Assembly (NCBI GenBank): GCA_038851035.1 | Contig: JAWCLH010000005.1 | Span: 51,251 to 115,250 of the forward strand | DNA: 64,000 nt | Direction: 5' to 3' | Source: Thermoplasmata archaeon | GTDB taxonomy: Archaea > Thermoplasmatota > DTKX01 > VGTL01 | Shown: in pieces, positions 1 through 64,000 of the stretch | Numbering within the stretch: the first letter of the stretch is position 1 | How the letters are laid out: the number at the start of each line of letters is the position of its first letter | Notes under the pieces: model-generated | The model's input: only the letters and a program-made list of their open reading frames with translations | Databases searched by the model: none | What the model was told of the DNA's origin: nothing | Made by a program: the position numbers and the translations under genes

Positions 1-798
1 TCTCCCAAACGATATACAGTTTGTCCCCGAGCGCCATCGCGGTGGGTTCCTCGTTGTAGTCCCTGTCGGTGTCGGGCGAGACCTTGACCGGTGGGTCCCA
101 CCTCTCCCCGTCGAAGGCGCGGAGCCAGATATCTGAGTAGAGGTACCCATCGTACTGGACATTCCTTTCCCAGACCACATAGAGCTTTCCTTTGAAGACC
201 GCGGCTGTGGGGAACTGGTTAGCCCCCCTCCTTGAGAAGTTGTAGGGCTCGACGGGGCCGTTGACCATGAAGTTCTCACTCCATCTCTCGCCGTCGAAGC
301 TCTTGATGAGAATCTCGACCCAACCGACATTGGCCTCAGGGACCTGGGCCCTATCTGCGCTCGCCCAGACCACATAAAGCTTGTCCTTGAAGACGACGGG
401 GAATAGCTTCTCATTCCTGTGCTCTCCCTCGAAAGTGGAGACGGAACCGGTGAGGCTCTTGACTTCGCTGAGCGAGACGATTCCGCCGATATTCTCATAG
501 GTCCGGTAGTAGAGGTTGCCGTGGTGACCGCGCCAGACGCCGCTGGGGTCGTCGCCCTCCCAGAATATGTATAATTTCCCTCTGAATTCAATCACCTGCG
601 GGTCCCGGATGTAGTGCTCCGCGCCCGTCCAGTCCGCGGCGACGGAAATAGTCTGAGGGATTGGGACGGCGCTCGCAGCGGGGAACTGGGGAAGGAGGAG
701 GAGGACGATGAGGATGGTCGGGGCCGGCCAGGCGGGGAGGGCATCCCGTTCGTTTCGGGCTCTGGGTGGCGGCGTTAATACGGTCCTGGGGGGCCTCA
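1..798 (-). CDS. Secreted repeat protein, N-terminal part (gene continues past window start)
   Basis: Reverse strand translation from ATG at 798 gives a signal-peptide-like N-terminus (MRPPRTVLTPPPRARNERDALPAWPAPTILIVLLLLPQFPAASA). It is followed by repeated ~45 aa units with KLY(V/I)xW and DGERW motifs, a beta-propeller-like repeat. Start overlaps the stop of the upstream gene (ATGA). Not in the ORF track because it runs off the window. Confidence 0.5.
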
Positions 799-2814
799 TT
801 CTTCCACCACCCCTCGATTTCTAAATAACTCTCTTGACGCACAGTACAGGGTCTTTCCCTTCCATATCCCCCCGCGCCCGCCGCGGACGAGTAGAAGCGG
901 CGCGGAGAACGCCAAAAGTATTGCAAGCGCGGCCGCGATGGCACAGGTCCTGGGTGCCTTCGTCACCTCTACTGTGACCGTGTTGACCTCCGCGTCGGTC
1001 CCATTAAGTTCGACTCCCAGGACGTGCCTTCCCTCACGCGCCCTCCAGACAAGAGACACCTCTTTAATGTCCCCTGGCAGGAGCTCGAGCGGCCCCTCCC
1101 TAGGGGAGCTCCGGGCGCCGTCCACGGTGAGCCAGAGGCTGATGGTGGTGCCGAGGTCGCCTGTGTTGTTCAGGGTAAGTCTCAGCTTCACTTCCGAGCC
1201 TTCCGTCGCCCTTGATGGCCCCTGCAAGAAGCCCTCGATTCTGGTTGCCGGTGACCTTCCCAAACAGTACAGCTGGCCATCCTTGGTGCAGGCAAAGACT
1301 CTCCCATCCGCGAGAACGGGTGAGGAGAAGAATGGCGATTCCGAATGGAAGGTCCATTCCAAGAAACCACTGGTCCGAGCACACACCATGGTACCCCTAC
1401 CGCCGCTCGTACCGAAGTATACATAGCCACGAGCGGCCGCGGCCGAAGTATCCACGGGGGCGAATGGCAGGCCCCAGAAGCGCTGGTTTCTGTCGGGATG
1501 GTGCCCGACAAACTCAGCCGATGTTCCAATGTAGAGGCCTCCGCCAAGAAGCGCTGGAGAGGAAATCGAGGCAGGATAGCTCGTGTTGAACTGGTAGGTG
1601 CCGTCGGGAATGTAGAACTGGTAGAGGCTAAAGATGGAGAGCTCCTCTCGGAGAACGGAGACGAAGACATAGTTCTCGGACTTCTCATATGAGATCGCTG
1701 GCGTGGCGCGAATTCTCCCGCCAAGTTCGGCCGACCACAAGATATCTCCGTCGGTGAGGTTGAGGCACAGGAACCTTCCGGCCTCGTTCCCGATAAGAAC
1801 CTTGCCGCCCCTGACAGCCGGAGAGCAAAGATGAACAGGGGCTCCCGTGTCCCTCTCCCAGCGCTTGGTGCCTGTAGCGTTGAGGCAGTAGACGTATCCG
1901 TCTCCGGCCGCAATAAGGATATGGCCCTTGTGCACAACCGGGGAGGAAGAGATTCCGATCTCCGAGGAGCGCGCTCTGAACTCCCACGCGGTCTCCCCTG
2001 TGAGTGCATCAACCGCCAGAAACCGCCCATCGCTTAGACCGAAAAAAACCATTCCCGAGTGGAAGGCTGGGCTGGAGTACTGCCTGTCAGACGCACTCAG
2101 GTTCTTTTGCCAGAGAAGTCTCCCCGAATATTCATCGAGGCAGAGGAGCCTCGCCGGTCCCCGGCCGCGCCCGCCAGCGAGCACAAAGACCTTTCCATCT
2201 GCCACGCAAGGCGTTGAGTCCACGGGCGAGCTAAGGTCAGTGGTCCATTGGGTCAGATTTGAGAGGGGAGCGGGTGAGAGCGACTCGCCCGTCCTCCCAG
2301 AAGTGGAACGGAACATCGGCCAGGGGTACTTCGAGAGCGGGTCGGGAACGGGAGGGGACAGGTCTGAAGGGCACCAAGCGATCGCATCTCCGGGGCGCAG
2401 GAGCAGCTCTCTGGCGCCCCTCTCCCATGGCTCCCAGCGGCTGTTGGAGATGTTCCATAACAAGAGGCACCAGACCCATGAATCGGGAGGTGGGCTCAGA
2501 CCGCCTATCTCGATAAAAATCTGCCCGCCGCTCTCGTCGTACTGGAACACCTTGTCTAGGTCCGAGGCTGCGGAGTAGGAGACGGAGACGGCGTCAGCAG
2601 CTCCGGAGATCCGAACCTTCCCCCACACATAGTATTCCTCTCTGAAATAAAAGAGCACCTCGACACTCTCCGGGTCGCCGCCCGCACCCCTAGCCTGAGG
2701 GAACGGCGTGAGAATCGGCAGCGCTAGAAGCAGGACGATGGTAATGGCGACCGGAGCCCTTCCAGATGACCGGACGCTCATCCTTTTTCCCTTCTCCCTC
2801 CCGGCCTTCACCAC
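796..2814 (-). CDS. Secreted PQQ-like beta-propeller repeat protein with C-terminal membrane anchor
   Basis: 672 aa ORF. N-terminal hydrophobic signal (alternative start MSVRSS.. at 2781). Repeated motifs of the W-x-G-x-V(Y/F)-x-G-(S/T)-x-DG-x-L-x-A-(D/L) type typical of PQQ/BamB-like propeller blades (e.g. FLAVDALTGETAWEF, YVYCLNATGTKRWE, LYCLG). C-terminal hydrophobic segment plus basic tail. Confidence 0.65.
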   Translation of the reverse strand: MVKAGREKGKRMSVRSSGRAPVAITIVLLLALPILTPFPQARGAGGDPESVEVLFYFREEYYVWGKVRISGAADAVSVSYSAASDLDKVFQYDESGGQIFIEIGGLSPPPDSWVWCLLLWNISNSRWEPWERGARELLLRPGDAIAWCPSDLSPPVPDPLSKYPWPMFRSTSGRTGESLSPAPLSNLTQWTTDLSSPVDSTPCVADGKVFVLAGGRGRGPARLLCLDEYSGRLLWQKNLSASDRQYSSPAFHSGMVFFGLSDGRFLAVDALTGETAWEFRARSSEIGISSSPVVHKGHILIAAGDGYVYCLNATGTKRWERDTGAPVHLCSPAVRGGKVLIGNEAGRFLCLNLTDGDILWSAELGGRIRATPAISYEKSENYVFVSVLREELSIFSLYQFYIPDGTYQFNTSYPASISSPALLGGGLYIGTSAEFVGHHPDRNQRFWGLPFAPVDTSAAAARGYVYFGTSGGRGTMVCARTSGFLEWTFHSESPFFSSPVLADGRVFACTKDGQLYCLGRSPATRIEGFLQGPSRATEGSEVKLRLTLNNTGDLGTTISLWLTVDGARSSPREGPLELLPGDIKEVSLVWRAREGRHVLGVELNGTDAEVNTVTVEVTKAPRTCAIAAALAILLAFSAPLLLVRGGRGGIWKGKTLYCASRELFRNRGVVEE

Positions 2815-2941
2815 GCTTGGCCCTTACCATATTATTTAATATCATTTTTATGGTTCATTGGTTCTAATCAGCTTAATAGGCTTTCGCCGTACTTATGTAA
2901 GTTGGCCAATTGGAAAGTGGCCTAGCCTTCCCCCGTGCGCC

Positions 2942-4180
2942 TCAGCTCAACCGCACCTGCTCCATGTTACGGGGAAGGAGGACCTCGAATTCTTTCTCCA
3001 GCTCTGCGGCCAGCTTCTCCCGGCTGTCCCCGTGGAACAGAACGACCTTCTCTGGGCCGCAGCCCTTAGCGAATTCGATGAGCTCGGAGTGCCCGCAATG
3101 GGCAGAGAAGTCGTAGAACTCGACCCCTGGCTCTATTTCCTCCGGACCCTCCCCGAGGTCGATTCTGCCCTTCTCGAGCAGGAGGCGACCATTGGTGCCC
3201 TCGACCTGATATCCGGTGATAAAGACCGCACTCCTCCTATCGCGCTTGAGGAGCCTCAGATACTCGAGGATTGGCCCGCCCTCTAGCATCCCTCCGGTTG
3301 TGACCACGACCTCGCTCCGCGCCGCTGCGGCCCTGAGATGCTCACCCCTGACGTATCTCACTCTCTTGTCAGCCTTACGGAGGAGTTCTGGGTCCCTGAG
3401 AAACCCGGGCTGCTCCAGCAGGATGCGGTTGACCTTCTGGCCCATGCCGTCGAGCCAGATGTTGACGCGGAGGCGGAGCAGCATCATCAGGACCTCCTGC
3501 GTGCGGCCGACCGCGAAAACGGGAATGAGAGCTTTACCGCCGCGCTCCACGACCTCTTCCACCCTTTCGAGAAACCTCTTCTCTGTCTCTTTCCTGTCTG
3601 GATGCTCCCTGCCCGCGTATGTGCTTTCCATGAAAAGAATGTCGCATCTGCGGGGCCGCGTCCCGCGGACGAGATGAGTGTCTGAAGTGTTGATGTCTCC
3701 AGTGAAGAGAACTTTCCTGCTCCCTTCGAGCTCAAACATTGCGGCGCCAGGTATGTGGCCTGCGGGACGGAGCCTGACCTCGACCCCGTTGACATCCCGG
3801 TTGCTACCGAAGCCGGCGATATCGAAGTTCTCCTGAACCCGCTCGATATCGGAGGAGCCGTAGGGCAGGGTGTACCCCTCATTCCTCGCCACCTTCAGGC
3901 CGTCGTAGCAAAGGAGCTCTGACATCGCCTTTGTGGGCAGAGTGGCAAGGATAGGGGCGCCCGTGCGTGCGGGGAGCGAGGGCACGAGACCGGCGTGGTC
4001 CATATGAGCATGGCTGATGAGCACCAGGTCTGGCTCTAGCGCTGGTTCACGCGGGAACCGTGGGGGACGGCTAGGCGCGTAGCCATAGTCGCACAGGAAG
4101 CGCGCTCCATCCAGTGTGAGCTCGAGGGCTGCGCTGCCGACCTCGTTCGCACCGCCCAGGAATCGAAAGCTCAGGGCCAT
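2942..4180 (-). CDS. Metallo-beta-lactamase/beta-CASP ribonuclease (archaeal CPSF-like, short form without KH domains)
   Basis: 412 aa. HxHxDH motif (ISHAHMDHAG). Downstream beta-CASP-type conserved D/H residues and a C-terminal H motif (FSAHCGHSELIEF...VVLFHGD). Length matches the short aCPSF2-type enzymes. Confidence 0.7.
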   Translation of the reverse strand: MALSFRFLGGANEVGSAALELTLDGARFLCDYGYAPSRPPRFPREPALEPDLVLISHAHMDHAGLVPSLPARTGAPILATLPTKAMSELLCYDGLKVARNEGYTLPYGSSDIERVQENFDIAGFGSNRDVNGVEVRLRPAGHIPGAAMFELEGSRKVLFTGDINTSDTHLVRGTRPRRCDILFMESTYAGREHPDRKETEKRFLERVEEVVERGGKALIPVFAVGRTQEVLMMLLRLRVNIWLDGMGQKVNRILLEQPGFLRDPELLRKADKRVRYVRGEHLRAAAARSEVVVTTGGMLEGGPILEYLRLLKRDRRSAVFITGYQVEGTNGRLLLEKGRIDLGEGPEEIEPGVEFYDFSAHCGHSELIEFAKGCGPEKVVLFHGDSREKLAAELEKEFEVLLPRNMEQVRLS

Positions 4181-4369
4181 CGGTCTTGTATTCGGGTGTG
4201 GTTATTAAAGGTTTGCAGGCGACCTTAGAAGCATCTATACCCTTCTCCTGATATAATTCGGAGAAATAAAATCCGATACCTCTTCTAACCCCCTACCCAT
4301 TCCCGGTCTCAACTTTTTCCGAAAACAATTTGAACCCGCAGCGGCATTCTCTCCTGGAGCAGGCCATTG

Positions 4370-4444
4370 GGGCTCATGGTCTAGCTGGCTATGACATCGC
4401 TCTCACACAGCGAAGGTCGCCGGTTCGAATCCGGCTGAGCCCAC
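4370..4444 (+). tRNA. tRNA-Val (anticodon CAC)
   Basis: Manual fold: acceptor GGGCTCA/TGAGCCC, T-arm GCCGG-TTCGAAT-CCGGC, anticodon stem TCGCT/AGCGA with loop CTCACAC (U33, CAC, A37), discriminator A. No encoded CCA. Confidence 0.8.
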
Positions 4445-4530
4445 TTTCCAGTTATTAAACACTCAGCACGGGTCCTCGGCGACCTGCGCTCGCCTGCGGT
4501 CCGGCTGAGCCCACTTTCCAGTTATTAAAG
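4431..4530 (+). repeat. 30-bp perfect direct repeat (4431-4460 and 4501-4530) covering the last 14 nt of tRNA-Val plus 16 nt of 3' flank, separated by a 40-bp spacer
   Basis: The sequence tccggctgagcccactttccagttattaaa occurs twice. The first copy is the genuine tRNA 3' end. Confidence 0.85.
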
Positions 4531-4638
4531 TTTCAGCCTTACAATGAGCAGCACTATGCCGTTTCTCCTGCTGCTCTCCGAACTACCCGAGCCTACTATG
4601 ACTCTTCTGGGCCAGCCCAAGTCCCGAGGAAAAATCGC

Positions 4639-5316
4639 TCATACTTCTCTCAAATAACCCTCAATGAACCGCTTCACCCTCTCTTTTCCCTCAAATACCC
4701 CGAAGTGCCCTTCGCAGAGGATGTCCGCCTCAAGAGCCAGGACCCTGCTCATGGACCTCCTCCACTCATCAATGTCCGAGCCAAAATCCGGGTCGAATGG
4801 CCCGTGGATGTCCTGACCGAAGAGGACCTTCTTGCCTTCAATATCAGCCCACACGACGATGCTCCCGGGCGTGTGGCCGGGCGTGTGGAGGAGGTGGAGC
4901 TCGACGCCTCCAACGATCCTCCTTTCTTCTTCTGACCTGAGAATATCGTCCACCCCGACCGGCTCGAGTCGAATTCCATACCACCCTTCCGCGGACTTGC
5001 TGGGGTTCCTGCCCTGAATCGCGTCCATATCGAGCTCGTGCGCGACTATCCTGCAGCCAGTGCGCCGTTTTATCTCCGCCGCTCCGCCTACGTGGTCGAT
5101 GTGGCCGTGGGTGAGAACTAGGGTCCTGAGGACCGCACCGGGAGATGCCCGCTCTATGTTCTTCAATATAGCGGGAGCGCTGGGCCCGGCCCCAGCGTCA
5201 ATCAGCAGCTGTTCTCCTTGTATAGAGAGAAGATATACCATGCAGTCTCGCGGGTCGGTGAGCTCCGGTCCTCCAACTACGCAAATTCTTCCCCCTATTA
5301 ATGCCGGCGTCTGCAT
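4639..5316 (-). CDS. MBL-fold metallo-hydrolase (glyoxalase II-like)
   Basis: THGHIDHVGG (HxHxDH) and a downstream HTPGHTPGS motif. Start placed at MQTPALIGGR (5316) because the upstream 11 codons of the track ORF run through AT-rich promoter-like sequence. Confidence 0.7.
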   Translation of the reverse strand: MQTPALIGGRICVVGGPELTDPRDCMVYLLSIQGEQLLIDAGAGPSAPAILKNIERASPGAVLRTLVLTHGHIDHVGGAAEIKRRTGCRIVAHELDMDAIQGRNPSKSAEGWYGIRLEPVGVDDILRSEEERRIVGGVELHLLHTPGHTPGSIVVWADIEGKKVLFGQDIHGPFDPDFGSDIDEWRRSMSRVLALEADILCEGHFGVFEGKERVKRFIEGYLREV

Positions 5317-5367
5317 ATGTGGGATAATGCACAATAAAAAAGATAGCATTTTCTTTGAGGAGGCACA

Positions 5368-6168
5368 TTAGAATTTTTCAAGCACCTTTCTGGCGAAGGT
5401 CAAGTAGCCGCTATGCCCCAGCATATCGAACGCTGGCCTAATGCCCCTCTCCACAACAGCCATTTCACGCTGGAGCGTCTCGATGGTGAAGACCTCGATG
5501 AATCTCATCTCATTGAGCGCACGCACAGTCTGCTCCACTTGGTTCACCGTGGGGGAGTAGGATGCAAGATGGCCACAGGGCGCAAGGGCCTGCCACGCGT
5601 TCTCCAGTGCCCGCCAGGGCTCGGGGATGTCCAGAACAACGGCATCCACACCCCTCTCCTCTATACCGCCGGTCGTGCAGACGTCGCCCTCTTTAAAAGT
5701 GCACACACCGCCGTACCCCGCCGCCTCCACATTCCTCCGGGCTAAACTGAGAAAATCGGCTCTGGTGTCATAAGAAATAACCCTGCCGTCTGGGGCCACG
5801 GCGTGGGCGAGCGCAAGCGTGAGGGCCCCCGAGCCGCTCCCGCCCTCCACGACCACGCTCCCAGCGGAGATATCGCAATTCATTATTATAAGGGCGGAGT
5901 CCTTTGGCAGGATTATCTGTGCCCTTCTTTTGAGCGTCTCGATATGGTCCAGCAGAGAGGGCTTCAGGACTATGAAGCGCCTCTCGCCAAATTTTATTAC
6001 CGAACCGTAGGGGACCCCGATGAGTCTCCCAGTGTCCACGACCCCAACGCCCTCGACTCGTCTCACGCCCTCCTCCACTGCAGCGGGTATCTTCATCCCG
6101 CCCTCGCTCAGGAGGATGACCCTCTCGCCCCTCCTGACCTCGCTCCCGCCCCGGTTCGTATCCTCCAT
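5368..6168 (-). CDS. trmI: tRNA (adenine-N1)-methyltransferase, TrmI/Gcd14 family
   Basis: 266 aa. SAM-binding motif VVEGGSGSGALTLALA, and overall layout (N-terminal beta domain plus Rossmann MTase) matches tRNA m1A58 MTase. Family-level call. Confidence 0.6.
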   Translation of the reverse strand: MEDTNRGGSEVRRGERVILLSEGGMKIPAAVEEGVRRVEGVGVVDTGRLIGVPYGSVIKFGERRFIVLKPSLLDHIETLKRRAQIILPKDSALIIMNCDISAGSVVVEGGSGSGALTLALAHAVAPDGRVISYDTRADFLSLARRNVEAAGYGGVCTFKEGDVCTTGGIEERGVDAVVLDIPEPWRALENAWQALAPCGHLASYSPTVNQVEQTVRALNEMRFIEVFTIETLQREMAVVERGIRPAFDMLGHSGYLTFARKVLEKF

Positions 6169-6305
6169 CCCCTCATCCTCTTTCCTCTCTGGCGCTCCAG
6201 TCTCTCAATGGCGTGTCCCGCGCCACAGGCCCGGACCACCGTCCCCCATCGACCAGGAAGTCCCCCGTCGCATTCCTTCCCCCCTGACATTGCCCATTCG
6301 CGCCT

Positions 6306-8060
6306 TTACTTCCCCCAGAACGGCTTCTCTTTCTGATGAATCTCACACACCCGGTTCAGGCACTCAATCTCGTCTATGTTGAGCTCGAGCTTCCTTAGCT
6401 CCCTGACGTGGTGCTCCGGAATGTCCACATAGAGAACGTCTTCGACGCAGAGCTGTCTGCCGACGGTCGCGCCCTCGATCGCGATTGCAACATCCTGGCC
6501 CGTCAGCGCCTCCTTCAGTGGTTCATTGTCCTTTTGGATGCTCTTTATTCTCCCGATGACCCTACCATCCTCCCTCAAGATGGACTGGCCGGGCCTCAGC
6601 CTGCCCGCCAGAACCCGCACCCCGACCACAGCAGGCTTGCTGACTCTGAAGACGCAGCCCGGCAGCACCATGAACTTCCCCGGGTGGACCAGCTCGGCCC
6701 TCCTGTCCCGCTCGAGCTCGGCCTTCCTCCTCTCCCTCCAGGCAAGATAATCCTCGACGAGTTTGTAGATGATATTATTCTCGATAACCGCCACGCCCTC
6801 TTTTTCAAGCTCCTCCCGTGCATCCGGAAGAACGTGGGTGTTAAAAGCGAGAATAGCCCTGTTCAGGGGGTTCTTCTCGGTCGCGGCCTCGACGACGTCT
6901 CTTCTGCAGACCTCCCCGACCTCCGCCCGCTTAATGGTGATTCCTGCGGCCCTGAGCTCGAACGCCAGCGCCTCGAGAGAGCCGATGGCGTCTGCCCTGA
7001 TGATGATGCCCTCTTCCGAGGTCTCCACCGCTGGTCTGCTCTCCTCCTCCACTTTCCGGACCTGCTCCTCGAGCTCCCCCTCAACTACTCGAAGGGGGGC
7101 CCCAGCGACCACACCCTCGAGTTCCTGCGCAGATATCTTGATGCCGGCGGCGGCACTTACCGATTTGACAGAGTCGAACCTCTGCCGCGGGTCGCGAATC
7201 TCATCGAGTGGCTTGGGCCTCAGAAGCGCCCTGACCTTCGTGCAGAGCGGCTTTCCGCAGGTTCCGACGAGGATGGTGTCGCCCTTTTTTATCGTTCCTG
7301 CATAGATTATCGCATCGAGGGTTTTCCCCAGGCCCTTCTCCTCCTTCACCTCGAGCACCGTCCCCTCGGCCGGTCCATCCTCGGTCCTGAGCTGCTCCTC
7401 GAGGAACTTCTGGGCGAGCCCTACCAGCACTGCGAGAAGGTCTGGCACCCCCTCCCCGGACTTTGCGCTGACGGGGACAATCATGATGTTCTTCGTGAAG
7501 TCACTGATGCGGTCGTAGCGATCGGCGGAGAAGCCCTCGCGGTGCAGGGCTTCGGATAGCTTGTAGATTCTCGTGTCCATCTCGGAGACCGCGCTCTCAA
7601 GCTGCTCGGAGAGCCCTTTGATGACGCACTGGCCCCTGCGCTCCCTCCAGCCTGGAATGAGGTCGATCTTGTTGGCCGCCACCACGAATGGTGTTCTGTA
7701 TTTCCTCAGGATGCTGAGGGACTCAATCGTCTGGGGCCTGAAGCCCTCCATGATGTCCACGACGAGCACCGCGAGGTCTGCTAAAGAGCCGCCCCGGGCG
7801 CGCAGGGTTGTGAAGGCCTGGTGGCCCGGAGTGTCTATGAAGAGAAGCCCGGGAATTCTCAGGCTCCGCCCCCTCACGAGCTCTCCGCAGCGCTCGAGGA
7901 TTACGTCAATGGGGACCTCGCTGGCGCCGATGTGCTGTGTGATTCTCCCCACCTCCCTCTCCGCAACATCGGTGCAGCCCCTTATGGCGTCGAGGAGGGT
8001 GGTCTTCCCATGGTCCACATGACCGAGGACACTGACAATGGGCTGGCGGACCCTTGACAT
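6306..8060 (-). CDS. infB: Translation initiation factor aIF5B (IF-2)
   Basis: 584 aa. G1 motif VLGHVDHGKTTLLDAIRG, DTPGH switch II, NKID. Beta-barrel domains follow. Classic position next to the rpl7ae-rps28e-rpl24e cluster. Confidence 0.9.
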   Translation of the reverse strand: MSRVRQPIVSVLGHVDHGKTTLLDAIRGCTDVAEREVGRITQHIGASEVPIDVILERCGELVRGRSLRIPGLLFIDTPGHQAFTTLRARGGSLADLAVLVVDIMEGFRPQTIESLSILRKYRTPFVVAANKIDLIPGWRERRGQCVIKGLSEQLESAVSEMDTRIYKLSEALHREGFSADRYDRISDFTKNIMIVPVSAKSGEGVPDLLAVLVGLAQKFLEEQLRTEDGPAEGTVLEVKEEKGLGKTLDAIIYAGTIKKGDTILVGTCGKPLCTKVRALLRPKPLDEIRDPRQRFDSVKSVSAAAGIKISAQELEGVVAGAPLRVVEGELEEQVRKVEEESRPAVETSEEGIIIRADAIGSLEALAFELRAAGITIKRAEVGEVCRRDVVEAATEKNPLNRAILAFNTHVLPDAREELEKEGVAVIENNIIYKLVEDYLAWRERRKAELERDRRAELVHPGKFMVLPGCVFRVSKPAVVGVRVLAGRLRPGQSILREDGRVIGRIKSIQKDNEPLKEALTGQDVAIAIEGATVGRQLCVEDVLYVDIPEHHVRELRKLELNIDEIECLNRVCEIHQKEKPFWGK

Positions 8061-8182
8061 TTTTTTTCCGCTCCCTTCGACACACCCTACGATGCATAGT
8101 CATTCAGAGCCCTGCCCAGCCCCGCAACCTCCCAGAGGACCACCATTATCCGGCGATTCTCCCCCACTCCTGGAGCCGGACT

Positions 8183-8365
8183 CTATCCTCTCTGGTAGCT
8201 CTTCGTCCATTTCGTATGTCGCGGAACTCTTCCCAGCTTGAGCAGGTTCTTCTCGCACTTGCTTGTGCAGAAGTGGAAGATACTCCCGTCCTTCCTCACG
8301 AACATCTTCCCGGTGCCGGGCTCTATCTCGTTCCCGCAGAACGAGCACAGCCTTCTCTCAACCAT
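8183..8365 (-). CDS. rpl24e: Ribosomal protein L24e
   Basis: 60 aa [40 protein letters not shown], the C4 zinc-ribbon L24e signature. Confidence 0.9.
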
Positions 8366-8372
8366 CCCGGCA

Positions 8373-8594
8373 TCACCTTACGTTCAGCTTGCGGGCCTCG
8401 CGGGCGGTCTCCTTGAGCATCACGATGTCGCCCGTCTGGACCGGTCCGAAGATGTTCCGCGTGATGATTCTACCCTTGTCCCGCCCGTCCAGCACTCTGA
8501 CCTTGACCTGTGTGGCCTCGCCGCACATCCCCGTGCGGCCGATTATCTCAACGACCTCGGATGGGATGCCGTCCTCCTCTGCCACCGGCGCCAC
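8373..8594 (-). CDS. rps28e: Ribosomal protein S28e
   Basis: 73 aa with [58 protein letters not shown], the hallmark S28e sequence. Confidence 0.9.
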
Positions 8595-8598
8595 CCCC

Positions 8599-8976
8599 CT
8601 ACTTTCTTAGCTGGGCGATCTTCGCTGCCAGCTCCTCTAGAATTGCCTTCCCTTTTCCGGGGTCAATCACCGCCACTGAGGCCGTGGGGACATCGAGGCC
8701 GGCGGCCCTGCCCAGCTCCTGCTTGGCCGGCACGTAAATGTAGGGCACGTTCCTCTCCTCGCAGAGGAAGGGCATGTGGGCCAGAATCTCCTCCGGCTGC
8801 ACGTCCTCCGACATTACCACGAGCTTCGCCTGACCACGCTCCACCATCTTCGTGACCTCGTTGGAGCCCTTGCATATCTTGCCGGACTCTCTGGCGAGCT
8901 CCACCACCTCATAGGCCCTGTCCGCGACCTCCTTCGGCGTCTCGAACCTAACATACATCGGTTTGGCCATCTCCAT
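8599..8976 (-). CDS. rpl7ae: Ribosomal protein L7Ae (k-turn binding)
   Basis: [64 protein letters not shown]... is the typical L7Ae/L30e fold sequence. Start set at 8976 (or 8970). The track ORF start at 9012 would run into the promoter/5'UTR. Confidence 0.9.
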
Positions 8977-8983
8977 TCCTCCC

Positions 8984-9049
8984 TCAGGCCCCTCAACAGG
9001 GGCCCTCATCACTCACAGGCCTGTGGGCAAGCGAGTTCCCCTTTATAAA
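8984..9049 (-). promoter_or_regulatory. rpl7ae promoter TATA box (9042-9049) and a C/D-like k-turn element in the 5'UTR (box C GUGAUGA at 9006-9012, hairpin, box D CUGA at 8984-8987)
   Basis: Reverse strand reads TTTATAAA, about 28 nt, then GUGAUGA-GGGCCCCUGUUGAGGGGCC-UGAGG, then AGGA ATG. Box C RUGAUGA and box D CUGA flank a GC hairpin, giving the canonical k-turn geometry. Confidence 0.55.
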
Positions 9050-9218
9050 CCCTTCTCCCCGGCACCGGAGGGTCGGGGTCTGCAGGGGCAGAGCCAGGCA
9101 CCGTTTCACCCGCCGGGTTCACAGGGTCGGTCCTGGAGAGCTCCAGCCCGGCTCCGGAACCGATGGATACCAGCTTATTCCACAATGAATATTAACCCGA
9201 GCGGACAGAAGGTACAGT

Positions 9219-11993
9219 GTGCGCCCTCCTCTTTTGATCCCCTCCGCCGCCCTCCTCCTCTGGCCCGTCCTCTGCCCTTCGGCTGGCGCCCTGGAGCCCC
9301 CCTCCGGGCCGTCCCATGAGGGCCGGCTCTCGATTCACGATTTCTCAGGCATGGCCATGGAGAATCTCACCATTCTGGGCGACGGCTCGGTCGCCCTGCT
9401 CAGGGACAGGCCCTCCCTGAGCTGGAGCGGGCTCGAGGTCTGCCGGGGGCCCTGGAACGAGACCAACCCGGACGTCGCCGTCGCCCCCTCGGGCGACATC
9501 GTGGTGGTGTGGCAGGAGAGAAGCATCAACGGAACCGCCGTCCTGTGCCAGAGATACACGCCCGACGGAAGGGAGAACGGCTCGAGGCTGACGATAGCCT
9601 CCCAGTCCTCGCTGCCCTGGCCCGTCGTGGACGTCTACCCGTGGGGCGGCTTCGTCGTCGCCTGGGAGGACCCGATGAGCGGTCATATCTACGCTCAGCG
9701 CTTCCGCCCCGACGGAACCGTCACCGGGAGCCGGCTGGAGGCCTGCTCCGTCGCCTGTCCCTACTACCCCGATGTGGCCTGCGCGCCCGACGGAAGCACC
9801 CTGGTCGTCTGGGTCGACAGCCGCGAGTTCGCAGTCAACCAGAACGACATATACTGCCAGCTCTTCGACACCTCCGGTGCGCCCGTCCACGGCAACAGGG
9901 CGATTTCCACCCTGGCGAACCCGGAGTGGTTCCCGCGCGTGGTCGCCAGCCCCCCATCCGGATATGTCGTGGTCTGGACAGACTACGGCAACCCGAGCCG
10001 GGCACTCCTCCAGAGGCTGGACGGGGGCGCGGGCCTGAACGGCAGCGCGCTGGAGGTTGCGGGGAGCGGCCAGAGCGACATGCCGGACATCGCCCGCGAT
10101 GCCGGGGGGAACCTCATCGTGGTCTGGGAGGAGGGGCCGCCTTTTGTTTCGGTCGACCTCTACGGCCGGTGGTTCGGACCGGACGGCGCCCCCTTGGGCC
10201 CCAAATTTGACGTCTGCACCGGAGCGGCGCGGGAGTGGAGGCCCAGGGTCGCGAGCGCGCCAGACGGAAGCGCGAGCGTGGGCTGGTACGAGGACGGGAG
10301 CGGGCCCCGGTGCGCCCGCTACCAGTTGCTCGACGCCGGCGGCGGCAAAAACGGCACCGCTGTGAAAATCCCGGACAGTGAGGGAGCTACTGCCAACTGC
10401 TCCATTGCGTGGAGACCGGGCGGCGGTTTTGTGCTCGCCTGGGACCACGCATCCGGCTCGAGCGCCCCGGAGGTTCACGCCGGAATTCTTGAGCCCGTCA
10501 ACCTGTACAGACCCTCGGGAGTTCTTGAGACCGGGGAGCTCTCGCCCGCGCACCTCGTGCGCTGGAGCCGCGTGACCCTCTCCTCCCTCCTGCCCAACTC
10601 GAGCGCGAACTCCATAGAGCTCGAGCTCTCGACGAATTCCGGCCTGTCCTGGTCGAGGGCGCCGGAGAACGGCTCCCTGGAGGCCGCCGGAGGCGCGCGT
10701 CCGCTCAGGTTCAGGGCCCTGCTCTCCACGAGCGACGGGCTCTCCTCGCCCGTTCTCCTCGGAATCGATGTGGAGTACATCCTCAACCACCCCCCCGAGG
10801 TGGCTCCCATGCCCGACGTCACGGCCTGGAAGGGGACCCGGGTCTCCATCGCTGCAGGCGCCTCCGACCCCGACGGGGACGGGCTGGAGTTCCTCTGGAC
10901 CCAGCTCACGGGGCCAGCGGCTGAGCTGGAGAGTTCCTTGTCACCCATCCTCTCCTTTGTCCCGGACCGCCCGGGGCTCTACCGCTTCAGCCTCGTCGCG
11001 GGGGACGGCTGGGCCCTGAGCGAGCCCGCCCTGGTCAGCGTCACTGTCCTCGGCCGGCCCCCGGAGGCCCGCCTGACGGCCAGCCCCGTCAGCCCCGCCG
11101 CCACGGAGCCGGTCCTCTTCAACGCCTCCCTCTCGTCCGACCCCGATGGACGTGTCGCGTCATTCAACTTCAGCTTCGGGGACGGGGTCTTCACGGGATG
11201 GTCTGCCGGGGCGACCGTTCAGCATGAGTACGCCGCCCCGGGGGTCTACGGCGCCTTCGTTCTCGTCAGGGACGACGACGGCCAAGAGGCCTCCAGCACG
11301 GTCCTGAACATCACCGTCTCGCCCCGGAACCGGGCCCCGAGAATAAACAGCACGCCGGTGCTCGACGCAAGGGTCGGGGAGGTGTGGGAGTACCGCGCAG
11401 GGGCGGAGGACGACGACGGCGACCTCCTGAGCTGGGAGCTCTCTGAGGGACCGGAGGGCATGGTCGTTGAGCCACATTCCGGGAGAGTTTACTGGACCCC
11501 CGTGCAGGAGGGCCGCTACTCCCTCGTGCTCATCGTTTCTGACGGGCGCGGGGGGCTGGACAAGCAGGGCTTCACCCTCAATGTCTCGCAGGCCCGGCCC
11601 CCTCCCTCCCCGCCCGGCTGCACCATCACGCACCCCTCAAACGGCAGCAGGGTGAGGGGGGTCATCGAGGTCGGGGGCAGGGCCATCCCCGGAACGGAGC
11701 CCCTCCTGCGCGTCGAGGTCCGCGTCGACGGGGGGGAGTGGAGGGAGGCCTCAGGCACGGAGAGCTGGAGCTTTTCCCTCGACACCACCGGGCTTCGAAA
11801 CGGTGCCCACAGAATTCAGGCCCGCGCCGTCGCCTCCCCCCTCTCCTCGGAGGCTGCCGTGGTGGAGGTGGAGGTCTGGAATCCTCCGCCCGGGGGGGAG
11901 GTCACGGTCGAGCCCTTTCCCTGGTGGAGCCTTCTTCTGGCCGCGCTGGCGGCCGCGGGAGCTGCTTCGCTTCTCGTCCGCCGTCGAGATTAG
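9219..11993 (+). CDS. Large secreted surface protein: N-terminal repeat (propeller-like, xxVVVWxD units) domain, PKD-like Ig domains, C-terminal TM anchor
   Basis: 924 aa. Signal peptide MRPPLLIPSAALLLWPVLCPSAGA. At least 7 repeats of ~45 aa ending in (V/L)VVW(Q/E/T)(E/D). PKD-like stretches (FSFGDGVFTGWSAGATVQHEYAAPGVYGAFVLVRDDDG). C-terminal W-rich TM plus RRRD tail. Confidence 0.7.
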   Translation: MRPPLLIPSAALLLWPVLCPSAGALEPPSGPSHEGRLSIHDFSGMAMENLTILGDGSVALLRDRPSLSWSGLEVCRGPWNETNPDVAVAPSGDIVVVWQERSINGTAVLCQRYTPDGRENGSRLTIASQSSLPWPVVDVYPWGGFVVAWEDPMSGHIYAQRFRPDGTVTGSRLEACSVACPYYPDVACAPDGSTLVVWVDSREFAVNQNDIYCQLFDTSGAPVHGNRAISTLANPEWFPRVVASPPSGYVVVWTDYGNPSRALLQRLDGGAGLNGSALEVAGSGQSDMPDIARDAGGNLIVVWEEGPPFVSVDLYGRWFGPDGAPLGPKFDVCTGAAREWRPRVASAPDGSASVGWYEDGSGPRCARYQLLDAGGGKNGTAVKIPDSEGATANCSIAWRPGGGFVLAWDHASGSSAPEVHAGILEPVNLYRPSGVLETGELSPAHLVRWSRVTLSSLLPNSSANSIELELSTNSGLSWSRAPENGSLEAAGGARPLRFRALLSTSDGLSSPVLLGIDVEYILNHPPEVAPMPDVTAWKGTRVSIAAGASDPDGDGLEFLWTQLTGPAAELESSLSPILSFVPDRPGLYRFSLVAGDGWALSEPALVSVTVLGRPPEARLTASPVSPAATEPVLFNASLSSDPDGRVASFNFSFGDGVFTGWSAGATVQHEYAAPGVYGAFVLVRDDDGQEASSTVLNITVSPRNRAPRINSTPVLDARVGEVWEYRAGAEDDDGDLLSWELSEGPEGMVVEPHSGRVYWTPVQEGRYSLVLIVSDGRGGLDKQGFTLNVSQARPPPSPPGCTITHPSNGSRVRGVIEVGGRAIPGTEPLLRVEVRVDGGEWREASGTESWSFSLDTTGLRNGAHRIQARAVASPLSSEAAVVEVEVWNPPPGGEVTVEPFPWWSLLLAALAAAGAASLLVRRRD

Positions 11994-11999
11994 GGAAGC

Positions 12000-14585
12000 C
12001 TACTCCTCAGAGTCTCCGGGGACGTCTACCCCGGCTCCCCCTCTTCTTACCCCCCTCCGCAGCTCCCTCGAAAGGAGCAGCCCGCCCGCCGCGAGCATCA
12101 CGAGCGCTGCCGCGGGCGTCGCCCAGGAGGGGGCGGCCTCCCCGGCCGGACGAGGTGCGGGCGGTCTCTCGAAGACCCTCACCCGGACTTCCGCCGAGCC
12201 CTCCGCGCCGAGCCCGTCCGTGACCGTTAGCCTGACAGAGTACATTCCGGGCGAGGAGTAGGCGTGGGTGAGGGACGGCCCCGCGCTCGTGTTCCCATCG
12301 CCTAGCTCCCAGCACCACGAGACGATGTTTCCCTCAGAGTCGCTAGACGACAAACCATCGATTCCCACCTCCTCGCCCGTGAAGAGCGCACTCTGGTCGA
12401 TTCGAATCACTGCGGAGGGCGGCCTGTTGACGATGAGAATCTGAATCTCAGTGAAGTTCGCGTTGCCCCTGTCATCCACCACAGTCAACCTGACGGTGTG
12501 GCTACCGGCGGTACGGAACTTGTGGCGCACTTCCTTGCCTAGGCTCCGAGCCCCGTCGCTGAATTCCCAGAGGTACTGGACTATCTCGCCGTCAGGGTCG
12601 AAAGAGGCCGAGGCGCTCAACCCCACGCTCTCGTTGATGCCCGGCGCGTCGTTTTCCAGCCGGGCGAGCGCCACCGGCTTCACCTCCCTTATCGTCACGG
12701 GCAGGGGATCGAGCTCTGTCTCCGCTCCCTTCCCGTCCCGGACGCGGGCGCGCGCGAGATGAACCCCGGGCACTGTATAGACATGGGGAGCGAAGGGCGC
12801 GCCCAGCCAGCCCGCGCGCGTTCCGTCGCCGAAGTCGAAGAGAAAACCGCTTATTTGCGCACCGGAGGGTCCGGTCTCGACCTCGAGCGTGACTGGCTCC
12901 CCAGGGTCCGCCACGTCCGGCGTGGCCTTGAGGAGGAGGCCGCTGGAGCTGAGCAGATGGGGCTCGACTGTGAGGCTTCGCTGGTTGTCAGAGACATCGG
13001 CCTCGTAAGGGTCGGCGTCGCAGACGGTGGCGGTGAAGGTCTCCTCCGCATCCGGCGCGAGAGCCACGGCCATAAATATTCTGGCCCCTCCCGCGGACAG
13101 GGTGAAGCTCTCGTTGAGCAGAGGGTTTGTGCCCTCAGAAGAGGACGACAGGGTGAGGCGCGCCGACGCCGGCGCTCCCCCCTCGTTTCGCACCTCGGCC
13201 CAAATGCGAAGCGGCCGCCCCGGGAGGGGGGTTGTATCGTCGGCTCTCAGCTCTGAAACAAGGAGGTCCGGCCTCCAGGCGATATGGAGGGGGATTGCGA
13301 GGACGTTGTTCGCTTCGTCCCACTCCGCGAAGTCATCCTCGGGGTCGGCGACGAAGCGCAGCTCGTGCGCTCCAGCTGTGGCGCGCCAGTGCAACTGGGC
13401 CTCGCCCCGGCTCAGATTGACTTCAGCACGATCCACCTCGACGCCATCCACCAGAAGCGAGACGGAGCCCTTGTCGATCGCCTCCCCCTCATTCACCATG
13501 CGAATATCGAACCAAAGCTCATCGCCCTCAAGGATGCCGGCCGAAGGATAGGAGAGGAGCTGGGGCCTGAGGTCGGGGAGGGCAAGGCTGGCGAGGCCGG
13601 CCGCGGTCGCGAGCCCCAGTCTGGCAATCCTGACCATCAGTGAGAGGTTCAACTTTTCCAGGGTGTCCTCGCCCGAGTGGTAGTAGGGGTTGGCCCTGAA
13701 GTACCGGCTGTTCTCGGTGGGATTCTCGTCCTCGATGAGGCATATCGCGTCGATTCCTCTTTCCCAGAAAGACACATGGTCGCTCCAGCGGGGGGGGTCG
13801 TCGCTGGTGACCACACTCCTCGACCTCAGTCCAACGCCGCCGTAGTAGTTCGCCTTCTTTGCCGCCCCGGCGAGCCAAAGGGAGCGCTCGTTGCTCACGA
13901 TGTCTACCTTGGGGAACTCGTGGTTGTATCCTATCATATCGAGACATATCGCTCCCGCAATCTGCCTACCGCTCTCCACGAGCCTTCTTACGAACTCCGA
14001 GCTTCCGACCCTCCCGATCTCCTCGCCCGTAAAGAACGCGAAAATAACCGTGTGGTTTGTCCGGGCGCGGGAAAGGGCCTGCGCTGCCCCCAGAACCGCT
14101 GCAACGCCGGTGGCGTCGTCGTCCGCACCCGGGGCGGGGGCATATGGATTGAACTGAGACTCTGTGCCGTTGATGCTGTCGTAATGGGCGCAGAGAACAA
14201 AAGCTGGGAGGGATGGGCCCCGGCCATGGAGTTCGGCGACAACATTACTTATGTAATGCCCATTGTAGAGAAAAGTCTGTAGCGAGGCCGGGACACCCAT
14301 CCCCTGAAGCTCTTTAAGAATGTAGTCCGCCGCCTCCATAGCCTTGTCGGAATAGACATACCTCGTCCCGAGGGACTGGAGGGCCAGGACCCACCCGCGC
14401 AGCTTCTCGAGTTGGACTCTATCTAAAAATCCTGCGGGCATGGTATAAACGGAGGAGCGGAAAGCCCCATCGCCCGCCCCATCCCTTTCTGCCGAATGAC
14501 CCGGTGACCCCCCAGCCGTGCCTGAAAGCAGCACGTGCGTCGCAAGGAGCAGGCAGATCGCTCCCCGGAGTGGCAAGGCCATCAT
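12000..14585 (-). CDS. Secreted M28-family Zn aminopeptidase fused to CARDB and PKD domains, C-terminal membrane anchor
   Basis: 861 aa. M28 metal-ligand region (CAHYDS..GADDDATGVAAVLGAAQAL...FAFFTGEEIGRVGS). CARDB-like stretch. PKD domains (FDPDGEIVQYLWEFSDGARS...HTVRLTVVDDRGN). C-terminal hydrophobic helix plus R-rich tail. Confidence 0.8.
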   Translation of the reverse strand: MMALPLRGAICLLLATHVLLSGTAGGSPGHSAERDGAGDGAFRSSVYTMPAGFLDRVQLEKLRGWVLALQSLGTRYVYSDKAMEAADYILKELQGMGVPASLQTFLYNGHYISNVVAELHGRGPSLPAFVLCAHYDSINGTESQFNPYAPAPGADDDATGVAAVLGAAQALSRARTNHTVIFAFFTGEEIGRVGSSEFVRRLVESGRQIAGAICLDMIGYNHEFPKVDIVSNERSLWLAGAAKKANYYGGVGLRSRSVVTSDDPPRWSDHVSFWERGIDAICLIEDENPTENSRYFRANPYYHSGEDTLEKLNLSLMVRIARLGLATAAGLASLALPDLRPQLLSYPSAGILEGDELWFDIRMVNEGEAIDKGSVSLLVDGVEVDRAEVNLSRGEAQLHWRATAGAHELRFVADPEDDFAEWDEANNVLAIPLHIAWRPDLLVSELRADDTTPLPGRPLRIWAEVRNEGGAPASARLTLSSSSEGTNPLLNESFTLSAGGARIFMAVALAPDAEETFTATVCDADPYEADVSDNQRSLTVEPHLLSSSGLLLKATPDVADPGEPVTLEVETGPSGAQISGFLFDFGDGTRAGWLGAPFAPHVYTVPGVHLARARVRDGKGAETELDPLPVTIREVKPVALARLENDAPGINESVGLSASASFDPDGEIVQYLWEFSDGARSLGKEVRHKFRTAGSHTVRLTVVDDRGNANFTEIQILIVNRPPSAVIRIDQSALFTGEEVGIDGLSSSDSEGNIVSWCWELGDGNTSAGPSLTHAYSSPGMYSVRLTVTDGLGAEGSAEVRVRVFERPPAPRPAGEAAPSWATPAAALVMLAAGGLLLSRELRRGVRRGGAGVDVPGDSEE

Positions 14586-14637
14586 GAACTCGTCAATGGA
14601 GACCGCCGAATATAACGGTTTTGTGACGGGGGCTCGC

Positions 14638-14811
14638 TCAGGTCGGGAAGGCGTTTCTCAGAAACTCAACGATAATAATAGACGCGATGCATGCCCCAAT
14701 GACCGCCAGGGGCGGTATCTTCATGGCGGTCTCGTCCTCGGCGTCGAAGTAGCGAATCAGACCTGCCGCGGAGTGGAAGCCCTCGCCCTTCTTCGACTTT
14801 CCCTTCGCCAT
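14638..14811 (-). CDS. secG: Preprotein translocase subunit Sec61beta (SecG, archaeal)
   Basis: 57 aa ORF below the ORF-track size cutoff: MAKGKSKKGEGFHSAAGLIRYFDAEDETAMKIPPLAVIGACIASIIIVEFLRNAFPT. Basic N-terminus, SSAGLxRYFDEE motif and single C-terminal TM are the archaeal Sec61beta signature. Confidence 0.7.
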   Translation of the reverse strand: MAKGKSKKGEGFHSAAGLIRYFDAEDETAMKIPPLAVIGACIASIIIVEFLRNAFPT

Positions 14812-14907
14812 CGCTTCTTATTATATGCGTCGCGGTATAAATCTCTTTTGCCGGAGCACCCCACGCATGGCACCACGATTTAATAATCGTTCGTCCATTG
14901 TCCCACA

Positions 14908-16488
14908 GTGCACTGGGTCGACGTCATTGCGCGGGAGCTCCTCCGGCGCGGAGTGGAGCACGTTGTAGCGAGCGGAACCTCGATATCCGGCCAGATTCAC
15001 ATCGGGAACGCGGGCGATGTGATAATAGCGGACGGCGTGGCAAGGGCGGTCAGGGAGATTGGGGGGAGGGCGAGGCTTATCTGGATAGCCGACGACGCCG
15101 ACCCCCTCCGGAGGCTACCGAAGCAGCTCCCGGCGGAGTTTGATGCCCACCTGGGCAAACCTTGTTACTCCCTCCCCTGCCCCGAGGGCCATCCGCACAG
15201 CTTCGTGGAGCATTACGTCGAGCCATTCGTTGCTTCTCTCGCCAGGCTGGGGGTGCGGCCTGAGGTCAGGTCCGGTGCCGAGATGTATAGAAAGGGGGAA
15301 TACGAGGCCCTGACGCGCGTCGCTCTCGAAAGGGGCGACACTATCCGGCGAATTCTGCGCGATATATCGGGTACCGAGAAAGCCTCTGACTGGCTGCCCT
15401 TTGAGCCGGTTTGCGAGCGCTGCGGCAAAATCGCGACGACGCACGCATATGCATATAGAGGCGACAAGGTGCTGTACAGATGCTCAGGCGGCGTCGCTGG
15501 AAAAATGCGCATCGAGGGCTGCGGCTATGAAGGCGAGGCTGACCTCCGCAACGGGAAACTAAGCTGGCGGGTGGAGTGGGCGGCGCGCTGGAAGATATTA
15601 GGGGTCACATGTGAGCCATTCGGAAAGGAGCACGCTGCTTCCGGGGGTTCCTACGACACCTCTAGCGTAATATCCAGGGAGGTTTTCGGCTACGAACCCC
15701 CGAAACCCGTCATCTACGAGCACATCCTTGTCGGGGGTAGGAAGATGTCCAAGTCCCTCGGGAATATTTTAACGGTGGAGCAATTCCTAGAGGTGGCTCC
15801 TCCCGAGGTGCTGCGGTTCTTCTTCTTCCGGACACGCGCCACGCGGCACAAGGACTTCGACATCTCGAGAAACCTTCTCCACCTCGTGGAGGACTACGAG
15901 CACATTGAGAGGGTCTACTACGGAGTGGACAAGCCATCACCTCAGGAAGATGCTGGCGACCTGAAAAGGTCATACGAGCTCTCCCAGATAGATAAACCGG
16001 CTCAGACATTCTTTCAGGTCCCCTACACGCACCTCGTCACAATCGTCCAGCTCGCGCCGGATTTCGAGGGCGTGAAGGGAATTCTAGCGCGCAACAGGCA
16101 GCTCGACGGCCTAGACGATTTTTGGGAACGCAAGCTTGCGGAAAAGGTAGGGTGCGTGAGGGCCTGGGTTGAAAAATACGCCCCGGAGGAGCACAGGTTT
16201 GTTCTCCAGAGGACAGTGCCGGCGGTCCGGCTCGATGATGCGGAGAAGGGGCTGCTGGCTGGTCTCGCGGTCGAGCTTTCCACAGTTCCCTGGGAGGCGG
16301 AGCGAATTCACAACGCAATTCACGAGAAGGGCAAGGCGATGGGGCTAGACGCGGCCAGGACCTTCGGGGCGGTCTACAAGGTCATGCTGGGCAAGGAGAG
16401 GGGCCCGAGGATGGGCTACTTCCTCCAGTCCCTGGATAGGGACTGGGTGGTCGGGAGATTGAGAGCGGCCGGGAGAGGGCTCACCTGA
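14908..16488 (+). CDS. lysK: Lysyl-tRNA synthetase, class I
   Basis: 526 aa. GTG start. HIGN variant of the HIGH motif (SGQIHIGNAGD) and KMSKS (GRKMSKSLGN). Zinc-binding CxxC (CERCGK). Archaeal-type LysRS-I. Confidence 0.9.
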   Translation: MHWVDVIARELLRRGVEHVVASGTSISGQIHIGNAGDVIIADGVARAVREIGGRARLIWIADDADPLRRLPKQLPAEFDAHLGKPCYSLPCPEGHPHSFVEHYVEPFVASLARLGVRPEVRSGAEMYRKGEYEALTRVALERGDTIRRILRDISGTEKASDWLPFEPVCERCGKIATTHAYAYRGDKVLYRCSGGVAGKMRIEGCGYEGEADLRNGKLSWRVEWAARWKILGVTCEPFGKEHAASGGSYDTSSVISREVFGYEPPKPVIYEHILVGGRKMSKSLGNILTVEQFLEVAPPEVLRFFFFRTRATRHKDFDISRNLLHLVEDYEHIERVYYGVDKPSPQEDAGDLKRSYELSQIDKPAQTFFQVPYTHLVTIVQLAPDFEGVKGILARNRQLDGLDDFWERKLAEKVGCVRAWVEKYAPEEHRFVLQRTVPAVRLDDAEKGLLAGLAVELSTVPWEAERIHNAIHEKGKAMGLDAARTFGAVYKVMLGKERGPRMGYFLQSLDRDWVVGRLRAAGRGLT

Positions 16489-18013
16489 GCTTTCCGACAA
16501 CCCTCTCCACCGCATCCAGCACCCTGTTCTCCCGTATGGCCCTCGTCAGGTTGTTGATGTCCGGATGGAGGGGCCTGTCCTCTTCCAGTTTTGGGACGAC
16601 CTTGCGAATCTCCTCGTAAGCCGCCTGCGATGCTGGGGATGGCCTGACCGGAGACCTGAAATCAAGTGCCTGCGCAGCCGCCATCAGCTCAATGGCCACA
16701 ATCGTCCACGAGTTCTCGATTATCTGGCGGGTCTTGATGGCAGTTGTCATCCCCATGGAGACGAAGTCCTCTTGGTCCGCGGCCGCGGGAATCGATCCAA
16801 CGGCTGCCGGCGTGCAGAGGACCCTGTTCTCGCAGACCAGAGCACCTGCGGTGTACTGGGCGAGCATCAGGCCGGAGAACATCCCGGCGCCTTTCGTCAG
16901 GAAGGCCGGAAGGCCCATGGAAAGGTGCGGGTTCATGAGCCTGTTGGTCCTCCTCTCCGAGAGGACACCGACGGTTGTGATGGACATACCCACGAGCTCC
17001 AGCGCCAGCGCGAGGGGAGTGCCCTGGAAGTTCGCTCCAGTAAGCACAAGGTCCTCGTCGGGGAAGAAGGTCGGGTTGTCGGCAGCGTGGTTGAGCTCGA
17101 TCTCGAAAATCTGTCGTGCCCACTCGAGGGCATCGCGAGCGGCTCCCACGACCTGAGGGCTGGAGCGCAGGGAGTAGGCGTCCTGCACCTTCTTTCCTGG
17201 CCGCTTGAGCAGCTCAGAGCCTTCGGTGAGCCTTCTGATATTCTCAGCGCAGGCGATTGCCCCCGGATAGCCCCGTACTTCATGAATTCGGCGGTCGTAG
17301 GCCTTCATGTTGGCGTTCAGGGCCTCGAGGGTCATCGCTAGAGCGACCTCCTGGGTCCTGAGCCACCGCCACGCGTCATATATCTGCAGGCAGCCCATGC
17401 CAGTTATCATGTTGGAGCCGTTGATGGCGGCGAGTCCGTCGCGCTCCCTGAACACAATCGCATGAATTCCAGCCTCCTCGAGACCCTGCTTCGCCGGCAG
17501 TCTCTTCCCTTTGTAAAATACCTCCCCCTCGCCCATCAGCGTCAGGGCCATCTGGGCCATGGGGGAGAGGTCACCGCAGGCCCCGACCGAACCCTTCTGA
17601 CAGACCACGGGCGTGACGCCCCGGTTGAGCATCTCGAGCTGCGTCTCGACGATTTCGAGCCTGATGCCCGAGTGGCCCCAGCAGTGCGTGTTCAGGCGGG
17701 AGAGCATTCCGGCGCGCACGTCCTCCTCCGTACATGGCTCGCCACAGCCCGCAGCGTGAGAATAGAGAAGATATCGCTGGAATCGCTCGACCTGCTCGGG
17801 GGTGAGAACGACCTCAGAGAGCTCCCCTATGCCCGTGTTAACACCGTACATTATCTCGCGGGTACGAATCTTGCGCTCCAGCATCTCTCTGCAGCGCTGA
17901 ATTCGCGCCCTCGCGTCGCCGTGAATCTCCACTCGCTCGCCGCCCCTGGCCACCCTCACAACGTCCTCGATTGTGAGGGAGTGACCGTCAAGGACCACCG
18001 TCATGCTTCGCAC
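16481..18013 (-). CDS. hutH: Histidine ammonia-lyase (aromatic amino acid lyase family, MIO-dependent)
   Basis: 510 aa, collinear with HAL. The MIO-forming position reads GSVGACGDLSPMA, i.e. Ala-Cys-Gly instead of the usual Ala-Ser-Gly. Checked at DNA level: codons at 17573-17581 are ggc-gca-acc on the plus strand, which is GGT-TGC-GCC on the reverse strand. Confidence 0.8.
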   Translation of the reverse strand: MRSMTVVLDGHSLTIEDVVRVARGGERVEIHGDARARIQRCREMLERKIRTREIMYGVNTGIGELSEVVLTPEQVERFQRYLLYSHAAGCGEPCTEEDVRAGMLSRLNTHCWGHSGIRLEIVETQLEMLNRGVTPVVCQKGSVGACGDLSPMAQMALTLMGEGEVFYKGKRLPAKQGLEEAGIHAIVFRERDGLAAINGSNMITGMGCLQIYDAWRWLRTQEVALAMTLEALNANMKAYDRRIHEVRGYPGAIACAENIRRLTEGSELLKRPGKKVQDAYSLRSSPQVVGAARDALEWARQIFEIELNHAADNPTFFPDEDLVLTGANFQGTPLALALELVGMSITTVGVLSERRTNRLMNPHLSMGLPAFLTKGAGMFSGLMLAQYTAGALVCENRVLCTPAAVGSIPAAADQEDFVSMGMTTAIKTRQIIENSWTIVAIELMAAAQALDFRSPVRPSPASQAAYEEIRKVVPKLEEDRPLHPDINNLTRAIRENRVLDAVERVVGKLR

Positions 18014-18175
18014 CCACGGTGCGGCATATTCTTTACAGATATAAGTGGAAATCGGTACCGGAGGGCGTGCCGGGGCGATTTCATTAAATAGACCCTCCTA
18101 TATTAACGAGTACGGAGAAGTGCCGGTGGGGCCGCTCCCGGGGGGACCCCGGTTACCAAGGACTAAAAAATGGAT

Positions 18176-18249
18176 AGCCCCGTGGTGTAGTGGTAGCATA
18201 AGAGACTCTGGATCTCTAGGCACCAGTTCGACTCTGGTCGGGGCTGCCA
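18176..18249 (+). tRNA. tRNA-Gln (anticodon CUG) with G73 discriminator and genome-encoded CCA
   Basis: Manual fold: acceptor AGCCCCG/CGGGGCT, D-arm GTGT-AGTGGTA-GCAT, anticodon stem AGAGA/TCTCT with loop CTCTGGA (U33, CUG, G37), T-arm ACCAG-TTCGACT-CTGGT. Discriminator G followed by CCA. Confidence 0.75.
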
Positions 18250-18304
18250 TTCTCTGATAAACCTGGTTAAATTATAAGTAGGCGGCATCCAGTATGCAGG
18301 GGAG

Positions 18305-19990
<1,686 letters not shown>

Positions 19991-20071
19991 GAGGGCGAAC
20001 GAGGCCCAAGGAGGCGCCCTCCTGCAAATCTTTAATTACGGAAACGAAATTCGGCCCGGCGCAGTCAAAAA

Positions 20072-20144
20072 AGCCCCGTAGTGTAGAGGTCAATCATCCG
20101 GGGTCCTGCATCCCGGGACGGTGGTTCGAATCCACCCGGGGCTA
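20072..20144 (+). tRNA. tRNA-Gln-like gene (CUG at anticodon position), archaeal-type A73, no CCA, non-canonical anticodon loop; possibly a pseudogene
   Basis: Same acceptor stem as the upstream tRNA-Gln (AGCCCCG/CGGGGCT). T-arm GGTGG-TTCGAAT-CCACC, 6-7 bp anticodon stem CCGGGG/TCCCGG, loop TCCTGCA (C at position 33, C at 37 instead of U33/purine37). Discriminator A. Confidence 0.5.
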
Positions 20145-20248
20145 TTGCCGCGGCCCGCCGGAGCTTTGGGGCGGGGCAAATGGATAAGAGGGGCTCAAAC
20201 GGGCCGTAGGCACAATAGTTATTATGAGATTTTTCCTTTCATATTATT

Positions 20249-21148
20249 ATGTGTTCCACAGGGCCCCAGCAAGGATATGTACCATCTGCCAGCCAGCAGC
20301 ATCCACCGCAGGCATCTCCACAGCAGCCACCCCAGCTATATTCTCCTCAATATCAATACATGGCCCAACCGTCACTCCAACCGGCCCGAACTCCCGAGAA
20401 AAACATCGCCATCATTTTAACAGTGGTCGTGCTTGTTGGGGTGAGCATCGCCCTCGCTCTTGTTATGGTGGTCAACAGGACCCCGAATGTTGCGGGCGGG
20501 GAAGGGGGCACCACATACGGACTCCGGGTGACGCCAAGACCAGACGGCTGGTTGATTGAGATTACGCGGGGTTCTGAAAACGCCGAGGAAGTGAGGTTAC
20601 AGGTATTTGATGGCAAGACAAATGACTTGGTGTATACCTGTCCATTGACATGGATGGGTTCATCCGATGGTGAATTCAACGACAGGAACAATAACAATAG
20701 GCTGGACACGGGAGACACAATCTTTCTTAAAAACAACGGCGAAATATTCGAAGGAATGAGGCTTGAGCTGAGGATGGGGAATCGTGTCCTCGGCACCATC
20801 AAGGAGCTGCCGGAGTATCCTTTCGAGGAGGCTTTAGGAATACGTGCTAAAAAAACTGCTGAGGGAGACTGGATAATAAATGTCACCAATGGGGCTAAAA
20901 AATCTACTGAAGTTACCATCAAAATAATAGATCCAGAAACAGGCACTGTAAGGATGAGCACATTATTGAGCACCATCCCGGTGGCCAACGGGCGATTCAA
21001 CGATAACAACAACAACTTAAAAATTAACGAAGGAGATAGCATACTTCTGTATAGCACGGCTCATGGCGGAATCGCTGAGGCAGGGGATCGGGTTGAGTTT
21101 CTGAAAGGTGAGGAACTCATCTCTCAAATCAAGGAATTGCCGTCATGA
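20249..21148 (+). CDS. Hypothetical membrane protein: Q/P-rich N-terminal tail, one TM helix, extracytoplasmic region made of two tandem ~95-aa homologous domains
   Basis: 299 aa. N-terminus MCSTGPQQGYVPSASQQHPPQASPQQPPQLYSPQYQY, TM IAIILTVVVLVGVSIALALVMVV. Domain A (GWLIEITRGSENAEEV..FNDRNNNNRLDTGDTIFLKNNGEIFEGM..LGTIKELPEYPFEE) and domain B (GDWIINVTNGAKKSTEV..FNDNNNNLKINEGDSILLYS..ISQIKELPS) are clearly paralogous. The gene lies in a low-GC stretch. Confidence 0.55.
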   Translation: MCSTGPQQGYVPSASQQHPPQASPQQPPQLYSPQYQYMAQPSLQPARTPEKNIAIILTVVVLVGVSIALALVMVVNRTPNVAGGEGGTTYGLRVTPRPDGWLIEITRGSENAEEVRLQVFDGKTNDLVYTCPLTWMGSSDGEFNDRNNNNRLDTGDTIFLKNNGEIFEGMRLELRMGNRVLGTIKELPEYPFEEALGIRAKKTAEGDWIINVTNGAKKSTEVTIKIIDPETGTVRMSTLLSTIPVANGRFNDNNNNLKINEGDSILLYSTAHGGIAEAGDRVEFLKGEELISQIKELPS

Positions 21149-21240
21149 GAAAAGACCTGCGACGCATGAGAGTGATTATGGCGGAAAGCGAGGAGCGATA
21201 GAACACATCCACCGGTCTGGAGGTCGCGGGGGAGGCAGCG

Positions 21241-21369
21241 ATGGGTGCGAAAACCGGTGCAGTTCTTGTCGTGGATGGCGGCCTCGCCGGTGTCCAGGCC
21301 TCGCGGGTTCTGGCGGAGCTCGGATTCAGGGTCCGCGTCCTCAGGCGCCCCCGCCACATTAGAAGCTAG
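21241..21369 (+). pseudogene. Possible remnant: N-terminal 42 codons of an FAD/NAD(P)-binding oxidoreductase (Rossmann GxGxxG), stops prematurely
   Basis: MGAKTGAVLVVDGGLAGVQASRVLAELGFRVRVLRRPRHIRS* contains a dinucleotide-binding beta-alpha-beta signature, but the reading frame ends after 42 aa. Sits in the ~570-bp gap upstream of the hydrogenase operon. Confidence 0.25.
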
Positions 21370-21722
21370 CTTTGCACCGGCTAGCGCCTCTGCGCCCAGA
21401 AGTGCCCCAGCAAGGTGTCCCGAACGAGTTCTACATGGGCCTTTCGAGAAGGAAGGCGGTCCATGCGCTCTTCCCGGAGGCCATTCCGTTGAATGATGCG
21501 ATGAATAGGCGCTGCTCTAACTCCTTAAACACAGGCGAGTGCAGTCTGTGCGGGACAGGCCGTACGCCATTAGGCACAAAGAAACAAAGAAATGCTGCCA
21601 TCTTTGTACCAAAGAACAAAGTTCATATCTATCAGGAATATTCTCCACCGGGGGGTAGAGAATCACAGAGATACACTACCGTCAGGTTGGCTCCACGCCG
21701 GCAGGGCGGGAAACGGACGGTG

Positions 21723-22706
21723 ATGAGGATGATTGGAAAAAAAATTAAAAAGGGCGACGTCGGCAGGTTCCTATCCAGTTTGGCAGGGGAGTACACTGTC
21801 ATCGGCCCGGTCAAACACGGGTCCGTATTCATGTTTGCGGAAATCGACGATGAGCACCCGCCGGTTCTCGACTACCCGAGAACTGTGCTGCCGGTGAAGA
21901 AGTACCTGCACCCGCCCCGGGAGACGATGTTCGAGTTCAGAAAGGGCGAGTTCAGGGAAATGCTGCCCGAGTCGAGACTGGCTTTCTTCGGTCTCCATAT
22001 CTGCGATATAAATGCCATCGTCCGGCTGGACATGGCCATGGCCAGCGACCCCTACTACTCTGCCCGCCGAGGCGGCATGCTGATAATGGGTGTTGAATGC
22101 AAGCCGAGCGAGGAGTGTTTTTGCAAATCAATGAACGCGGACAGGCTTCCCCACGGGGTTTGCGACCTCTTCTTCAGGGAAGAGGGCGACGGCTACATCG
22201 TATATGCCGGTACGGAGAAAGGTCGGAAGCTCCTCGGCTCCCCTCTGTTTCACGCTACGGACCTAGCTGTCACCGGGATTTCGGCGGAGTGTGAGGAGAA
22301 GAAACCGCTGGACTACGAGAAGGTCTGGCGCAGCTTCGCCAGAAACCACACCAACCCACTGTGGGACGAGATGGCCAGGCTCTGTCTCGGTTGCACCAAC
22401 TGCACCACGGTATGCCCTCTCTGCTACTGCTACGATGTAGCCGATACCTCTGAAGTGGTTCCTGAGAACTCGCGACGCGAGCGTTTCTGGGACTCCTGCA
22501 CCCTTCTGAACTTCGCCACCGTTGCGGGGGGCCACAAGTTTCGGCCGAATATAAAGGACCGCTTCCGCAACATCTACACACACAAGTTCAAGAGCTTTGT
22601 GGACGAGTTCGGTCTCCCTGCCTGCGTCGGCTGCGGCCGCTGCATCGTCTACTGTCCGGCAGGCATCAATATGCGCGCCAACCTCGAGAAGCTGGAGGTG
22701 GGATGA
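21723..22706 (+). CDS. hydB: Group 3b [NiFe] (sulf)hydrogenase beta subunit (HydB-like, 2x[4Fe-4S])
   Basis: Start chosen at MRMIGKKIKKGDVGRFL (21723). The track ORF start at 21372 crosses an AT-rich promoter. Two ferredoxin-like cysteine clusters (CLGCTNCTTVCPLCYC and CVGCGRCIVYCPAGI). N-terminal region resembles Pyrococcus HydB/ShyB. Stop overlaps the next gene start (ATGA). Confidence 0.75.
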   Translation: MRMIGKKIKKGDVGRFLSSLAGEYTVIGPVKHGSVFMFAEIDDEHPPVLDYPRTVLPVKKYLHPPRETMFEFRKGEFREMLPESRLAFFGLHICDINAIVRLDMAMASDPYYSARRGGMLIMGVECKPSEECFCKSMNADRLPHGVCDLFFREEGDGYIVYAGTEKGRKLLGSPLFHATDLAVTGISAECEEKKPLDYEKVWRSFARNHTNPLWDEMARLCLGCTNCTTVCPLCYCYDVADTSEVVPENSRRERFWDSCTLLNFATVAGGHKFRPNIKDRFRNIYTHKFKSFVDEFGLPACVGCGRCIVYCPAGINMRANLEKLEVG

Positions 22707-23528
22707 ATGAATATCTACCAGCCCCAGAAGAGGACGATAATGAAGGTCACCGAGCTCAATTACGACACCAAGGTGTTCCGCATCAAGGTCAGCCGTGGCT
22801 TCACCCACCAACCCGGCCAGTTTGTGGAGCTCTCTGTGCCCGGCATCGGCGAGGCGCCGATATCAATCTGCTCAAGTCCCGAGGAGAAGGGCTACATTGA
22901 CCTATGCATACGCAGGGTGGGCTCCGTGACAAACGCGGTCCACAAGATGACGGCCGGCGACGCGATTTACATCAGGGGTCCCTATGGAGTGGGTTTCCCG
23001 CTGGATTCCATCAAGGGAAAGGACATCGTCTATTTGCTCGGCGGTCTGGGCCTGCCCCCCGTGCGTGGTCACATAAACTATGTCCTAGCCCATAAAGAGG
23101 ACTTCGGGAGGGTGACCATCCTCTACGGCGCGAGAACTCCTGCCGATCTTCTTTTCAAACACGAGTTCGACGATTGGAAAAAAAGGGCAAACTTCCTTGT
23201 CACGGTGGACGCAGCCAAGAATCCCGACGGGACCCCCTGCCACTGGGACGGCTGCGTCGGGTTCGGCGTGGCCCTCATCGACAAGCTCACCTACCCGATA
23301 AAGGACGCAGTGGGCATCATCGTCGGTCCGCCGGTGATGTACAAGTTCGCAATCAAGCGATTCAAAGAGGCGGGTATGGAGGACAGGCAGATATATGTGT
23401 CACTGGAGAGATTGATGAAGTGCGGCGTCGGCAAGTGCCAGCACTGCCAGATCAACCACAAGTACTGTTGCCTGGACGGCCCCGTGTTCAACTATGCGGA
23501 AGTAAAGGAACTCCCGGAGGCGATCTGA
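22707..23528 (+). CDS. hydG: Hydrogenase gamma subunit (FNR-like FAD/NAD(P)-binding, C-terminal [2Fe-2S])
   Basis: 273 aa. Flavin-binding RxYS-like region. GGxG NAD(P) motif (VYLLGGLGLPPV). C-terminal CGVGKCQHCQ..C iron-sulfur motif. This is the expected third gene of a sulfhydrogenase operon. Confidence 0.75.
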   Translation: MNIYQPQKRTIMKVTELNYDTKVFRIKVSRGFTHQPGQFVELSVPGIGEAPISICSSPEEKGYIDLCIRRVGSVTNAVHKMTAGDAIYIRGPYGVGFPLDSIKGKDIVYLLGGLGLPPVRGHINYVLAHKEDFGRVTILYGARTPADLLFKHEFDDWKKRANFLVTVDAAKNPDGTPCHWDGCVGFGVALIDKLTYPIKDAVGIIVGPPVMYKFAIKRFKEAGMEDRQIYVSLERLMKCGVGKCQHCQINHKYCCLDGPVFNYAEVKELPEAI

Positions 23529-24286
23529 TGGCGAAGCCGGTGGTCGGTATCTTTGACCTCACTGACTGCGAGGGTTGCGAGGTCGAGCTGCTTAACTCTC
23601 CGCATCTGCTCGAGATACTGACTAACGTCGACATAAAGCACTTCCGCGTTGGTCAGGGCCGGAACGAATGGACGAACTTCGACATTGCGTTCATCGAAGG
23701 GACGGCAATGACGAGCGAGGAGGTCCAGTTCGTCAAAGAGATTCGGGAGCGGAGCAAGATAGTCGTCGCAATGGGGACGTGCGCCTGCTTCGGAGGCATA
23801 GCGGCCCTCAACAACTACCGCGACTTGGTCTCCGCCAAGAAGCGCATCTATGGTGATAAGGCGGACCTCTTTGAAATGGTCCACGTGAAGTCCCTCTCCG
23901 ACTATATCAGGGTCGACTTCCAGATTCGCGGTTGCCCCATCGTTAGAGAGGACATCGAGAAACTGGTCAGCGATGTCCTTGCCGGTCGCCCACTCAGGGA
24001 GCACGTCCGTCCCGTCTGCATGGACTGCAAGGAAAGGGACAACCCATGCCTGCTCCTCCAGAAGGTCGCCTGCGCCGGCCCCGTGACGTACGGCGGTTGC
24101 GGGGCGCCCTGCCCCACCGCCGGCATGCCGTGCGACGGGTGCCGCGGTGCTCTGGAGAAGCCTGAGATGTCCAATGAGCTCGAGCTCCTGAGGAAGCTGG
24201 CCTCCCCCGAGGACATCGTGCGCCTTTTCAGGAAGTATGCGGTCAACTCCAGTTTCTTCGTAGACGTCGGGGGTGATAATAAATGA
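23528..24286 (+). CDS. hydD: [NiFe] hydrogenase small (delta) subunit
   Basis: Start MAKPVVGIFDLTDCEGCEVELLN at 23528, where TGATG overlaps the hydG stop. Proximal [4Fe-4S] cluster cysteines (CEGCE, GTCACFGG). The upstream part of track ORF 23174..24286 is rejected. Confidence 0.8.
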   Translation: MAKPVVGIFDLTDCEGCEVELLNSPHLLEILTNVDIKHFRVGQGRNEWTNFDIAFIEGTAMTSEEVQFVKEIRERSKIVVAMGTCACFGGIAALNNYRDLVSAKKRIYGDKADLFEMVHVKSLSDYIRVDFQIRGCPIVREDIEKLVSDVLAGRPLREHVRPVCMDCKERDNPCLLLQKVACAGPVTYGGCGAPCPTAGMPCDGCRGALEKPEMSNELELLRKLASPEDIVRLFRKYAVNSSFFVDVGGDNK

Positions 24287-25530
24287 GCGCCGGCTACAAC
24301 TACATCTCCCAGATCGAGGGGCATGCCCGGATCACTTTCGAGATAGAGAAGGGCCGCGCCCGGGTCCAGATGGAGGTCCACGAAGGCTGCCGCCTCTTCG
24401 AGGAGTTCCTACGCGGACGGAGGGCCGACGAGGTCGCCCAGATGTCCTCCAGAATTTGCGGGGTGTGCCCGGTGGTCCACAACTACGCCGCCATAATGGC
24501 CATCGAGAAAGCCATGGGGATACAGCCATCTGCACAGACAGAGAAACTGCGCCGGCTAGGCATCGTGGGGCAGATGCTGCAGAGCCACGCCCTGCACCTG
24601 TACTTTCTGGCCCTCCCCGAATACCTCGGGGCCGGAACGCTCGTCGAGCTCTACGGGAAGGCGCCGGAGGCCGTCAAGCGCGCCCTCAGGGTCAGGGCGG
24701 TGGGAAACGACATCGTTCAGGTGGTCTCAGGCCGAGCCGTCCACCCCGTCAACTCCGTACCCGGCGGCTTTATGCGACTCCCATCCCGGACAAAGATGGC
24801 CATGGTGAAAAAGGAGCTCAAGGGGGTCCTAGAAGACTGTGTGGAGACCTACAGGTTCGCCGCCTCCCTCGCCTATCCAGAACTGCACCGCAAAACTGAG
24901 TACTCGGCGCTCGACGACGGCCAGAACTACCCGGCCTACGGCGGCAGGATAGTGTCGGACGCCGGTGTTAACGCGCCGCTAACCGATTATAAGAAGTACC
25001 TCAACGAGGCGGTCAGGACCTACTCCACCGCCAAGTTCAGCCACCGCAACGGCCACGGCTTCTTCGTCGGGGCCATATCCAGGGTGAATCTTTTCCACCA
25101 CAGGCTGCTCGATAGGGCCAGGGAGCTGGCCGGCGACGTTGTTAAGTTCCCGAGCGTCAACCCGTTTCACAATCTCGTCGCGCAGGGTATCGAGCTTGTG
25201 CACTACACCGAGGAAGGCATCGAGCTGGCTGGAGAGCTCGCCCAGGAGCTCAAGGACGAGACCGTCCCGAGGGTCGTCAGGCCCGGCTGGGGCGTGGGGG
25301 CAACGGAGGCACCGAGGGGAACTCTATTCCATGCCTATCGCGTGGACGAGAAGGGCATCGTCACCGAGGCGGACATAGTCACACCGACGGCCCAGAACCT
25401 TACCAACATCGAAGAGGACCTGACGGCGCTGCTCAACGCCAATATAACAAAACCACGAGCGGAGCTGGTGAAGCTGACCGAGAGCCTTCTGAGGGCCTAT
25501 GACCCCTGCTTTTCCTGCTCGACGCACTGA
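24283..25530 (+). CDS. hydA: [NiFe] hydrogenase large (alpha) subunit, group 3
   Basis: 415 aa. N-terminal RICGVCPVVH (RxCGxC) and C-terminal DPCFSCSTH (DPCxxCxxH) Ni-Fe ligand motifs. ATGA overlap with hydD. Confidence 0.9.
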   Translation: MSAGYNYISQIEGHARITFEIEKGRARVQMEVHEGCRLFEEFLRGRRADEVAQMSSRICGVCPVVHNYAAIMAIEKAMGIQPSAQTEKLRRLGIVGQMLQSHALHLYFLALPEYLGAGTLVELYGKAPEAVKRALRVRAVGNDIVQVVSGRAVHPVNSVPGGFMRLPSRTKMAMVKKELKGVLEDCVETYRFAASLAYPELHRKTEYSALDDGQNYPAYGGRIVSDAGVNAPLTDYKKYLNEAVRTYSTAKFSHRNGHGFFVGAISRVNLFHHRLLDRARELAGDVVKFPSVNPFHNLVAQGIELVHYTEEGIELAGELAQELKDETVPRVVRPGWGVGATEAPRGTLFHAYRVDEKGIVTEADIVTPTAQNLTNIEEDLTALLNANITKPRAELVKLTESLLRAYDPCFSCSTH

Positions 25531-25570
25531 GAAATCATTCGAAAGTCGACACAGGCTTTTCAGGGGCCCC

Positions 25571-25721
25571 CTCCAGGGGCCCAGAGCCGCTGGAGGGAAT
25601 TGAACCCGAAACTTTGTCCCGTGCAACCTGTGAGGCTCAAAGTTTCATCAAAGCGGATAAATCCCAGGGGCCCCCTCCGGGGGCCCAGAGCCGCTGGAGG
25701 GAATTGAACCCTCGACCTACT
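25571..25721 (+). repeat. 45-bp direct repeat (25571-25617 and 25677-25721, one mismatch). The second copy is the 3' end of the tRNA-Thr gene plus its 3' flank; 59-bp spacer containing a 9-bp inverted repeat.
   Basis: ggggccccctcc(a/g)gggcccagagccgctggagggaattgaaccc occurs twice. Spacer has GAAACTTTG...CAAAGTTTC (25618-25626 and 25648-25656). Confidence 0.85.
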
Positions 25722-25821
25722 CCTGTTCGGCAAAGGACTCCTGGAGGCCTCATCCATACTCAGCCCCCCGGTGGATACCAAGGAGTCGCTCCACCACTGA
25801 GCCACAGCGGCATGGGCGGGC
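25699..25821 (-). tRNA. Intron-containing tRNA, most consistent with tRNA-Thr (GGU) carrying a 51-nt intron at the canonical 37/38 position
   Basis: Reverse strand: acceptor GCCGCTG/CAGCGGC, U73, D-arm GCTC-AGTGGTG-GAGC, T-arm GAGGG-TTCAATT-CCCTC, anticodon stem ACTCC...GGAGT interrupted by 51 nt. Only a 37/38 splice gives a legal loop, UUGGUAA. GCC start and U73 fit archaeal tRNA-Thr. No CCA. Confidence 0.55.
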
Positions 25822-26096
25822 TCCCTCCGGGAGCCGCCATTATGGGGCCTGATATCCGATGGCTTAGTTAAAGCTTATGTTAATATTCCGGAGGTCTAGC
25901 CGGGGGATTCATAGAACCCGCAAGGACCCGCGCTTCGCATGCGACATAGGCAAGCGCATTGTCGCCGTTTTTCCACCGTAGCCTTTTGCTCACCAGTTTG
26001 TGCGGGTAGAAAGGGCCGCCATTGAGCCCCATCGGCATGGGGTCTGGTAGGTACCACGCGCCTTTGATAAGCCGTTCGGGGAGTAGGCTCCCGGAC

Positions 26097-26780
26097 ATGG
26101 CTGACAGACTGCTCACCGCCGCAACGCTCTTCTCGCTCCTCGGCTCGCTCGGGCTGTACGCCTACTCCGTGAGCGTCGCTCCCATCGAGCTTTCCGGCTC
26201 GGTCCCGGCCGAAGCCGCGGGCAGCTATGTTTCAATCAGTGGAATGGTGCGGGAAGTTAGGAGGTCGTGGGAAGGAAGCCTCGACGTGGAGCTGCTGCCC
26301 GGTGGAAAACCGCCCGGGGTTCGGCTTTCCATCGACGCTACTCTATTGGAGGGTGCGAATCTGAAGGGCCGGCTACTGACTGGCGCGAGAATTCGCGCCT
26401 CGGGCGTTCTCGAGCGCTTCGCCGGAAAGATGGAGATGCAGATAAAATCTGCAGCGAGGCTCGAGTTCCTTTCCCCTTCCACGCTGGAGGTTCTGTGGCT
26501 TGAGCGCGGAATTCTTAACGGTTCTGGCGTCGCCCTCGCCGGCGTGGCATATTTTAAAAACCTCCGCGGGCAGAGCCTCAGTTTCAGACTAGTCGAGCGG
26601 TCCAATCCATCGCTTGAGCTGAACTGCTCCTCGAACTCTTACAGACCGTCGGAGGAGAAGAGGCCATGGGAGAATGGTACTCTTGTTCGAGTCATGGGCC
26701 TGCTCAGATATGCCGGAGATCCGCCAGCGCCCCGACTCTACCTTTCGGGCGGAGCCGCGGGGGTTGAGCCGCTGGAGTGA
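26097..26780 (+). CDS. Hypothetical membrane-anchored or secreted protein, probably two OB-fold-like beta domains
   Basis: Start at MADRLLTAATLFSLLGSLGLYAYSV (signal/anchor). Rest is beta-rich with repeated G(S/K)xVxVxG segments. No catalytic motif recognised. Confidence 0.45.
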   Translation: MADRLLTAATLFSLLGSLGLYAYSVSVAPIELSGSVPAEAAGSYVSISGMVREVRRSWEGSLDVELLPGGKPPGVRLSIDATLLEGANLKGRLLTGARIRASGVLERFAGKMEMQIKSAARLEFLSPSTLEVLWLERGILNGSGVALAGVAYFKNLRGQSLSFRLVERSNPSLELNCSSNSYRPSEEKRPWENGTLVRVMGLLRYAGDPPAPRLYLSGGAAGVEPLE

Positions 26781-27964
26781 CTCGAGTTGCTCTCCCTGAC
26801 GCCGAGGGCGATGAAGAACGAGGCGGTCACGAGAGCGGCAGCGATCCCGAACGTAGGCCGGTAGCCCAGCACCTCCGCAGCCAAGCCCCCGAGGAGGGAG
26901 CCAGCCACGTTCCCGGAGTTGATCGCCGCATTCAGAATTCCTATGCCCCTCCCCCTCTCTTCCTCGCTGGTCAGGTCAGATGCGATCGCGGTTGAGCTGG
27001 TGACGAAGAAGGACCAGTAGGGAAGCATCCAGAGCAGGCCGACGACGTAGATGTTCGTGGTCAGGGCATAGAGGGTCCAGCTCGCCGCATAGCACACGAT
27101 GGCCCCCAGGAAGATTCCCCGCCTTCCGCGCAGGTCGGCCAGCTCTCCGGCGAATCGGACCACCAGAACACCGGTGAGGCCCGAGCCCGCGACGAGCAGA
27201 CCGATCTGAAACTCGCTCAGGCCGAAGTCGGGTGTGCGCAGGTACTGGGCGAAGACCGAGTAGACCATGTAGTTACCTATCAATAAAACGAGCGTCGCCG
27301 CGCAGAGGAGGCCTATCTGCTTCTTATTTCTGAAGGTCACCATCCCGCTGAGCATGGGCCTGAGCCCGGCGGCCCTCCTCTCCTCCCTGAGCGGCACGAG
27401 CACCAGAGCTGAAGCCAGCCCCACGACGCCGCAGAGCGCCCAGAGCTCTGTCGTGTGCTCCCTGTAAAGAAAGGCTGCCGCCGCCGCTCCTACCATCCAG
27501 CCGAGCGAGAGCGGGACGTTTATGTCCCCTATCACCCTCCCCTTCTCCGCAGGAAAGCGCTCCGTGACGACTGCCAGAAGCAATATTATCGAGCCCATCA
27601 GGCAGACCTGGACGAATCTGACGGCGAGGAGCTGCTCGATCGTCGTCAGCCAGGGGTAGACGAAGAAGAGCAGGCTCCCCAGAACGCCGGTGGCGACCAC
27701 GATGTCCCTTCTCTTTCCGAGCCAGTCGGATAGGAGTCCCCAGACGTATGCCATCACCATCATTCCGATGTAGGGGAGTGCGCCCACGAGGCCGACGTAA
27801 ATGAGGGAGTGGCCCTTCTCGTAAGCGAGGAACTGGAGGGAAGCGTACAGCATCGCGGTGACCGCCGTGTTGAGACCTGAGGCAGCGAGCATCACCCTGT
27901 AGTCCCTGTCCATCGGTGGGTGGAGCTTGGGGCTTCCAGATAAATCTATTGGGGGGTCTGGCAC
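26738..27964 (-). CDS. MFS transporter
   Basis: 408 aa, about 12 predicted TM helices. Conserved MFS loop motif between TM2 and TM3 (GLLSDWLGKRRDIVVA, a GxLaDrxGrkxxl-type pattern). Confidence 0.75.
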   Translation of the reverse strand: MPDPPIDLSGSPKLHPPMDRDYRVMLAASGLNTAVTAMLYASLQFLAYEKGHSLIYVGLVGALPYIGMMVMAYVWGLLSDWLGKRRDIVVATGVLGSLLFFVYPWLTTIEQLLAVRFVQVCLMGSIILLLAVVTERFPAEKGRVIGDINVPLSLGWMVGAAAAAFLYREHTTELWALCGVVGLASALVLVPLREERRAAGLRPMLSGMVTFRNKKQIGLLCAATLVLLIGNYMVYSVFAQYLRTPDFGLSEFQIGLLVAGSGLTGVLVVRFAGELADLRGRRGIFLGAIVCYAASWTLYALTTNIYVVGLLWMLPYWSFFVTSSTAIASDLTSEEERGRGIGILNAAINSGNVAGSLLGGLAAEVLGYRPTFGIAAALVTASFFIALGVRESNSSHSSGSTPAAPPER

Positions 27965-29445
27965 TATCCCCCGAGCTGTCCAGTCCCAGGCCCCGATAAG
28001 TTCTCCGCGTCGGTGCTATGTGTGCTGAAGAGCTTGCTCTTTTTATACCCATAATTGGCGTAGATTATCAGCCCTATTCCAAGCCACATTATGAACCTGA
28101 ACCACGTCAGGGGTGGGAGGCTGATCATAAGGGCCAAGCAGAAAATCGCACCCAACGCCGGGAGCCAGGGGACCAGCGGTACCTTGAACGGTCGCCTGAG
28201 GTCAGGCCTGACCTTGCGAAGGACGATGATTCCCACGCTGACTAGGAAGAAGGCGAAGAGGGTCCCGATGTTTGTCAGCTCGGCCGCGATCTCAATTGGG
28301 AGAATGCCCGCACAAATTGCAACGGCAACTCCCGTGACCAGAGTCGCTATATAGGGGGTCCCGAATCGCGGGTGGACTCTCGCAACAACTTTGGGCAACA
28401 GCCCATCCCTCGAAAGGGAGAAAAAGATGCGCGGCTGGGCGAGGAGGCTGACCAAGAGGACACTCGTGATCCCCGCTATCGCACCCGCGGAGACCACGGC
28501 CGTCGCCCAGACCACATTATGCTGGGCGAAAGCGTACGCAAAGGGAGCGGACTGGTTCAGCTCGCTGTACGGAACCATGCCGACTAAGACAGCGGCCGCG
28601 GCTATGTACAGAATGGTGGATATCGCAAGCGAGCCGATTATACCGATGGGTAGATCCCTCTGGGGGTTCTCCGCCTCTTCCGCTGTGGTGGAGGCGGCGT
28701 CGAAGCCGATGTAGGCGAAGAAGACGATGGCGGCCCCACCAAAGATTCCAGGTACCCCGAAAGGAAGGAAGTTCTCGTAGTTCTTTGGGTCTATGTGGGA
28801 TGCCCCAGCCATAACGACAATTAGAATTACCACGATTTTCGTCAGCACGAGCGCGAGATTGATTCTGGCGCTCTCCCGGGTACCTAGAACGAGCAAGAGG
28901 GTGAGTAGCAGGACGATGAAAATCGCCGGGAGGTTTATGAAGCCTCCAGAAAACGGGCCCGCAGCCAGTGCGGCGGGGAACTCGAAGCCCGAGGTCCTCA
29001 GGAGCTGGACGAAGTAGCCCGACCACCCTATCGACACCGCAATCGCGCCAACCGCGTACTCCAGAATCAGATCCCAGCCGATTATCCAGGCTACGAGCTC
29101 GCCCATCGTGGCGTAGGAGTAGGTGTAGGCGCTGCCAGAGATGGGAATCATTGATGCGAACTCTGCATAGCATAGGGCGGCAAGGGCGCAAGCGACCGCG
29201 GCGACAATGAAGGAAATGACGATAGCAGGACCGGCCCTGACCGCCGCCGCAACTCCCGTGAGGACGAATATCCCAGCACCGATGATCGCACCTATGCCGA
29301 TTGCGGTAATTTCAATAACATTGAGGCTGCGCCTGAGCCTGTGGGGTGCCGCCTCGGCCTCAGCTAGCACCTCCTCCACGCTCTTGGTGATGAAGAAGCG
29401 ACGTCTGCAGCGCTCGCCAAGCGTGCCGCCGTTCTCAGTTGCCAT
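27964..29445 (-). CDS. APC-family amino acid permease
   Basis: 493 aa, 12-13 TM. N-terminal (S/T)LxxxxLxxxGxGxxIGxGIF signature (SLNVIEITAIGIGAIIGAGIFVLTG) typical of amino acid-polyamine-organocation transporters. Confidence 0.8.
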   Translation of the reverse strand: MATENGGTLGERCRRRFFITKSVEEVLAEAEAAPHRLRRSLNVIEITAIGIGAIIGAGIFVLTGVAAAVRAGPAIVISFIVAAVACALAALCYAEFASMIPISGSAYTYSYATMGELVAWIIGWDLILEYAVGAIAVSIGWSGYFVQLLRTSGFEFPAALAAGPFSGGFINLPAIFIVLLLTLLLVLGTRESARINLALVLTKIVVILIVVMAGASHIDPKNYENFLPFGVPGIFGGAAIVFFAYIGFDAASTTAEEAENPQRDLPIGIIGSLAISTILYIAAAAVLVGMVPYSELNQSAPFAYAFAQHNVVWATAVVSAGAIAGITSVLLVSLLAQPRIFFSLSRDGLLPKVVARVHPRFGTPYIATLVTGVAVAICAGILPIEIAAELTNIGTLFAFFLVSVGIIVLRKVRPDLRRPFKVPLVPWLPALGAIFCLALMISLPPLTWFRFIMWLGIGLIIYANYGYKKSKLFSTHSTDAENLSGPGTGQLGG

Positions 29446-29629
29446 TGGCTCCGCCCACCCCCCTCAATACCGCAACCAAGTGGGGCACGTCCTTTCTCTC
29501 CCCCGAGCTTTTTGCGCCCCCTCTCCACCCAGCAGGTCTCCCGTGCTCTCGACAATATAGCTCTCTGACCCTCACTCCCGCCTGCCTCTTGGGGTTCCCT
29601 CCCGCAATCATCTTCCTGCCAGTCATGCC

Positions 29630-30257
29630 TCAGGCCTCGTGCATCTCCTCGACCAATGCTACGTAGCTCTCTATGCGTGTGCTTATGGTGAAGGATATGC
29701 TGCCCCGGCCGTGGACCGGCAGCAGGTAATCACGTATTGCGCTCACCTCGATAGTCCAGTCCCCGGTTCCGTTGAGTCCGGGTGGGTAGCGGGTTGCGGC
29801 TTTTTTCTGCGCGTCCTGGAGGCCGGCCGCGGTAACCTTGGCCTCGGCGGGGAGCTCGTTCAGGTCCGTGAACTCGACCGATGTCCGGGTGGTGCCTCCG
29901 GGGGCGCAGCTGGCCTCCTTCACGACACCTTCTGGTGAGGTGATTCTTAGATTGGCGCCGGCTGGGCTTACGAAGGAGAAGCGATAGTTGTCGGTGAACT
30001 CAAACTGAAAAATGATTGTCGTGATATTGGGCTGGGTGACCGTGAGGGTGCTCTGAACCGTCTGGCCGTCGCGCGCCTCCCCGGAGCCTTCCGGCCCGGT
30101 CGCCTCTGTCAGGGGGAACCTGACCGAGTAGCTCCTCAGTCCCGGCCCGCCCGCAGGGACCTCCGTATAGATTGCGAAGCCCGAGAGCGCCGCGAGGACG
30201 AGGCTGAAGCCTATGATGTTGAGCAGGGTGTTGGGCTGTATTCCCTTTCCCCTCCAC
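29630..30257 (-). CDS. Hypothetical secreted/anchored protein; reading frame interrupted near the start (frameshift or sequencing error in a G-run)
   Basis: Track ORFs 30000..30257 (GTG start) and 29630..29923 are in different frames. Frame B, continuous from 30277 to 29630, encodes a signal-anchor (LLNIIGFSLVLAALSGFAIY) plus beta-rich domain, but has no ATG/GTG/TTG start upstream of the anchor. The GTG at 30257 is in frame A just before a GGGGAAAGGG run. Confidence 0.35.
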
Positions 30258-30441
30258 TGGTAAAAGTGTGGAGCGATTTAAGGTTGTTGGGGTAATTTAT
30301 TGCTTCTCCCAAACGCCTTCCTCTCTCCTCTTTTTTCCCCGCCCTCACCTATTGGCAGTCACACAGGCGAGGTGGGGGCATCGGTCCGTTCCGAGGGCAC
30401 CCCGCACCACCGCACCAATTCATTAATATATAGCCAACCGA

Positions 30442-33429
30442 ATGTTCATGGTGATGAGAGGGGTTCCGGCGCCGGTGGTCGTCCTTTTACTTCTCGTGCC
30501 CGGGGCAGGAGCAACTTTTCAGGAGCGGGCGATGGAAGCGGGTGGGCAACCGGGCGGCCTCCATTCCATCCCCATCTATTTTGACGTCCCATTGGCGCCG
30601 GGCAGCGGCGTGAGACAAGAGCCCTCCACCAAGCTTTTCACAGTTCCTCCCCCGGAGGTCCAGGCCGCGATCAAGGGCCTGACCTGCCAGGTCTCGCAGG
30701 ACCATCTCAGGCGGTACCTGACCACGCTTCAGGAGTTCGGGACGCGCTTCTGCGCCGCGCCCCAGATGGCGCTGGCGACGAGGTGGCTCCACGACACTCT
30801 CGATAGAAACGGCCGTCTGCAGGTCTCCTTCCACAACTTCACCTACCAGGGGCAGGTCAACACATATCTGATGAGCAGCGTGATTCTCACCCTTCCGGGC
30901 CTGAACACCAGCTCGGACGCGGTCTACTATTTCTACGCCCACTCTGATAGCGTCTCGCAGGACTACTGGAACAACGCCCCCGGCGCTGACGATGACGGCT
31001 CGGGCTGCGTTGCTGTTCTCGAGGCCGCTCGAATTCTAAGCAGGTACGATTTCCAGGACACCATAAAGTTCTGCTTCTTCACCGCTGAGGAGATAGGGCT
31101 GGTGGGCTCGGGGCGATACGTGGAGAGCATCCACTCAATGGGGGAGAATGTGCAGGGCGGGATATGCTACGATATGGTCGGAAGCTCGTACGCTGGGGGA
31201 ACATACGACTTCAACCTAGCTTGGGACCCCGCCTCCGCGCCGCAGGGCCGGTACATGGTTGGCGTGAACGAGAGATACGGAATCGGTCTGCGCATAGACA
31301 CCTATCAGTACCCCGCGGGTCAGGGCGCCCCGACGGACGTCACTCGCTTCTGGCAGCACGGCTACCCTGGGGTCTTCGGCATCGAAGAGGACTTCAGCCC
31401 CTACTACCACTCGACCATGGACAGGGTGGAGTACATCAACTTCACGCTCGTCCAAAGGGCTACAATGCTCGCAATCGCATCCCTAGCGGAGATGGCCAGG
31501 TTTATGTATGTTGACCTCTCCATCCCGCCGGATGGCCTGAGACTTTCGAGCGAAAGGCCGGAGGAGGGGGAGGATGTGGAGATATCGGTCAATGTAACCA
31601 ACACGGGCAACCTGAACGCTACGGACGTCGATGTCGAGTTCTACTTAGATGGTCTCCCAATCGCCGCCAGACGTGTTGATGTGCCCGCAGGTGCGACCTC
31701 CTCCACAGAAGCGAGGTGGAAGGCGGCCGTGGGGACCCACAGGGTCACCGTTGAAATCGACCCGCGGAACAATGTCGTGGAGAGCGACGAGAGCAACAAC
31801 ACAGCCGAGAGGTTTGTGGAGGTGAACGACAAGCCTGTGGCATTCCTCTCGGCCTCGCCCCTCTCAGTCCTGACACAGGAGGAGGTCCGCTTCGAAGGCG
31901 GGAGCTCGGTGGACGCCATCGGCGGCGTCTCGGAGTACAGCTTCGACTTCGGCGACGGAAGCGGCACGGGCTGGACGCCGTCGGCCCGAGCGGCCCACTC
32001 GTACGGCAACGATGGTGTCTACACCGCCTCGCTGCGCGTCCGCGACGCCCTCGGCTCAGTCTCCGGGCCGTCCAGAATTAACATCACGGTTCTCAACCGG
32101 GCCCCCTCCGCCAGCCCATCAGCGAACAGCACCCGCGCCCTGACCCTCGTGCCCATCAAGTTCTTCTCAAACGCCTCCGACCAGGACGGTTCCGTGACGG
32201 TCCGCTGGAGCTTTGGGGACGGCTGCGAGACCGATGAGCTCGACCCCGTCCATGTCTATACAAACAGCGGGAGCTACGACGTCCTCCTGAATGTAACGGA
32301 CGATGATGGCTCCTCTTCCATCTACCACCTCGGAATAATCGTTAGCAACCGGCCCCCGGCCTGCTTCATAGAGGTGCCGGAGGACACGGGGGACATCACC
32401 ACGGAGTTCACATTCACGGCGCGCGCCAATGACCCTGATGGCAGGGTCGTGGCCGTCCTTTGGGATCTAGGCGACGGGGAAACCGACCCCCGCTGGAGCG
32501 TCGCCCACTCCTATGATAGACCGGGAAGATACACCATCCGCCTGACTGTGAAGGATGACGACGGCTCCGAGGCCACCGCATACACAATCGTCGAGGTCAG
32601 GGACAGGAGGCCCGTGGCGAGGGCGATGGCCCATCCCGAGGAGGTCAGCACCTTCAGGCCCGTCCTTTTCTTCGGGGGCGACTCAAGCGACCTCGAGGGC
32701 CCCGTGGTCTATCTCTGGGACTTCGGCGACGGGAACGTGTCCTCGGACGCATCGCCCCGGCACGCCTACACGCGCCCCGGCACCTACGCCCCCTCCCTCA
32801 CCGTGATGGACAGCGCGGGCCAGACTGACACTTTTTACCTCGAGCCTGTCAGGGTCATCAATCGGAGGCCCATTGCCGCGTTCAGGGCCTTCGGCTGCTT
32901 CACCGAGGGTAGAGAGGTCTACTTCGACGCCACTAGCTCTTCTGACCCCGAGGGCCCGGTGATTCTCTACTGGAGCTTCGGGGACGGGACGCACGCCGGA
33001 GGACCGGTCGTGGAGCATGTTTTCCTCCGCCCCGGCAACTACACCGTCGAGCTCACCGTTGTGGACGACTACGGCGAGTCTTCTGCGGCCTCACTCATCG
33101 TAACAATCGAGCCCCTTCCTCCACTCCCGCCGCCTCCTAAGAAAGAGCCCGCGCTGGAGAACAGGGACTGGCTGGTAAGCCTGCTTGGAGCGCTGGGTCT
33201 GGTTCTGATGGCGCTCCTTGTGCTGATGGCATTCTGGGGGCTCCGATGGAGGGCGAGGGCGGCCGGGTCAGGAGTTGTCAGAATGGAGGGAAGGGCGTTC
33301 CCCCCGGAGCCGCCCGAGGCCGAGCCCTGGACGCCCGATAATTCTATTGGTGAATTCGCTGAGGACCCCGGCGCCGGACCTCATCCCGGGCCCCCCTACA
33401 CGGGCGAGCCCCCCGGCCGGGGGTTATAG
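30442..33429 (+). CDS. Secreted M28-family Zn aminopeptidase fused to CARDB and multiple PKD domains, C-terminal TM anchor and cytoplasmic tail (paralogue of 12000..14585)
   Basis: 995 aa. Signal peptide MFMVMRGVPAPVVVLLLLVPGAGA. M28 motifs (YAHSDS...GADDDGSGCVAVLEAARIL...FCFFTAEEIGLVGS). CARDB (VNVTNTGNLNATDVDVEFYLDG). At least 5 PKD repeats (FDFGDGSGTGW..YTASLRVRDALG etc). TM WLVSLLGALGLVLMALLVLMAFWGL. Confidence 0.8.
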   Translation: MFMVMRGVPAPVVVLLLLVPGAGATFQERAMEAGGQPGGLHSIPIYFDVPLAPGSGVRQEPSTKLFTVPPPEVQAAIKGLTCQVSQDHLRRYLTTLQEFGTRFCAAPQMALATRWLHDTLDRNGRLQVSFHNFTYQGQVNTYLMSSVILTLPGLNTSSDAVYYFYAHSDSVSQDYWNNAPGADDDGSGCVAVLEAARILSRYDFQDTIKFCFFTAEEIGLVGSGRYVESIHSMGENVQGGICYDMVGSSYAGGTYDFNLAWDPASAPQGRYMVGVNERYGIGLRIDTYQYPAGQGAPTDVTRFWQHGYPGVFGIEEDFSPYYHSTMDRVEYINFTLVQRATMLAIASLAEMARFMYVDLSIPPDGLRLSSERPEEGEDVEISVNVTNTGNLNATDVDVEFYLDGLPIAARRVDVPAGATSSTEARWKAAVGTHRVTVEIDPRNNVVESDESNNTAERFVEVNDKPVAFLSASPLSVLTQEEVRFEGGSSVDAIGGVSEYSFDFGDGSGTGWTPSARAAHSYGNDGVYTASLRVRDALGSVSGPSRINITVLNRAPSASPSANSTRALTLVPIKFFSNASDQDGSVTVRWSFGDGCETDELDPVHVYTNSGSYDVLLNVTDDDGSSSIYHLGIIVSNRPPACFIEVPEDTGDITTEFTFTARANDPDGRVVAVLWDLGDGETDPRWSVAHSYDRPGRYTIRLTVKDDDGSEATAYTIVEVRDRRPVARAMAHPEEVSTFRPVLFFGGDSSDLEGPVVYLWDFGDGNVSSDASPRHAYTRPGTYAPSLTVMDSAGQTDTFYLEPVRVINRRPIAAFRAFGCFTEGREVYFDATSSSDPEGPVILYWSFGDGTHAGGPVVEHVFLRPGNYTVELTVVDDYGESSAASLIVTIEPLPPLPPPPKKEPALENRDWLVSLLGALGLVLMALLVLMAFWGLRWRARAAGSGVVRMEGRAFPPEPPEAEPWTPDNSIGEFAEDPGAGPHPGPPYTGEPPGRGL

Positions 33430-33503
33430 GCCACGGTGTAGGCGGAGAGGGAAAAAGAACATGAAGTTGAGAGGGAGCCCGGGTGTCGAGAGAAACCGAG
33501 GTC

Positions 33504-34442
33504 TCAGGTCTTCCGAATTCGGCCTATCGAGGGCTCGTAGAGAACGCCCGACTCCATCAGATCCATCACTATCTGGTCCACGGTCTCCTTGCTCAGACCC
33601 TCCTTCTTCGCCCTCTCCACGATTTTCTCCCAGGGCGCTCCCTTCGTGCCCGTCTGGAGGCTCTCGACGATTTTTATGACCTTCGCCTCCTCCTCCTTGG
33701 AGTAGCCCGGGACCTCATCGTCACCGGGCTCCTCCGCCTCCTCGGATGCCATCTCCCCGGGCCCCTCTTTCTCTCCCGGAATGGCGAACGCCTCCTCCTC
33801 CTCTCCCGCTCTGCCATTCATCTCGGGCAGGACGTAGCGCAGGCAACTCTCCAGCATCGCCCTGAAGCGCTCCAGGTCAGGAGGTCCGTATCTCTTGAGG
33901 GCAAGGATGAGCCCCTCGGCCTGACTGCGGCTCGCGCCGAGCGACACCAGGGCCTCAACGGTCGGCTTCTCGAGGCCCATGGCCTCTTCGGCGAGCTCGA
34001 TTCTCTTTTTGAGGCTTCTGCAGGCCTCGAGTACCCAGTAGTCCCTGAGAGCCGCTGTCGAAGGAACCACGGTCTCGGCCTTGAGCGAGAGGTAGACCAC
34101 GCCTTCCTCCGGTCTGTAGACCCGTACCTTTCCGACGACGGCGGCGAAGGCTGGTGGAGTGATTCTGGCCAGAGCGCCCGCGGCCTCGGGGCTGTACTTG
34201 CCCGCAGATATGTAATAGGTCTCGGTGGGGTCAGAGAGCCGGGCGCGCCAGAGCGGGTCACCACTCGTTGAGATGTTCTCGACGTCAGTTATCACTCCCA
34301 CGACGAGGACCCTATTGACGCAGAGGCCGAGCGGCGTGAGCACGTGGCCGGGCGAGAACTCGCCCTCCGGCTCCAGCTCCACCGTGGATGAATTGAATTC
34401 CTCGGCGAAGAGGCGGTGGGCGATCTCCCTTGGGGCTCTCAA
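33504..34442 (-). CDS. RPA-associated protein (RPA32-like OB fold plus C-terminal winged helix)
   Basis: 312 aa immediately downstream of and overlapping the RPA gene. Central OB-fold-like region, then acidic linker and C-terminal wH-like segment (EKIVERAKKEGLSKETVDQIVMDLMESGVLYEP). Resembles the euryarchaeal RPA operon partner. Confidence 0.55.
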   Translation of the reverse strand: MRAPREIAHRLFAEEFNSSTVELEPEGEFSPGHVLTPLGLCVNRVLVVGVITDVENISTSGDPLWRARLSDPTETYYISAGKYSPEAAGALARITPPAFAAVVGKVRVYRPEEGVVYLSLKAETVVPSTAALRDYWVLEACRSLKKRIELAEEAMGLEKPTVEALVSLGASRSQAEGLILALKRYGPPDLERFRAMLESCLRYVLPEMNGRAGEEEEAFAIPGEKEGPGEMASEEAEEPGDDEVPGYSKEEEAKVIKIVESLQTGTKGAPWEKIVERAKKEGLSKETVDQIVMDLMESGVLYEPSIGRIRKT

Positions 34443-35789
34443 TCAATCCACCTCCAGCTTCTCGAGCATCGCCCTCGCCTCAGCCTGGACATCCACCTCC
34501 AGCATCCTGGCTGAGGTCGCCACGAGCATCAGGCCATACTCGTCCGATGTCACGTTGCCCGTCAGCTCCATCGGGCGTGCGATCACCTTCTCCATTATGT
34601 CGGCCCGGACGGCGTCGGGGCTGGCGAGCTCGGTCAGCACCTTCATGTAGTCCTCCATCGCCCTCCCCGTCACCCTCTCTGTGAGCTCCCTGTTGAGAAC
34701 AGCGATGAGGGCTCCGGTGCCGTCGTCGATCGCGGCTTTGATTCTCAGGTCGGGCTTTCCTTTCACCGCCCCGTGAACCCTGCAGACGCCCTTCTGAATA
34801 ACGCGCCTGCATTCGGGGCAGCGCAACACGACGCCGCTCCCCGGCTTGACATCAATGATGATGCCCCGGATAGTCACGGCTGCCGCCCCGCCGCGCGCGG
34901 CGATCTCCTCGATGGTCGTCACATGTCCGCGCTCCAGCTCCTTGAGTCCCGGAAGTGTCGAGTGTTCCAGTCTCTCAACCTTCGACCTCTCATCGAAAGT
35001 GAGGCGCGGGATGCCCTTCCAGCACTTGATGTAGGCGCCCTGAATTCTCACAGCGTCGCCGGGCTTTATCGGGAATTCGTGCCACATCGTGAACTGGGCC
35101 CGGCCCGTCTCGTCGGCGAGGAGACCCGAGAAGACCGTCTTGACCGCGTCCCCAACGGGCACCTCCCTCCTCTCAATGGTCAGAATTCTTGCCTCGACGG
35201 TAACGTTGTTCTCGCCATCTTTGAAATCCCTCACTTTCAGCACCCTCTCCTCACCGAACCTCCCTGCGGCGGCCGCTGGAACGAGCTCGTCCGAGACCTT
35301 TTCGAAGGTCGTCCTGTTGCCAAAGTTTATCTGGGGCTCGCCGTTCCAGTCCTTCGTGTAGGCGCTCCTGACCCGAATCACATCGCCCTTTTTGAACGGC
35401 ACCTCCTCCATCCAAGCGGTGTAGGTCTTCGACGCAGTCTCGTCGGCGATGATTCCATAGTGGATTTTCTTCTTCTCACCGTCGACCTCCACCTCCTTCG
35501 GATTAACCGTGAGCACCCTCACGACGAAGTCTACAGAAGGCTCGTTCACCTGCAGCTCCGAGAGCTTTCTCGGCGGCCCAGACGAGACCCTTAGCTCTGC
35601 AGGGTTGCCCCCGTGCTTCCTCACAACGCTCCTCTTCGCCGTGGCGATATCTAGCACCCTGTAGGTCTCCAGATACTCCCTCAGCTCTTTCTCAACATCT
35701 ATGCCCTCTTTCAAAACCCTGTCCTTCCCGAGCGCCCTCGCGACGTCCTCGACGTGGGGCGCCAGCTCTTCCTTCGTCACCATGCTCAT
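34443..35789 (-). CDS. rpa: Replication factor A (RPA, single-stranded DNA-binding protein) with multiple OB folds and a zinc ribbon
   Basis: 448 aa. Repeated OB-fold segments (RVRSAYTKDWNGEP.., RIQGAYIKCWKGIP..) and a Cys4 ribbon (CPECRRVIQKGVCRVHG). Confidence 0.85.
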   Translation of the reverse strand: MSMVTKEELAPHVEDVARALGKDRVLKEGIDVEKELREYLETYRVLDIATAKRSVVRKHGGNPAELRVSSGPPRKLSELQVNEPSVDFVVRVLTVNPKEVEVDGEKKKIHYGIIADETASKTYTAWMEEVPFKKGDVIRVRSAYTKDWNGEPQINFGNRTTFEKVSDELVPAAAAGRFGEERVLKVRDFKDGENNVTVEARILTIERREVPVGDAVKTVFSGLLADETGRAQFTMWHEFPIKPGDAVRIQGAYIKCWKGIPRLTFDERSKVERLEHSTLPGLKELERGHVTTIEEIAARGGAAAVTIRGIIIDVKPGSGVVLRCPECRRVIQKGVCRVHGAVKGKPDLRIKAAIDDGTGALIAVLNRELTERVTGRAMEDYMKVLTELASPDAVRADIMEKVIARPMELTGNVTSDEYGLMLVATSARMLEVDVQAEARAMLEKLEVD

Positions 35790-36088
35790 TCCACCTGGAC
35801 CCGTTCTACCCGCCCGGTCTACGCGATCGAAGGCGATTCGAGCCCCACTCGCCCGCCCTCTCCCGCATCACCTCATGCAGGCACTTCGCCGACGCCCTCC
35901 CCCTGGGGCGCGGTTCGTCAGTGCTGCGCCCTGTTGCGGGGGAGCCGGCCCCGGCGGGGCTCTTTGGTCCTTGGGAGCCCAACGACCCAACCCACGTCGC
36001 CGTATAAAAAGGGTTTGGAGGGGTAGGTGAAAGTCGGCAACGGCGGATTTATCACGGAAAAGTGTGGCCCCGCTGTCGTGGGAGGGAA

Positions 36089-36586
36089 TCACACACCGGG
36101 GTCTGCGAGCGAGCACCTCCCGCAGAGCCAGGGTCCTTTTCTATCTGTGTCAGCCAGAGAGTTAGAGAAGTGCATCACGCAGAGCGGGTCAGGGCAGTGG
36201 CCGAGCCCCCTCACATGCCCAAGCTCGTGAATCGCTTCTTTTACGAGACGCTCGAGATAGATCCGCCGGATGGGGTGGTGGAGTCTGTGGCTGCTTACAA
36301 CCGCCCCCCTCCCACCCCTCTGCGCAAGTCCGAAGACGAAGTTCAGATCCGGCGTGTAGAGGTCGAGGTCGGTTATTCCAAGGACAGTCCCCGGGTGCCT
36401 CAGGGCTACCTCGAGAAAGGCGGAGGCGAGATACTGGGCCCGGCGTGGGCTGTAGGCCGCGGCGGGGACGGGCTCATTCCTGACCGCAATGACCCGGTAC
36501 CCCGCGCCGGGAAGGAGGGCCCCGAGTTCCCTGATATCTGCTTCGGGGACATCGCCGAACAGGACAAGGGTGAGTTCCTTGGACAT
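36089..36586 (-). CDS. amzA: Archaemetzincin (zinc metallopeptidase)
   Basis: 165 aa. Signature HELGHVRGLGHC-PDPLC-VMHFS...CGRCS (HExxHxxGxxHCx4CxM...CxxC). Confidence 0.85.
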   Translation of the reverse strand: MSKELTLVLFGDVPEADIRELGALLPGAGYRVIAVRNEPVPAAAYSPRRAQYLASAFLEVALRHPGTVLGITDLDLYTPDLNFVFGLAQRGGRGAVVSSHRLHHPIRRIYLERLVKEAIHELGHVRGLGHCPDPLCVMHFSNSLADTDRKGPWLCGRCSLADPGV

Positions 36587-36668
36587 CCAGAGGGCCAGAG
36601 GCGTGCGGGAGATTTAAGTTTGGGGATGCGGATGGGGGCTGCCCGGAGCATGGAGCTGGGGCGCTGAC

Positions 36669-37232
36669 ATGCCGATTGCGGTTCTGCACTGGCCGACGGT
36701 GTGGCCCCTATTCGCGCACAGACCGGCGAGGTTCGACTTCTTCGCCCTGAGCGTCGGCTCCGTCATCCCGGATTTAGAGTGCCCTTTCCTTTACATCCTC
36801 ACTTGGGACAGATGGAAGTCTAGGGGGTTGATGCACTCGTTGCTCGGCTCAATCACCGTGGACCTCGGTCTCACAATCGCGCTCGTGCTCTTTGCGGTCC
36901 CGCCGCTGCTACGCAAACTCGAGGGCCGTCTGAAGAACAAGAGGTGGTTCTTTTTCGCTGGGGTGGACCTCCGCTCCCAAAAGCCCTCGATTTTCGTCAC
37001 GAGCTCCTCGGCACTGATTGGGACAGTATCGCATGTGCTCCTCGACACGCTCCACCACCCCTACAACCCCCTGAGCTTTCCGGTGGAGAGTTACTATGGC
37101 TTCAACCTGGTTCCCTTCGGAGATTTTGAGAGGGTTGGCTGGATTGTCCAGCTATCGATGCTGGCGCTCCTCCTAGCAATGCTTTACTTTTACTATTTCA
37201 GGCAACAAGCGAGGGGGGCGGGTGGGAAGTGA
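36669..37232 (+). CDS. Hypothetical multi-pass membrane protein (possible membrane-bound metal-dependent hydrolase family)
   Basis: 187 aa, 4-5 hydrophobic helices, conserved His/Asp in loops (HSLLGSITVDLG, HVLLDTLHHPYN). No firm family assignment. Confidence 0.45.
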   Translation: MPIAVLHWPTVWPLFAHRPARFDFFALSVGSVIPDLECPFLYILTWDRWKSRGLMHSLLGSITVDLGLTIALVLFAVPPLLRKLEGRLKNKRWFFFAGVDLRSQKPSIFVTSSSALIGTVSHVLLDTLHHPYNPLSFPVESYYGFNLVPFGDFERVGWIVQLSMLALLLAMLYFYYFRQQARGAGGK

Positions 37233-37729
37233 GGAGTTCGGTGAAAATAAGACCCGCCAGCGAGGCCGACCTATTGGCGATGGCTGAAATCTACAACGAC
37301 GCCGTCCTGCACACTACAGCCACCTTCGACACAGAGCCGAGGGACGAGGAGCGGATGAGGAGGTGGTACCTGGCGCACAAGCCCTCTCACCCGATTCTGG
37401 TTGCGGAGGAGGACGGAAGGGTTGTGGGCTGGGCCTCGCTCAGCCGGTGGTCGAGGAGGAAGGGCTACGACAGGACGGTCGAGCTCTCAGTCTATGTTGC
37501 GAGAGAGCACAGGGGGAGGGGGATAGGAAAGGCCCTGATGGAGGGAATTCTCGAAGAGGGAAAGAGGGCCGGGTTCCATCTGGTTGTTTCGCGCATTGTG
37601 GAGGGTAGCGACGCCAGCCTCCACCTGCACGAGGCGCTTGGCTTTGAGAGAGTAGGTGTGATGAGGGAGGCGGGGTGGAAATTCGGCCGGTGGCTTGACG
37701 TTCATATTTTTCAAAAACTGCTTGATTGA
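37229..37729 (+). CDS. GNAT-family N-acetyltransferase
   Basis: 166 aa. Acetyl-CoA-binding motif RGRGIGKALMEGILEE (R/Q-x-x-G-x-G/A) and typical GNAT core. ATGA overlap with the upstream gene. Confidence 0.8.
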   Translation: MRSSVKIRPASEADLLAMAEIYNDAVLHTTATFDTEPRDEERMRRWYLAHKPSHPILVAEEDGRVVGWASLSRWSRRKGYDRTVELSVYVAREHRGRGIGKALMEGILEEGKRAGFHLVVSRIVEGSDASLHLHEALGFERVGVMREAGWKFGRWLDVHIFQKLLD

Positions 37730-37741
37730 GCCGGCCCCGTC

Positions 37742-39145
37742 TCAGCCCGCGAAATACTCCAGGGCTGAGATCGCGCTTAGCACGACTACTAGGCCCAGCA
37801 GCGTCGAGACTATAATGAATGTGGGGCTCCAGTTCTCCCTTCTGCGGGGCGCGGCGCAATAGAGAACCGCGCCGCCGACCACGAGCTCGACGAGTCCCTC
37901 CGCGTGGAGGCCTTTTGAAAAGAAGAAGATACCCGTTGCAAGGAGGAAGAGGCCAGCCGACATCACGGCCGAGGCCCTCAGGTGGCTGGCGAGGCCCAGC
38001 TTCCCCGGGTAGACTCTGGCCGCTATGAACAGGAGGCCAGCGGGAATCCAGAGGGCGGATAAGAGCCGTAGGTGAAGCTCGCCGGGCCTGAGAGCGCCGA
38101 GGGAGCCGAGGAGGACCATGAAGGCGCCCGCGGCAGCGCCCGCGGTCTGGAGGCCGCGGCCCTCCTTGAGGGGACAGAGCAGAAGGCCCGTGGAAAGAAT
38201 AAGGAGGCCCTGCGCCAGCCAGAGAAGGCTCTGGAGAGGGGGCGCGAGAACCAGAACGCCACCGTAGAGCGCAATGAATGTGCCCGTGAAAACTCCCAGC
38301 TCGGTCCTGATGCCGGGCGGTATTTCGTAGGCGAGCAGGAGCACGAGCTCGATTGTGAGCAGGAGGAGGAAGTATGTGAGGAGAAAGTCGGGAGGGAGCG
38401 GGAGCCCGAGCCGGATGCCTGTGAATATGAGCCCGAGCAGCAGCGCGAGCCCGGCGAGGGTCACTGCCGCCAGCCTTCCCCACCTGACCAGCGGGGGTTC
38501 TGGTGGACGGGGAGGGGTGGCCGGCGCCTTTTTACAGGGCTGGGGTTCCCCCAGGACCCCTGTGGGTGTCTCCACGAGAAGACTCTCCGGGGTGGGGCGC
38601 GGAGGGGATGGCCCGGCATCGCCCACTCCCTCGCTCGCAGGCAAGGCCGTCCCCTCCTCGCCCGACCCCCAACCCCCCTTTCGAGGAGCGCGGACGGGCA
38701 GGCCGTCCGGACCGATGCATAGCACCGCCCTCTCGCCCACCGAGATTGCAAGCTCTGCAAGGGGGAGTTTTTTAGATAGTAGGAAGGAGGCCTCGGAGAG
38801 CTTCAGCCTCTGGGGCTCCGCGCCATCCCTATGGAGCTCGACCACGGCCTCCATGATCAATGCCAGAAGCTCGCGCGAGTACCTCAGGCCGGCGTCGGAG
38901 AGCGAGTAGACTTTTCTCCTGCGCGCCTCGCCCGCCACCCGCCCCTTCAGCTCTTCGACGAGCCCCTCCTCGCGAAGGGACCTGAGCGCGAGGGCGACGT
39001 GAGCTCTAGCGAGTCCCGTGGCCTCGGCTATTCCGTCCTGGGTGATGCCACGCGGGCAGCTCCCTTCAGGTTCCGGCCGCCCGAAGCGGGAGAGGTGAAG
39101 GATAACCCTGTCGCGGGCTGGCAGGGGGAAGCGCGCGGCTGGCAC
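37742..39145 (-). CDS. Hypothetical protein: N-terminal winged-HTH DNA-binding-like domain fused to a polytopic membrane domain (start uncertain, GTG at 39145 proposed)
   Basis: wHTH-like stretch GITQDGIAEATGLARAHVALALRSLREEGLVEE, followed by Pro-rich linker and about 8 hydrophobic helices. The N-terminal ~135 aa of the track ORF are rejected: they cross an AT-rich promoter and overlap gene 39269..39760 on the other strand. Confidence 0.4.
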   Translation of the reverse strand: MPAARFPLPARDRVILHLSRFGRPEPEGSCPRGITQDGIAEATGLARAHVALALRSLREEGLVEELKGRVAGEARRRKVYSLSDAGLRYSRELLALIMEAVVELHRDGAEPQRLKLSEASFLLSKKLPLAELAISVGERAVLCIGPDGLPVRAPRKGGWGSGEEGTALPASEGVGDAGPSPPRPTPESLLVETPTGVLGEPQPCKKAPATPPRPPEPPLVRWGRLAAVTLAGLALLLGLIFTGIRLGLPLPPDFLLTYFLLLLTIELVLLLAYEIPPGIRTELGVFTGTFIALYGGVLVLAPPLQSLLWLAQGLLILSTGLLLCPLKEGRGLQTAGAAAGAFMVLLGSLGALRPGELHLRLLSALWIPAGLLFIAARVYPGKLGLASHLRASAVMSAGLFLLATGIFFFSKGLHAEGLVELVVGGAVLYCAAPRRRENWSPTFIIVSTLLGLVVVLSAISALEYFAG

Positions 39146-39268
39146 GGAGACGGCGATGAGGTGGTGGAGTATTATATTTTGTTGTGGAAATGAGGGAAGG
39201 CTCCCCGCCCAATCAACCCAAAGAATAATGCTTCGCTCCGGCCATCCTCCGCTCCGGGAGGAACAGCA

Positions 39269-39760
39269 ATGCTCATCGGCCTGATATCTGACACGCACGA
39301 CAGCCTGCCCGCGGTCGAGGCCGCGGCGCTCGTGATGAGGAAGAGGGGAGTGGGGCTTGTGCTCCACGCGGGCGACATCGTGGCCCCATTCGTCGCTCCC
39401 GCGCTGGCGAAAGCCGGCGTGCGGGTCGTGGCGGTCTACGGGAACAACGACGGCGAGAGGGCGGGCCTGAAGAAGAGATTCAAAGAAATCGGCGAGCTCG
39501 CTGGGGACCTTGCGGAGGTCGACCCAGAGGGAAGGAGGGTTGCTGTTTACCATGGCACGGAGCGCGCGCTCGCGGACGCACTCACGGGCTGCGGGAGGTA
39601 TGACCTAGTCGTCCTGGGGCACACGCACGAACCCAGAATCGAGAGGAGGGGGCGGACCCTAGTCGTCAACCCTGGCGAAGCTTGCGGCTACCTCACGGGA
39701 AAGAGGACGCTGGCGCTGGTCGACACGGGGAGCATGGAGGCGGAACTGGTCGATTTCTGA
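39269..39760 (+). CDS. Metallophosphoesterase, MJ0936/YfcE family
   Basis: 163 aa. Motifs ISDTHD, GD (HAGDIV), GNND (VYGNNDGE), GHTH (VLGHTHEPRIE). Confidence 0.85.
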   Translation: MLIGLISDTHDSLPAVEAAALVMRKRGVGLVLHAGDIVAPFVAPALAKAGVRVVAVYGNNDGERAGLKKRFKEIGELAGDLAEVDPEGRRVAVYHGTERALADALTGCGRYDLVVLGHTHEPRIERRGRTLVVNPGEACGYLTGKRTLALVDTGSMEAELVDF

Positions 39761-39795
39761 TAGCTGGTTCAGGGAGCCGGATTTCGCGCGGGGGC

Positions 39796-40404
39796 TCAGG
39801 CCCAAGTCCACGAGGGACCGGAGCGCCTTAGCAGCATTTCCTTTCCTAGGTGGTGGAAGGCCGCCTCTACGTTCTCTCCGGTCTTTGCGCTGGTCCAAAA
39901 GTGGGCGGCCCCCATTTTGCCGGCCATGCTCTTGAGCTCCTCTTCCGAGACCTTTATCCTGTCTTTCAGGTCGCTCTTGTTGCCCAGAATGACGACGGCG
40001 GGCTCGTAGTTCTTCTCCACAACTATTCCACTTACCCAGACGTCGAGATCCTTAAAGGTCTCGGGGCGGGTCAAGTCGAAGACCGCCATAATTCCCTCGA
40101 CGCCAGCGTAGTAGGTGGGTGGGACCCTCTTCGAGGACTTATGACCTAGGATGTCCCATATCATGAAGTTGAGCTGCACGGGCCGACCGTCACGTCCCTG
40201 TATCACCGTTTCCTTCTTTGATATCTTGGTCCCGATGGTTTTAATGTAGGAGTCGTCGAATGTATTTTCCACGAACCGCCGAATCAGGCTGGTCTTCCCC
40301 ACCCCCTCATCGCCCAGCAGGCAGACTTTCTTACTGTACCTCTCGACCACGGATATGTTATGGACCTGATTAAATAAAAATTTTCCCGGCGCAGGTGGTC
40401 CCAA
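39796..40404 (-). CDS. Small Ras/Rab-like GTPase
   Basis: 202 aa. G1 LLGDEGVGKTSL, G3 WDILGH (DxxG), G4 GNKSDL (NKxD), G5-like SAK. Size and motif spacing of the Ras superfamily rather than translational GTPases. Confidence 0.65.
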   Translation of the reverse strand: MGPPAPGKFLFNQVHNISVVERYSKKVCLLGDEGVGKTSLIRRFVENTFDDSYIKTIGTKISKKETVIQGRDGRPVQLNFMIWDILGHKSSKRVPPTYYAGVEGIMAVFDLTRPETFKDLDVWVSGIVVEKNYEPAVVILGNKSDLKDRIKVSEEELKSMAGKMGAAHFWTSAKTGENVEAAFHHLGKEMLLRRSGPSWTWA

Positions 40405-40985
40405 ACCACCTCCAAAGCCAAATCAGAACTATTTTCACCTGTGAAATATGAATCGCTCCATATCATTCATACATTGTAATCATGATGATTGAGAATCGCA
40501 TCTAATAATCGTATTGATTGTTAAATGGAGCCAAGTAGATTTTCCTAAAAATTCGTGATAACGAGAATGAAGTACAGGATCTCATAGGAGCGATAGGTTC
40601 GTGGGTTAAAAATGCTTTCAAGATGAGGGGGGAGGGTTCGTTTGGGCCATCAAGGGAATCCTTGAGGTTGGAGCTGCCTCATTCCTCTTCAGAAACCTCT
40701 TTAGAGGATGTAGTCGGAAAACTTGATTTGATTAACAGAGTGGATAGAAACCGCGCCGGTAGGTACCTCAGACGATAGGCGATCTTGAGGGCCGTCCAAG
40801 CTCAAGAATGATTGTGGTTTATGTTCTCTGATGAGCATCAATACTGTCCTAACTTAGACAGCGGGTAAGTGGAAGGGGGCTGGAAACATTAATATGGGGT
40901 AGAAGGATGGATTTGAATGGTATATTTGCACTAACTGGGATGGGCAAATAATTATTATACTCTCTAGACAGATAACAACTTATAG

Positions 40986-41261
40986 GTGAGGCGGATGGGC
41001 TGGGAATATATTTACGTGTGGGACCGCAGGAAGGACAGGTGCGTCGGCACATGGTATGTGAAATCGGATGGCATGAGGGGAGTGGAGCCCAAGACCTCCG
41101 GGGGCCCCATTGATGAGGACAAAGTGGACGATTTTATCAAGAATCTTTTAATTAAGTACCCGGAGCCGCGCTACTTGGTCGAGGGGGGAGAGTCGGACGA
41201 GTGGGACGGGGAGAAGGCGGCGATGCTTCTGAGGCGTGAGGCGCTCTGCGAGGAGGAGTAG
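40986..41261 (+). CDS. Hypothetical small protein (low-GC islet)
   Basis: 91 aa ORF, no recognisable motif. Acidic C-terminus. Confidence 0.3.
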   Translation: MRRMGWEYIYVWDRRKDRCVGTWYVKSDGMRGVEPKTSGGPIDEDKVDDFIKNLLIKYPEPRYLVEGGESDEWDGEKAAMLLRREALCEEE

Positions 41262-41282
41262 CGGCCGGGCGGGGTTATTTGA

Positions 41283-41879
41283 ATGGGGAAATGGGTTCTC
41301 ACACGCACCCACGCCTGGGACGCCCTGGACTACATCCGCTGTCCCCTTGTCAAGAACAAATGGTATCACATTTCCCCGACGGATTACCACGTCGTCATTT
41401 TCTCCGTATCACTGATACTGGGAGGAGTTGTCGCGCTATTGCTTTTTCTCCTGAACATGCTCGTCAGAGACAGAATGGGTCTCCCGGACTACACGTGCGA
41501 GTCCTCCATCTTTATTCTTATTCCTCTGTATTGCCTGGGGGTACTGATTTCCTATCTCGCTCTCCGGAAGGTGCCGACCCATGATGTGAACCGTTACAGG
41601 GCGGTTCTCTGGCACGACGATTTCGACAGGGACATTTTCCTGGCCCGGCTCAGAGCTCTCCTGAAAAGGAGGGGGTACGCGTTTCAGGAGGTGCCGATCA
41701 GCGGTGAGCCAGATGTGGACTTTGTTTTTCCGGGAAGAGATTTCGTCCTCGAGCTGTTTTTCCACAGACTCTATATAACGGATATGGGCGAGAGCGGCCC
41801 GATAAAAGAGGTGATTCTGAGGCTCGGACCGAGACGGAGGCAAACCGGCTCGTTCTTGAGAGACTGCGGACGGAGGTGA
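41283..41879 (+). CDS. Hypothetical membrane protein (2 TM)
   Basis: 198 aa with two hydrophobic helices (VVIFSVSLILGGVVALLLFLL, IFILIPLYCLGVLISYLAL). No motif recognised. Confidence 0.4.
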   Translation: MGKWVLTRTHAWDALDYIRCPLVKNKWYHISPTDYHVVIFSVSLILGGVVALLLFLLNMLVRDRMGLPDYTCESSIFILIPLYCLGVLISYLALRKVPTHDVNRYRAVLWHDDFDRDIFLARLRALLKRRGYAFQEVPISGEPDVDFVFPGRDFVLELFFHRLYITDMGESGPIKEVILRLGPRRRQTGSFLRDCGRR

Positions 41880-42220
41880 GTGAGGAGTTCGCGAGGCTCT
41901 ACCCGCCCAAGAAGCCCTGATTCTCATTGTAGACCCGCTCCGATGGAATCAGAGCCCCCCGCGGGTCCATATCCAGAAAATCAGCGCGTAGCCGGTTGCG
42001 AGCATCGCCAGAGATATCAGCCACAGCAGCCTCATCAGCCTCTCTCGGCCCTCCGGGGTCCGGAGGGCCGGGGGCAGCCCCGGCTCTTCCCCGCCACCCG
42101 CATCGGTGCTCCTCACGGGGCCGCCCCTCGAGCCCGCGCTGCCTCTCCCGCCCCGCTCATCTCCCGTAATTCCCGAGCTCCCGCCGCTCCGGCCGCGCCC
42201 CGGCGCCCCGCCGGGCTCCA

Positions 42221-42838
42221 TCAGCCTTTGATTCTCTTCAGCCTGAATATGTTTTCCCTCTCTAGCTCCTCGAGGCGGAGGGATATGAAAGCAGCCGCCT
42301 CCTTAAGTTCTGGAATGACCTTGAACTCTAGGGCGTTGACCCGCCGGCGTGTCCGGTCTATCTCATCCAATAGCCTGCGTATCGTGGTCTCCACCTCGGC
42401 CGTTACTATAATTGTCTCGACGAGCTCCTCGTAGGCCCTAGCGGCCTCGTCGATTCTAGCGCTCGTACCGAGAATTCCGTACCCTCTTTCCCATAGCTTT
42501 TTCCTGACGCCGGATCCTTCTACGAGCGGTACAACCACGCCCATCACGTTTTTACTCTTCAGCCGAATTCTTGGCCTCTCCTTGATGGCAAAAGCGGCTG
42601 ACCTTACTGCCACGACCCCCTCCACCGCCATCGCTATTGCAATTTTCCTCTCAGCAGCTCTGTACTGCTCGATGAGCTGAGTCCTGAGGTTTTTGGCCCG
42701 GGCAAGCACCCTGAAGAACTCCATGATCAGGGTATCCCGCTTCATCTTCAGAAGCCGATGCCCTCTCTCCGAAAGGCGAATTTTCCTCTTCAGCTCCAGA
42801 AGCTCGGAGCGGGTCGGCTTCACCCTGTCCTTTATCAT
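42221..42838 (-). CDS. atpD: A1AO ATP synthase subunit D
   Basis: N-terminus MIKDRVKPTRSELLELKRKIRLSERGHRLLKMKRDTL is the conserved D-subunit start (start set at 42838). Coiled-coil rest. Confidence 0.85.
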   Translation of the reverse strand: MIKDRVKPTRSELLELKRKIRLSERGHRLLKMKRDTLIMEFFRVLARAKNLRTQLIEQYRAAERKIAIAMAVEGVVAVRSAAFAIKERPRIRLKSKNVMGVVVPLVEGSGVRKKLWERGYGILGTSARIDEAARAYEELVETIIVTAEVETTIRRLLDEIDRTRRRVNALEFKVIPELKEAAAFISLRLEELERENIFRLKRIKG

Positions 42839-42854
42839 CATCGACCGGCTCCTT

Positions 42855-44249
42855 TCACGCCTCAGCACCTTTTTTCCCGGAGTGAGCGGGATGATACCTC
42901 TCGATGAGGCTCCTGTCCATTCTGGTCAGCATCGCCTCGGGCAGGGTGGCGAGCAGCTCCCATGCGAGGTTGAGAGTGAAGTCGATGTCCCTGTCCTCCT
43001 CCCTTCCCTGCCGAACGAACCTGTCCTCGAACATATCGGCGAACTGAAGGAACTTCTTGTCGCGATCCGACAGGGCCTCCTTGCCGACGATCGCCGCAAG
43101 CCCCCGGAGGTCGCTGCCCTCTGCGTAGGCTGCGTAGAGCTGGTCCGAGACCGCCTTGTGGTCCTCTCGGGTCATCCCCTTACCGATACCTAGATTCATG
43201 AGCCTCGAGAGCGAGGGTAGGACGTTGATCGGGGGATAGATGCCCCTCCTGTGCAGCTCCCTCGATATCACGAGCTGCCCCTCGGTGATGTAACCCGTAA
43301 GGTCAGGTATCGGGTGGGTGATGTCGTCGCCGGGCATCGTAAGGATAGGGAACTGGGTGATCGTGCCCTTTCTGCCCTTTATTTTCCCAGCCCTCTCGTA
43401 TATGGTGGCGAGGTCGGTGTACATGTAGCCCGGGTAGCCTTGCCTGCCCGGCACCTCCTCCCTCGCGGCGCCGATCTGCCTCAAGGCCTCGCAGTAGTTG
43501 GTCATGTCGGTGAGGATGACGAGCACGTGCATATCGTGCTGGTAAGCCAGGTACTCGGCCGCGGTCAAAGCCAACCTCGGGGTAATCAGCCTCTCCACGG
43601 CCGGGTCGTCGGCGAGATTCAGAAAGACCACCGCTCTCTTGAGAGCCCCCGTCCTCTCGAAATCGTGCATGAAGAACTGGGCCTCCTCGTTTGTTATGCC
43701 CATCGCCGCAAAAATCACCGCGAACTCGCCCGTCCCCCCCGGGACGCGGGCCTGCCTCGCGATCTGGAGTGCGATGTCGTTGTGGGGGAGCCCGGACCCT
43801 GAGAATATGGGGAGCTTCTGGCCCCGGACAAGGGTGTTCATTCCGTCAATCGTCGAGATCCCGGTCTGGATGAACTCCCGTGGCGAGTCACGGGCCCAAG
43901 GGTTTATGGCGGACCCTAGGATTTCTAGGCGCTCCTCGGGAACTATCCTAGGTCCCCCGTCGAGCGGCTCTCCCCCGCCGGAGAGAATTCTTCCAAGAAT
44001 ATCAGGTGAGACGGGCAGTTTGAGCGTCTCTCCAAGGAATGTGACACCGCAGGATCTGTCCATTCCCGCCGTGCCCTCGAATATCTGGACTACCACAACC
44101 TCCCTCGAGGTGTCAAGCACCTGGCCCTTCCTCCTGCTACCGTCGGGGAGGGAAACCCTGACGAGTTCTCCGTAGCCCACGGGTTCCGTCCTCTCAACGA
44201 AAATCAGAGGCCCGGCAATCCTGCTCACGGTTCTGTACTCCCTAGTCAT
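42855..44249 (-). CDS. atpB: A1AO ATP synthase subunit B (regulatory)
   Basis: 464 aa. No true P-loop, but conserved B-subunit blocks ([37 protein letters not shown]). Confidence 0.9.
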
Positions 44250-44253
44250 CCAC

Positions 44254-47200
44254 TCACTCCTCCTCCTCCGCCTTTCGCTTCCTGAATGGCACTGTGAGGT
44301 AAATCACGAGAAAAGCCATGAGTCCTAACAGCAAGCCCAGCAGCGCCCAGGAGTGCCAGCCGACGACCCCCTGTAGGTTAGATGGCGGAGGCGAGCGAAC
44401 CTCGACCATGACAGAAGCCTCTGAAAAGTCGTAGCCGTCGCTAGTCTTCAGCACTACCCTGTGCTGCCCTGGCCCGGTGAATACATAAACCGCCTCAGGG
44501 CCGTTGACCTGCCGGCCCTCTATATCCCACAGAAATTCGAGGTTTTCCGGGGGGTCGTCCGGGTCCGTGGTTCCGCTGGCGCTGAACTTAAACTCTTCGC
44601 CGACCAGCCCAACGAGCTTTCCCGCGCTGATGCTGGCCGTTGGTGGCAGGTTGCGCACCGTCACGTTGAGGGATGTGGAGGAGAGGGCGCCCTCATCGTC
44701 CCTGACGGACAGGGTCACCGTGAAATTGCCCTTTTTTGTGAATGTGTGGGCGACAGTGGCCCCCGAGGCTCTGCGTCCGTCCCCGAAGTCCCAGAGGTGC
44801 TCCACCACGGCCCCGTCGGGGTCGAAGGATATTGAGTTGAATTTAAATTCGGTCCTCACGTCCCCGTTCCTCCTTTTTGCGACAGCCTCAGCAACCGGCG
44901 GTGCGTTCAGGACCCTGACAACCACATCAGGGCTCCACCCGCTCTCCGCCCCTGAGTCGTCCAGAACCCTCAGCCTTGCCCGGTAGCTCCCTTTCTGGCT
45001 GTAGCGGTGATGGGTTACTGGCTCCGCCACCCAACCCGATTCCTCACCGTCACCGAAATCGAAGAAATAGTGGGTGATGCGGCCGTCGTCAACGGAGCGT
45101 TCTCCGGAGAACTCAAGCCACTCCCAAACCGCCACTGTTGCGGGGGTCGCGTGGAGCACCGGCTCCGGCCGGGCGTTTAAATAGACGTCGGATGAGAGGG
45201 AGTTGTCACCCTCATCACTCTCTACGACTTCTCCGGCCGGGTCCACAACCACTGTGACGAAATGCCTGCCCGGAGAGGCGATGAGCCGAATGGATATCTC
45301 AGCGTTCCCTCCGGGAAACAGCCCGGAACAGCCCGCGCGTCCGAGAAGAGATGGCACCGTATCCTCCAGCCAGAACTCCACCTCAAAGGGCCCTGCGTTA
45401 GCCCTGCCTGTGTTCTCGACCACAGCGCTCAGGGAGGTGGTCTCTCCGCCCGTGGCGCCGGCCGGAACCGAGAGCGAGCGGGGCATGACGCGGAGATTTG
45501 GGAGGAGAGGTTGCGGTGGAAGGATTCTCAGCATTGTGGACAAGATATTATTGCTCTCGTTCCTTTCGTAGAATCGGTCGTCGGGATCTACCCAAGCCAC
45601 TAGTTCATGCTCTCCCACGCTCAGTGAGAAAGGAGCACTCAGAGAGACCCGCCCATGCGATGGTAGGGCCACTGCATCGCTCCACACCGGCGCACCATCC
45701 GCTAGGAGCATCACACCCAGCAGCTCCGCATCCATCGAGGATTCGCTAGAGAGACCGATTCTTGCCACAATCGCTCCACCCTCTATTGGCTCGCCCTGCA
45801 ACTCAAATCCGGATAACGAGAAGTCCAGGGAGGCCTGTGCGGTCGGGGCCTCATTATTCGATGTGGCGATGTCCAGAAGCCATCCGTCTGGATCTAGCTT
45901 TACAGTGTCCGCTTCCCGGTCAATCTCAAACCGAAGGACCGTGACACGATCCTTTCTGAGCGAGGCCCGGGGAAAAAAGGCGATGGTCTCTCCTTCATTC
46001 ATCACCGAGAGGTCGATTGGAAGGAGAGGCTCCGCGGCCCTGCTCTCCACCACAACCTCGACCATCTGCTTCCCTTCCTCTCCCTGGAATACAGTCGCAC
46101 AGGCGATGGCGCAGTCAAGCCTCTCCTGAGAGAACATCCAAAAAAAGAAGAACACTGAGAGGTCGCGTCCGGTCGAGCTCTGGATGTGCTCCATGAAGTC
46201 GTAGAAGTTGACCACCTTTCCCGAGAATTTCTGATGGAAGGAGGAGAGGCTTCTATTGAACTCCGCGCTGCCGATTAAGTAACGGAGCATGTGCAACACC
46301 CACGGCCCCTTGTAGCCAGCGAGGTCGTAGTTGGTCCCTATCAGCAGGGGCTCCGGGCCGCCGGGAGCGACGAAAAGCTCAATGTACCTCTGCCTGCAGA
46401 ACTCGAGGTAGCCCCGGGAGCCGTAAACCTCCATCTCGTACATCGCCTCACTGTATCCGGCGAAGCCCTCCCTCAGCCAGCTCTCCCCCGCCCCATCAGC
46501 CTCTATATCCACGCCCCACCACTGGTGGCCGAGCTCGTGGGAGAGGAGTCTATAGGGAAGGGGGCCGTCGAAATTGCGGGAAGAGAGCCAGAGCATGGAC
46601 GGAAGGCTCTGGCCCCATGCAGCAAACCGGCCAGGCACCTCCACGACCGTAAGATCGCGGAAGCCTGGGGGACCAAAAAGGGAGGTATAGAACTCCACAA
46701 TCCGGGCCATCTCGGAAGCATAGGAGGGGGCGGCTGGGGCGTGTTCCGGTCTGAAATAAAGGCGATAGATATGGTCGGAGGTCTGGTGCTCGGTGAATAC
46801 GTAGCGCCCGACCGTGAATGAGAGCCCGATAAGAGGTATCCGCGATTCCCATATATACGTGACCGTGGCATTGGGGGTCTCATGAACTTCCCCGACGAGT
46901 TCACCGGGTCCAATAGCCATCTTTCCCTCGGGAAGGGTCAGGGATAGGGTGGCCCGGGCCCGCTCCATCCTCTCGTCCCCGGGGAAGTACCAGCCGTAGG
47001 ACCTGACCCAGCTCCCTTCGGGACCGATGTAGTCCCAGTAGCTCTCGCCCCCGTCCTCGCTGTAGGCCACTTCTCCGGAGTAGTTCAGGGTAATGTTGAG
47101 CAATGTTCCTGCGCCCACCTCCCGGCCGAGCGAGACGGCGATGAAGGGGTCGAAAGAGCGCTCCACGCTCAGATTCCCGAGGGAAGGCTCGTGGGCCTCT

Positions 47201-47469
47201 GTCACGTTCATCGCGGGGTTGAGCTTCAGGAATACTCTGGAGGTGTTCTGCAGCGCCTGTATCGACACTACCGCGCTGACGCTCAGGGCGTGGCCCGCCT
47301 CATCCACCACCGCTCGGGCGCGAATCTCGAGCAGCCTGGACACGCACCCCTCCTCCCTCCTGAGCTCTGTCGCTGGGGTCCGGGCGTCGCCTCCCCCCGA
47401 CCTCGGGGGAAACGGGGCGCACACCGAGGCGAGCAGAACGAGCATAGCCACCGATTCTCTCAGCATCAT
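44254..47469 (-). CDS. Secreted M1-family (gluzincin) aminopeptidase with CARDB/PKD domains and C-terminal TM anchor, located inside the ATP synthase operon
   Basis: 1071 aa. Signal peptide. HEXXH plus downstream Glu ([16 protein letters not shown]...[15 protein letters not shown]), with an upstream G-A-M-E-N-like region. CARDB-like and PKD repeats ([22 protein letters not shown]). [20 protein letters not shown] plus [10 protein letters not shown] tail. There is a 16-bp gap to atpA and a 4-bp gap to atpB, all on the same strand. Confidence 0.8.
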
Positions 47470-47485
47470 CCTGAACCCCGCACCA

Positions 47486-49258
47486 TCACCTGCCCATCGC
47501 CGAGAACTCGGACGCCATCAGCTCCATCACCTTCTTCATCTCGCTCTCGAAGTCCCTCTCGAATCTGGACCTAGCCAGAAGCTCACTCGAGCGCACGGCC
47601 GTGATTCTCGACAGAGGAGCGCCGGCTTCGAGGGCCTGGAACGCGAGTTCCGAGAACCTCCTGATGGCCGAGAGGAGAGCGTACTGCCGGGCCATCGAGC
47701 AGAAGGAGTCGACCTCGTGGTAGGCGTTTTGCTGGAGGAATATCTCCCTTATCATCCTGGCGACCTCGAGCAGGAGCTGCTGCTCATCGGGGAGGGCGTC
47801 CGACCCGACGAGCTGGACAATCTCCTGGAGTTCCGACTCTCTTTGTAGGGTCTCCATCGCCCAGGCCCTAAGCGCGGGCCAGTCTTTTGAGACGTTCTGT
47901 TCGAACCATTTATCAAGGGTGGCTGTGTAGAGGCTGTAGCTGGTCAGCCAGTTGATTGCCGGGAAGTGCCGCCGCTGGGCGAGCTTAGCGTCGAGCGCCC
48001 AGAAGACCTTGACGATTCTCAGCGTGGCCTGGGTAACGGGCTCGGAGAAGTCGCCGCCCGGCGGGGACACGGCGCCTACTATGGTGACGGACCCGTCGAG
48101 GTCGCACAGCGTCTGGACCCTCCCCGCCCTTTCATAAAAAGCGGATAACTTGGCGGAGAGGTAGGCGGGGTAGCCTTCCTCCCCTGGCATCTCCTCCAGC
48201 CTAGAGGATATTTCCCTCAGCGCCTCCGCCCATCGCGAGGTCGAGTCCGCCATCAGAGATACGTTCCACCCCATGTCCCTGTAGTACTCCGCTATTGTCA
48301 CTCCCGTGTAGACGCTCGCCTCTCTCGCCGCCACCGGCATGTTAGAGGTGTTCGCGATGAGGACCGTCCGGTCCATCAGGGGAGCCCCTGTCCTTGGGTC
48401 CTGTAGGCGCGGGAACTCTGTCAGAACCTCGGTCATCTCGTTTCCCCTCTCGCCGCAGCCCACATAGACCACTATTTCCGAATCGCTCCACTTGGATAGT
48501 TGGTGCTGGGTGACTGTCTTCCCGCTGCCGAACGGCCCCGGTATCGCGGCAGTGCCGCCCTTGGCAACAGGGAAGAGCGTGTCCAGAATTCTCTGGCCGG
48601 TTATCAGGGGGACGTCGGGCATCCTCCTCTTCTTGAACGGCCGCCCCAGCCTTACGGGCCACCTCTGCATGAGCCTGAGGGGTGTGCCGTCCGAGAGTGT
48701 CGCAATCACATCTTCTACCGTATACCGGCCGGCGCTGATGCTCGTGAGTGTTCCGGAGACGTTCGGCGGAACAAGAATTCGATGCTCTATGAACTTCGTC
48801 TCCTGAACAGTACCAATTATCTGCCCGGGCCGGACATAATCCCCCGCCTTCACCCTAGGTAGGAACTCCCAGCGCCTCTGGCGATCCAGGCCTGGCGCGC
48901 TCACGCCCCTCCGGATAAAATCGCCCTTGAGCTCTCTCAGAACTGGCAGGGGCCGCTGAATTCCATCGTAAATAGACTTCAACAGCCCAGGACCAAGCTC
49001 CACCATCAGCGGTGAGCCCGTATTCACGACCTCCTCTCCCGGCCGAATTCCTGAGGTGTCCTCATAGACCTGAATCAGGCTCCTCGGACCCTCAAGACCT
49101 ATGACCTCTCCCATCAGCCTCTCCCGGCCGACCAGAACCACGTCGTACATCTTTGGCTTGATGCCCTCGGCGGTGACCACCGGCCCGGAGACCCTGTAGA
49201 CCTCGCCCTTCTCCTCCATCCCCTGACCTCCGAATCTATTCAATCCACTTACTTCCAT
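47486..49258 (-). CDS. atpA: A1AO ATP synthase subunit A (catalytic)
   Basis: 590 aa. Walker [20 protein letters not shown]. Non-homologous insert region typical of A/V-type A subunits. No intein. Confidence 0.9.
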
Positions 49259-49566
49259 AAATCCACACCGACGACGTGCAATATCCTCTCCCTTAGATCC
49301 ACCTCCTCTATCTTTCCGATGGCGATTACCACCGGCTCCACGCTCTCTGCCATCGATTTCCTCAGAGAAGGGGAAATCCTGCGAAAGTCAGTGTCCATGA
49401 CGACCAGAATGCCTACTTCCCTATCCCCCATCGCCTTCTCCATCAGCCTCTCCATCTCCTCGACGCTGTCGCCCTTCACCTCGTAGACCTTGCGAACACC
49501 GGCGAGCCTGAACCCGGTGACGAACTCTTCCCTCCCCACAACCGCCAGCTCCATATCAGCCCTCAC
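49249..49566 (-). CDS. atpF: A1AO ATP synthase subunit F
   Basis: 105 aa ([20 protein letters not shown]...). Typical F-subunit N-terminus. Overlaps neighbours by a few nt. Confidence 0.7.
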
Positions 49567-50642
49567 GTGAAAAGCAGGCCCCGGATGACCTCTTCCGGGA
49601 GGCCGCTCTGCTTGCCTCTGGCTATTGTTCTCAAATTGTCCACTTCTATTTTTTTTCTCAGCAAATAGTCCATTACCGGGATTACGGAGAGGGGATATGT
49701 GTGTGAGAACCGCCTGGCCCTCTCTAGGAGATACCTGTCGAGCGCCAAGAAAACCTCATGGAGCGACCCGGAGTTTTTGATCCGAGTGGCCGGCTCCCTA
49801 ATGCTCTCATAAATTTTCGTTCCCACGAGACACTGTAGGAGAGATTCGATGCCCTCCGCAGCCACGAGCTTCCTGAGTTTCGATGGGTCGAGCTCCTCCC
49901 CCCCATCGACTAACAGTTCCCGGGCTGCCTCGGGGCTCGATGCCTCGGCCTTCAGCCTGAATAATGTCTTGAGATTGACAATGTCAGTCTCGACTCTCAG
50001 GAACTGGAGAAAGAGACGATTGGCCTGCGTTTTCTCTGGCACAAACCGGAGGAGGCGCTCGTAGTAGCTCTTCTCCAGGGCGTTCTCCAGGTCGGCTAGA
50101 ACTGGCACCTCTCCTTTCTCTCCAAGTAGGCGTAGCAGAAGTGGCTCGAAGTCGTGCTCCCTCCCCTCCCGCTTCAGCACAGAAATCATCTCGTTTATGT
50201 CAGCGGCTGCGAACAATGCCGCGAAGTCCTCCTTATTAAAAACGCCTGCCGGCACAATGTCTCCCTCAACTTCACTCCACGAAATCCCCGCGAGCCGGCC
50301 GCGCAGTACGGTCTTGAAGTTCCATACATCCCAGCGATTGAGGTACCTGCGCACAAGCTCCCTCAGCTCTCCCCTTGTAAAACCGATGATAGTATTGTAG
50401 GTCCTAGCGAGGTTGAGATATGTCGCTCTCTCAATGAGGTCGACCCCCCCATAGCGCCCAGAGAGCTCCTCCACCTCGCTCCGGTATTGCCCTTCGCCGA
50501 TGAACCTGCCGATTTCAGAGAGTCCCATCTTCAGCAGCCTCGGGTAGGTATCTGGGGGCAGGAGGAGGGCTCTCCTAGCCTTCACGCGGGCGCATGTGTA
50601 AGCATAGTTGCCCTCGTGGCCGGCTTCACCGGAGAGTGTCAT
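49563..50642 (-). CDS. atpC: A1AO ATP synthase subunit C
   Basis: 359 aa helical protein in the canonical position between E and F. Family-level call by position and size. Confidence 0.7.
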   Translation of the reverse strand: MTLSGEAGHEGNYAYTCARVKARRALLLPPDTYPRLLKMGLSEIGRFIGEGQYRSEVEELSGRYGGVDLIERATYLNLARTYNTIIGFTRGELRELVRRYLNRWDVWNFKTVLRGRLAGISWSEVEGDIVPAGVFNKEDFAALFAAADINEMISVLKREGREHDFEPLLLRLLGEKGEVPVLADLENALEKSYYERLLRFVPEKTQANRLFLQFLRVETDIVNLKTLFRLKAEASSPEAARELLVDGGEELDPSKLRKLVAAEGIESLLQCLVGTKIYESIREPATRIKNSGSLHEVFLALDRYLLERARRFSHTYPLSVIPVMDYLLRKKIEVDNLRTIARGKQSGLPEEVIRGLLFT

Positions 50643-50657
50643 GATTCCTCCCTATCT

Positions 50658-51209
50658 TCATTTTGGGAAAAGGAGAGTGTGGACCTCTTTCATTGTGCTC
50701 TCCACAACTTCCTTAAAGATGGTATCATAGGTCAGGTCGATCCTCACAGAAGCGTCCGGGCTCTCGAGAATAAGGCCTCCGAGGCAGTTGACGGTGCCGG
50801 CGTAGGCCGAGCCGAGCCGCCTTCTGAGAAACTCCTCATTTCTCGGGCACGAGAGGACCCTATAGCCCGGCGGGACCTTTTTCAGCAGCCTCTCCAGAAT
50901 CGCCTCCTCCTCGGCGCCCTGGAGCGCCGAGATCCTCCGGCGGGCCGCTTCCGCCGCCGCCTCCAGCATCTCCCTTTCCATCCGGAGGCGGTTCCGCTTC
51001 GCCTCGAGCTCCGCGCTCGCCAGCTCGCGCACCCTGAGCTGGGCCGCCTCCTTCTCGGCCTCGGCCAGCCGCTTCTCTCTCAGCTCCCGCGCCCTCTCCC
51101 GGGCCTCCGAGAGAATTTTTTCTCTCTCGGCGCGGGCCTCGGCGAGTATTGAGGTGGCGCGCCTCTCGCCCTCCGCGAGAATGTCCTCGACGACCTGCTC
51201 TAGACCCAT
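50658..51209 (-). CDS. atpE: A1AO ATP synthase subunit E
   Basis: 183 aa. N-terminal charged coiled coil (ILAEARAEREKILSEARERARE) and C-terminal globular part. Canonical operon position. Confidence 0.7.
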   Translation of the reverse strand: MGLEQVVEDILAEGERRATSILAEARAEREKILSEARERARELREKRLAEAEKEAAQLRVRELASAELEAKRNRLRMEREMLEAAAEAARRRISALQGAEEEAILERLLKKVPPGYRVLSCPRNEEFLRRRLGSAYAGTVNCLGGLILESPDASVRIDLTYDTIFKEVVESTMKEVHTLLFPK

Positions 51210-51228
51210 CCATTCCCCCTCGAGCCGC

Positions 51229-51450
51229 TCACACTTTCCCCATCAGCATGTAGGCGATGACGAGGCCGAAGAGAACGATTGTCTCGGGGACGACCATGTA
51301 CACGATGCCCCTGACGAACATCTTCTCGTTCTCCGCGGTCGCGCCGACCGCCGCTGCACCAATTTCCTTCTGCGCCCACGCCGTGCCGATTCCCGTCCCG
51401 GCTATCGCTATCCCGGCCGCTAAGGCGACCAAACCACTTCCGATGTCCAT
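51229..51450 (-). CDS. atpK: A1AO ATP synthase proteolipid subunit K (c subunit, single hairpin)
   Basis: 73 aa MDIGSGLVALAAGIAIAGTGIGTAWAQKEIGAAAVGATAENEKMFVRGIVYMVVPETIVLFGLVIAYMLMGKV. Two TM helices, with the ion-binding Glu in helix 2 (VPETIVL). The longer track ORF 51229..51921 is rejected upstream of this Met. Confidence 0.8.
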   Translation of the reverse strand: MDIGSGLVALAAGIAIAGTGIGTAWAQKEIGAAAVGATAENEKMFVRGIVYMVVPETIVLFGLVIAYMLMGKV

Positions 51451-51464
51451 TTTTCCCACACTCC

Positions 51465-53567
51465 TCAGGTCTCTGTCGTATATCTCCTCCAGTATCCGAA
51501 AGGTCTGAACTTGATTCCCCCTCCCTTGTAGAATTTGGTGAAGAACTCGACGTAATTGAGCCTGAGGGCCTGAATTCCCGACGAGATGGAGCCCAATACA
51601 AAGACGAGCATGTGGGCGAGTATTAGGAGCGCCCAGCCAGCGAGGGCGAGGCCAATGCTCCCGCCGGTGACGAGCGGGAGGAGGATGCTGTTGAATGCGA
51701 ATGCCATCGCCCCCTTCGCCACGCCTATCGCCGCCAGCCTGGTGTACGAGAGGATGTTCGAGAGCGCGCTGAACACCTCCATTAGAGCCAGGGGGCCCTC
51801 GCCGATGGCCGCGAGGGCGACGCCGGGCACAAGGGATGCGACGGAGGCGTATGGAATAAGTAGGCCGATGCCAGGGTCCCAGTACGCGCTGAAGGGCGCT
51901 AGCGGACCCGCCCAGAGCCACGCGCCGAGAGAGTTCTTATCGGCGAACTTGAGGATGATCAGCCCGAAGCCGAAAACGATCATGAACCAGCCCACCTTAC
52001 CCGCCGCGCGCCGCCGGCTGTGCTGCCACTCAGTTACAGCGCCAAGCAGGTGTCCCAGGCATAGGTGCACCGAGCCCGCCACGACCGAGAAGACCATCAG
52101 GGTCGAGAGGCCGGAGGCCTCGAGCTTGTGGATGGAGGCCTGAACCGGGATGTCGAGGCCGGTGAGGCTCTCCCAGCTGACCTCACCGCCCCCCTCGCCG
52201 TGTGCGGCGGAGTGGAAGGGGACTCCGAACGCTTCGGCGAACACGAGGGCTCCGAATATGGAGGCGAACAGACCGGCCGCGAGAATGTAGGCCCCGAGCT
52301 CGGAAAAGCCCTCCCATTTCTTTAGCTTCGTCCTGAATATCAGTCCGGTCGCGATGAGCAGTGCCCCGTACCCGAGGTCCCCTATCATCAGTCCGAAGAA
52401 GAACGGGAAAACTAGCGCCAGGAGCACCGTCGGGTCGAGCTCTTTATAGCTGGGAAGGGAGAACAGCTCTATGAGGGCCTCGAAGGGCCTGAAGGGCCGT
52501 GGGTTCTTCAGCGCCACCGGAACTCCCGCGTATATGTCGTCCTCTCCCTCCCCCCTCTCGACCTTTCTTCCCTGCCCCTTCGCCCCAATAGCATCCTTTT
52601 TCCCCTCCGCACGTTCTGTGGTCCCGCGGGCCTCCTCCAGCCACTCCTCCTCCTCCAGCGCCTCTATATGGATGTGGTCTCCCGCGGCCCTCCTGAGGGC
52701 CTCCGCGGTCCTCTCCAGCTCGTCCGTTGGGACCCAGCCCTCGATGACGAAGGCCGTGTCCGTGGTTGCGAATCTCAGCGGGGCCTCCGCCTTCTCGATT
52801 TCAATCGCAAGCTCCTCGGAGCATGCCAGAATCTCGTCCCTGTATTCCTCCCTCGCCAGGGCCAGCCTCCTCTTGACCGCCTCGAGCCTCTCTCGCTTTT
52901 GTTCGATTTCCCGCTCGAGGGCGGCAAGAATTCTGGATGGGTAGCCCTCCCCCTCCGGAGCCCTGAGCTCGGTGAAGTCGTGGCGCGCGAGGACCCTCTC
53001 CACCTCCTCCCTCTTCGACTTGTCGACGAAGAGCGCAAAGGGCCCCTCGGGGCCCCGGGTGAACAGCTCGAACCTGTCCGTCACGCGCTCCAGTTCCCGC
53101 TCGAAACCGGCGCGGGCCTTTCCAGTGAAGACCGCCAGGCTGTCGTAGGGCCTGTAGGCCTTGAGGGGAAGGGGCAGCTCGGCGAAAGAGAGTAGAGAGG
53201 CCCTCCTCTTCTCAAGCTCGCGCAGGCCGCTCTCGAGCTCCTGCCTCTCCGCCTCCAGCCCCCTGACCTCTCTCTCAAGATTCGAAAGCAGCGCGTCGAG
53301 CTTTTTCCGCGCCGTGGCAGAGGGAAGTGGATTATGCGTGGGACCCTCTTCCACGCCCAGAATTTTGGAAGCGGCGCGCAGCCTGAGCAGCCTCTCGGAG
53401 CTCTCGGCGGAGCCCTCCATCGGTGTCCCGATTACGAACCCCTCGTACTCCTCCCGGTAGTCGGTGATGTGCATGGAGCGCTGGGCGTGGAGAGTCTCGA
53501 CGACGCTCCTCATACGCTCCCTGGGGCCCGCGACCACGACGCGGCTCATCCGTCTCGGCCTAAGCAT
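51465..53567 (-). CDS. atpI: A1AO ATP synthase subunit I (a subunit)
   Basis: 700 aa. N-terminal cytoplasmic coiled-coil half plus C-terminal about 8-TM half, with a conserved Arg-containing helix near the C-terminus. Confidence 0.8.
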   Translation of the reverse strand: MLRPRRMSRVVVAGPRERMRSVVETLHAQRSMHITDYREEYEGFVIGTPMEGSAESSERLLRLRAASKILGVEEGPTHNPLPSATARKKLDALLSNLEREVRGLEAERQELESGLRELEKRRASLLSFAELPLPLKAYRPYDSLAVFTGKARAGFERELERVTDRFELFTRGPEGPFALFVDKSKREEVERVLARHDFTELRAPEGEGYPSRILAALEREIEQKRERLEAVKRRLALAREEYRDEILACSEELAIEIEKAEAPLRFATTDTAFVIEGWVPTDELERTAEALRRAAGDHIHIEALEEEEWLEEARGTTERAEGKKDAIGAKGQGRKVERGEGEDDIYAGVPVALKNPRPFRPFEALIELFSLPSYKELDPTVLLALVFPFFFGLMIGDLGYGALLIATGLIFRTKLKKWEGFSELGAYILAAGLFASIFGALVFAEAFGVPFHSAAHGEGGGEVSWESLTGLDIPVQASIHKLEASGLSTLMVFSVVAGSVHLCLGHLLGAVTEWQHSRRRAAGKVGWFMIVFGFGLIILKFADKNSLGAWLWAGPLAPFSAYWDPGIGLLIPYASVASLVPGVALAAIGEGPLALMEVFSALSNILSYTRLAAIGVAKGAMAFAFNSILLPLVTGGSIGLALAGWALLILAHMLVFVLGSISSGIQALRLNYVEFFTKFYKGGGIKFRPFGYWRRYTTET

Positions 53568-53886
53568 TCAGCCGCCTCAGGAACTCGCTGTGGATGAATT
53601 CCGCCGCCTCCCTCACCCTGGCGGAGGCCATCTCCCTCCTGTCTGCGAGGCTCTTCTGGGCCTGGGCCATCATCCGAGCCCTCTCGTCCTGAATTGCCTT
53701 TTCGGCCGCGCGGAGCCGCTCCGCGGCCTCCGCCTCGGCCTGGGCTGTGGCCTCCTCAAGAATTCTTCGGGCCTCGCGGCGGGCCTCCTGAACTATTCTC
53801 TCCTTCTCACCCAGCGCGGCCTCCTCCGCCTCCCTCCTCCGTGCCTCCGCCTCGCGTATTCTGCTGAGCACCTCCTCGCGAGCCAA
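53560..53886 (-). CDS. atpH: A1AO ATP synthase subunit H
   Basis: 108 aa, highly charged Ala/Glu/Arg-rich helix (EAEARRREAEEAALGEKERIVQEARREARRILEEA). First gene of the operon. Confidence 0.6.
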   Translation of the reverse strand: MAREEVLSRIREAEARRREAEEAALGEKERIVQEARREARRILEEATAQAEAEAAERLRAAEKAIQDERARMMAQAQKSLADRREMASARVREAAEFIHSEFLRRLNA

Positions 53887-54040
53887 GACTACAACCTCCC
53901 CACGGACAAGGCGGAATTCCCTGCTCGGGCGGATTATATTGTTTGTGTTGAAATAGTTTGTGTTGGGGGCTCCGCTCTGGGAGCAGCCCGTTCGGACCGG
54001 CCCCCGCTAGCTTAATACTGGGCACCGCAATCATCTCTCC

Positions 54041-55324
54041 GTGCAGACGAGATGCCCCCGCTGCGGGAAGGAGCTTCAGGAGAGGGACAGAGACTTCCCC
54101 TGCCCCTCCTGCGGCGCCGCTGTGATTTCTTCAACCGCCGACGGGGGGGACCCATCGCGAATTCCGCCACCCACGATTCCTTCCAGGACAGCACCCCCGG
54201 ACTCGCCGGGGAATTTCGCGGGGCCACCGCGGGACACCTTCGACGACGAAGAAGCGATTCCTCCCGTGGTCTCCATCGCCGTTGCCGAGGGTCCGAGGTG
54301 GAAGGCCGTCCTGATGGTGCTCCAGCACCTCGCGAGGCTTGCTGGAATTCTGGTTTTCTTTCTGGCGATGGCTCTCTCCCTCGCAGCCCTGGTCGCCGGA
54401 GTCCCGGAGGTCTTCAGAATGGCCCCGGAGAGCGAACGGGGCGCGGCACTCTATATCCTCACTCCCCAGCCCATTGCATTCGCCGAGCTCACCGGGCCCT
54501 CTTTTCTCGCATGGTACGCAGCCCTTGTGGCCGCGATTCTCCTCTCCTTCGCCTCCATCGCCTGGAGCGAGCGGGGGAGAATCAGGACTTTCCTCGCACT
54601 CTGCGTGAAGCGCTTCAGGGCTCCGGACCGGCGCTCGGGAGATGGTTTTGTGCAGCTCCCCCAGCTCTTTCTCGCTGTCTTCTTTTTCGACTTCATCTAT
54701 ACTCTAGTGGTCGAAGCCACCGGTAACGCCCCGAGAGCTCCTGATTTCGGAGAATATCCACGGTGGTACCTCCTCTTCACTTTTGCCCATGCCTCAGTCT
54801 ACGAGGAGCTTCTTGCCAGGACTTTCCTCCTCGGGCTCCCACTACTCATCGCACACGCCTTCGCCCACGCCTCAGGAGAGGCCTCCGGCAGAGGACTGCT
54901 CGAGTACTTGCGCTGCCGTACCACGAAGGGACTCCGGGGATACTTTCTCGGAGGGGGCTTCGGAATCGGTCCGCTAGAGGCGCTTTTCCTGGTCGGCTCG
55001 TCGCTCATGTTCGGCCTGGCCCACGTCCCCGGCTGGGACCTCTGGAAGGTGCTGCCAACATTCATCGCCGGCCTAGCCTTCGGCTACCTGTTCCTGAGGG
55101 TTGGCCTCCACGCCGCCATCGCCCTCCACTTCGGCTTTGACTACCTGTACCTCGGCCTAGTGCTTGTGCCGGGCTTCGACGAGCTCTGGGTGGTTTTCCT
55201 CCCGCTATGGCTGCTCGTGGGGGCTTTCTACTTCGGCCACTACGCTTCCCAGACCCTCCGGTGGCTCAGGGAGATATTTTCCAGATATGCAGAATCGAAC
55301 ACCCTCCCGGCCCGGCCATGTTGA
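54041..55324 (+). CDS. CPBP-family (CAAX protease / Abi) intramembrane metalloprotease with N-terminal zinc ribbon
   Basis: 427 aa. N-terminal CPRCGK..CPSCG ribbon. Polytopic membrane domain with EExxxR (YEELLARTFLL) and FxxxH (LMFGLAHV) motifs. Confidence 0.65.
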   Translation: MQTRCPRCGKELQERDRDFPCPSCGAAVISSTADGGDPSRIPPPTIPSRTAPPDSPGNFAGPPRDTFDDEEAIPPVVSIAVAEGPRWKAVLMVLQHLARLAGILVFFLAMALSLAALVAGVPEVFRMAPESERGAALYILTPQPIAFAELTGPSFLAWYAALVAAILLSFASIAWSERGRIRTFLALCVKRFRAPDRRSGDGFVQLPQLFLAVFFFDFIYTLVVEATGNAPRAPDFGEYPRWYLLFTFAHASVYEELLARTFLLGLPLLIAHAFAHASGEASGRGLLEYLRCRTTKGLRGYFLGGGFGIGPLEALFLVGSSLMFGLAHVPGWDLWKVLPTFIAGLAFGYLFLRVGLHAAIALHFGFDYLYLGLVLVPGFDELWVVFLPLWLLVGAFYFGHYASQTLRWLREIFSRYAESNTLPARPC

Positions 55325-55347
55325 GTGCGGAGAGTCCCATCGGCATG

Positions 55348-58300
55348 TTACCGGAAATAACTCTCTTCCTTTCCACCTCGCCTCCTTTCGCCTCTCTTCC
55401 CTTTTTCGGGTCCCTCCCCCATCTCCCGCTGCGGGAGAGACCGTTCCCTGAGCTCCTCCCCTGGCCCGTTGGAGCGCCGGACCGAAAAGCCTTTTACCTC
55501 GCCAATGAGCCCCGCTTCCTCCTCCCCGTCCTCGACCACCTCCTCGCCCGCTCCCCCGCCACCCTCCGGGGATACGTCGCCCCCGGCGCCCTCCCCGGCC
55601 TCGGCCTCTTTTTCCTCAGCCCTCTCCTCTGTTTTTTTCAGGAACCGCCTCTCGTACCAGCTGATCAGCTCCCACTCGTCAGTAGGACGCCCGGCGTCCT
55701 TTTCTGAGAACTCAATTCTCAGTCCCCACCTCCGCGCAAACTCCCTAGCGGCCTCTTCCGTGCGCTCCCCGATCATCTGGGTTATGGTGAGAACACCAGC
55801 TCGCACGGTGGCTTTGAAGGCCCCGGTCATCTCCGTTCCATCCAACACGACGAAACACGCGCCCATCCCGAAGCGGTCTCTTATCTCTTGGGCCATGTAG
55901 TGTGAGAGGGCGTCAGAAGGGCTCAGAACCACCCTCTCTCTGAACTCCATCTGGGGCACTTTATCGAGGTCTTCTTTGATGATCCAGAAAAGGGCCTCGG
56001 AGCCTTCGACCAGATAGCCCTTGACCAGCCAGCCTTCGTTCTCCCACTCCTTTAGCAGTCCCCGGAGCTCCGCCATCTTGAACTCGTGCTTGACATAGGC
56101 CGAGAGGGCCTCTGCGTTCACGAGACCGAAGTTCTCTACGATTCTCCTCAGCACCCGCCGCCTCGCCTCCTCAACCGTGAGCTGGGATTCTTTGGTCAGC
56201 ACATAGCGGTTCTTGGAGTCCCGAATCACAAATAAACCGGCGTAGAGCTTCTTCAGAGCCTCTGAGAAGGCCTCATGCGAGAGCGAGACCCTCCGGCTCA
56301 GATCTGCGCGAGATATCGGTGTGTAGAGAGGTATCGCCCCGAGCACCTCGCGCATTTCCTCGTCCACGGGCCGGTTCTTCGCCTTTTTATATAGGAGAAC
56401 ATCCGAGGGGAGGCAGTTCAGGAGGTGCTCCGGAATTCCGAGGCATGAAAGGAGCGCACCGGCTCTCACCAGCCTCCAGAGGGGGGTGAAGAGCTGGACC
56501 CTGATACCAGCCTCGAAGTCCGAGCGCAATCCACCCATGTATTGGGCGGCCTCGAGGGTATGCTTGAACCTGTTTTCTGGGTGGATGTGCTGCTTCCAGA
56601 GTAGGTACGCCAGCGCCTTTCCCTTAGGAAAGACATTTGGAACAAACTCCCCTTTGAGCAGATTGCCCTGAACGACCTGGTAGCCCTTCGAAAGGAATGT
56701 GTCGAGGTGACGCCGCTCCAGCTCATCAATGGACTTGCCGAAAACCCTCCTGACGCGGATGATGTCCGTGCCCATAGAGCGGTAGTAGCCCATCACGAAG
56801 TCCAATTCATCGAGAAGCTCGGGGAGGAGAGAGGTGTCGTCAAGGCTTATGTCCCTCACGTCCACGCAGCCGCTCATCTGCCACTTCTCCACCATTCCGA
56901 TCAGGATGCCATTCTTGATAACTGGGAAGAACCAGCCTTCACCATAGCGGTTTGCTACCTCCGCCCAGAGCCGACGGACGTATGGGTCGTAGAGAGAGAG
57001 AATTCTCATCCTGTCCCTGACCTCGCCCGGCATCACCCTCTCAAGCTCGGGAAGCTCCCTCTTCAGGATGTAAAGGTCGATGGGCGACGTCCCAACCGAG
57101 ATTATCCTCTCCACCTCGCCCCGCTCCTCAAGCTGCTGCAGCTTCTCAACGAGAAAATCGTAGTCGAAGCCCGTGGCGCTTTTAATGCCGCCTATGTGGA
57201 GCGGTCCATAGGCCTCTAGAACGCGAATCAGTAGCTTCTCCTCAGCCCCTTTCTCTCCACCTTCAATGTCAAAGCAGAAATACCGGTTCCTCGAGGACCA
57301 CTCGCGCTTCTCGAAAAAGCCTCGGACCAAATAGAGATTCCGGTCGAGCTTGTCCAGCGCCTCCTTTAGCTCCTCCCTTGATACTCTTTTTTCAGAGAAG
57401 CCCTCGACTAGCTCGGAGAATGTTGAGCCCGGGTTCTTCCTGAAGAACATTAGCACCTCCTCGTCCAGCTGGGAGAGCTGCTCTTTTCTATATACAGAAA
57501 CATAAAGAGGCGCGTCCGAGGCCCTGATATACCCGACCCGCCCGTGGAAGAATCTGCCGTTCAAGACCTCGCCCTTCCTCCTCATCTCCCACCAGGTCTC
57601 TAGGTCAAAGCTCTCCAAGCGGTTGAATAGGTCGTATGCCATCCCCGCCTCGTAGAGCCTGCTAAAGTAATCGTTTATGCTCTGGAAACCATAGAACTGT
57701 TTCTTCAGCAGGAATTGCATTACTTGGCTTTCGTCAAAAGTTCGGGCCCCGTTCGTCCTAGCCTCAAGCCGGAGGCGGTCCTTCGTCAGCATGTACTGTG
57801 TGGCGCCAGAGGCCTCCGTGAAGCTCCCCGAAGAAACCTGCCCCTCCTCCTCGAGGGATGTGAGCACCTGTTCCACCGATGCCTCGTCTAAGGCGAGCGC
57901 AAAGGCGAGCTCCGCGAGCGACATCGGGCCGCCGAACTCGAGCGTCTGTAGCACCCTCCGGCGGAGCGCGTTCTGGAGGTCCACCCGAGGAATTCTGGAG
58001 ACATCTCTCGGCTTGTAAACGGGGCGGCCGTCGGGGTCGTCGGGCAACCTTTCGACAAGATAGGCCTGTTCCAGCCTCCTCAGAGCCGCCTGGGAGCCCG
58101 CATCGTAGGGAAGCTTCTTCCCCCTCTTCAGCATCAAGAGCACCCGCTTCTCGGCGCTACCGGGCTTCCTCTTGTCAGCGTAGATCGCGTAGTACGCTGG
58201 CAGCTCCTCCGCTGGCACCCAGACTGGTCCATTGCACCACGCAAAAACAGCCTGACCGTCCCGAATCAGCTCCAGTGCCCACCTCTTCGTTGTTTCGAAG

Positions 58301-61077
58301 TCAACGTTGGATAGATCGTAAACGTTCCTGCCCTTCTGCTGGAGGAGGTTCAAGGGCCCGACCCTGCGCATGATGTAGAGGATGTCCGCCTTCTGGTCAA
58401 TCCTCATCTCCTTTCCACGGAAGTAAGCTCTCACGTCCTCGACCGAGAAGCGTGGCGCCATTGCGCCGCTTTCCTGAAATGCCCTGCTCAGCACACGTCT
58501 GTGCAACTCCCTCAGGAGCGCGGATCGGTCTTCCATGAGCACAATGTCCGATATACCCATAAGCACGAGACTGTGCGCGAAGGGCGAGGGCAGATCCGTT
58601 GGGCCCTGGTAGCAAACCTCAAGTCGCCCCTTCTTTATTCCCTCCACGACCTTCATTGCACCCTCAATGTCCATCGCATCCTGAAATATCTCGTTGAATG
58701 TCTCCGCCATGACCGGGAACTCCTCGTCGTCCAGCAGCTCCAGAATCCGGGAGGCGTGGTAGAGCTGGCGCGAGACCGGTATCTCCCTCCCCTTGTAGTT
58801 TCTGAGAATCATGAAGCTGCGCATCGCGCAGTGCCTGAACCTCTGCTTGAAGAGCTCCGTGCCCTTCACTGAGGCCCTCAAAAGTCTCTCGAGGTTCTCC
58901 GGGGTCACCAGCTTCTCGATTTTCTTGAGAGGTATTTCCTTCGGCAGAGTGATAAGGAAGCCATCATCGGATAGGGATATAGAGGCGTTGACTCCGTACT
59001 CCTTCGTCAGCGCATAGGCGTAGGCCCTCGAGAGGGCGTCGTTTGTTCTTCTGCCGAAGCAGTAGTGGAAAATTAGATTGAAGTTCCCCCTACCATCCCT
59101 GTACCCCTCTATGACCAGGCGCCGGTCGGTGGGTATTTTCGGAGAGATGGCGAGCTGCTCCTTAAAGTAACTAATGATGCTTTTCGCCGACCCGGGGTCG
59201 CATCTGTATTCCTTCATCAGCCATTCCTGCAGCCCTTCACCTGATTTCGAAACGAGACGCTTGGCCATCTCCGCCCTGAACCTCCCAATCTCGAGCGAGA
59301 GGTCGAATGTGCGGGGGAGCATCTCACCGCTCCAGGATGGAACTGTAGGTCTCCTGCCCCGGGCGTCCTTGACAAAGACCTTCATTCCGCGCGATCGGTC
59401 GAACTCGTAGGTCTTCCCCCCCAGAAGAAAAATGTCCCCGCTCCTCAGCCTCTCGACAAACTTCTCGGAGAGGGTGCCGAGCGGTACGCCCTTCTCTGAG
59501 AAGACCTTGTAGGAAGACTCCTCAGGAATCGTTCCCCCGTTAAGGAAAAAAATCATCCTACTGCCCTTCCGGATTCCGAAGGTCCGATCCTCATCTCTGT
59601 AGGAAATTTTCGCATAGGCCTCACCCTCGAGCGAGTGTCTGCCCGCGAGATAGCTGAGCACGGAGTAGAACCGCTCCTCCGGCATGTCCCGGTAGCAGTA
59701 GGAGCGCCTGATGAGCGCAAGCGCCTCCTCCGCGCCCCAGCGCCTCTCGAGAGACATTCCGACCAATGTCTGAGCGAGTACGTCCAGGCAGCCCTTTGGT
59801 ATCTGAATTCTGTCTATGTTACCTGCATAGGCGTTTTTGACCAACACCGAGCACTCCACGAGGTCGTCGTTGTCGAACACAATGATTCTACCTTTCGGCG
59901 TTTCATAGACCCCGTGCCCGGCCCTCCCTATCCGCTGAATACCCTTCGCAATCGACTTGGGGGAGCCGATCTGGCAGACTAGGTCTATGTGGCCGATGTC
60001 TATTCCCAGCTCCAGCGATGTCGAGCAGACCACAGCTCTGAGTTTCCCGCTCCTGAGCCCCTCCTCGACCTCGAGCCGGGTCTCCTTGCTCAAGCTGCCG
60101 TGGTGGGCGGCGATGCCCTCCACACCCCTCTCTTTTAGCTTGTGGACCACTGTCTCCGTCCCGCTCCGCGTGTTTGTGAATATCAGGGTTGTCCTGTGTT
60201 TCTCGATTAGCTCCTTCAGTTTGTCGTACATCTTCCAGTTCGCGACTTCGTAGGGAACGGCGCTCAGGTCCTCCACTGGGCAGAGGATGCTCAGGTCTAG
60301 GCCTTTCTGCGCACTTGCGACGGCGATGGACACGGGCCTGAGCCTCCCCCTATTGTCGTATCCGACTAGGAACTTAGCTATCTCTGTGATTGGGGCCTGG
60401 GTGGCCGAGAGCCCTATCCGAGTGAACTCGCTACTACAGTACGCCTGCAGCCTCTCGAGGGTTAGGGAGAGGAGAACCCCCCTCTTCGAGCTGCACACCT
60501 CGTGGATTTCGTCCACAATAACATAGCGGACGCCCATGAAGTTCTCCCGGAATCTGGGCGCGGAGAGCACCATCGAGAGCGATTCTGGCGTAGTGATGAA
60601 GAGGTGGGGGGGGAGCCTTGCCATCTTCTGCCTCTCATAGGCGCTGGTGTCGCCCGAGCGGACCGCGACCCTTATGCGCGGCCCCTCCCCGCCCCTGGAT
60701 TTCGCAAGCGCCCTCAGCTCCCTGAGGGGGGCTTGGAGGTTCTTCTCGATGTCGTTTGCCAAGGCCTTCAGTGGGGATATGTAAATACAGTAGATTCTGT
60801 CCTCCAGCTTCCCGCTCTCCTGAAGTACCAGAAGCTCGTTGATTATGGATAGAAAAGCGGTGAGGGTCTTCCCGCTACCAGTTGGCGAAGATATCAGCAC
60901 ATTCTCCTGAGCATGAATCAGGGGGATGGCTAGGGCCTGCGGCTCGGTCAGCTCCCTGAACTTCCCCCTGAACCAATCCCTGACCAGGGGATGCATCAGA
61001 GAGAGCATCTCCTCGAGCGTGTGCCTCTTCGTTACGAACCTAATGCCCAACCGGCCATTCCTCCTTGGATTAATCAA
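55348..61077 (-). CDS. lhr: Lhr-like large superfamily 2 helicase (DEXH box) with long C-terminal extension
   Basis: 1909 aa. Motif I SSPTGSGKTLTAFL, motif II VIVDEIHEV, motif VI QRIGRAGH. The N-terminal ~900 aa resemble Lhr core. The remaining ~1000 aa have no recognised motif and end in an acidic/Gly-rich tail. Confidence 0.75.
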   Translation of the reverse strand: MINPRRNGRLGIRFVTKRHTLEEMLSLMHPLVRDWFRGKFRELTEPQALAIPLIHAQENVLISSPTGSGKTLTAFLSIINELLVLQESGKLEDRIYCIYISPLKALANDIEKNLQAPLRELRALAKSRGGEGPRIRVAVRSGDTSAYERQKMARLPPHLFITTPESLSMVLSAPRFRENFMGVRYVIVDEIHEVCSSKRGVLLSLTLERLQAYCSSEFTRIGLSATQAPITEIAKFLVGYDNRGRLRPVSIAVASAQKGLDLSILCPVEDLSAVPYEVANWKMYDKLKELIEKHRTTLIFTNTRSGTETVVHKLKERGVEGIAAHHGSLSKETRLEVEEGLRSGKLRAVVCSTSLELGIDIGHIDLVCQIGSPKSIAKGIQRIGRAGHGVYETPKGRIIVFDNDDLVECSVLVKNAYAGNIDRIQIPKGCLDVLAQTLVGMSLERRWGAEEALALIRRSYCYRDMPEERFYSVLSYLAGRHSLEGEAYAKISYRDEDRTFGIRKGSRMIFFLNGGTIPEESSYKVFSEKGVPLGTLSEKFVERLRSGDIFLLGGKTYEFDRSRGMKVFVKDARGRRPTVPSWSGEMLPRTFDLSLEIGRFRAEMAKRLVSKSGEGLQEWLMKEYRCDPGSAKSIISYFKEQLAISPKIPTDRRLVIEGYRDGRGNFNLIFHYCFGRRTNDALSRAYAYALTKEYGVNASISLSDDGFLITLPKEIPLKKIEKLVTPENLERLLRASVKGTELFKQRFRHCAMRSFMILRNYKGREIPVSRQLYHASRILELLDDEEFPVMAETFNEIFQDAMDIEGAMKVVEGIKKGRLEVCYQGPTDLPSPFAHSLVLMGISDIVLMEDRSALLRELHRRVLSRAFQESGAMAPRFSVEDVRAYFRGKEMRIDQKADILYIMRRVGPLNLLQQKGRNVYDLSNVDFETTKRWALELIRDGQAVFAWCNGPVWVPAEELPAYYAIYADKRKPGSAEKRVLLMLKRGKKLPYDAGSQAALRRLEQAYLVERLPDDPDGRPVYKPRDVSRIPRVDLQNALRRRVLQTLEFGGPMSLAELAFALALDEASVEQVLTSLEEEGQVSSGSFTEASGATQYMLTKDRLRLEARTNGARTFDESQVMQFLLKKQFYGFQSINDYFSRLYEAGMAYDLFNRLESFDLETWWEMRRKGEVLNGRFFHGRVGYIRASDAPLYVSVYRKEQLSQLDEEVLMFFRKNPGSTFSELVEGFSEKRVSREELKEALDKLDRNLYLVRGFFEKREWSSRNRYFCFDIEGGEKGAEEKLLIRVLEAYGPLHIGGIKSATGFDYDFLVEKLQQLEERGEVERIISVGTSPIDLYILKRELPELERVMPGEVRDRMRILSLYDPYVRRLWAEVANRYGEGWFFPVIKNGILIGMVEKWQMSGCVDVRDISLDDTSLLPELLDELDFVMGYYRSMGTDIIRVRRVFGKSIDELERRHLDTFLSKGYQVVQGNLLKGEFVPNVFPKGKALAYLLWKQHIHPENRFKHTLEAAQYMGGLRSDFEAGIRVQLFTPLWRLVRAGALLSCLGIPEHLLNCLPSDVLLYKKAKNRPVDEEMREVLGAIPLYTPISRADLSRRVSLSHEAFSEALKKLYAGLFVIRDSKNRYVLTKESQLTVEEARRRVLRRIVENFGLVNAEALSAYVKHEFKMAELRGLLKEWENEGWLVKGYLVEGSEALFWIIKEDLDKVPQMEFRERVVLSPSDALSHYMAQEIRDRFGMGACFVVLDGTEMTGAFKATVRAGVLTITQMIGERTEEAAREFARRWGLRIEFSEKDAGRPTDEWELISWYERRFLKKTEERAEEKEAEAGEGAGGDVSPEGGGGAGEEVVEDGEEEAGLIGEVKGFSVRRSNGPGEELRERSLPQREMGEGPEKGKRGERRRGGKEESYFR

Positions 61078-61195
61078 TAGTCATTAGAGCTGGTGGTAAT
61101 AAATATTTTCTAGATACGACAGACCGTTTTATATAGATTTAAATAATCATAGACCCCTCACATTTATTACCCCGGAAGCAGCTTAGTGTTAACGG

Positions 61196-62083
61196 GTGAC
61201 GTCCTTTTTGAAGCGGGCCACAACAAATGAGGCAAAGGGCGTGAGGACCGCTCCGGAGCACCAGCGTAGCTCTCTCTTCGTCGCGGGGCCGTCCCATCGG
61301 TCCGCGCCCCAATCTCTCCCCCTCCTCTGCGCCTTCCTTTTCCTAAAAAGGAAAAGGGCCCTTGCTACAGCAGTGGCTTCCGCGGACCCTAGCCATCCGC
61401 CATGGATGGCTCCCCCTCCAGCCTCGGCACCTCCGAGGGTACCAGGGCCACTCCAAAAATTCCGGAGCTCACACTCCATCCCCGCCCAGCATTCCGCATC
61501 GGTGCCGGTCAGACCTCCGGCGCAGGAAAGTAGGGCGTGTTCTGTAGTTCCGCAGCCCACTCCCCCAACTCATGCACAATTTCCCTATTACTATTCTCAA
61601 CCGGCCGCTGCCCCTCAGCCCGGCATCTTCACGTCTCTCCCCTCACGCCCAACGCCCCATACACAGTCCCAAGACACTGAGGAGCGCCCATCGCCTGGGC
61701 CCCTCTACGAACTCCTTGGTATCACAGGCGTGGAAGGCCGTCGCCAGCCACCTCCTCCAAAGGTAGTTAGAGAATTCCATCCCCCGCCGCCCCGCATCGT
61801 GGGCGAGATTCCCTCCTCGCCCCCGAGAATAGTTTCCGCAACACCTCGCCCCTGTGCACCCCCGACTGCCCCGCCCGCTTCCACCCATCCAGAGCCTCAG
61901 GTCCCGACGCTCTTTCTCGACAACGTCCCCGTCATCGAGCTCCCGAAGCCCCCCGAGAGGCCTCACTTCATAACCCCTCCGCCCCCAGATAGCTGGTTCA
62001 AGCCCCAGGAGATGGTGGCTCGGGGAGCCGAAGTCGACCCGACCCTGCCCTACAATCCATGGGAGGAGAGAAGGAAGAGATGA
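61196..62083 (+). CDS. Hypothetical proline-rich low-complexity protein (may be non-coding)
   Basis: 295 aa ORF very rich in P/S/A with PPPP runs. A 123-aa ORF on the opposite strand overlaps it. GC-rich region where long spurious ORFs are common. Confidence 0.2.
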   Translation: MTSFLKRATTNEAKGVRTAPEHQRSSLFVAGPSHRSAPQSLPLLCAFLFLKRKRALATAVASADPSHPPWMAPPPASAPPRVPGPLQKFRSSHSIPAQHSASVPVRPPAQESRACSVVPQPTPPTHAQFPYYYSQPAAAPQPGIFTSLPSRPTPHTQSQDTEERPSPGPLYELLGITGVEGRRQPPPPKVVREFHPPPPRIVGEIPSSPPRIVSATPRPCAPPTAPPASTHPEPQVPTLFLDNVPVIELPKPPERPHFITPPPPDSWFKPQEMVARGAEVDPTLPYNPWEERRKR

Positions 62084-62203
62084 GCCTCTTCCACTTCACA
62101 GAATGGGGCGGCATCTCCTGAGATGTAGGGCTGAGTCTGGAGTCTTGCCACGCGGGTGTGCCTTTACCAAAACATTATTATCGGTTACGGTGCTCGCCGG
62201 GTC

Positions 62204-63184
62204 GAGATGGCCATCATAGAAGCGAGGGGACTGACCCGTACATTCGGCAGAATTCGGGCTGTGGACGGCCTCGACCTGAGCATCGAGAGGGGCGAGATAT
62301 TCGGCCTGCTAGGTCCAAACGGCGCTGGCAAGACGACGACGATAGGGATGCTCTGCACAATCATCAAACCGACCTCAGGAACCGCCAGCGTCGCCGGGCA
62401 CGACATCGTCCGCGACCCGGCCGGGGTTAGGAGAAAGGTGGGCATCGTCTTCCAGGACCCCACGCTCGACACTGTTCTCACGGGCAGGGAGAATCTCGAG
62501 CTGCACGGGATGCTCTATGGAATTCCGCGGGAGGTCAGGCGGAGGAGAATTCAGGAGCTGTTGGAACTCGTGGACCTCGTGGACAGGGCGGACGACGTCA
62601 CCCGGACCTACTCCGGAGGAATGAGGAGGAGGCTGGAGCTCGCGCGCGGGCTGCTGCACAGGCCAGCGGTCCTGTTCCTCGACGAGCCAACGCTCGGCCT
62701 GGACCCCCAGACGCGGGCCAGGACCTGGGAATACATAAAGAAAATGGCGAGCACGGAGCAGACCACTGTCGTCCTGACCACGCACTACATGGAGGAGGCG
62801 GAGCAGGTCTGCGACCGGATTGGAATAATTGACCATGGAAAGATAATCGCCCTCGGGAAGCCCTCCGAGCTCAGGGATGCCCTCGGGGGCTACATGGTCG
62901 TTCTTAAGGTCAGGGACCCGCCCGTTGAGAAAATAAGAGCCCTCCCCTATGTCTCGGATGTTAAGCTAAACGCGGGTTTGGTCGAGATAGCGATGAGGGA
63001 GGCCCACCTCCACCTCCCGGACCTTCTTTCGAGGGTGCCCGGCGTGGAGTGCGTGGAGACGCGTGTCCCGACTCTGAACGACGTCTTTATCAAGCTCACC
63101 GGGCGAGACATCAGGGACGAGAGCGGCGAGGACAGCGGCGGCTGGGTCGAGAGCGTGGCGAGGTTCCGGCAGAGGGGGAGGTAG
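62204..63184 (+). CDS. ABC transporter ATP-binding protein (ABC-2 / NatA-like exporter type)
   Basis: Start at MAIIEARGLTRTFG. Walker A GPNGAGKTTT, Q-loop, signature YSGGMRRRLELARGL, Walker B VLFLDEPTLGLD, H-loop TTHYMEEA. Confidence 0.85.
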   Translation, partial: EMAIIEARGLTRTFGRIRAVDGLDLSIERGEIFGLLGPNGAGKTTTIGMLCTIIKPTSGTASVAGHDIVRDPAGVRRKVGIVFQDPTLDTVLTGRENLELHGMLYGIPREVRRRRIQELLELVDLVDRADDVTRTYSGGMRRRLELARGLLHRPAVLFLDEPTLGLDPQTRARTWEYIKKMASTEQTTVVLTTHYMEEAEQVCDRIGIIDHGKIIALGKPSELRDALGGYMVVLKVRDPPVEKIRALPYVSDVKLNAGLVEIAMREAHLHLPDLLSRVPGVECVETRVPTLNDVFIKLTGRDIRDESGEDSGGWVESVARFRQRGR

Positions 63185-64000
63185 ATGGCGGGGGGAAAAG
63201 AGGCAGAGCAGAGCGCCGGACCGGCCGGCAAGGGCGGGGGCTCCAGACCGGCAGATGGCCCGGCGCCACCACCCCATGATGCAGAGGCAGGGCTCAGGAG
63301 CGGCGGCTCCTCTGGCTCTGTCTCCCCCTCCCGAAGCACACGACCGGCGCAAGAGGGGGTCACGGAACCACCGGCTCTGATGCGCGAGCTCGGGGGCGTC
63401 GCCGCTGTGTGGTACAGGGAGTTCAAGGTCTTCACGCGCGAGAGGAGCCGGGTGGTCTCGAGCCTCGTCTCGCCCCTGATGTGGCTCTTCCTGTTCGGAA
63501 CGGGCGTGGGCTCGGCGGTTGATATCGGGGGCGTGGACTACCGGTCCTACATCTACCCGGGGATACTGGCGATGGCCGTGCTCTTCGGCTCGGTCTTCTT
63601 CGGGCTCTACATCGTGTGGGACCGGAAGCTCGACGTCCTCAAGGCGGTGCTCGTCGCGCCTGTATCGAGAATAAGCATATTCTTCGGCAAGGTTCTGGGG
63701 GGGTGCACCGACGTCATCATCCAGGCCTCTGTACTCCTCCTACTCTCCTTCCTGTTTCCCTCGGTCAACCCCTGGGGCATCCCCCTCGCCCTCCTGATTC
63801 TTCTGGTCACGGCGATAGCGATGGTCTCGCTCGGCCTCGCCATCGGCTCCCTCTTCGAGAGCCTCGAGGGCTTTCAGGTCGTCTCAACGTTCCTCGTTTT
63901 CCCCCTCTTTTTCCTCTCGGGGGCCCTCTTCCCCGTGGACGAGAGGCTCCCGGGCTGGCTGCTGGGCGCGGTCAGGCTCAACCCGCTCGGCTATACCGTG
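63185..64000 (+). CDS. ABC-2 family permease (partial, continues past window end)
   Basis: TAGATG junction with the ATPase gene. After a low-complexity N-terminus the sequence shows the ABC-2 pattern (WYREFKVFTRERSRVVSSLVSPLMWLFLFG...) with multiple TM helices. No stop before the window end. Confidence 0.65.
   Translation, partial: MAGGKEAEQSAGPAGKGGGSRPADGPAPPPHDAEAGLRSGGSSGSVSPSRSTRPAQEGVTEPPALMRELGGVAAVWYREFKVFTRERSRVVSSLVSPLMWLFLFGTGVGSAVDIGGVDYRSYIYPGILAMAVLFGSVFFGLYIVWDRKLDVLKAVLVAPVSRISIFFGKVLGGCTDVIIQASVLLLLSFLFPSVNPWGIPLALLILLVTAIAMVSLGLAIGSLFESLEGFQVVSTFLVFPLFFLSGALFPVDERLPGWLLGAVRLNPLGYTV

Follow-up and report, generated by a model that had tools for sequence, protein, structure and literature searches.

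The 64-kb stretch of DNA analysed here (the window) carries on its minus strand the genes for all nine subunits of an A1AO ATP synthase, in canonical order and tightly packed (Table 1). Pfam and the gene calls of GCA_038870335.1 (contig JAWCPG010000002.1) give the order as atpH-I-K-E-C-F-A, then an ORF of 1071 aa, then atpB-D. This ORF of 3216 nt, which begins with ATG and which we name PEP, intervenes where atpA would otherwise immediately precede atpB, and the ORFs that flank it match AtpA and AtpB in Pfam. PEP itself matches Peptidase_M1 (residues 308-442, E = 1.8e-11), CARDB (residues 657-759, E = 8e-18) and three PKD domains (E = 8e-44).

The atpA stop codon (TGA, 47486-47488) is separated by 16 nt from the PEP ATG at 47469, and the PEP stop codon (TGA, 44254-44256) by 4 nt from the atpB ATG at 44249. 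AtpA is 590 aa long when read from its first ATG and 577 aa long when read from the annotated start at 49219. No rRNA genes were found in the 64-kb window. The original prediction for this locus had described a gene of 1071 aa on the same strand, fitted between atpA and atpB with intergenic gaps of 16 and 4 nt that leave no space for a promoter or terminator of its own, in an operon of otherwise intact H-I-K-E-C-F-A-B-D order; the ORF and junction readings, together with Pfam and the gene calls, agree with it on all of these points, coordinates included.

Table 1. Features of the A1AO operon and of PEP, in window coordinates (residue numbers are those of PEP)
Feature	Position	Strand	Details and basis
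AT-rich promoter-like element (AAACTATTTCAACACAAACAATATAAT region) upstream of atpH	53935..53960	-	putative promoter
atpH	53560..53886	-	108 aa, TTG start; position and gene call; NCBIfam AhaH match weak, below curated cut-off
atpI	51465..53567	-	700 aa; Pfam V_ATPase_I
atpK, proteolipid	51229..51450	-	73 aa; gene call with Pfam ATP-synt_C (L001 6020-6241, mapped to window)
atpE	50658..51209	-	Pfam vATP-synt_E
atpC	49563..50642	-	Pfam vATP-synt_AC39
atpF	49249..49566	-	Pfam ATP-synt_F
atpA, catalytic subunit	47486..49258	-	Pfam ATP-synt_ab_N, Xtn, ab, VA_C
atpA-PEP spacer, 16 nt, tggtgcggggttcagg	47470..47485	-	weak SD-like motif only
PEP, predicted membrane-anchored divergent M1-family zinc metallopeptidase	44254..47469	-	1071 aa
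Signal-peptide-like N-terminus, residues 1-27	47389..47469	-	sequence, hydropathy, model helix 3-14; putative Sec signal
M1 domains I-III, residues 44-545	45835..47340	-	AF2 model, Foldseek, PDB sequence matches 6a8z/6iff
GXMEN-equivalent G280-R-F-A-A284	46618..46632	-	Glu position is Ala or Ser in 19/19 members
Zinc site HELGH (311-315) ... WLREGFAGY (E334)	46468..46539	-	family alignment
Two CARDB-like Ig-fold domains, residues 546-766	45172..45834	-	Pfam CARDB 657-759; model beta-sandwiches
Three PKD domains, residues 767-1027	44389..45171	-	Pfam PKD_4 and PKD, three stretches; ColH PKD matches
C-terminal TM helix, residues 1039-1059	44293..44355	-	model, hydropathy, conservation periodicity
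GAGGAGGAGGAG, codons of C-terminal EEEE, atpB Shine-Dalgarno (SD)	44257..44268	-	conserved in all orthologous loci
atpB	42855..44249	-	464 aa; Pfam
atpD	42221..42868	-	annotated start 42841; Pfam ATP-synt_D
Conserved small ORF	41949..42221	-	90 aa, one TM helix; start overlaps atpD stop

Predicted architecture and catalytic site of PEP

The AF2 model of PEP has a mean pLDDT of 78, and the top 50 Foldseek matches are all M1 aminopeptidases (best E = 2e-27; IRAP/ERAP/PSA at E ~1e-27 over ~540 aligned columns). Its M1 domains I-III comprise an N-terminal beta domain, a thermolysin-like catalytic domain and the beta-sandwich domain III, and in the Ig-like region that follows PDB entry 2l0d matches the family profile at positions 561-652. 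Because a hydrophobic N-terminus is combined with a single C-terminal TM helix, after which comes the tail RKRKAEEEE, hydropathy and the model speak for an ectoprotein anchored in the membrane in type I fashion, with a short tail in the cytosol; the predicted topology and the Pfam matches are in keeping with the membrane-anchored extracellular protein with PKD/CARDB domains that had been proposed. Each family protein carries 8-22 N-glycosylation sequons, which also speak for this topology. The TM helix has one conserved face (W1041, L1044, L1047, L1048, M1051, A1052 and L1054, with P1061 after it), and the periodicity of its conservation peaks at 100-105 degrees (P = 0.007 by permutation). Two other modes of anchoring were rejected on inspection of the alignment: the signal region has no conserved Cys, as a lipoprotein would require, and there is no PGF motif of the PGF-CTERM type.

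We found that the zinc site of M1 gluzincins, HEXXH-X18-E, is present in PEP. H311, E312 and H315 are invariant and E334 occurs in 18 of the 19 family members, the third zinc ligand being replaced by Gln in member P0007; the Peptidase_M1 score is 44.5 bits (cut-off 27.7), and, at a mean pairwise identity of 63%, the catalytic domain is better conserved than any other region of the protein. Other catalytic motifs deviate. The Glu of the GXMEN exopeptidase motif, which binds the alpha-amino group of the substrate, is missing from all 19 members, and the GAMENWG of puromycin-sensitive aminopeptidase aligns with GRFAAWG in PEP. The position of the canonical Y-x-K-G Tyr (Y386) is occupied by Y in ten members, F in five, T in two and S in two; five residues upstream lies an invariant Tyr, Y381, which could supply the transition-state Tyr. 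Beyond residue 447 the model contains no helix of at least 10 residues other than the TM helix, and no ERAP1_C Pfam match was found in PEP; helical domain IV is missing.

On motif grounds a canonical aminopeptidase N was rejected, and the NCBIfam pepN equivalogs score 20-25 bits on PEP against cut-offs of ~600-700. The original prediction had called the protein an M1 aminopeptidase. The M1 gluzincin part of that name is upheld by HEXXH-X18-E and the M1 fold, whereas 'aminopeptidase' is unsupported, since the GXMEN Glu is absent (0/19), the Tyr is not conserved (10/19) and domain IV is lacking. PEP is more likely a divergent, surface-tethered metallopeptidase. Its catalytic activity is not assured, because the GXMEN Glu is missing, the canonical Tyr is not conserved, and the nearest relatives outside the operon lack HEXXH.

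Conservation of position and evolutionary history

The contexts of PEP orthologues were examined on more than 20 contigs drawn from NCBI, ENA, JGI and Logan. Wherever a contig extends far enough to show it, the orthologue (38-58% identical) sits between atpA and atpB without exception, and the order atpA-PEP-atpB(-atpD) was seen in L002, L003, the P0013 contig, L004, L085-L097, L110, L114-L116 and L117/L118, the AtpA of L114-L116 being found on 12 contigs. In the 78 other A/V-ATPase loci that we sampled, atpB follows straight after atpA (<200 nt) in every case; none has a PEP-type gene between the two, nor anything else, and PEP is absent from the other lineages sampled. The synteny comparison that the original prediction had called for is answered on both sides, and its view of the locus as an unusual operon disruption holds.

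The boundary of the clade was set by AtpA protein searches and gene-context look-ups, with an AtpA scan of a genome collection (best 70% identity among the matches listed) as outgroup panel. Carriers of PEP have AtpA at least 75% identical, and in the closest non-carriers, with AtpA 72-73% identical, A and B adjoin. The PEP family is small and discrete: it falls into four 50%-identity clusters, after which E drops from 1e-132 to 1e-49.

Pairwise identities of PEP and of AtpB co-vary (Spearman 0.89) and yield the same three subgroups. PEP, at 42-56% identity against 81-91% for AtpA/B, evolves 4-5 times faster. The GC content of PEP (0.604) matches that of atpA/B (0.606-0.609), as does its synonymous codon use that of the atp genes (r = 0.955), a comparison also proposed at the outset. 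Because identities co-vary and composition matches, the sequences point to a single old insertion followed by vertical inheritance. The word 'inserted', if read as a recent disruption, does not fit an old feature of the clade that has been vertically inherited.

A mobile element or recent horizontal insertion was rejected: no flanking repeats were found at the PEP boundaries, no recombinase is present among the neighbouring gene calls, and neither GC nor codon usage departs from that of the atp genes. Taken separately, the C-terminal half of PEP has a lower codon-usage correlation (r = 0.68), and short atp genes give similar values. A full-text search of the literature found no description of an interrupted atpA-atpB pair, nor of an archaeal ATPase operon that contains a peptidase or PKD gene. 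PEP between atpA and atpB is, as far as this search goes, without published description, and it has been kept through long divergence in one Thermoplasmata lineage.

Expression, function and alternative readings

In every locus the last codons of PEP are GAG GAG GAG GA(A/G), followed by a stop codon (GAGGAGGAGGA(A/G)-stop) and, after 1-4 nt, by the start of atpB. The codons of the conserved EEE(E) tail of the protein thus contain the ribosome-binding site of atpB. In outgroups the atpB SD lies within the 3' end of atpA. The atpA-PEP spacer measures 8-25 nt in orthologues. We searched for archaeal signals in the form of AT-rich boxes and T-runs, setting aside sigma-70 promoter and intrinsic-terminator models, which are not archaeal. 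The element upstream of atpH is the sole intergenic AT-rich box of the operon region; no such box occurs within ~100 nt upstream of the PEP or atpB start, none is conserved across 12 orthologous loci, and comparison of these loci revealed no conserved T-run near either PEP junction. Within the window, the PEP gene does contain a few TATA-like hexamers as well as T5, T7 and T6 runs. These runs might bring about partial termination in an archaeon; orthologues do not conserve them. The search for internal promoters and terminators that the original prediction had suggested has, in short, returned signals of the window only and no conserved ones. Given gaps of 16 and 4 nt, the lack of conserved promoter-like or terminator-like motifs and the atpB SD inside PEP, the gene is probably co-transcribed with the atp genes, as the original prediction had presumed, and the position of the SD in its last codons indicates coupled translation on one mRNA.

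Our preferred reading, to which we assign a probability of roughly 0.6, is that PEP encodes a surface M1 metallopeptidase which derives from one insertion, has descended vertically, is co-expressed with the ATP synthase and is probably not a subunit of it. The gene would have entered the A1AO operon once, between atpA and atpB, in an ancestor of the Thermoplasmata/Thermoplasmatota lineage. A single H-I-K-E-C-F-A-PEP-B-D mRNA would run from the promoter upstream of atpH, and a weak ribosome-binding site would start the translation of PEP 8-25 nt past the atpA stop. The protein would leave the cell by way of its N-terminal signal sequence and stay anchored in the membrane through the one C-terminal helix. 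Two CARDB-like and three PKD domains, five Ig-like domains in all, would form a stalk for its M1 head outside the cell, where extracellular peptides or proteins are its most likely substrates. As it has neither the GXMEN Glu nor a capping domain IV, the enzyme is probably open-clefted and not a strict aminopeptidase. The 3' end of PEP would have taken over the role that the 3' end of atpA has in other archaea, and an SD in its last codons, with a stop 1-4 nt before atpB, would therefore keep the translation of atpB tightly coupled. PEP may have been retained because peptide-scavenging cells profit from it, because its loss would require the atpB ribosome-binding site to be built anew, or for both reasons.

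Other readings of the locus bear on whether PEP is an enzyme, how it is expressed and what it binds. It is unlikely, on balance, that PEP is a catalytically impaired pseudo-peptidase serving in binding, adhesion or as a cell-envelope scaffold. Such a role would suit the loss of the GXMEN Glu throughout the family, the canonical Tyr in just ten members, the Gln in P0007, the lack of HEXXH in the acidobacterial M1-TPR proteins (25-28% identical) that are nearest to the family from outside, and the long Ig-like stalk with its many sequons, which recalls archaeal surface proteins; it sits poorly with three invariant zinc-site residues and E334 in all members but one, with a catalytic domain more conserved than any other part of PEP, and with an invariant Y381 that may do the work of the transition-state Tyr. 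Quite unlikely, too, is independent expression of PEP within the operon, with levels of peptidase and ATP synthase uncoupled by a promoter in the 3' part of atpA, by one for atpB-D in the 3' part of PEP, by both, or by partial termination inside PEP. Archaeal promoters can occur within coding sequence, making one inside atpA or PEP conceivable, and the T-tracts and TATA-like hexamers of the window gene might serve these ends; however, the 16- and 4-nt gaps, the absence of AT-rich boxes upstream of either start here and of conserved ones in the 12 loci, the variability of the T-runs and the embedded atpB SD all argue for a shared transcript. An assembly or binning artefact joining two unrelated loci, which the original prediction had named as its own refutation, found no support here beyond the origin of the window in a metagenome-assembled genome; it is vanishingly improbable, as the same junction layout recurs in every orthologue-bearing contig, more than 20 of them independently assembled from four sources, at 38-100% protein identity.

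The conserved face of the TM helix goes beyond what the preferred reading requires, and hints at a specific membrane partner. The helices of Ac45/ATP6AP1 and ATP6AP2 sit within the c-ring. By analogy, PEP might serve the A1AO ATP synthase of this lineage alone as an accessory component or assembly partner, its C-terminal helix packed against or inside AO (the K ring or subunit I) and its ectodomain facing outward: a true membrane-sector component, evolved independently as a counterpart of those two proteins, with a zinc-peptidase head outside. We regard this as very unlikely. It would account for the mid-operon position of the gene between head-subunit genes throughout the clade and for its translational coupling to atpB, for a type I orientation that leaves a short tail in the cytosol, and for an alpha-helical periodicity with one invariant face (P = 0.007), as helix-helix packing predicts; Ac45/ATP6AP1 and ATP6AP2 are, moreover, accepted subunits of Vo (PMC10352029). 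However, PEP shows no match to the ATP-synt_S1 or renin receptor Pfam families at E <= 0.01, only to M1, CARDB and PKD, and it evolves 4-5 times faster than AtpA/B. Its conserved EEE tail is accounted for by the atpB SD, the helix face is equally compatible with self-association, and in the loci sampled all other archaea manage without such a subunit. Were the idea correct, peptide harvesting and the proton/ATP machinery would be joined physically, beyond transcription.

The adjacency of atpA and atpB is among the most stable in archaea and in bacteria with V-type enzymes, and here a whole lineage keeps a large, unrelated gene for a secreted protein between them while that protein has diverged to ~40% identity. 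The locus shows that the operon can take a 3.2-kb interruption if the translational link to atpB is restored, here by a ribosome-binding site in the C-terminal codons of the intruder, and it offers a natural case for studying how A3B3 stoichiometry may be kept by translation rather than by adjacency. As a small, discrete M1 subfamily that has kept the zinc site and lost the exopeptidase motif and domain IV, PEP may inform how M1 specificity changes. The locus also raises the question of whether accessory type I membrane proteins, like those of eukaryotic V-ATPases, occur with some archaeal rotary ATPases too. As a clean synapomorphy, the insertion is usable as a metagenome marker of the Thermoplasmatota clade that carries it.

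Comparison with known systems

PEP shares the fold of domains I-III with the M1 gluzincin aminopeptidases (PepN, ERAP1/2, IRAP and puromycin-sensitive; Foldseek E ~1e-27), as well as HEXXH-X18-E with WLxEGFA. It differs from them in having G/x-x-F/Y-A/S-A, with no Glu, in place of GAMEN, in not conserving the YxKG Tyr, in bearing CARDB/PKD domains and a TM anchor instead of domain IV, and in its predicted extracellular, membrane-tethered state. The best sequence match among solved structures is the two-domain M1 peptidase of Deinococcus radiodurans (6a8z, 6iff; E = 2.4e-14 with the window protein and 1.2e-15 with the family profile), which at 474 residues is likewise too short for a C-terminal helical domain; its length leaves no space for the Ig-like stalk and membrane anchor that PEP has. 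The Deinococcus enzyme is soluble and is not known to belong to an ATPase operon. Of the non-orthologous proteins in the databases, the acidobacterial M1-TPR proteins (P0021-P0029; 25-28% identity) are the nearest relatives, and they also lack GXMEN; in contrast to PEP they lack HEXXH, have TPR repeats in place of CARDB/PKD and are without atp neighbours.

The order of a zinc metallopeptidase head followed by an Ig-like array is also that of ColH/ColG and, in their PKD/CARDB domains, archaeal surface-layer proteins are comparable (PKD matches at E = 1e-17 to 1e-29), whereas the catalytic domain of clostridial collagenase ColH belongs to family M9 and that of PEP to M1. Ac45/ATP6AP1 and ATP6AP2 (PMC10352029) resemble the predicted PEP protein in type I topology, with a single TM helix and a short tail at the C-terminal end of a large beta-rich domain on the extracytoplasmic side, and in their genetic link to a rotary A/V-type ATPase; with no detectable homology between them, the likeness is one of analogy only.

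With the archaeal A1AO operon at large, the locus has in common its nine subunit genes in canonical order, on one strand and tightly packed. The reference operon is of the ahaHIKECFABD type, that of Methanosarcina mazei. The locus departs from that pattern in the 3.2-kb non-ATPase gene that parts atpA from atpB (0/78 elsewhere), and returns to it in the coupling of atpB to the ORF upstream through an SD in that ORF's last codons.

Junctions and expression of the operon

The A1AO ATP synthase operon of the window carries, between atpA and atpB, a 1071-codon ORF that we refer to as PEP. H and K are placed by the gene calls of the record to which the window belongs, GCA_038870335.1 (JAWCPG010000002.1), a MAG labelled 'Thermoplasmata archaeon'. 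The PEP ATG lies 16 nt past the atpA stop and the atpB ATG 4 nt past the PEP stop; ORF, junction and Pfam analysis upheld the coordinates, strand, gaps and domain content with which the original prediction had described a secreted peptidase gene at this site.

Features of the window and of the PEP protein (nucleotide positions unless marked as residues)
Feature	Position	Strand	Basis or remark
atpH	53560-53886	-	source-record gene call; weak NCBIfam AhaH match
atpI	51465-53567	-	Pfam
atpK (73-aa proteolipid)	51229-51450	-	source-record gene call
atpE	50658-51209	-	Pfam
atpC	49563-50642	-	Pfam
atpF	49249-49566	-	Pfam
atpA	47486-49258	-	Pfam
PEP	44254-47469	-	ORF
PEP, M1 half	45835-47469	-	
PEP, CARDB/PKD half	44254-45834	-	
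atpB	42855-44249	-	Pfam
atpD	42221-42868	-	Pfam
Small ORF	41949-42221	-	begins at atpD stop, ATGA overlap
TATA-like element	53935-53960		AT-rich, upstream of atpH
T7 run	46146-46152	-	PEP coding strand; part of FFFFW motif
T6 run	45978-45983	-	PEP coding strand
T5 run	46679-46683	-	PEP coding strand
tRNA match	25689-25811	-	Rfam, 123 nt
tRNA-Gln(CTG)	20072-20144	+	ARAGORN
N-terminal hydrophobic helix	residues 3-14		AlphaFold2
Beta domain	residues 44-240		AlphaFold2
Helical catalytic domain	residues 241-447		AlphaFold2
Peptidase_M1	residues 308-442		Pfam
Beta-sandwich	residues 448-545		AlphaFold2
Five more beta-sandwich domains	residues 546-1027		AlphaFold2
CARDB	residues 657-759		Pfam
Three PKD domains			Pfam
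One helix	residues 1039-1059		AlphaFold2
Disordered basic/acidic tail	after residue 1059		AlphaFold2

In every orthologous locus PEP ends in GAG GAG GAG GA(A/G) or GAC GAG GAG GAA, and its stop codon is followed by 1-4 nt and then the atpB start (ATG, GTG or TTG). The segment GAGGAGGA includes GGAGG about 6 nt ahead of that start, and is thus a well-placed Shine-Dalgarno (SD) sequence for atpB. As the atpB SD lies within the last codons of atpA in A/V-ATPase loci that lack PEP (outgroups; stop-to-start distance 0-20 nt) and within those of PEP in the carriers, PEP seems to have taken over the role of atpA in coupling atpB translation. The encoded C-terminus is EEE or EEEE in 19 of 19 aligned clusters, an acidic tail for which the RNA offers the most economical explanation. 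Between the atpA stop and the PEP start there are 8-25 nt with weak or variable SD-like motifs, which suggests that PEP may be translated less than atpB.

The original prediction had presumed cotranscription. The sole intergenic AT-rich TATA-like element is the one ahead of atpH, and a comparison of 12 loci over the 160 nt ahead of atpB showed no conserved AT-rich box or T-run. T-runs can serve as archaeal termination signals; the T7, T6 and T5 runs within the window PEP are not conserved in orthologues. Given the junction layout and this lack of conserved promoter- or terminator-like signals, co-transcription of PEP with the atp genes is the best reading of the sequence, and co-expression with the ATP synthase is likely.

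The small ORF behind atpD has counterparts in other loci (L002 15423-15551, L003 15289-15492, L004 10299-10463, L110 7913-8071, L114 14971-15171 and L111 11910-12086), and its C-terminal ~45 residues, which form one TM helix, are conserved across the clade and one outgroup (...EGR[EA]RL..[IL]W..SL.....GY.LIFWI[WF].RGG[LI]). Neither Pfam nor NCBIfam matches it, and the ORF could encode a small, unannotated membrane protein of the A-ATPase operon. Elsewhere in the window, the 123-nt tRNA match, not reported by ARAGORN, is probably an intron-containing archaeal tRNA; the tRNA-Gln(CTG), a second one, is missing from the Rfam gathering list.

Distribution and inheritance of the arrangement

A protein search recovered 18 more clusters of full-length PEP homologues (1022-1150 aa, 42-56% identity, identical domain set), below which there is a gap in matches down to E 1e-45. 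Exhaustive HMMER against 1.84 billion cluster representatives gave four 50%-identity clusters before E jumps from 1e-132 to 1e-49, which confirms a small and discrete family. All readable contexts have the order atpA-PEP-atpB: L002, L003, L004, the contig of cluster P0013, thirteen metagenome loci (L085-L097), L110, L117 (where a 1111-aa PEP ORF begins 10 nt past atpA), L118, and L114-L116, whose AtpA occurs on 12 contigs. Both flanks are visible on 17 contigs; three others stop within PEP after atpA and two start within it ahead of atpB. No orthologue at another site was found in any readable context, nor were atp genes found near more distant M1 relatives (≤32% identity).

For comparison we used, among the matches listed, 80 A/V-ATPase loci from species-representative genomes (including Methanosarcinales, Archaeoglobi, Halobacteria, Poseidoniales, Methanomassiliicoccales, other Thermoplasmata, Micrarchaeota, Thaumarchaeota, Firmicutes and Thermus), to which the two nearest PEP-less AtpA relatives were added. 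With sufficient contig, atpB lies <200 nt behind atpA in 78 of 78 loci (median 25 nt, alignment end to alignment end), and none of the 78 has a PEP homologue. The AtpA search places the boundary between L110 (75% AtpA identity), which has PEP, and L111 and L112 (72-73%), which lack it and in which A and B abut or overlap. PEP is thus confirmed as a conserved, clade-defining break in atpA-atpB adjacency. Its ingredients, the A1AO operon and the M1 peptidase, are known; full-text searches found no description of the combined arrangement.

An assembly artefact, or a feature private to one genome, is ruled out by the recurrence of the arrangement in every readable orthologue context. A recent insertion, as the original prediction might be read, is not borne out. 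Across ten loci, PEP and AtpB pairwise identities are strongly rank-correlated (Spearman 0.89) with three coinciding subgroups, and the rank correlation with AtpD is 0.86; PEP changes more quickly than the atp genes do, with 42-79% identity where AtpB has 84-98%. The composition of the window PEP matches that of the atp genes, its GC (0.604) and GC3 (0.73) falling inside their range and its synonymous codon use correlating with theirs at r = 0.955. There are no repeats at its boundaries and no recombinase gene among its neighbours. The simplest history is a single ancient insertion followed by vertical descent.

Composition differs between the two halves of PEP: GC3 is 0.70 in the CARDB/PKD half vs 0.76 in the M1 half, and the codon-use correlation with atp genes is 0.68 vs 0.94. 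Most carriers (L002, L003, L004, L114, L117) share an opposite-strand block downstream of atpD (Methyltrn_RNA_2, AAA_16-TPR, SRP54, DUF7121). At that place the window has other genes, for an Arf-like GTPase and for a metallophosphoesterase; gene order beyond the operon is thus broken in its sublineage, with operon and insertion intact. In orthologues on the P0013 contig and in L117 (11748-15083), the signal sequence is followed by a long N-terminal extension of low complexity (total 1111-1150 aa); in some such orthologues gene callers pick a later start, leaving a false ~300-nt gap behind atpA. In one metagenome contig (L095, ~3699-4347) the alignment ends ~190 residues early and the missing C-terminal part (TM helix, GAGGAGGAATGA before atpB) apparently resumes in another frame; this may be a frameshift in a decaying copy or a sequencing error. 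The atpA of L004 (1768-5022, = L088) encodes 1084 aa with an intein (Pfam Intein_splicing and LAGLIDADG_3) that is absent from the window atpA.

Nature of the PEP protein

The AlphaFold2 model, built from the 19-sequence alignment, has a mean pLDDT of 78. In Foldseek against the PDB, the best 50 matches are all M1 aminopeptidases (IRAP, ERAP1/2, puromycin-sensitive aminopeptidase), the top ones at E 1e-25 to 2e-27 over ~540 columns corresponding to domains I-III; the closest solved structure by sequence is a short M1, the 474-residue zinc metalloprotease of Deinococcus radiodurans (6a8z, 6iff). The signal-like N-terminus and the single strongly hydrophobic C-terminal segment, together with N-glycosylation sequons that number 8-22 in each family member, support the prediction of an extracellular, membrane-tethered protein.

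Conservation within PEP is highest in the catalytic domain (63% mean pairwise identity). The zinc site is intact and conserved: H311, E312 and H315 are invariant in the 19 members, 18 of which also have WLxEGFAGY with E334. The earlier label of aminopeptidase finds no support. GAMENWG aligns to GRFAAWG, with Ala or Ser at the Glu position in 19 of 19; only 10 of the 19 have Tyr in the column of the canonical YxKG Tyr, whereas Y381, which precedes it by five residues, never varies; and Pfam and the model show no helical domain IV, the part that shuts the cleft of four-domain M1 enzymes. All three speak against a canonical aminopeptidase, and NCBIfam pepN equivalog scores are well under cut-offs. 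We class PEP as a divergent M1-family zinc metallopeptidase that is probably active and is unlikely to be a strict aminopeptidase; in its nearest relatives beyond the family, acidobacterial M1-TPR proteins, HEXXH is wholly lost.

Comparison with V-ATPase accessory subunits

Conservation along the TM helix is periodic, peaking at 100-105 degrees (permutation p = 0.007), with one invariant or nearly invariant face (W1041, L1044, L1047, L1048, M1051, A1052, L1054); P1061, past the helix, is also invariant. A plain lipid anchor does not require a conserved face, and the pattern suggests that the helix may pack on another, its own or a partner's. The helices of Ac45/ATP6AP1 and ATP6AP2 sit in the c-ring. 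Both proteins are type I membrane subunits of eukaryotic V-ATPases with large luminal domains (PMC10352029). The topology and operon position of PEP make an analogous role conceivable; Pfam gave no homology to either protein, and we regard such a component of the ATP synthase as very improbable. Were PEP nevertheless part of the enzyme, as Ac45/ATP6AP1 and ATP6AP2 are of theirs, the finding would gain much in interest.
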